Of a DNA stretch of 17,977 bases, positions 1 through 17,977 are shown piece after piece. Positions within the stretch are counted from its first letter, which is position 1; each line of letters begins with the position of its first letter. The stretch is from Spirochaetaceae bacterium. Its GTDB lineage: Bacteria > Spirochaetota > Spirochaetia > Treponematales > Breznakiellaceae. The stretch is from NCBI GenBank assembly GCA_031257255.1, contig JAIROZ010000119.1:1-17977 (forward strand), given 5' to 3'. The notes under the pieces are model-generated. The model was not told the origin of the DNA and did not search any database. It saw nothing but the letters and a program-made list of their open reading frames with translations. Made by a program: the position numbers and the translations under genes.

Positions 1-662
1 TGGATAACCGCGACATCTTCTATGACCCTTCCAAAGGCTACTATCTGATTGACAGATTCGGCATATACGGCATTTTGCCCGGCGATATAGAAGAAGAACA
101 TTATATCCGCAACGACATAAAGGCGGAAATTTTTTGGACGCTTTGGAATCTTCCCATAGGCGATAACTGGGCGTTCAAAGGTGTTTTTGGCTTGCATACG
201 GGACTTTCGTTCCTTTTCCCGCAGCCCGGCAACAAAAATCCCATTGTAGAAGATGTAAACAAATTGTACATAGACGGAATGTTCAACGGCAGAGGCTGGG
301 TCGGCGAGCGGAATAACCGAGGCTATGCCCTCTGGGAAAATTGGGCGGAACTCCGCATACCGATAGTGCCGGGGATGATAGCGGTGGACGGCTTCTTTGA
401 CATAGCCGAGATTGCCAGCGAGCCTTCCCGCATCTTTGCGGACGACCCGCTTGCAACTAACGGCAGTTTTATTGACCGCCTTAGGTTTAGTTTTGGCGGC
501 GGCTTGCGCTTTGCAATTCCGCAGTTCCCCTTCCGCTTCCTCTTTGCAAAACGCTTCAGGTTTGAAAACGGAAACTTTACATGGCAGCGCGGCGCGATAG
601 GCGGCGGTTCCGGCAACGGCGGCATAGACTTTGTACTTTCGTTTGCGCTTTCAACTTATTGA
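1..662 (+). CDS. Omp85/BamA-family outer-membrane protein, C-terminal beta-barrel portion; the 5' end lies outside the window
   Basis: The reading frame is open from base 3 to a stop at 660-662. The C-terminal region is rich in alternating aromatic and hydrophobic residues with Gly-rich loops (GGGLRFAIPQFPFRFLFAKRFRF...), as is typical of the terminal beta-strands of Omp85 barrels. There is no start codon in the window upstream of the first M at base 75. Confidence 0.5.
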   Translation, partial: DNRDIFYDPSKGYYLIDRFGIYGILPGDIEEEHYIRNDIKAEIFWTLWNLPIGDNWAFKGVFGLHTGLSFLFPQPGNKNPIVEDVNKLYIDGMFNGRGWVGERNNRGYALWENWAELRIPIVPGMIAVDGFFDIAEIASEPSRIFADDPLATNGSFIDRLRFSFGGGLRFAIPQFPFRFLFAKRFRFENGNFTWQRGAIGGGSGNGGIDFVLSFALSTY

Positions 663-707
663 GATTATCCCCACAATTCCTTCACAATCCGCTTATATAC
701 TGCAATT

Positions 708-2558
708 ATGCAAACTGAATTTTGTGCCGGCGGTATGACATGCATAAACTGCCAAAACAGGATAGAACAAAAACTCAAAAGTATTGAGGGCGTGGAAAAC
801 GCCGCCGTTAGTTATACTACAGGAAAAGTCTCCATTACATGGAACCCGGAACTTGTAACGCTTGCCGGAATAAAGCAGGCGGTAGAGTCTTTGGGCTACA
901 ACATTATTGACGGGGATGCAAGCAATAAAATGCCGGCAGGAACGATAGCCGGAACGCTCTTAATCATAGCGGCGCTGTATTTGATAATGCGGGCATTGGG
1001 TATAGGCGCGGCGGCATCAGCATTGCCATTGGCGCAGTCCGGTATGAGTTACGGAATGTTATTTGTTCTGGGGCTTTTGACTTCGCTCCATTGCGCCGCC
1101 ATGTGCGGCGGCATCAATTTGTCGCAATGCTTGAATAAAGAACAGTGGGCAGCGGGCAGCGGACAGATGAACAGGCTCGCCGCGCCCATCCTTTACAACA
1201 CAGGGCGCGTCATCTCTTACACGATAGTAGGCGCGCTTGCCGGGGCGCTTGGCGGCATTGTTACAATAAGCGGCAGGCTTCAAGGGCTTGTGCAGATTAT
1301 TGCCGGTATTTTTATGGTGATTATGGGCGTTAATATGCTCAATCTATTTCCAGCCCTGCGCCGTTTTAACCTGAGTCTTCCTTCATTCTTTGCCGAAAAG
1401 AGAAACCGCCTATCCGGCAGCACTGCCGGACGCAGCCCCCTCGTTATCGGACTCTTGAACGGTCTAATGCCTTGCGGTCCCCTGCAAGCAATGCAGATTT
1501 ACGCGCTCTCCACAGGAAGTCCGCTGGCGGGCGGCATCTCTATGTTCCTTTTTAGTTTAGGGACGGCGCCGCTTATGTTCGGCATAGGGGCGCTAAGTTC
1601 GATGTTAAGCGGCGCGAAAGGAAAGGCTTTTGCGCGTTATGTTCAAAATGCGGGTGCCGTTCTGGTAACGGCAATGGGCTTGATGATGTTTACATACGGC
1701 TGGTCTCTGGGCGGACTTCCTTCTCCTACAGACGCGCTAAATGTTGCCTTTACACAAAAATCAGTCGGCGGAGAAATTTTTGCGCCGCTTATAGAAAACG
1801 GCGTTCAAATTGTTAATTCAACATTGAGTCCCGGCAGATACCCCGCCATAACTGTACAAGAAGGCATCCCCGTTAGATGGACGATTAACGCGCCCGCCGG
1901 CAGCATAAATGGCTGTAATAACAGAATGTTCATCCGCGAATACGGCATAGAACACCGCTTTAGGCAGGGCGAGAATATAATAGAGTTTATGCCGGAAAAA
2001 ACGGGGCGTTTTACTTACTCATGCTGGATGGGGATGATACGCAGCAATATAACCGTTTTGGCGGAAGGCGAGGCTGCCGCCGTAGCCGCCGAACCTGACC
2101 TTAACCCAGCGCCTGCGGGCGTAACCATCCCGACAGACAAATTCGCGTTAGCCAAAATTGAGGGCGAGGGCAGGTCGGCGTATCAGACTGTAAATGTCAA
2201 TCTGCGGGATGACGGCATAGAACCGGCGCTCATAATAGTAGAGCGCGGCGTTCCTACACTTTGGACTATCAACAACAATTCTTTGGATGCCGGCAACAGC
2301 CGCCTGATATTTCCGTCATACTATACACAAACCGGAATAAACAAGGGCGAAAATGTCATTCAGTTACTGCCCACCGCGGATTTTGATTATTCCACAGGCG
2401 ACAATGTTTTTTACGGTTTTGTAAAGGTTGTGGATGATTTGAACAATGTTGACCTTGACGCGGTAAAATCCGAAGTAAACAACTTTGAAACTCTGATTTA
2501 CCCGGACGCCTATTTTGAAGCGGCAGCGCAGGGCGGCGGAGGATGCTGCGGCGGATGA
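708..2558 (+). CDS. Heavy-metal-associated (HMA) domain fused to a polytopic membrane permease (DsbD_2/UreH-like, with conserved Cys in the TM region), followed by one or two C-terminal cupredoxin-like domains and a GGGGCCGG tail
   Basis: The N-terminus carries GMTCxxC...IEQKL...V..A.VS, the classic HMA fold motif. The middle has about 6-8 hydrophobic segments with an LHCAAMCGG motif. The C-terminal soluble region contains a Cys...Met (SCWMGM) cupredoxin-like signature and a degenerate second copy. The terminal Cys/Gly-rich tail suggests metal binding. Confidence 0.6.
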   Translation: MQTEFCAGGMTCINCQNRIEQKLKSIEGVENAAVSYTTGKVSITWNPELVTLAGIKQAVESLGYNIIDGDASNKMPAGTIAGTLLIIAALYLIMRALGIGAAASALPLAQSGMSYGMLFVLGLLTSLHCAAMCGGINLSQCLNKEQWAAGSGQMNRLAAPILYNTGRVISYTIVGALAGALGGIVTISGRLQGLVQIIAGIFMVIMGVNMLNLFPALRRFNLSLPSFFAEKRNRLSGSTAGRSPLVIGLLNGLMPCGPLQAMQIYALSTGSPLAGGISMFLFSLGTAPLMFGIGALSSMLSGAKGKAFARYVQNAGAVLVTAMGLMMFTYGWSLGGLPSPTDALNVAFTQKSVGGEIFAPLIENGVQIVNSTLSPGRYPAITVQEGIPVRWTINAPAGSINGCNNRMFIREYGIEHRFRQGENIIEFMPEKTGRFTYSCWMGMIRSNITVLAEGEAAAVAAEPDLNPAPAGVTIPTDKFALAKIEGEGRSAYQTVNVNLRDDGIEPALIIVERGVPTLWTINNNSLDAGNSRLIFPSYYTQTGINKGENVIQLLPTADFDYSTGDNVFYGFVKVVDDLNNVDLDAVKSEVNNFETLIYPDAYFEAAAQGGGGCCGG

Positions 2559-2576
2559 ACCAAACCGGCGCGGTTA

Positions 2577-2604
2577 TTGACAATTTATTACTTTGTGCTA
2601 TACT
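2577..2604 (+). promoter_or_regulatory. Near-consensus sigma70 promoter: TTGACA, a 16-nt spacer, and an extended -10 TGcTATACT
   Basis: Read directly from the sequence: TTGACA at 2577-2582, TG at 2596-2597, and TATACT at 2599-2604. Confidence 0.6.
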
Positions 2605-2630
2605 AAAAATGGGCGGGGAAATCTTATTAC

Positions 2631-2636
2631 AAGGAG
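2631..2636 (+). promoter_or_regulatory. Shine-Dalgarno AAGGAG, 7 nt upstream of the ATG at 2644
   Basis: AAGGAG at 2631-2636 is followed by the spacer ttctagt and then ATG at 2644-2646. Confidence 0.6.
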
Positions 2637-2643
2637 TTCTAGT

Positions 2644-4379
2644 ATGGCTTACAGAAACTTCAAAATGAACACTGCGGCGAGGTGCCGCAGCGCGGGACAG
2701 GACGCGGGGAGACGTTCCAGTCATCTTTGTAGAGCGGCTTTACGCCGTTTAATTTTTAACGGGGGGGGGGGGGTATATTAGCCCTTTTTCTAGCCTTGCC
2801 GTTAATAGTATCGTGCAGTGTGGAGGAGGACGAAACGTCGAATTCGGCTAATTCCCCGTCTTTACTCACGGACATCAAAGTTACCGTTACTGCGGGAAAA
2901 GCCGGTAATATCCTGGAATGGGTGCCTGTAGAAGGGGCGGTAACTTACACTGTTTCCCGTAGAGAAAGCGCGTCCACGACCTCTACAAAAGTAACCGGTA
3001 CGCCCGCCAAGACAGTAAAAGAAGGGGTTGAAGTATGGACTCTCGTCGATACTGTAGGCGACAGAAACCAGCTCAATTCCAATGCCGCGTATACTTACAC
3101 GGTAGAAACAAAGATTGGAACGGCTACCGTAAAAGGTGAAGCAGGCGTTACCACTGCCGGGTTGCTGCCTAAAGGTACAAAGTTCGCAGCCCCGGATGCT
3201 GTTGAATTTCAACTTAACAAAGAGACATGGAAGATAACTGTTACCGTTACGCCGCCTGCCGATGGCAACACCGCGCTTGAATACGAGGTAAAGGTTCAAA
3301 ATCCAGACAATCCAGACAAAACCAAATTCGCCGCTTCGGGAACTGTAACCGCTGCTAATTTAACGGCGGAACTTGACTGGAACTATACGATTGACGGACC
3401 TCTTACCGCAACCGCAACCGCAAAATCTCCCAGTACCTACTATATTGCAAGCGGGGCTGTTTCCAGCCAGCCGCAGCCTTTTACGGCGCTGTTTACCGTA
3501 AAAGACGTTCTTAAAGGAGAACTCGAAAAAGAGCCGGCTATAATAGTGGGGAATGACGGACTGCCTACAACCGACCCGCCTACAGCGGAGAATTTATCCG
3601 CTACTCTTGACTTTACTACCATCGGCGCAAAATCCGGTGTTACTTACACTTTTGAGCGGGCAAAAAAAAGAGAGGACGGCACTTTTGACGCCTATGCGGC
3701 AGTTGAATTCAAGGTAAAAGAACTTGATACAGAAAATTCGACAGACACAGATACCATATATCTGTACACTCCGTTCGATACAACCAGCATAACCGAACTG
3801 TTAATCAAAATGGATACCGACTCTCATATCTACGACCGCACTCTTCCCAAAGAAAGCGGAGTGTACCGCTACCGCGTTACCGCCGAAAAAAATACCGAAA
3901 AACAGTCTAAGGAGTCCGGCGAGGTAAATGTAGACATAAAAGAATTTGTTATTGGACAAATAGAGGTAACTAAAGGTACAAACATCTTTACTTTTAAGCC
4001 TTCTGTAAAGTACGCCGGTATATTGGGCGAAAATGACAAACTCAGTATTAAATGGATACGCGGACCCGCTGACAGTTTTAATAAAGACGATGGTTCCTCA
4101 AGGCTGGACTTTGCCAATACCGACTTGGATGACCCGACTAGCGCGACCGCTACGCAGGAAACATCTACGCTCCCGTCAAACACCGGCTCCGGCGCAAAAC
4201 AATCGCTTTTTGCGCGGGCATACCTTATTTTTGAGGACGGCGCTTTTGTCAATATAAGCGACACCAGCAATCTAAAATGGGTTAAGACCGTAACGACAGG
4301 CATAGCAGGTATCAAGTCAATATCATCCTACAAAAATAAAACAGAAGGCGATGTTTACTACGCCACGCTGGATTATTAG
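2644..4379 (+). CDS. Surface lipoprotein with fibronectin-III-like repeats, whose reading frame is interrupted at a poly-G tract. As sequenced, a 45-aa leader frame (2644-2781) and the 527-aa body (frame of 2796-4379) are out of register.
   Basis: The strong promoter, SD and ATG read 39 codons into a G13 tract and stop at 2779-2781. Immediately after the tract, in the adjacent frame, lie a hydrophobic h-region and lipobox (ILALFLALPLIVSC) and a long Thr-rich ORF with repeated W-x-P/Y-x-V/Y-x-Y FN3-like motifs (e.g. ILEWVPVEGAVTYTVSR). The body frame has no ATG or GTG start; the only candidate is a TTG at 2796, inside the lipobox. Tract lengths of G11 or G14 would fuse the two frames. Confidence 0.6.
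2761..2773 (+). repeat. A homopolymeric G13 tract, a slipped-strand mispairing (contingency) site within the 5' coding region
   Basis: There are thirteen consecutive G residues at 2761-2773, flanked by C on the 5' side and T on the 3' side. This is by far the longest homopolymer in the window. Confidence 0.9.
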
Positions 4380-5397
4380 ATTCGCATTTCTCCTTACCCT
4401 CCCTCTCGCGTCTTGCGGGAGGGAGGACATTTCAAAAACTTCTTTTTCCTTTGGCACAGTTTGCAATATCCGCGTCTACGAAAGACTGAACGCCGCCGCG
4501 CTTGACGCTGTTTTTGAACGCCTTGCTCAAATTGAACGCTTGTTCAGCCCGAATATTCCCGAAAGCGATATATCAAAAGTCAACAGTAACGCCGGCATAG
4601 CGCCGGTGCCGGTATCAAACGAAACTGCCTTTGTGCTAAAGGCGGCGCTTAGGACGGCGGAACTTTCCGGCGGCGCGTTCGACCCCAGCATTGGACCGCT
4701 GGTCAAACTTTGGGGCATAGGCACAGATAACGAGAGAATTCCTCTAGACGATGAAATTGCCGCCGCCCTTGCTCTCGTCGACTGGCGGCGTGTTCATATT
4801 GACCAAAGCCCTGCTGACGGCAGCGCCGTGGCTTCCGAATCGGTATTTCTGGAAACCGCCGGTATGGCGCTCGATTTGGGGGCTATAGTTAAGGGCTATG
4901 CGGCGGACGAGGCTGCGCGGATGCTGCGGGATGCGGGTGTACAACGCGCCATCATCGACTTTGGCGGCAACATAGCGGCGCTTGGTCAAAAACGGCACGG
5001 CGGGCTTTCCCCGCGAGAAGAGCCCTGGCGCATAGGTATTCAGAATCCCTCAGAGAGGCGCGGCGTCTATGCCGCCGTTATTCCTTGCGCGGATGCTACT
5101 CTTGTTACAAGCGGCATATATGAGCGCTTTTTTGAAAGCGATGACAAACGCTACCACCACATACTTTCAACCAAAACCGGATACCCGGCAGATAATGAAC
5201 TCGCGTCAGTTACGATAATAATGCCCTTAGCGGGGCATGGCGCGGCGGCGGGTGCCCTGTACGCTTCGATGACGGCGGATGCGCTTTCCACTACGGTTTT
5301 TGCGTTGGGGCGCGAAGAAGGAGAGCGCTTTCTTAAAGCAAACTACCCGGACGCGGACTCCGTTTTTATCCTGAAAACCGGCGAAATCATAAGGTAG
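4351..5397 (+). CDS. apbE: ApbE-family FAD:protein FMN transferase lipoprotein
   Basis: The N-terminus has a lipoprotein signal (LTLPLASC). ApbE motifs are present: AIVKGYAADEAA, GGNIAALG, WRIGIQNP and YHHILSTKTGYP. The start overlaps the 3' end of the upstream lipoprotein gene by 29 nt. Confidence 0.8.
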   Translation: MFTTPRWIIRFAFLLTLPLASCGREDISKTSFSFGTVCNIRVYERLNAAALDAVFERLAQIERLFSPNIPESDISKVNSNAGIAPVPVSNETAFVLKAALRTAELSGGAFDPSIGPLVKLWGIGTDNERIPLDDEIAAALALVDWRRVHIDQSPADGSAVASESVFLETAGMALDLGAIVKGYAADEAARMLRDAGVQRAIIDFGGNIAALGQKRHGGLSPREEPWRIGIQNPSERRGVYAAVIPCADATLVTSGIYERFFESDDKRYHHILSTKTGYPADNELASVTIIMPLAGHGAAAGALYASMTADALSTTVFALGREEGERFLKANYPDADSVFILKTGEIIR

Positions 5398-5429
5398 TCG
5401 TACGCCGCCAAAACCGTCATTATTACAAG

Positions 5430-6116
5430 ATGGACAATAAAAATCCGCCGGCTCTAACTATGGTCGCCACACCTATAGGCAATCTGGGGGACATTACGGC
5501 GCGGGCGCTGGATGCGCTAAAAAATGCCGGGCTTATCGCTTGCGAGGACACACGCCGCACTCTTGCCCTGTTGACACATTTTAATATCAAGGCTAGACTT
5601 ACCTCGTGCAGACAGGCAAACGAAAACGCCGCCGCAGCCGCCGTTATCGCGGCGCTTAAAGCGGGCGAGAATGTTGCCTATGTGTCCGATGCGGGAACTC
5701 CGGGGCTTAGCGACCCTGGGTCTAGGCTGGCGCGGCATGTTCACGAGGCGGGTTTTCCGGTTATTCCGGTGCCTGGTCCTTCAGCATTTGCCGCTTTGCT
5801 CAGCGTTGCGGGCGCAGCCGACAAAACAGTTGTGTTTGAGGGATTTTTATCTCCTAAACAAGGGCGGCGTCAGGCGCGGCTCAAAGAATTGCTGGATTTT
5901 GGCGCGGCTTTCGTTCTTTACGAATCGCCTTACCGGATTCTTAAACTTTTTGAGGGCTTGAACATACTCGCTCCAGTACGCTATTGTTGTGTCGGGCGGG
6001 AAATGACTAAACTGCATGAAGAGTATTTGCGCGGCAGCGTAGAGCAGGTTTACAAAAGCCTTCTTTCTGCCGAAAAACAGTTAGGCGAATTTGCCGTTTA
6101 TGTTTCAGGCAGGTAG
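5430..6116 (+). CDS. rsmI: 16S rRNA (cytidine1402-2'-O)-methyltransferase RsmI (tetrapyrrole-methylase fold)
   Basis: The N-terminus carries VATPIGNLGDIT..RAL..L and ...CEDTR; the central region carries YVSDAGTPGLSDPG and PGPSAF. These are classic RsmI signatures. Confidence 0.8.
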   Translation: MDNKNPPALTMVATPIGNLGDITARALDALKNAGLIACEDTRRTLALLTHFNIKARLTSCRQANENAAAAAVIAALKAGENVAYVSDAGTPGLSDPGSRLARHVHEAGFPVIPVPGPSAFAALLSVAGAADKTVVFEGFLSPKQGRRQARLKELLDFGAAFVLYESPYRILKLFEGLNILAPVRYCCVGREMTKLHEEYLRGSVEQVYKSLLSAEKQLGEFAVYVSGR

Positions 6117-6151
6117 GAGACTAAAAAATGCTTATTTATAGGGCTATTTTT

Positions 6152-6159
6152 GCCGATAT
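6152..6159 (+). promoter_or_regulatory. A candidate sigma28 (FliA) -10-like element, GCCGATAT, upstream of flgM
   Basis: GCCGATAT matches 7 of 8 positions of the sigma28 -10 consensus GCCGATAA and lies 58 nt upstream of the flgM start. No clean TAAA -35 is present at the canonical 15-nt spacing; the nearest TAAA is 26 nt upstream. Confidence 0.3.
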
Positions 6160-6216
6160 TTATGTAGAGGGAAGCGGATTTTCAAAGCCGCATCATTAGG
6201 ATTGAGGTGAGCTTGT

Positions 6217-6549
6217 ATGTCAATCGAAAGAATAGGTCATATTGACCCAATTCAGCCTGGGAGGGGCAGCGGACGAAACAGTCGGATAGAAAAAAATGTT
6301 AATGAAGGCGACTCCGTAAGCATCTCCGGTGAGGCTAGGACGCAAGCCGAATTTCTAAGGGCGCTTGACGTTGTTAAAGAAGCGCCGGATGTCCGCGCAG
6401 CCCGTATCGCGGAAATCAAACAAAAAATAAACTCTCCGGGTTACATAAACGACATTCTTATTAGCGCGACTGCGGACAAAATCGCGGACAGCATTGCAAG
6501 AAAGTCCCAGCAAAATCTTGCAAGTTACCGGATTATTAGTTTTGAATAA
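6217..6549 (+). CDS. flgM: Flagellar anti-sigma-28 factor FlgM
   Basis: The protein is about 110 aa, with an N-terminal disordered region and a DSVSIS motif. The C-terminal region has the FlgM pattern (DVRAARIAEIKQKINSPGY.I....IA). A GAGGTGA SD lies 6 nt upstream. Confidence 0.7.
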   Translation: MSIERIGHIDPIQPGRGSGRNSRIEKNVNEGDSVSISGEARTQAEFLRALDVVKEAPDVRAARIAEIKQKINSPGYINDILISATADKIADSIARKSQQNLASYRIISFE

Positions 6550-6640
6550 TCCGCAAAAACTGCCGTTAAAGGCGGAATTTTGCGTTATTATATAAAAAAT
6601 GCGGAATTTCGGGATATATCCATAAATTTCGCGCTTATTT

Positions 6641-6723
6641 GCGGCTATGGTGGAATTTGGTAGACACGCTAGCTTGAGGTGCTAGTGCCGAGAGGCATGG
6701 AAGTTCAAGTCTTCTTGGCCGCA
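6641..6723 (+). tRNA. tRNA-Leu, anticodon GAG, class II with a long variable arm
   Basis: Folded by hand: a 7-bp acceptor stem (GCGGCTA paired with TGGCCGC, discriminator A); U8; a 3-bp D-stem with G18-G19; an anticodon stem CTAGC/GCTAG; the loop TTGAGGT giving anticodon GAG with G37; a variable arm stem GCC/GGC; and a T-arm GGAAG-TTCAAGT-CTTCT. CCA is not encoded. Confidence 0.85.
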
Positions 6724-6746
6724 AAATTATTTGGACGCAAACCGCA

Positions 6747-7757
6747 ATGAAAAAACCGCTTGCCGCTTTCCTTCCTTTTCTTTGTACTTTACTAGTTATT
6801 GCAGCGCCCGCTCTGCTTATCAAGGCGGGCGTAATTGATGCCTACATAGCCCAAATTATCACAGCGGCAGGCGTAAATGCCATACTCGCAATAAGCGTAA
6901 ACCTAATTACAGGCTTTTGCGGGCAACTTTCGCTGGGACAGGCAGGATTTATGGCTATAGGCGCGTATACTTGTATTTCACTTAACCTTGATTTGGGGCT
7001 CCCGCTGCCTGCCGCCGCCATTGCCGCCTCATCTGTTGCCGCCTTTGCGTCATTTCTTATCGGCTTTCCCAGTCTTAAACTTACCGGCGATTATCTCGCC
7101 ATAGTTACTCTGGGTTTTGGTGAAATTATCCGCGTTATCCTTACAAACCTGCGCCCTATAACAGGCGGCGCAAACGGCAGGCAGTTTACCACAATAATCG
7201 CCGTTGACCCGGCGCTTGCCTTCCTCGTGGTAACACTCTCGCTTACGGCGGTTATCATTCTCTTTCAGAATTTTAACCGCTCCACTTATGGACGCGCCAT
7301 ACTTGCCGTCCGTGAAGACGAGATTGCCGCCAATTCCAGCGGCATAGGCATATTCCGCTACAAAATGGCGGCTTTTATTTGCGCGGGCTTTATTGCGGGC
7401 TTAGGCGGCGCTCTATACGCGATGATTATCGGCTTTGTAAAACCCGATATAGCATCCTTTACCAAGAGCATAGATTACCTGATATTTGTGGTTCTTGGCG
7501 GAATGGGCTCGCTTACAGGCTCCGTTATTGCGTCTTATGTGCTTACCGCTATGCAGGAGGCGCTGCGCTTCCTCAAGGATTACCGCCTTCTCTTCTATCC
7601 CCTCATTCTCATTTTCGTTATGCTCTTCCGTCCGCAGGGACTCCTCGGAATGAAGGAATTTTCTTTTATGGCGCTTGCAAGACGCATCTTCGCTGTAACT
7701 GCCTATATAAAAAAACGCATTGCGGCTTCTCTTTTGGCAAAAAACCGCAAAAATTAG
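6747..7757 (+). CDS. Branched-chain amino-acid ABC transporter permease (LivM/LivH family)
   Basis: The protein is a polytopic membrane protein with the characteristic GQLSLGQAGFMAIGAYT permease motif. No cognate ATPase or binding-protein genes are present in the window. Confidence 0.65.
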   Translation: MKKPLAAFLPFLCTLLVIAAPALLIKAGVIDAYIAQIITAAGVNAILAISVNLITGFCGQLSLGQAGFMAIGAYTCISLNLDLGLPLPAAAIAASSVAAFASFLIGFPSLKLTGDYLAIVTLGFGEIIRVILTNLRPITGGANGRQFTTIIAVDPALAFLVVTLSLTAVIILFQNFNRSTYGRAILAVREDEIAANSSGIGIFRYKMAAFICAGFIAGLGGALYAMIIGFVKPDIASFTKSIDYLIFVVLGGMGSLTGSVIASYVLTAMQEALRFLKDYRLLFYPLILIFVMLFRPQGLLGMKEFSFMALARRIFAVTAYIKKRIAASLLAKNRKN

Positions 7758-7786
7758 CACAACCCCGCCGCTTTTGGCGGGCGTTC

Positions 7787-8221
7787 TCACTTAAAATCGT
7801 GGGCTTTTTTAATATCATCGCAGTATTCGCAGCGGTAAGCGCCTGTTTCCGGGTTTTCCAAGTGGAATATATGCGGAATATATTTCTCTGTGGAAGTTAT
7901 ACAGCGTGGGTTTTTACAGATGAGTACATCTTCCACACGCAGAGGCAGGCGGAGTTTTTTCTTGCCGGTAATCTTTTCGTTTTCGATTATATTAACGGTG
8001 ATATTCGGGTCGATAAGTCCCAGTATGTCAAAATTGATTTCGATTTCGTTATCAATTTTGATAATGTCCTTTTTGCCCATGTGTTTGGACTGCGCATTTA
8101 TTACAAACGCGACATTATGCGGCGTTTTATCAAGCCCCAGCCAGTTGAATACATGCATTCCAAGTCCCGCCTTAATGTGGTCTATTACAATGCCGTTTTT
8201 TATTTTATCAATATTTAACAT
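7787..8221 (-). CDS. pyrI: Aspartate carbamoyltransferase regulatory subunit
   Basis: The N-terminus carries IKNGIVIDHIKAG. The C-terminal Zn domain has the Cys pattern C(108)x4C(113)...C(136)xxC(139) (CKNPRC...CEYC). Confidence 0.85.
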   Translation of the reverse strand: MLNIDKIKNGIVIDHIKAGLGMHVFNWLGLDKTPHNVAFVINAQSKHMGKKDIIKIDNEIEINFDILGLIDPNITVNIIENEKITGKKKLRLPLRVEDVLICKNPRCITSTEKYIPHIFHLENPETGAYRCEYCDDIKKAHDFK

Positions 8222-8229
8222 ATAGCCTC

Positions 8230-9291
8230 CTATTCTACAATTCCGAGCAGCGCCGCCAAAAGCGCCATTCTGATATACATACCGAATTTTGCCTGCTTAA
8301 AGTATGCGGCGCGGGGGTCTGCGTCAACTTCGGTAGCAATTTCGTTTACACGCGGAAGCGGATGCAGCACTATCAATCCTTGCTTCGCCTTTTCTAGTTT
8401 TTCGCCTGTTAGGATATAGCGGTCTTTTAAGCGTATATAATCTTCCTCGTTAAAAAACCGCTCACGCTGAACACGGGTCATATAAAGTATGTCGAGTTCT
8501 TCTATTGCGCCTTCAAAATCCCGCGTTTCAAAAAACTGAACATTCTGCTTTCGCAAATGCCGCGTTATGTATTCTGGAATGTTCAACTCCTCCGGGGAAA
8601 TGAACACCATTTTAACGGAGTTCGCGCCGGCAGGCGCTCCGATGCCGGTCGTGTCGTTATATGCCGAGAGCGCTTTTGCCAATGAATGTACCGTGCGCCC
8701 AAACTTTAAGTCGCCGCAAAACCCTATGGCGCGTCCGCGCACGGTTCCGGCAAGCGGCTCATTTTTTGCTCCCAGCAGACGCTTTATTGTGTACAGGTCG
8801 GTGAGCGTCTGTGTTGGGTGGTGGTGCCCTCCGTCTCCGGCATTTATTACCGGCACATCCGCATAGCGGCTGGCGAGAAGCGCCGCGCCTTCTTTTGGGT
8901 TGCGCATAACTATCGCGTCCGCATAACTTGCAGCCATACGCACGGTGTCGGCAAGACTTTCGCCTTTGGATGCTGAACTGGAGAGCGGGTCGGCAAAACC
9001 CAAACATGCGCCGCCCAGCCTGAGCATCGCCGCTTCAAAAGAAAGGCGCGTCCGTGTGCTCGGCTCAAAAAAAAGCGCGGCAAGAAGTTTGCCGCGCCCA
9101 GCGCCCCGTAAATAGGATGAATCTTCCTCTATGCGCCATGCAAGGTCAAAGAGGGCATCCAATTCTTCAAGTGAAAAATCCCCCGGTTCTACAAGAGAGC
9201 GTCCTTTTAGCGCGTTCAAAATATTTTTCATAGTACTTGTTATTCTATCAGATTTTACAAATTTTTTAAGTAGACTGCGCATAGAAATCAA
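8230..9291 (-). CDS. pyrB: Aspartate carbamoyltransferase catalytic subunit. The true start is probably the internal Met at about 9231 ([13 protein letters not shown]).
   Basis: Signatures [13 protein letters not shown] and HPLPRVNEI are present. The gene lies immediately upstream of pyrI on the same strand. Confidence 0.9.
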
Positions 9292-9333
9292 TTTTCATTA
9301 TTTTCTCCTAGGGCAACGCTGATTAACTAGATG

Positions 9334-10764
9334 CTAATCAGTCTTTCCAGAGGTAAGTTTAGAAAGGCGCGGCAATTCCGCCGCGCCAACGGCGCGGACA
9401 CTCAATTTTGTTACGGCATTTGCGCCGAATATTGTTTCCATATATTGCTTGTATGCGTCAAAATGGCCGCTATGGATGTAGGTTTGAATAGAACCGGCAA
9501 AACCGCCGCCATGAACACGGCATGCGATTTTTGGCGCGGTTGGCGCGGTAAACGCAAAACGCCGGGTTAGCGCAAGCGCCAGACATATACCTTGCGATTC
9601 GGGCGCGGCGGGCGGACAGCAATTTTGCAGCAATTCCCACGAGGAAATGCCGCTCTCGTTGACATAATCGAGAAACTTAGAAAAATGCCCGCACAGTTCT
9701 TTTTTGCCGGGGGCGGTATTCATCGAATTGAGCGCGGCGCACATTGCGTCTACGCGCTCATTTTCGGCAAAAAAATGCAGGGCGCGGAGTATGGCGCGGT
9801 CGCCGCAGGCTTCCCGCAGTTTGACGGCGCTGCCGGTGTCTATGGCGGCATAGAATTCGCCGCTTTCAACCTTGCTGAGGGCATCCTTGCCGAAGAATGC
9901 CGCAACGCGGCGCATTTCTTCCGGGACGGCGGCGTAGTCGCCTGTAAGTCCGGCATGACTGCCGCCTGTGTTCACCACGCAAAGCACATAACCGGCGCGT
10001 CCGGGGTCAAAGTCAATTTTCTGGACAATCGGCGCGAGGGCATCCGCAAAGTCTATCGCGACAGCGCCGCCGAATGCCGAAGCCGCCTGGTCCATAAGCC
10101 CCGAAGGTTTGCCGTAGTAGACATTTTCCGCTTTTTGGGCAATTTGCGCCAAACAGAGCGGCGAAAGAGGCTCGCGTTTTGGAGATTGCCGCGAAACATA
10201 GCCGTAAAGCCCGTCAAATATTTTTGCCGCCAGCACCTCAAGAGCCGCCGAAGACGAAAGCCCAGAACCGGCAAAAACCGTGTTGTCCGCCACGGCGCAA
10301 AAGCCGCCTACCGGTATGCCCTGTGCCGCGATACCCGCCGCCACGCCGCGAAGCAGCGCCTCCGGTTTGCCGCGCTCAGCGCTTTGCGGACTCAAATCAG
10401 AAATATCAATTATTATGTCCGGGAACCCCGTGGAATGGAATTCAACCTTGCCGCCGGAACATGGAAAGGCAAATGCAGCGGCATCCAACTGCACGGACGC
10501 GGCAAGCACCTTTCCGCCATTATGGTCGGTGTGGTTGCCGCCCAACTCCGTGCGCCCAGCCGCCGTAAAAAGCCGTACATCAACGGATGTGCCGCCATCC
10601 GCAGAGCCGTCGGCAAACCGCTCCGTCTTGTCAAGCAATTTCCGGCAGCGTGTACGCTGCGCCTCAACCTCGTCTCCATAGAGCGCCAAAAACAGCGCCT
10701 CTCCAGCCTCGCCGTCTATAAACCGCCGCCATTCCTGTATCTTCAACCTGTACCTCTCTCTCAT
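9334..10764 (-). CDS. galK: Galactokinase (GHMP kinase family)
   Basis: GRTELGGNHTDHNGGKVL corresponds to the galactokinase signature GRVNLIGEHTDYNxG. The GHMP ATP motif GSGLSSSAALEV is also present. Confidence 0.8.
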   Translation of the reverse strand: MRERYRLKIQEWRRFIDGEAGEALFLALYGDEVEAQRTRCRKLLDKTERFADGSADGGTSVDVRLFTAAGRTELGGNHTDHNGGKVLAASVQLDAAAFAFPCSGGKVEFHSTGFPDIIIDISDLSPQSAERGKPEALLRGVAAGIAAQGIPVGGFCAVADNTVFAGSGLSSSAALEVLAAKIFDGLYGYVSRQSPKREPLSPLCLAQIAQKAENVYYGKPSGLMDQAASAFGGAVAIDFADALAPIVQKIDFDPGRAGYVLCVVNTGGSHAGLTGDYAAVPEEMRRVAAFFGKDALSKVESGEFYAAIDTGSAVKLREACGDRAILRALHFFAENERVDAMCAALNSMNTAPGKKELCGHFSKFLDYVNESGISSWELLQNCCPPAAPESQGICLALALTRRFAFTAPTAPKIACRVHGGGFAGSIQTYIHSGHFDAYKQYMETIFGANAVTKLSVRAVGAAELPRLSKLTSGKTD

Positions 10765-10927
10765 TCTAACGGCAAAACGGGGTATTGTTGAGACTAGGGA
10801 AAGACTAAGGCATGCTGATATGTATCGTCTTATTGGGCTGCTTTATTATACTTTTTCTAAAAGTAAAATTGCTGCCGCCAATGACCCCGTTCTTTACACG
10901 ACACGAATTTTGGGGTAAATTGAAGAT

Positions 10928-11209
10928 ATGCCTACTTATGAATATCAGTGTAATAGTTGCGCCCATCAATTTGAGGCGTTTCAAAGTATGAAGGATGAGC
11001 CGCTTAAGACTTGTCCCAAATGCGGCGGCAAAATCCGGCGTCTAATAAATGGCGGCGGCGGCGTTATTTTTAAGGGCAGCGGATTTTACGCTACCGACAA
11101 AAAGAAGGAGAACGGCAAAAACGAAGGGGCGGCACCTTGCGCCGCATGTCCTGCCGCAAAGTCCGGCGAATGTCCTTCCGCCGCAAATGCCGAAAAAGCC
11201 TCCGCTTGA
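10928..11209 (+). CDS. FmdB-family zinc-ribbon protein (putative regulatory protein)
   Basis: The N-terminus MPTYEYQCNSCAHQFE...CPKCGG matches the FmdB/CxxC-x17-CPxCG family. It is followed by a Gly/Ala-rich tail with a further CxxC. Confidence 0.7.
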   Translation: MPTYEYQCNSCAHQFEAFQSMKDEPLKTCPKCGGKIRRLINGGGGVIFKGSGFYATDKKKENGKNEGAAPCAACPAAKSGECPSAANAEKASA

Positions 11210-11526
11210 AAAAGTCTCCCCGTTTTTTTTGCGATAATTGCGGTACCGAGGTGCCAAAGTTTGCCGAACGGTGCCCCAAATGCGGGCGGTATTTTGCGTC
11301 GATTCGCTGTCCAAAGTGCGGCTACCTTGGCGGTAATTCGGATTTTTCTAATGGATGTCCCCAATGCGGTTATTCATCATCCCCAAAAGCAAATGCCGCC
11401 GCTCATGTACAACGGACGGCGGGTCGCTCTCCTCATTCAAATGCGGGGGCGTCAATTCTTCTATTTATACTTACCGGGCTTTTTGTACTTGCCTGCTCGC
11501 TCTTACTGTATTTAATCACAAAATAA
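11206..11526 (+). CDS. Double zinc-ribbon membrane-anchored protein with four CxxC motifs and a C-terminal TM helix. The proposed start is a TTG that overlaps the FmdB TGA stop (TTGA).
   Basis: The motifs CDNC, CPKC, CPKC and CPQC are spaced as two zinc ribbons, and the C-terminal segment ILLFILTGLFVLACSLLLYLI is hydrophobic. The ORF track reports a 5'-longer form from 11137 that overlaps FmdB by about 70 nt; the TTG at 11206-11208 gives a non-overlapping, translationally coupled start. Confidence 0.5.
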   Translation: MKKSPRFFCDNCGTEVPKFAERCPKCGRYFASIRCPKCGYLGGNSDFSNGCPQCGYSSSPKANAAAHVQRTAGRSPHSNAGASILLFILTGLFVLACSLLLYLITK

Positions 11527-11650
11527 TGTTGTTTTCCTACCGGAAAAGCCATAAGTCTGACGGAGCGGCAGGCGGCGTATCCTTGCCGTTATTCAAAATT
11601 TGGAATAGCATTACAAGAAAGACAGCGCTAAAATCCAACCGGGTTTTAGG

Positions 11651-13996
11651 ATGACCGTCAGCATAGGGGATAATAGATTTGATATGCCGGTAGAACAGTA
11701 CACCGAATCCATAGTCTTGCGGGAAATGAAATGCGTGCCGGGCGAAAATGACTTTGGCTTTTGTTTTCCGCAGGGGGATGTCCCGCAGATAGATAAAGGC
11801 GAAGACGGCGCGGCGGTTAATGGCAAAGCGAAGCCGGAGTATTTAATTACATTTAATAAAAAGCCCGCCGTAATTATAGTTGTTGAATGTAAAAGAACGG
11901 CGGCGAAACATATTTCCGAAAAATTGGATAGACCCAAAGATTACGCGGTTGACGGCGTTTTGTATTACGCGAAGTTTTTAAAAGATGACTATAATGTTAT
12001 CGCTCTTGCGGTGTCCGGCACAAAAAAGGACAGTATAAGAGCCAACGCATATTATTGGCAGAAGGGGCGCGAAGAATACACAGAAATAAAAAAAGCCCGC
12101 GATATTATCTACGAGCCGGAAAATTATCTGCGGCTTGTGTCGGGCGAGGCGGTAAAAAAAGCGGTGTCAATTCAAGAGATACAGGAACTCGCGCTTGAAA
12201 TGCACGAATCGCTTCGCGGACTGTCGGTAACGGAACGGGCAAAGCCTGTATTCATTGCTGGAATTTTGATTGCCTTAAAAGATGAAGATTTTGTAAAGGA
12301 ATATCCTAATCTTGTTTCGTTTAATTCACTGCTTAACCGTCTGCAATACGCCATAAGTAATGTTCTTGAAAACAGCGATGTTCGTAAAGATAAAATAAAA
12401 GATATTAAAAGCCAATTTGACCGCATTGGTAGAATAGAAAAACTAAAGAATATACCTCTAGGTCATTACAATTCTCTTTTGTGGTATATTGAAAAACTCG
12501 AAAAAAAGATTAAACCGATGATGGATTTTGCTGATAACACCATTGACGCATTGGGTATTTTCTATCACGAATTTGTAAAATATTCAGGCGGAGACGGGAG
12601 CGGACTTGGAATTGTTTTAACTCCGCAGCATTTAACGGAATTCATGTGTGATTTAGCGGAAGTCAACAAGAATAGCAAGATTGTAGATATATGCTGCGGT
12701 TCAGGAACATTCCTTGTTACCGCGATGAGCAAAATGTTCAAGGGCGCAAACGATAAAGACATTGCGCGTATACGCAATGAATCGCTTTTTGGCATTGAAA
12801 GTAATGATGAAATATATACGCTTGCTGTGGCAAACATGATTGTGCGTGGAGATGGAAAATCAAATATTATTTTTGGCGATTGTTTTAAGCAAAACATTAT
12901 TGATGAATTAAAACAAAAAAACATTAACATAGGCTTAATAAATCCGCCGTATTCTCAAGATATAACCGAACTTGAATTTGTCGAGAATATGCTTGACATT
13001 TTAACTACCGGCGGAACCGGCGTTGTGGTTGTGCCTATGTCCTGCGCTATTGGTACTAAATCAAAAGAAACGCGCTTACGGCTTTTTAAGAAACATACAT
13101 TAAAAGCGGTTTTTTCTATGCCGGATGATATTTTTTATTCAAAAAATGTAAATACAAGTGTTTGCGTAATGGTATGGGAAGCGCATAAACCGCATGACTC
13201 GGCAAAAACAACATTTTTCGGCTACTACAAAGACGATGGTTTTGTTAAGGCAAAAAAACTGGGGCGTATTGACAAGTTCAATAAATGGAAAAGCATCGAA
13301 GATGAATGGCTTAGGCTCTACCGTGAGCGGGAAACCAAAGAAGGAATAAGCGTGAAAAAGTCTGTTGATTGGAACGATGAATGGCTTTGCGAGGCGTATA
13401 TGGAAACGGATTATTCTGTCTTAGCGCAGGAGGATTTTGAATTAACCGTTAGAAAAAATCTTGCTTATCTTATTTTTTCAGGCAAGGCAAATTTAGATAA
13501 TAATAAATTCAAAAATACAAAAAGACAATTTTATGATGTCATGGAATGGGGCGTTTTTAATTTGACAGAATTATTTTCGATTGAACGCGGCGTCCGGCTT
13601 ACAAAAGAAAACCGCATACAAGGTGATATTCCGCTTGCTACAGCCGGTGAAACAAATGAAGGCATATCATCGTATATTTCAAACGATGATATGCAAATTT
13701 ACGCCAATGTATTAACAATAGATATGTTTTGTAATTGTTTTTACCGTGATTATGATTTTGCCTGCGATGATAATATACTGGTTTTATTTCCCAAATTTGA
13801 ATATAACAAGTATGTTTTGCTTTTTATGGCAGCAATTATTGGGGCAGATAAATACCGTTATGCTTACGGCAGACAATACCGGCAAAAGAATTTTCGTGAA
13901 CATAAAATAAAACTCCCTGTAGGTAAAAACAAAATTCCTGACTGGCAATTTATGGAAAATTATATAAAATCATTGCCGTATAGCGAAAAAATATAG
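11651..13996 (+). CDS. Single-polypeptide Type IIG-like restriction-modification enzyme: an N-terminal PD-(D/E)xK nuclease-like domain, an HsdM_N-like helical domain, a gamma-class N6-adenine DNA methyltransferase, and a C-terminal HsdS-like target-recognition domain
   Basis: The AdoMet motif I is VDICCGSGTFLV. The motif IV NPPY is diagnostic of N6A/N4C amino-methyltransferases. GIVLTPQHLTEFMCDL resembles the HsdM FxGxxYTP region. HESLRGLSVTERAKPVFIAGILIALKD follows the HsdM_N pattern. The N-terminus has D...(about 25 aa)...ECK (IIVVECKR), consistent with a PD-ExK catalytic core. The last 220 aa or so resemble a half-HsdS TRD. The gene has markedly lower GC than its neighbours. Confidence 0.65.
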   Translation: MTVSIGDNRFDMPVEQYTESIVLREMKCVPGENDFGFCFPQGDVPQIDKGEDGAAVNGKAKPEYLITFNKKPAVIIVVECKRTAAKHISEKLDRPKDYAVDGVLYYAKFLKDDYNVIALAVSGTKKDSIRANAYYWQKGREEYTEIKKARDIIYEPENYLRLVSGEAVKKAVSIQEIQELALEMHESLRGLSVTERAKPVFIAGILIALKDEDFVKEYPNLVSFNSLLNRLQYAISNVLENSDVRKDKIKDIKSQFDRIGRIEKLKNIPLGHYNSLLWYIEKLEKKIKPMMDFADNTIDALGIFYHEFVKYSGGDGSGLGIVLTPQHLTEFMCDLAEVNKNSKIVDICCGSGTFLVTAMSKMFKGANDKDIARIRNESLFGIESNDEIYTLAVANMIVRGDGKSNIIFGDCFKQNIIDELKQKNINIGLINPPYSQDITELEFVENMLDILTTGGTGVVVVPMSCAIGTKSKETRLRLFKKHTLKAVFSMPDDIFYSKNVNTSVCVMVWEAHKPHDSAKTTFFGYYKDDGFVKAKKLGRIDKFNKWKSIEDEWLRLYRERETKEGISVKKSVDWNDEWLCEAYMETDYSVLAQEDFELTVRKNLAYLIFSGKANLDNNKFKNTKRQFYDVMEWGVFNLTELFSIERGVRLTKENRIQGDIPLATAGETNEGISSYISNDDMQIYANVLTIDMFCNCFYRDYDFACDDNILVLFPKFEYNKYVLLFMAAIIGADKYRYAYGRQYRQKNFREHKIKLPVGKNKIPDWQFMENYIKSLPYSEKI

Positions 13997-14005
13997 AGGC
14001 GTAAA

Positions 14006-14824
14006 ATGAATGGCGGACTTACTACCGTGTTGTTTTTGGACTCCGGGGCGGGGGGGCTTCCTTACCGCGCCGCATTCGCCGCCCGTAATCCGTCCGTCAA
14101 AACGGTGTACATAGCGGATAACGCGAACTTTCCGTACGGACCCAAATCGAAAGACTGTTTGAACGCGCTGCTTTCCGCGCTTGCGGCATCGTTAGTCCGG
14201 CGTTTTGCGCCGGATATTATCGTTCTGGCGTGCAATACCGCTTCGGTAACGGCGCTTGACGCTCTCCGCGCCCGCTTCCCGAACCTTCCGTTTGTAGGCA
14301 CAGTGCCGGCGGTAAAACCAGCCGTCTTCCATAGCAGGACGGGCATAGCCGGCGTACTCGGCACGGAACGCACCACCGCCGACCCGTATCTGGACAAACT
14401 CCTTGCCGGGGCAAACGCGGAAGCGGGCAAAAACTGTACTATGCTGCACAGAGCAGCGCCGGAACTTGTCGAATTTGCCGAAAATGAATTTTGGGATGCC
14501 GGAGAGTCGGCAAAAAATGCCGCCGTCCAAAAGTACATAGACTACTTCCGCGAAAGAGGCGCGGACGCGCTCGTTCTGGGCTGCACTCATTTCTTGCTGC
14601 TGCTCGATAATTTTGCCGCCTGCTCCGGGGGGATGGCTGTCTTCCATTCGATAGACGGAGTTTGCCGTCAGATAGAGAGAACGCTGGGTCTGACAGCCGT
14701 TGCGCCGTCCGGCGCGGCGGCTGGCGCGGCAGAGGCGGATTTGTACATTACCGGTGGGATGGACGGCGCAAAGTGGGCGAAGGCAGCCCGCTATTTCAAT
14801 TTGAGGGCGCGGGCGCTCGTATGA
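14006..14824 (+). CDS. murI: Glutamate racemase
   Basis: Signatures FLDSGAGGL and ACNTAS are present (catalytic Cys), followed by the second catalytic Cys region (GCTHF). It starts 9 nt after the R-M gene stop, and a GAGG SD lies within that gene's 3' end. Confidence 0.85.
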   Translation: MNGGLTTVLFLDSGAGGLPYRAAFAARNPSVKTVYIADNANFPYGPKSKDCLNALLSALAASLVRRFAPDIIVLACNTASVTALDALRARFPNLPFVGTVPAVKPAVFHSRTGIAGVLGTERTTADPYLDKLLAGANAEAGKNCTMLHRAAPELVEFAENEFWDAGESAKNAAVQKYIDYFRERGADALVLGCTHFLLLLDNFAACSGGMAVFHSIDGVCRQIERTLGLTAVAPSGAAAGAAEADLYITGGMDGAKWAKAARYFNLRARALV

Positions 14825-15204
14825 AGTTTACGCTTGACACCGGCAGCGGCGTACCCGTTTACCGGCAACTGATTCAGCAGATAGAGAACGCGGCGGCATC
14901 GGGGCGCATGAAGGCGGGCGACAAACTGCCGACCATAAGGGCGCTCTCTGTGGAACTCAAAGTGAATCCGAACACTATATCAAAGGCGTACAATGAACTC
15001 GAAATTCGGGGTATACTGACAACTCAGGTTGGAAGCGGGACATTTATTTCCGCTCAAAGACCGGAAGTCCACGATGACTGGAAGGAAAAAAAGATACAGG
15101 AAGCCGTTTTTCGTTTTTTACGGGAGATGGACGAACTCGGAGTTGACACGGACGCGGCAGTGCTCGCTTTGCGGAATGCCGCCGTCCCAAATACTTCGCA
15201 ATAA
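14821..15204 (+). CDS. Small GntR-family (YhcF-like) transcriptional regulator
   Basis: VPVYRQLIQQIENAAASGRMKAGDKLPTIRALSVELKVNPNTISKAYNELEIRGIL.T..G.GTF is a canonical GntR winged-HTH. The ATG at 14821 overlaps the murI TGA stop (ATGA). The ORF track's longer form (from 14662) lies inside murI and is rejected. Confidence 0.7.
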   Translation: MKFTLDTGSGVPVYRQLIQQIENAAASGRMKAGDKLPTIRALSVELKVNPNTISKAYNELEIRGILTTQVGSGTFISAQRPEVHDDWKEKKIQEAVFRFLREMDELGVDTDAAVLALRNAAVPNTSQ

Positions 15205-15224
15205 CCCTTATGGAAGGAGGCAAA

Positions 15225-16214
15225 ATGAATACGGCAAGAACTTGCGGCAGGAATGGCGCTAAGGCTCGGCAGCGCAATTTACACGGCGGAATTACAAGCG
15301 GCGGGGAACTGGTAAAACACCGCCCTCATAAAAAGCGCCGCGATGACTGGGGCTTTAGCGCTCCGGGCTGGACGCTCATACTCACGGCGGCAATAGGGGA
15401 AACTGCCGCCGTCATTTTTCCGGCACTGACGGCGGCGCTAACAGCGCCATGCGTTATCCTTGCCGCCGCCGGTGTGCTTGTCTCGTTTGTCCGCAAGGCG
15501 CAGGAATGGGAACGCGCCGTTGTGCTAAGGTTTGGCAAATTCCACAAGGTAAAGGGACCGGGGCTCTTTATCAGGATTCCATTTGTTGACAAGATTGCCG
15601 AAAAAATCGACATCCGTATCCGTGTAACGGACTTTTCCGCGCAGGAAACCCTTACCATGGACTCGGTTACGGTTACTGTGGATGCCGTTTGCTTCTGGCA
15701 TATATGGGACCCGGAGAAGGCGCTTCTGGAAGTGGAAAATTACGAGGACGCGGTCGTGCTCTCTTCCAAAACGGCGCTGCGCAATGCCGTTTCCAGCCAC
15801 GACCTTTCGACCTTCCTTGAACACGGCGAGGTAATAGAAAAACAGATTCAGCATGATGTTGACAGGAAGACCGCCGACTGGGGCATAACGATACACCATA
15901 TTGAAATTACCGATGTGCAGATACCGGCGGAATTGCAGGACAGCCTTTCGCGGACGGCGCAGGCGGAACGCGAAAAGAAGGGGCGCGTCCTCCTTGCCAA
16001 TGCGGAAATTGAGATTGCCAAATTGCTGAAGGAAGCGGTCGAAGTGTATGCGCACAGCGAAAGCGCCCTCCGCCTCAAGATTCTCTCAATTCTGAATGAA
16101 GGCTTGAAGGCTGGTAATTCGATGATGTTAGTCCCTGCCGCGATAACTGAGGCGCTTGCCGCCAACCTGACGGATGCGCCCGCAAACACTGATAAATATC
16201 ATAATTTAATTTGA
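15225..16214 (+). CDS. SPFH/band-7 (stomatin/prohibitin-like) membrane protein
   Basis: A GGAGG SD lies at 15214-15218 with the ATG at 15225. There is an N-terminal TM segment, and the SPFH core is EWERAVVLRFGKFHKVKGPGLFIRIPFVDKI...VD.R...DF..QE.LT.D...V.VDAV..W.I.DP. Confidence 0.7.
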   Translation: MNTARTCGRNGAKARQRNLHGGITSGGELVKHRPHKKRRDDWGFSAPGWTLILTAAIGETAAVIFPALTAALTAPCVILAAAGVLVSFVRKAQEWERAVVLRFGKFHKVKGPGLFIRIPFVDKIAEKIDIRIRVTDFSAQETLTMDSVTVTVDAVCFWHIWDPEKALLEVENYEDAVVLSSKTALRNAVSSHDLSTFLEHGEVIEKQIQHDVDRKTADWGITIHHIEITDVQIPAELQDSLSRTAQAEREKKGRVLLANAEIEIAKLLKEAVEVYAHSESALRLKILSILNEGLKAGNSMMLVPAAITEALAANLTDAPANTDKYHNLI

Positions 16215-16293
16215 TTTTTTTAGATTGATTAGTCTTTTCTATTAGAATTCATATAGGCAGTTTGCCTAAAACAATTTTCTTAGGAGGGCTTTT

Positions 16294-16701
16294 ATGATGA
16301 AGTCTAAAATTAATGGTTGTTTCCGCGTATCTACGGGAACAAAAAAAATGGCGCGTATTTTCGCGCTTGCGGCGGTTATCGCTTTGGTATTTGCGGCGTG
16401 CGACCTGTTTAAGGAGGAAGAGGAACCAAAATACAACGGTGTTTTCCTTAAAAACGGAACGCAGGACGAGTACGAGTATTCTGTTGAATTCTACACAGGC
16501 GCATCTTGGAAAGAAATGAAGAAAGAAAAGATTGCGGTAGGAGAAACAAAATTTTATGACAAAGGCGGATATGATGATAGACACAGAATATTATTTAGTA
16601 AAGACGAGAAAGTAATTGACAAAGAAATTTACATAGAAAAAGAACCGGTAAAAAAGAAAATAATTTATGTTTGTAACGGTACCGAGATAAAACTGGAATA
16701 A
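16294..16701 (+). CDS. Small AT-rich lipoprotein of unknown function. An alternative start is the internal Met at 16348.
   Basis: A GGAGGG SD lies 6 nt before the ATG at 16294. The signal peptide and lipobox are MARIFALAAVIALVFAAC. The mature part is Lys/Glu-rich and has no recognisable family. GC is markedly lower than the window average. Confidence 0.55.
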   Translation: MMKSKINGCFRVSTGTKKMARIFALAAVIALVFAACDLFKEEEEPKYNGVFLKNGTQDEYEYSVEFYTGASWKEMKKEKIAVGETKFYDKGGYDDRHRILFSKDEKVIDKEIYIEKEPVKKKIIYVCNGTEIKLE

Positions 16702-16729
16702 CCAAAAGCAAGAATTATCCGTGGATGCA

Positions 16730-16762
16730 GGGGGTATTGAATTTCAATACCCCCTTTTTTTT
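16730..16762 (+). terminator. Rho-independent terminator: GGGGGTATTGA-att-TCAATACCCCC followed by T8
   Basis: A perfect GC-clamped inverted repeat of about 10-11 bp at 16730-16754 is followed by TTTTTTTT at 16755-16762, 29 nt after the lipoprotein gene stop. Confidence 0.85.
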
Positions 16763-16810
16763 ATGCGCCGCAAAATAGACGGGCGTAACATTTCCAAAAC
16801 ACAAGATGCT

Positions 16811-17317
16811 CTAATATGTATAACTCGATTTTAACTGTGTACTCACAGGGTAGTTAAGGTTTTCCGGCTTGGCATTTTTGAGTACATTAAGGTATTTGGA
16901 TGCCTCGAATTTAGCCATATTCAGATTGTGTTCTAAGTAATTGCCGCATTCTCCCGGCTGTGCGCCCGGAATTTCGCCTTCAAACTTTACCAGCCATTCA
17001 AACATTTCTATCATGAGGGGTAAGAGTTCCGCAGAAGTCCGCTCGCCTTCAAAAAGCGCGTAACATCCTGTACGACAGCCCATAGGTCCAAAGTATATAA
17101 TTTTTTGCGACCATACCTTGTGCGAGCGCAAAAATGTGGCGCACAAATGTTCCAAAGTGTGCATTACCGGCATATCCATTACCGGCTCGCGGTTCGGCAT
17201 CTTAAAGCGCATATCCATAGTGGTAATACAGGTATCCCCGAATTTGTCCGTACGCGACACATATAAGCCCGCCAATAACTTTGTGTGGTCCATCTGAAAA
17301 CTAGCAATTTTCTCCAT
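16811..17317 (-). CDS. luxS: S-ribosylhomocysteine lyase
   Basis: The metal-binding HTLEHL (HxxEH) motif and the FGPMGCRTGCY motif are present. Length is about 168 aa. An SD (GGAG) precedes the ATG on the minus strand. Confidence 0.9.
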   Translation of the reverse strand: MEKIASFQMDHTKLLAGLYVSRTDKFGDTCITTMDMRFKMPNREPVMDMPVMHTLEHLCATFLRSHKVWSQKIIYFGPMGCRTGCYALFEGERTSAELLPLMIEMFEWLVKFEGEIPGAQPGECGNYLEHNLNMAKFEASKYLNVLKNAKPENLNYPVSTQLKSSYTY

Positions 17318-17419
17318 AAATTAACTCCAATAATCTTACGATAACAGAATAAGCCGGTAAGCGCAAGCCGCCATTGCGAAACTAAATGGAAAGCAGTATA
17401 AACAACCAAGGAGCAAGAT

Positions 17420-17491
17420 ATGGCTATTGAAAATGAAGTCAAGCAGGTGCTTGAAGCGTCCGGTTTACTTCCGCAAAAATCGAAAGTCTGA
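17420..17491 (+). CDS. 23-codon small ORF (MAIENEVKQVLEASGLLPQKSKV), a possible leader peptide
   Basis: A perfect AAGGAG SD lies at 17408-17413, 6 nt before the ATG. A TGA stop lies at 17489-17491. GC-rich alternative hairpins and a second SD and gene follow. Confidence 0.3.
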   Translation: MAIENEVKQVLEASGLLPQKSKV

Positions 17492-17558
17492 TATAATTCA
17501 GGCGGCTGGGGATGCCCCGTTCATCCCCGGTTGTAAACCGGTTGTAAGAGGAGAACCT

Positions 17559-17977
17559 ATGAAGTGTATAGCGTGCGGGATTTTTCAGTATGAACTTGAA
17601 AAGGTGCTGCCGGAAATCGAAGCGGAGTTGGGAATTCATGTTGATATTGACTATCTGGAGATGGCGCTGGATGCCGATGCGGAATTGCTGGAAAAGGCGG
17701 TAAGCGAAAAACTGAACGCCAGTCTTGCCGAGTCTGCCGGCGGCGGCAAGGCAGGCAGCGCGGCTAAAAAGCCGGGCGAAAAACCGTTGCTCCTCTATGG
17801 GAGTATGTGCCATACAGAATGGAGCCGGATTACTGCCCCTTCCGGCGCCATTTATCCTGCGCCGGCAAACTGCGCCGAAATGCTGATAGGCGCGGAAAGG
17901 AAACGCGAATTGCAGGCGGACGGCGATGCTTACTTTCTTACATCCACAAGTTTTAAGAATTGGAAGGATATTTTTAT
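17559..17977 (+). CDS. Hypothetical protein whose 3' end lies outside the window (possibly DUF1638-like, low confidence). Its N-terminus is MKCIACGIFQYELEKVLPEI.
   Basis: A GAGGAG SD lies at 17548-17553, 5 nt before the ATG at 17559. The frame is open for 139 codons to the window end. It is absent from the ORF track only because no stop lies within the window. Confidence 0.55.
   Translation, partial: MKCIACGIFQYELEKVLPEIEAELGIHVDIDYLEMALDADAELLEKAVSEKLNASLAESAGGGKAGSAAKKPGEKPLLLYGSMCHTEWSRITAPSGAIYPAPANCAEMLIGAERKRELQADGDAYFLTSTSFKNWKDIF

Follow-up and report, generated by a model that had tools for sequence, protein, structure and literature searches.

A G13 tract in the signal-peptide region of a spirochaete FN3-like lipoprotein gene: a candidate translational contingency locus

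We found that a 17,977-base window from an uncultured Spirochaetaceae bacterium, comprising a whole metagenome contig that is also deposited as a MAG contig, carries a lipoprotein gene whose reading frame changes across a run of 13 G residues in its signal-peptide region (Table 1). On balance, we lean towards reading this as one gene for a secreted, lipid-anchored, tandem FN3-like protein, with a putatively hypermutable poly-G tract in its signal peptide that would subject it to translational phase variation. From its sequence, the locus is a plausible translational contingency locus with a poly-G layout of a known kind, like that of Neisseria pilC. A first-pass annotation of the same DNA had proposed such a locus. 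The single gene, the FN3-like body, the rule linking tract length to frame, and the length of the tract all speak for that proposal, while the 57-58-residue signal peptide that it entails and a poorly scoring leader speak against it.

Table 1. Features of the lipoprotein locus and the overlapping ApbE gene, in window coordinates.
Feature	Position	Strand	Description
Sigma-70-type promoter	2577..2604	+	TTGACA (2577-2582), 16-nt spacer, TGcTATACT extended -10 (TG at 2596-2597, -10 hexamer at 2599-2604); 11/12 consensus positions
Shine-Dalgarno AAGGAG	2631..2636	+	7 nt 5' of ATG 2644-2646; read directly
Frame-1 leader, 39 codons	2644..2760	+	Proposed extended signal-peptide n-region of the ON state
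TTA (Leu) codon	2740..2742	+	Column of the initiator Met in ~20 homologues (protein and DNA alignments)
TAA stop of the lipoprotein frame (frame 3)	2757..2759	+	Abuts the tract on its 5' side
G13 homopolymer, proposed slipped-strand switch	2761..2773	+	11-nt all-G insertion at the conserved family Gly codon of the K-G-I n/h boundary
Frame-3 h-region and lipobox	2775..2816	+	ILALFLALPL-IVS-C; Cys codon 2814-2816
TAG terminating the 45-codon product at G13, the length as sequenced	2779..2781	+	Frame reading and tract-length simulation
Mature lipoprotein body, 520 aa	2817..4379	+	Thr-rich, all-beta, tandem FN3-like domains
ApbE-family FAD:protein FMN transferase	4351..5397	+	PF02424, E 6e-86; signal peptide ending LASC

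The lipoprotein and its family

About 40 distant homologues of the lipoprotein (41 matches) were found at 27-36% identity, all of them 500-550-aa lipoproteins starting MKKxxFLKGI...C. They form an uncharacterised spirochaete family (P0002-P0041) without a Pfam or NCBIfam model. No relatives above 36% protein identity were found among 1.8 billion representatives, genome contigs, and metagenome contigs, and a protein homologue search with the fused product and with the family alignment returned essentially the query alone. The window protein has the same length, lipobox, domain order, invariant residues, and C-terminal YYAxLxY as the other members, which differ from it in having a canonical MKK... 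signal peptide of 23-30 residues and a normal Shine-Dalgarno site.

We found that the two frames flanking the tract are halves of a single lipoprotein gene, as had been proposed from the sequence. The signal peptide of 30 homologues follows the pattern M-K-K-x-x-F-L-K-G-I-h-region-[AGS]-C, and the corresponding window sequence, followed over the change of frame, is L-R-R-L-I-F-N-(G)n-I-L-A-L-F-L-A-L-P-L-I-V-S-C. Alignment places LRRLIFN-G, the frame-1 sequence leading into the tract, on the n-region of the family (MKKxxFLK) and the tract itself on the conserved Gly codon. When the DNA was aligned with six family genes, the window was seen to have an insertion of 11 nt, all G, at the conserved GG(A/T)-ATA codons. 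Because both halves align with the family, the split is real and not a chance pattern of open reading frames. The downstream frame of 527 codons is intact and all family-invariant residues are retained, which points to a frameshift that is either recent or reversible.

The mature protein was described by the first-pass annotation as a Thr-rich, FN3-like repeat protein, and our analyses agree. Its Thr content is 14.4%, and an AlphaFold2 model is all-beta with a pLDDT of ~90 over residues 77-577. The top PDB matches in Foldseek were FNIII tandem arrays (E 1e-10 to 1e-8), and a weak profile match to fibronectin was also noted (E 0.0012). No Pfam fn3 or related model scored above its curated threshold, the best being RibLong (E 0.0026; 19 bits, below its cut-off of 27), and the NCBIfam search gave nothing above the model cut-offs. 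As modelled, the body is thus FN3-like by fold only. The lipoprotein may be located at the cell surface.

The DNA of six family genes and of one related gene was inspected, and none has a G tract within the ORF; the family thus does not conserve the tract, and these relatives carry a plain in-frame gene. Several further tracts were noted among related spirochaetes. A related termite-gut Treponema gene has a G6 run at the tract site (ctGGGGGGaata), and its sequence suggests how such a tract might nucleate. In two family homologues, G/C tracts lie 175-284 nt upstream of the ORF and not inside it; C17, C16, and G9/C8 tracts were recorded at this distance upstream of related lipoprotein genes in loci L007, L135, and L136. 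The C16 of L135 stands beside an A22 run at the end of that locus, where the caveat of a two-colour-chemistry artefact applies. Long G/C tracts also adjoin other lipoprotein genes in related spirochaete loci (L013, L056, and L085).

Signal peptide, start codon, and upstream leader

After the tract, frame 3 reads RGGGGILALFLALPLIVSC and stays open through to a TAG at 4377-4379, and the h-region and lipobox expected there were read directly. By inspection, the lipobox fits the PROSITE-type pattern [LIV][ASTVI][GAS]C, and the same architecture was seen in 30 homologues. The earlier observations of a stop just 5' of the tract and of a frame lacking ATG or GTG before the Cys were also borne out. 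This TAA excludes an upstream start in frame 3, and the sole table-11 start before the Cys in that frame is TTG 2796, which would leave only M-PLIVSC. Initiation at ATT 2752, TTG 2796, or GTG 2820 was considered and rejected, as all three lack a Shine-Dalgarno site and would give a truncated or absent signal peptide. We also rejected the idea that the poly-G itself mimics a Shine-Dalgarno site for initiation at ATA 2775, given a spacing of 1 nt and the absence of an n-region. It was noted that the JGI and NCBI (MDR0551552.1) gene calls give a 519-aa protein starting at GTG 2820, just past the lipobox Cys, so the lipoprotein is publicly described as a signal-less hypothetical protein. In MAGs, genes split by homopolymers in this way are systematically mis-annotated.

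The upstream signals point to frame 1. The near-consensus extended -10 promoter proposed by the first-pass annotation was recovered with its TG; the frame from ATG 2644 through the tract to a nearby TAG was reproduced by direct reading, and the Shine-Dalgarno site holds, although 1 base away from the position implied earlier. From ATG 2644, frame 1 comprises 45 codons in the sequenced state (MAYRNFKMNTAARCRSAGQDAGRRSSHLCRAALRRLIFNGGGGVY), and it includes a basic n-region, RAALRRLIFN. Promoter, Shine-Dalgarno site, and ATG all serve the sole upstream frame that is open as far as the tract, frame 2 being closed upstream of it by TAA 2750-2752. Transcription is predicted to start near 2611, as placed from the position of the promoter, and translation would start at ATG 2644. 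The gene may be strongly expressed, as the first-pass annotation had described it.

No family-typical start codon is present here, where TTA stands in place of Met, so the ON form needs ATG 2644 and an unusually long signal peptide. The Cys would stand at residue 57-58 from ATG 2644 or 50-51 from ATG 2665, with no other usable start, compared with a family norm of 23-30 residues. The Cys of lipoproteins typically lies at residue 15-35. A precursor with this 57-58-residue signal peptide may still be lipidated.

These features raise the question of whether the gene is a decaying pseudogene that has lost both its canonical start and its frame, with a fortuitous upstream ATG frame and no functional ON state. 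Along with the TTA at the Met column and the abnormally long signal peptide, the leader has a codon-usage score of -0.75 against 12.7 +/- 5.1 in real genes (~2.6 sd below, albeit the best among the six frames), and a 39-codon frame would be free of stops at random with a chance of ~15%. The n-region HMM gives frame 1 a score of 9.6 bits and the other frames at most 2-3 bits, a match that is only marginal compared with random 14-mers (p ~0.05). However, a decaying gene sits poorly with a stop-free ORF of 527 codons that keeps every invariant residue and is modelled at a pLDDT of ~90, or with a near-consensus promoter, a strong Shine-Dalgarno site, and an ATG in exactly the frame that has the family-like n-region. 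The ORF is also overlapped by a housekeeping ApbE gene without a promoter-like site of its own, so the transcription unit is probably maintained. We therefore regard decay as rather improbable.

Constitutive recoding was weighed as well, in which RNA polymerase slippage on the G13 tract or ribosomal frameshifting would give low, fixed expression without any change in the DNA. The leader RNA fold is more stable than shuffled controls (z = -3.2), and RNA polymerases are well known to slip on long homopolymers, chiefly A/T runs of at least 9. For G runs such slippage is less well documented, however, and we identified neither a slippery heptamer nor a downstream stimulatory pseudoknot. The Rfam search of the leader gave no match at E <= 1, and the relatives show no out-of-frame arrangement, having the plain in-frame gene described above. 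Recoding consequently appears very improbable as the explanation of the split. By the same Rfam result, a riboswitch or other known leader RNA was rejected. A conserved 5' leader or uORF, prompted by 'MNT..AAR' in L136, was dropped after an unconvincing pairwise DNA alignment.

Tract length, switching, and the downstream ApbE gene

The coordinates and length of the G13 tract were verified in the sequence. It is the sole G or C run of more than 7 nt in the window, where the chance expectation for G13/C13 runs is 3e-4 to 6e-4. Poly-G tracts are known to slip in Neisseria and Treponema pallidum, with thresholds of at least 7 (PMC2193922) and at least 8 (PMC7864442), so that at 13 the tract is well within the repeat length of a translational contingency locus (~7-8 or more). 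The tract also lies inside an ORF, as its flanks align with one family over the frame change. A two-colour-chemistry poly-G artefact was rejected here, since the tract is internal and has coherent homologous coding sequence on either flank.

Tract lengths from G9 to G16 were then simulated, and only G11 (577 aa) and G14 (578 aa) gave a full-length product. Tracts of G10, G13, and G16 led to products of 44-46 aa, and those of G9, G12, and G15 to products of 67-69 aa. This agrees with the earlier claim that G11 or G14 fuses the frames and that neither G12 nor G13 does so, with the general rule being 3n+2.

With its first base 157 nt 3' of the -10 (2604) and ~150 nt 3' of where transcription is predicted to start, the tract has no other promoter-like site near it on the + strand. 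Its position is thus unlike that of the transcriptional poly-G tracts of the T. pallidum type, which lie in or just upstream of the promoter. Being within the ORF and 157 nt past the -10, the tract would act on translation.

In the proposed mechanism, the poly-G would have arisen by expansion of the conserved Gly codon where n-region and h-region meet. The strong promoter would give rise to the transcript, and translation would proceed from ATG 2644. With 3n+2 G residues (11 or 14), the ribosome would translate 4-5 Gly codons and continue into ILALFLALPLIVSC, giving the ON state, in which the precursor would be exported and lipidated. At the other tract lengths, translation would stop after 44-69 codons (45 at G13) and no lipoprotein would be made. 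The G13 tract would slip, with slipped-strand mispairing at replication adding or removing one G at high frequency, and such frequent slippage would leave ON and OFF cells mixed in a population.

The claim that the gene is OFF as sequenced hangs on a single-base count within a 13-nt homopolymer of a metagenome or MAG contig, for which the difference between G13 and G14 is within homopolymer error. It could be that the true tract is mostly G14 (or G11), that the gene is ordinary and intact, and that the OFF state is artefactual and any switching incidental. One added G yields the 578-aa precursor, the body is intact and conserved, the sequence is a metagenome consensus, and the tract is covered by a single assembly. 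Exact look-ups of the 519-aa JGI/NCBI protein, the 527-aa TTG form, the 45-aa leader, and the upstream 616-aa protein found no second assembly of the tract, and that of ApbE found one other contig of the same organism (L139, SRR14710896), which begins at approximately window position 4317, downstream of the tract. Against this, the window's remaining genes are all intact, even where they contain A8/T8 runs, and the general indel error of the contig is therefore low, with no wider pattern of frameshifts. Even a modal G14 within the ORF is expected to slip at a high rate (PMC2193922, PMC7864442), so a miscount, which we consider unlikely, would remove only the OFF assignment and leave the switch potential in place.

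Any phase variation of the lipoprotein may have consequences for the gene downstream. As claimed by the first-pass annotation, ApbE overlaps the 3' end of the lipoprotein ORF, and the overlap was measured at 29 nt. The ApbE protein is likewise a lipoprotein (MFTTPRWIIRFAFLLTLPLASC). The + strand between 2605 and 4351 showed no promoter-like site, and ApbE is probably co-transcribed with the lipoprotein ORF. In OFF cells, ~1.6 kb of untranslated mRNA would precede ApbE, so its expression may fall too. This polarity is speculation for which the sole support is the lack of a promoter-like site before ApbE. The best relatives of ApbE are 47-48% identical and come from termite-gut Treponema MAGs, without a lipoprotein homologue or conserved synteny. 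With this identity and a label that reads only 'Spirochaetaceae bacterium', the name Treponema is not established for the host.

A wider reading, which we hold to be doubtful, is that of a clade-wide phasome of uncultured, probably gut-symbiotic spirochaetes, in which long G/C tracts would control a diversifying set of FN3-type lipoproteins both translationally, as at this locus, and transcriptionally, through the tracts recorded above in front of or beside lipoprotein genes. ApbE, an essential flavin transferase of the periplasm, would here be gated by polarity. If true, contingency-locus biology would reach beyond pathogens to mutualistic spirochaetes. For the single locus, switching, if real, would give a handle on a wholly uncharacterised FN3 lipoprotein family, and pressure from phage, protists, or a host is a possible reason for it.

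Comparison with known phase-variable systems

The hopZ, oipA, and sabA genes of H. pylori carry CT repeats in the signal-peptide region and are switched ON and OFF by frameshift. Homopolymeric G tracts are described in Campylobacter and Helicobacter (PMC6321876, PMC2823697). The window locus resembles those of H. pylori, Campylobacter, and Haemophilus in carrying a simple repeat early in the coding sequence of an envelope gene, where a frameshift would set ON or OFF. It differs in its protein family, and the repeat of H. pylori is a dinucleotide. Entire 'phasomes' occur in those organisms, whereas a single tract is found within this 18-kb window.

Poly-G tracts differ in length within T. pallidum strains, tprL having 7-11 G (PMC7864442), and TP0127, TP0479, and TP0618 carry homopolymer indels inside the gene (PMC3373638). 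The two cases share a spirochaete host, poly-G as the variable element, and genes for envelope proteins. However, the characterised T. pallidum cases (the tprE/G/J, tprL, and TP0126 promoters) are transcriptional, while the tract in the window lies in an ORF and belongs to an uncultured Spirochaetaceae bacterium that is only distantly related.

In pilC of Neisseria gonorrhoeae/meningitidis, the signal-peptide region contains a poly-G tract, cited as switching at 1e-2 to 1e-4 (Jonsson et al. 1991, as cited in PMC2193922). The product of that gene is a pilus-associated adhesin of a proteobacterial pathogen, and its switching is shown experimentally, whereas the protein described here is a lipoprotein whose switching we infer from sequence, and here the tract is preceded by an unusually long leader of 39 codons. 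In both genes, which encode exported proteins, a G tract follows the start codon and precedes the end of the signal-peptide sequence, with one in three tract lengths giving ON and slipped-strand mispairing as the known or proposed mechanism. If the switching is real, non-pathogenic uncultured spirochaetes would vary an envelope lipoprotein by poly-G, like Treponema pallidum and Neisseria.

Reading frames across the G13 tract

Apart from the G13 tract, no G or C run in the 17,977-base window exceeded 7 nt; under base-composition or first-order Markov statistics, 3e-4 to 6e-4 runs as long as the tract would arise by chance. Direct reading confirmed that it lies between the start codon and the lipobox of the lipoprotein gene, as the first-pass annotation had described. 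The leader frame (frame 1) runs for 45 codons from ATG 2644 to a TAG at 2779-2781, and frame 2 is shut by a stop at 2750-2752. In frame 3, a TAA (2757-2759) abuts the 5' side of the tract, after which the frame continues as RGGGG-ILALFLALPLIVSC and has no further stop until 4379. When the locus was rebuilt with tracts of G9 to G16, a 577- or 578-aa product appeared at G11 and G14 only (the ON lengths), with 68 aa at G12 and 45 aa at G13, in agreement with the frame fusions proposed earlier.

Coordinates of the tract, its associated signals and genes, and G/C tracts in comparison loci
Feature	Position	Strand	Remarks
G13 tract	2761-2773	+	read directly
Promoter	TTGACA 2577-2582; TGcTATACT ending 2604	+	16-nt spacer; 11/12 consensus positions, extended -10
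AAGGAG	2631-2636	+	read directly
ATG start	2644	+	read directly
ApbE	4351-5397	+	PF02424, E 6e-86; itself a lipoprotein; 29-nt overlap with upstream ORF
HMA-DsbD fusion	708-2558		N-terminal heavy-metal-associated (CopZ-like), DsbD_2 transmembrane region, sub-threshold C-terminal cupredoxin-like stretch
C17	L007:5564-5580		183 nt upstream of FN3 lipoprotein gene (MANKKLCLGGILVLALVFGITIIGC), TD114a_bin7
C16	L135:66-81		175 nt upstream of P0006; adjoins A22 near contig end, may be artefact
G9 and C8	L136:4717-4725 and 4789-4796		284 and 212 nt upstream of P0007
C9	L056:7139-7147		directly 3' of lipobox (FTGC-ESGPPPDP)
G9	L013:98-106 (= L088, L089)		about 85 nt upstream of lipoprotein MRKSLLLLFILAVCFTGC
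C12	L017:11944-11955		immediately after TTGACA
C9	L085:661-669		upstream of ApbE lipoprotein gene

The tract is best explained as a candidate translational contingency switch, a reading that we hold with modest confidence. Slipped-strand changes in the poly-G would alter its length, and the length would set whether the lipobox and body are in or out of frame with ATG 2644, with one length in three being ON. A simple miscount, in which a one-base error in the 13-nt homopolymer conceals a gene that is actually ON, appears unlikely. The remaining window genes are all intact (among them the HMA-DsbD fusion, ApbE, a methylase, FlgM, permease, PyrB/PyrI, GHMP kinase, RM methylase, racemase, GntR, SPFH and LuxS), so indels are not widespread in the contig.

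Homology of the two halves and strength of the leader

An exhaustive HMMER search over 1.84 billion cluster representatives matched 41 proteins; leaving aside the gene call of the query itself, identities were 26-36%. Full-length homologues were mostly 500-560 aa, and nearly all start with M-K-K-x-x-F-L-K-G-I, an h-region and [AGS]-C, a classical lipoprotein signal peptide; a YYAxLxY C-terminal end is common to the family and the window protein. In the multiple alignment, the frame-1 peptide ...ALRRLIFN aligned to the family n-region, the tract-encoded glycines shared a column with the conserved Gly of 'K-G-I', and frame-3 ILALFLALPLIVSC aligned to the h-region and lipobox. Against six aligned genes, the window DNA showed an 11-column all-G insertion exactly at the conserved GG(A/T)-ATA codons. 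A length of 11 nt breaks the frame; 9 nt (G11) or 12 nt (G14) would preserve it. Whether the frame-1 and frame-3 halves are one gene is answered by these comparative data, which indicate that they are.

The coding evidence for frame 1 was only moderate. Under a signal-peptide profile built from 30 family members, with a single Gly standing in for the tract, the frame-1 junction scored 9.6 bits versus about 3 bits or less in other frames, but a score as high was reached by 5% of stop-free 14-mers picked at random from the window. Over 2644-2760, frame 1 outscored the other five frames in codon usage, yet only at -0.75, compared with a mean of 12.7 +/- 5.1 for 39-codon stretches of true genes in the window. 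It was noted that the window carries TTA (2740-2742) at the family's initiator-Met column, as might a young pseudogene that had lost both start and frame, a reading we consider quite improbable. Since frame 1 also has no ATG, GTG or TTG from 2665 to the tract, the ON form must begin at ATG 2644, with its strong SD, or at ATG 2665. This places the lipobox Cys at residue 50-58, versus 23-30 in the family, and this atypically long ON signal peptide is where the switch model is itself weakest. The proposed phase-variation switch stood in part: the anatomy of a contingency locus, as judged from direct reading and backed by family homology, is genuinely present, and the signal peptide counts against the switch. 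The behaviour that would define such a locus is heterogeneity of tract length together with ON/OFF expression.

Recoding through transcriptional or ribosomal slippage would also join the frames, but the leader RNA (2611-2800) had no Rfam match and the out-of-frame arrangement is not conserved in relatives, and we regard this as very improbable. The predicted fold of the same RNA (-67.7 kcal/mol) was stabler than shuffled controls (z = -3.2) and includes a 7-bp GC hairpin, CUGCGGC-GAGGU-GCCGCAG, at about 2672-2690. A weak terminator-like hairpin and T-run (2732-2760) were seen just 5' of the tract.

The FN3-like repeat character assigned at first pass was borne out by fold. No Pfam or NCBIfam model covered the lipoprotein, with sub-threshold matches to RibLong and YPDG only. 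AlphaFold2 on the family alignment gave a confident all-beta model (mean pLDDT 80, about 90 over residues 77-577), with residues 1-72 disordered as expected of a signal peptide and linker. Foldseek against the PDB returned tandem FNIII arrays (among them LAR, contactins, titin, fibronectin repeats 7-10; E 1e-10 to 1e-8), and a profile search of PDB sequences returned fibronectin only (E 0.0012). Thr makes up 14.4% of the mature protein.

Annotation, source and neighbouring genes

The window spans one JGI metagenome contig from end to end, and the same contig has been deposited as part of a MAG. Both JGI and NCBI (MDR0551552.1, LBG72_05995, 'Spirochaetaceae bacterium') call the gene from GTG 2820 (2820-4379), one codon past the lipobox Cys, and the public record is a signal-less 519-aa hypothetical protein without a frameshift flag. 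That both calls miss the signal peptide is a useful annotation lesson. No lipoprotein relatives were found in the genome or metagenome contig collections, and exact look-ups of every product encoded around the tract gave no match. The window ApbE reached 47-48% identity at best in these collections, the top matches being termite-gut Treponema and Spirochaetaceae MAGs.

The only other contig of the window organism found, L139 (Logan SRR14710896), begins at about window 4317. Loci L134, L135, L140 and L142 derive from JGI samples 3300042607-3300042643, and L139, L141 and L143 from SRR14710896/904/922. The window organism and most retrievable family members trace to this single sample and run series, so the family gives the impression of a diversified repertoire of one habitat type. 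The 5' end of Logan contig L137 (1-75) is a near-perfect foldback, CCGGCTTATAAGTGGaacaacgtcCCACTTATAAGCCGG, where it departs from NCBI contig L136; an artefact of de Bruijn-graph assembly is the likeliest cause, not an invertible element.

The reported overlap of ApbE with the 3' end of the lipoprotein gene was confirmed. Because the ORFs overlap and a promoter scan of the window found no promoter-like site ahead of ApbE, it is plausible that switching would be polar on it. The lipoprotein-ApbE linkage was not kept in the relatives examined. The unusual HMA-DsbD fusion ends 19 nt 5' of the lipoprotein promoter, and its synteny with ApbE was not conserved in relatives. Further along, 11651-13996 encodes a 781-aa protein in which an N6 DNA methylase is fused to a type I specificity (Methylase_S) domain. 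This gene lies at 36-38% GC (dip 12001-14000), versus about 50% elsewhere, and is probably a horizontally acquired restriction-modification island.

G/C tracts in relatives and known switches

Ordinary SD and ATG starts were present in all six family genes whose DNA was inspected (P0002, P0003, P0006, P0007, P0010 and P0020), and none had a G/C run of at least 7 in the ORF start; the window tract is therefore lineage-specific. At the position homologous to G13, the Gly-Gly codons of the FN3 lipoprotein gene in termite-gut Treponema MAG TD114a_bin7 (L007:5763-5846) form a G6 (CTG GGG GGA ATA; ctGGGGGGaata) and other homologues have AGG GGA or GGA GGA, which suggests how a tract could nucleate.

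Long G/C tracts recur beside lipoprotein genes in these spirochaetes, which hints at a broader G/C-tract 'phasome' near such genes in uncultured members. Among ApbE-anchored genome loci, four tracts of at least 9 were found in 246 kb of spirochaete sequence, against zero in the 626 kb that represent other phyla, a weak comparison as base composition differs. The tracts upstream of P0006 and P0007 may act transcriptionally, as switches of the promoter type seen in the T. pallidum tpr genes.

Neisseria pilC, with a poly-G inside its signal-peptide sequence, switches at a rate of 1e-2 to 1e-4 (PMC2193922), and the candidate window switch shares that design. Poly-G, the repeat type of the window locus, also varies within T. 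pallidum strains (PMC7864442, PMC3373638). The window locus differs from the cases characterised in T. pallidum, where promoters are the target, in having its tract 157 nt downstream of the -10.

What the first reader, a model, noticed from the sequence alone, without database searches (positions are those of the whole stretch)
11527..14005. An AT-rich island encoding a solitary fused nuclease-methyltransferase-TRD (Type IIG-like) restriction-modification enzyme, jammed against murI
The 781-aa ORF has, in one chain, a D...ExK nuclease-like N-domain, an HsdM_N-like helical region, the N6A methyltransferase motifs I (DICCGSGTF) and IV (NPPY), and a C-terminal half-HsdS-like TRD. This is the BpuSI/MmeI-style Type IIG layout, rather than a Type I system with separate R, M and S genes, and there are no companion R, S or control genes. 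Its base composition is visibly far more AT-rich than the flanking zinc-ribbon and murI genes, which argues for horizontal acquisition. It ends 9 nt before the essential murI start, and the murI SD lies inside it, so the island either rides on or now supplies murI transcription. If the nuclease domain is intact, this is a self-contained defence gene; if it is degenerate, it is an orphan N6A methyltransferase with epigenetic potential.
Basis: partly seen in the sequence, partly recalled or inferred. Interest (0 to 1): 0.6.

Follow-up and report, generated by a model that had tools for sequence, protein, structure and literature searches.

The report
Single-chain BcgI/HaeIV-type restriction-modification gene
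This is an ordinary member of a large, horizontally spread family of one-protein restriction-modification enzymes (nuclease + adenine methylase + one DNA-reading domain). Its only unusual feature is a 17-residue deletion in the nuclease domain, which may have weakened DNA cutting.

Summary
A 781-aa ORF (11651-13996; likely true start 11684, 770 aa) encodes four parts in order. These are an N-terminal PD-(D/E)XK nuclease (invariant P62-E63...E79-C80-K81), a helical connector, a gamma-class N6-adenine methyltransferase (DICCGSGTF, NPPY) and one HsdS-type target recognition domain (TRD). It is AT-rich (GC 0.38 against 0.50), solitary, and stops 9 nt before murI.

The Type IIG reading is supported but needs sharpening. 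The gene belongs to the BcgI-like (Type IIB) lineage, not the MmeI/BpuSI lineage. Its closest relatives (up to about 86% identity) are split "RM + two-TRD S" operons. Its TRD is 76% identical to the second TRD of one such S subunit. The one-TRD single chain is the layout the literature describes for HaeIV, a homodimer that reads a symmetric bipartite site and cuts on both sides.

The family is large: 1004 representative clusters at E<=1e-30. Fused and split forms are intermixed in the tree.

One point is new. This copy alone among 111 scorable close homologues lacks 17 ordered, conserved residues (a helix plus an invariant GGKP turn) next to the catalytic strand, so nuclease competence is uncertain.

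No empty-site comparison was possible.

Verdict: a new member of a known kind, of low to moderate interest.

The parts
11651..13996 (+). Whole ORF, 781 aa including the stop codon. The likely true start is ATG 11684 (770 aa).
   Evidence: ORF list and translation. Homologues start at the residue matching M12, and DNA similarity to other cassettes starts at about 11672. NCBI MDR0551562.1 is 770 aa; the JGI call is 781 aa.
11684..12160 (+). N-terminal PD-(D/E)XK nuclease domain (aa 12-170).
11834..11893 (+). Catalytic motif P62-E63 ... E79-C80-K81.
   Evidence: These residues are invariant in 50 of 50 aligned sequences. [quoted passage not shown] That E63 is the residue equivalent to BcgI Glu53 is my inference; no alignment to BcgI was made.
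11798..11821 (+). Junction of a 51-nt in-frame deletion (aa 50-57, GEDGAAVN). It replaces a conserved helix, the GGKP turn and part of the following loop.
   Evidence: DNA alignment to three homologous genes and protein alignment. The QG[DN]-to-PE[YF] spacing is 21 only here, against 38 in 107, 39 in 2 and 37 in 1 of the other scorable best hits. The segment is ordered in the intact-domain model, block pLDDT 82-91, and below 50 in the window model.
12161..12541 (+). Multi-helical connector (aa 171-297), comparable to the N-terminal helical part of HsdM.
   Evidence: Seven helices in the model. Foldseek aligns 460-650 columns with HsdM proteins and the BsaXI RM subunit.
12542..13270 (+). Gamma-class SAM-dependent N6-adenine DNA methyltransferase domain (aa 298-540). 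Motif I DICCGSGTF is at 12686-12712 and motif IV NPPY at 12941-12952.
   Evidence: Pfam N6_Mtase 1.9e-27. StySJI M protein 2okc 2e-15. Motif residues are invariant.
13271..13534 (+). Post-methyltransferase segment with the C-terminal 'tail' helix (aa 593-609) and a roughly 20-aa linker.
   Evidence: Split homologues end just after this helix. The BsaXI paper describes such a tail as packing with the S-subunit conserved regions in M2S complexes (PMC11997821).
13535..13993 (+). Single HsdS-type target recognition domain (aa 629-781).
   Evidence: Pfam Methylase_S 3.8e-11. PADLOC Specificity_II 1.1e-25, matching the second half of a 341-position profile. It is 76% identical to TRD2 (aa 154-306) of the separate S subunit in L001, with DNA similarity over 13555-13993.
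13994..14008 (+). RM stop codon (TAG), 9-nt spacer with GAGG, and murI start codon.
   Evidence: Sequence. No terminator-like site lies between the genes. The same junction is seen in L016, 99.7% identical.
14006..14824 (+). murI (glutamate racemase), the downstream neighbour. It is followed by GntR (14821-15204) and an SPFH gene.
   Evidence: Pfam Asp_Glu_race. Homologues are named glutamate racemase. The gene calls in L016 agree.

Best explanation
The gene encodes a self-contained restriction-modification enzyme of the BcgI-like (Type IIB, within Type IIG/IIC) lineage, in the single-chain, one-TRD form.

Shown here:
- One chain carries a PD-(D/E)XK nuclease, a helical connector, a gamma-class N6-adenine methyltransferase with a C-terminal tail helix, and one HsdS-type TRD.
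- It has no partner genes.
- Its nearest relatives are two-gene operons, an RM gene of about 618 aa plus an S gene of about 308 aa with two TRDs.
- Its TRD is a close homologue of the second TRD of such an S subunit.

Inferred by analogy with HaeIV, BcgI and half-size Type I S subunits:
- Two chains pair, giving the equivalent of the BcgI A2B assembly with two identical, inverted TRDs.
- The dimer reads a symmetric bipartite site (half-site, 5-7 unspecified bp, complementary half-site).
- Each methyltransferase domain methylates one adenine per half-site, which protects host DNA.
[quoted passage not shown] Several complexes are probably needed, because each chain has only one catalytic centre.

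In this copy a 17-residue in-frame deletion has removed a conserved helix and an invariant GGKP turn just before the catalytic strand. Cleavage may therefore be weakened or lost while methylation persists. I put that at roughly even odds.

The gene was most likely acquired horizontally. It now sits directly upstream of murI and is probably co-transcribed with it.
For: Architecture and family:
- Pfam N6_Mtase and Methylase_S.
- PADLOC REase_MTase_IIG 9e-98 covers profile positions 58-610 of 614. Specificity_II matches the C-terminus.
- Full-length AF2 model: pLDDT 83, pTM 0.72. Its Foldseek matches are HsdM proteins, the BsaXI RM subunit (8w2p_A, 1.4e-15), BpuSI and DrdV.

Nuclease domain:
- P62, E63, E79, C80, K81 and the methyltransferase motif residues are invariant across 50 sequences.

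Relation to split systems:
- Split relatives P0029 and P0031 have an overlapping downstream S gene of 308-309 aa.
- Fused relatives P0003 and P0088 stand alone between housekeeping genes.
- The window TRD is 76% identical to TRD2 of the L001 S subunit. DNA similarity skips the RM stop, the S start and TRD1.
- Fused and split forms are intermixed in the NJ tree, and the window protein is sister to a split form.
- TRD identity is decoupled from RM identity.

Literature:
- HaeIV is written 2 x R~gammaM~[GAY]. It is a homodimer that reads the symmetric site GAY N5 RTC and cuts on both sides (PMC3874165 Table 4; PMC4081073).
- HaeIV has a single predicted TRD (supplementary table of PMC11997821).

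Deletion.

Horizontal origin: GC values, phyletic spread, plasmid copies.

murI junction.
Against: - No activity, recognition site or oligomeric state was or could be measured.
- No direct sequence comparison with HaeIV or BcgI was possible. HaeIV is 953 aa, so it is probably from a different RM lineage and is only an architectural analogue.
- The effect of the deletion is unknown. The catalytic residues are intact.
- Outside the deletion the protein departs from none of the 207 strongly conserved columns scored.
- A relative-rate count shows no excess of window-specific changes in the nuclease domain compared with the rest of the protein: 16 against 8 in the N-domain, 18 against 8 elsewhere. 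So there is no sign of ongoing decay.
- The deletion is seen in only one assembly.
- No empty site was found in relatives, so acquisition rests on composition and patchy distribution alone.
Confidence: 0.8

Rival explanations
1. The gene is a nuclease-dead survivor. The deletion has abolished cleavage, so the gene now acts only as a solitary (orphan) N6-adenine methyltransferase with a symmetric bipartite motif. It is kept for epigenetic effects, or simply because it is transcriptionally tied to murI.
For: - The 17-aa deletion removes 7 residues that are conserved in at least 94% of 49 homologues, including an invariant L and an invariant G-K-P.
- It is unique among the 111 scorable sequences of the 120 best hits.
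- The lost element is ordered in the intact-domain model.
- The family contains many natural nuclease-less M~TRD chains of about 620-650 aa that start with Met at the helical connector. Loss of cutting is therefore a recurrent outcome.
- The methyltransferase and TRD parts are fully conserved.
Against: - All catalytic-motif residues are retained.
- There is no excess of lineage-specific substitutions in the N-domain.
- The reading frame is intact.
- The deleted piece lies between core strands, not within them.
Confidence: 0.4
2. The gene is an MmeI/BpuSI-type Type IIG (IIL) enzyme. Such an enzyme is a monomer that reads a continuous asymmetric site, methylates one strand and cuts on one side about 20 bp away.
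For: - The domain order is the same.
Against: - The TRD is Pfam Methylase_S and PADLOC Specificity_II, homologous to one half of a two-TRD S subunit.
- Sequence and profile searches of the PDB find HsdM proteins and BsaXI, but not BpuSI, MmeI or DrdV.
- The closest relatives are RM + S operons.
Confidence: 0.05
3. The gene is a fragment or variant of a Type I system, an HsdM-HsdS fusion whose HsdR motor subunit is encoded elsewhere. The N-terminal domain would then be only an HsdM extension.
For: - The best sequence matches to solved structures are Type I M subunits.
- The contig is only 18 kb, so the rest of the genome was not seen.
- Sources annotate the protein as a 'type I restriction-modification system DNA methylase subunit'.
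Against: - The N-domain is a PD-(D/E)XK nuclease fold with an invariant catalytic motif.
- The curated Type IIG profile matches from aa 60 to 608 at 9e-98, far better than any Type I M profile, the best of which is 2.6e-29.
- None of the five relatives' loci inspected has an hsdR neighbour.
Confidence: 0.03

Closest known systems
HaeIV (Haemophilus aegyptius), a single-chain Type IIB/IIG enzyme written 2 x R~gammaM~[GAY]
   Same: One polypeptide carries a nuclease, a gamma-class N6A methyltransferase and a single TRD, with no partner genes. This is the layout the literature assigns to a homodimer that reads a symmetric bipartite site and cuts on both sides (PMC3874165, PMC4081073, and the supplementary table of PMC11997821).
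   Different: HaeIV is 953 aa against 770-781 aa here. No sequence comparison was possible, and the RM part here is BcgI-sized. The likeness is therefore one of architecture and probable mechanism, not shown common descent of the whole chain.
BcgI and BcgI-like two-subunit Type IIB systems (an RM subunit of about 626-637 aa with a C-terminal tail, plus an S subunit with two TRDs)
   Same: - The RM part (about 610 aa) has the same domain order and size.
- It matches PADLOC Type IIG profiles 614 and 637 positions long.
- The closest relatives (about 67-86% identity in the alignment) are exactly such RM + S operons.
- The TRD is 76% identical to TRD2 of such an S subunit.
- The catalytic motif is of the PE...ExK form. 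BcgI Glu53 is part of its PD...EXK motif (PMC3592470).
   Different: Here the specificity module is fused to the RM chain and reduced to one TRD. The site should therefore be symmetric rather than asymmetric, and no separate S gene is needed.
AloI, PpiI, TstI and CjeI, single-chain Type IIB enzymes of about 1250-1300 aa
   Same: They are single-chain R~M~S enzymes with HsdS-type TRDs.
   Different: They carry two TRDs with conserved regions, plus a 'knob' domain (PMC11997821). They read asymmetric sites. TstI is a homotetramer (PMC4027205).
BpuSI, MmeI and DrdV (Type IIG/IIL)
   Same: They have an N-terminal PD-(D/E)XK nuclease followed by a gamma-class methyltransferase in one chain. Structural similarity is detectable.
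   Different: Their TRDs are of a different type. No sequence-level match was found. They read continuous asymmetric sites and cut on one side.
Type I HsdM/HsdS methyltransferase cores, including half-size S subunits that dimerise
   Same: The methyltransferase domain and TRD are homologous. The logic of two identical TRDs giving a symmetric site is the same.
   Different: There is no ATP-driven HsdR motor. Instead the nuclease domain is fused in cis to the methyltransferase.

Membership tests
BcgI-like Type IIB / Type IIG(IIC) combined restriction-modification enzymes | N-terminal PD-(D/E)XK endonuclease domain with catalytic residues | tested here: met
BcgI-like Type IIB / Type IIG(IIC) combined restriction-modification enzymes | Gamma-class N6-adenine methyltransferase domain (motif I before NPPY/F/W) in the same chain, C-terminal to the nuclease | tested here: met
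   Pfam N6_Mtase 1.9e-27 at aa 298-539. DICCGSGTF is at aa 346-354 and NPPY at aa 431-434, and the motif residues are invariant.
BcgI-like Type IIB / Type IIG(IIC) combined restriction-modification enzymes | HsdS-type specificity module, either as a separate S subunit or as the C-terminus of the RM chain | tested here: met
   Pfam Methylase_S 3.8e-11. PADLOC Specificity_II 1.1e-25. The TRD is 76% identical to TRD2 of a separate S subunit.
BcgI-like Type IIB / Type IIG(IIC) combined restriction-modification enzymes | No ATP-dependent translocase domain or subunit | tested here: met
   Only N6_Mtase and Methylase_S pass the Pfam cut-offs. There is no helicase gene on the contig or next to the homologues inspected. 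The rest of the genome was not seen.
BcgI-like Type IIB / Type IIG(IIC) combined restriction-modification enzymes | Match to a curated Type IIG RM profile over the whole RM part | tested here: met
   PADLOC PDLC03608 scores 9e-98, aligning aa 60-608 to profile positions 58-610 of 614. PDLC03602 scores 2.3e-66.
BcgI-like Type IIB / Type IIG(IIC) combined restriction-modification enzymes | [quoted passage not shown] | not testable with these tools
   This needs cleavage mapping and a methylome.
HaeIV-form (single chain, one TRD, homodimer) | A single polypeptide R~M~TRD with exactly one TRD | tested here: met
   There is one Methylase_S stretch. The model shows one TRD after the tail helix. The C-terminus aligns with only one half of the two-TRD S profiles.
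HaeIV-form (single chain, one TRD, homodimer) | Homodimer that recognises a symmetric bipartite sequence | not testable with these tools
   Inferred from HaeIV (PMC3874165, PMC4081073). No multimer prediction or biochemistry was available.
HaeIV-form (single chain, one TRD, homodimer) | Sequence homology to HaeIV itself | not tested
Its length (953 aa) differs.
MmeI/BpuSI-type Type IIG (IIL) | MmeI/BpuSI-type C-terminal TRD, with sequence similarity to that family | tested here: not met
   The TRD is of the HsdS type. BpuSI, MmeI and DrdV are absent from PDB sequence and profile searches up to E=1. Only fold-level similarity is seen.
Type I restriction-modification system | Separate HsdR subunit with an SF2 helicase motor, and separate M and S genes | tested here: not met
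   R, M and S functions are in one chain. There is no hsdR on the contig or in the relatives' loci.
Orphan (solitary) DNA methyltransferase | Methyltransferase active with no functional cognate nuclease | tested here: inconclusive
   The nuclease motif is kept, but a conserved 17-aa element is deleted. There is no sign of relaxed constraint elsewhere. Nuclease-less relatives exist.

The most novel reading that the evidence does not exclude
This copy may have been caught part-way from a restriction enzyme to a solitary methyltransferase. A single in-frame deletion would have disabled, or re-tuned, the nuclease of a HaeIV-form Type IIB enzyme. The methyltransferase and TRD stay fully conserved, and the gene has become fixed because it is now the transcriptional and translational lead-in to the essential murI gene. 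If so, the conserved helix and GGKP element would be identified as necessary for cleavage in the BcgI-like nuclease domain.
Probability: 0.2. Interest if true: 0.4.

Novelty: new member of a known kind. Interest (0 to 1): 0.25.

Why it matters
It matters little beyond annotation.

- **Annotation.** The gene should be labelled a Type IIB/IIG (BcgI-lineage, HaeIV-form) restriction-modification enzyme. The current source labels 'N-6 DNA methylase', 'type I M subunit' and 'RsmD' are wrong or too vague.
- **TRD exchange.** In termite-gut bacteria closely related RM modules alternate between a two-gene form (RM plus a two-TRD S) and a one-gene, one-TRD form, and they exchange TRDs. This is a natural counterpart of laboratory TRD-swap experiments.
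- **Candidate functional element.** The unique deletion marks a conserved helix and GGKP turn in the nuclease domain whose role could be tested.

Tried and rejected
1. **Empty-site test.**
   - murI was searched in genome contigs and metagenome contigs. Only relatives of 37-49% identity were found.
   - The large protein search found one 99% identical murI, which shows the same junction as the window. The next best are at most 57% identical and lie beside tsaB-like or tilS-like genes.
   - Synteny is not conserved, so neither presence nor absence of the insert in relatives could be scored.
2. **Independent check of the deletion.** The exact-sequence look-ups of the 781-aa and 770-aa products found nothing on record. 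The cluster look-up ties both the NCBI and the JGI protein call to a single 17,977-nt contig. The deletion is therefore not independently confirmed.
3. **Insertion scars.** No convincing flanking direct or inverted repeats and no mobility genes were found. The short repeats listed are at chance level.
4. **Mosaic origin of the higher-GC N-terminal 540 nt.** Identity profiles against three homologous genes show no clear breakpoint, and homologues show a similar GC pattern along the gene. Rejected.
5. **Relaxed constraint in the nuclease domain.** A relative-rate count against sister sequences shows no domain-specific excess.
6. **Other systems.** The MADS (NCBIfam antiphage_MADS2, 32 bits against a cut-off of 720) and BREX PglX matches are weak methyltransferase-domain hits only. 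Rejected.
7. **Promoter and terminator scan.** Only weak 9/12 promoter-like matches were found, as expected in AT-rich DNA. One lies at 13942-13970, just upstream of murI. No terminator lies between the genes. This is suggestive only.
Full report
**1. Observation**

The window is one whole 17,977-nt contig of a Spirochaetaceae metagenome-assembled genome. ORF 11651-13996 (+) encodes 781 aa.

All 49 aligned homologues begin at the residue matching M12. DNA similarity to other copies of the gene starts about 12 nt before that ATG, at 11684. NCBI annotates 770 aa (MDR0551562.1) and JGI 781 aa. The 770-aa form is therefore the likelier product.

The nuclease motif is P62-E63...E79-C80-K81, not D...ExK.

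The gene has GC 0.381 and GC3 0.367. The rest of the window has GC 0.502, and murI has 0.589 (GC3 0.641).

The stop codon TAG (13994-13996) lies 9 nt before the murI ATG (14006). A GAGG at 13996-13999 overlaps the last base of the stop codon. An independent Logan assembly, L016 (1,866 nt, 99.7% identical), shows the same junction.

The neighbours are housekeeping genes: pyrB/pyrI, a GHMP kinase, two zinc-ribbon genes, murI, GntR, SPFH and luxS. None is an R, S, control or mobility gene.

**2. What it is**

Profile matches:
- Pfam finds N6_Mtase at aa 298-539 (1.9e-27) and Methylase_S at aa 632-773 (3.8e-11).
- PADLOC's Type IIG RM profile PDLC03608 matches aa 60-608 at 9e-98, covering profile positions 58-610 of 614.
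- A second Type IIG profile, 637 positions long, scores 2.3e-66.
- The C-terminus matches the second half of a 341-position 'Type II specificity subunit' profile.
- BcgI's RM subunit is 637 aa (supplementary table of PMC11997821). The profile lengths fit that size class, but I cannot say which enzymes the profiles were built from.

Structure:
- The full-length AlphaFold model (pLDDT 83, pTM 0.72) has five parts. These are an alpha-beta-beta-beta-alpha-beta-beta N-domain, seven connector helices, a Rossmann-type methyltransferase, a tail helix at aa 593-609, and one TRD.
- Its Foldseek matches are HsdM proteins, the BsaXI RM subunit (8w2p_A, 1.4e-15), BpuSI (4.7e-15) and DrdV.
- The N-domain of the intact homologue P0018 models at pLDDT 92.
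The N-domain is a PD-(D/E)XK nuclease, not a plain HsdM extension.

Residues P62, E63, E79, C80 and K81 are invariant in 50 of 50 sequences. [quoted passage not shown] I take E63 to be the equivalent residue, but no alignment to BcgI was made.

**3. Which lineage**

Sequence and profile searches of the PDB return Type I M subunits and BsaXI. They never return BpuSI, MmeI or DrdV. The homologue search shows two architectures:
- Fused chains of about 780-805 aa with a TRD, 53-76% identical by BLASTP.
- Chains of about 618 aa without a TRD, which are the closest relatives at up to 84% by BLASTP (86% in the alignment).

In two loci inspected (L001, with a second short contig L002, and L003), the 618-aa genes are followed by a 4-nt-overlapping S gene of 308-309 aa with two TRDs. 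That S gene matches PADLOC Specificity_II over its full length. This is the BcgI A+B layout. Fused relatives P0003 and P0088 stand alone between housekeeping genes.

The window's TRD (aa 629-781) is 76% identical to TRD2 (aa 154-306) of the L001 S subunit. At DNA level, window 11672-13470 matches the L001 RM gene and 13555-13993 matches the TRD2 part of its S gene. The 84-nt stretch between them stands in for about 500 nt that hold the RM stop, the S start and TRD1.

In an NJ tree of the RM part the two architectures are intermixed, and the window protein is sister to a split form. TRD identity is decoupled from RM identity. For example, P0003 is 80% identical in the RM part but 40% in the TRD, while P0016 is 67% in both. 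Fusion, fission and TRD exchange are therefore frequent in this family.

The family is large. There are 1004 representative clusters (50% identity) at E<=1e-30, and both architectures are common among the best 150. It occurs in several phyla and on plasmids.

**4. How it most likely works**

The reviews list three primary forms of Type IIB enzyme (PMC4081073; PMC3874165 Table 4):
- BcgI: 2 RM + S.
- AloI: R~M~TRD~TRD.
- HaeIV: 2 x R~M~[one TRD].

The literature treats HaeIV as acting as a homodimer that uses two copies of one specificity domain, reads the symmetric site GAY N5 RTC, and cuts on both sides (PMC4081073; PMC3874165). The window protein has that third layout, built on a BcgI-sized RM module.

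My inference is as follows. Two chains pair through the tail and C-terminal helices. The two identical TRDs read a symmetric bipartite site. Each methyltransferase modifies one adenine per half-site. Unmethylated sites are cut on both sides, probably by several complexes together, as in BcgI (PMC3592470; PMC3177199 abstract).

The domain identities are shown. The dimer, the site symmetry and the activities are inferred.

**5. The one oddity**

The window protein lacks 17 residues that every one of the 49 aligned homologues has. Homologues read DK-LEKALKKAGGKPxxCxLxDYSQGGNGKAKPEY, whereas the window reads DK-GEDGAAVNGKAKPEY. This is a clean 51-nt in-frame deletion relative to three homologous genes.

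Evidence on the deletion:
- Of the 120 best hits, 111 could be scored for the spacing between the QG[DN] and PE[YF] motifs. It is 38 in 107, 39 in 2 and 37 in 1. It is 21 only in the window protein.
- All 8 of the protein's departures from columns conserved in at least 94% of the homologues lie in or beside the deletion. None lies in the other roughly 200 such columns.
- In the intact-domain model the lost piece is an ordered helix (residues 37-46) plus the invariant GGKP turn. It sits between strand 1 and the strand that carries the catalytic PE.
- In the window model the same region has pLDDT below 50.

Against decay:
- The catalytic residues are kept.
- Window-specific substitutions show no excess in the nuclease domain compared with the rest of the protein: 16 against 8 in the N-domain, 18 against 8 elsewhere.

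The family also holds many natural nuclease-less M~TRD chains of about 620-650 aa, so loss of cutting does recur. I rate impaired cleavage at about even odds. The deletion is known from one assembly only.

**6. Island and murI**

Low GC relative to the flanks is also seen for the homologous cassettes in L001, L003 and L004. With the patchy distribution across phyla, this supports horizontal acquisition.

No empty site could be examined. Apart from the near-identical L016, the nearest murI genes are at most 57% identical and lie beside different genes. No insertion scars or mobility genes were found.

Co-transcription of murI with the RM gene is plausible, given the 9-nt gap, the absence of a terminator-like site, and only a weak promoter-like match at 13942-13970. 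It is unproven.

**7. Verdict**

The gene is a new member of a well-known, abundant kind. Its interest is low to moderate and rests mainly on the unique nuclease-domain deletion and on the close interchange between split and fused forms.

Noticed in passing
P0242, P0296, P0313, P0340, P0355, P0371, P0378, P0383, P0076 (homologues, not in the window): Many relatives of about 620-650 aa start with Met directly at the helical connector. They carry a methyltransferase and one TRD but no nuclease domain. These are natural nuclease-less single-chain forms of the same family.
   Followed up: partly
L001 6001-8783; L002 223-3005; L003 6001-8783: Split relatives have the S gene overlapping the RM stop by 4 nt. 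The S subunits are short (308-309 aa) with two TRDs and only brief linkers, not long coiled-coil conserved regions. TRD2 of L001 is the close homologue of the window's TRD, while TRD2 of L003 is only 41% identical.
   Followed up: partly
window 10928-11526: Two consecutive zinc-ribbon genes sit upstream. The first is a Zn_ribbon_8 (FmdB-type) gene. The second is a double-zinc-ribbon protein with a hydrophobic C-terminal tail. The second starts at a TTG (11206) that overlaps the first gene's TGA stop (TTGA).
   Followed up: no
window 16294-16701: A second AT-rich patch (GC 0.373) encodes a 135-aa protein with a lipoprotein-like signal sequence (…VFAAC) and no Pfam match. It lies between the SPFH gene and luxS.
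   Followed up: no
window 14821-15204: The GntR-family gene probably starts at 14821, overlapping the murI stop by 4 nt as called in L016, rather than at the TTG at 14662 given by the mechanical ORF list. If so, murI, GntR and SPFH look like one operon.
   Followed up: partly
window 6640-6724: A tRNA-Leu (anticodon GAG) lies between flgM and a branched-chain amino-acid permease gene.
   Followed up: no
window 11798-11813 and 14065-14080: The GC-rich sequence at the deletion junction (GGCGAAGACGGCGCGG) is 88% complementary to a 16-mer inside murI. By a rough count this is about what chance would give in 3 kb, so I did not read anything into it.
   Followed up: partly
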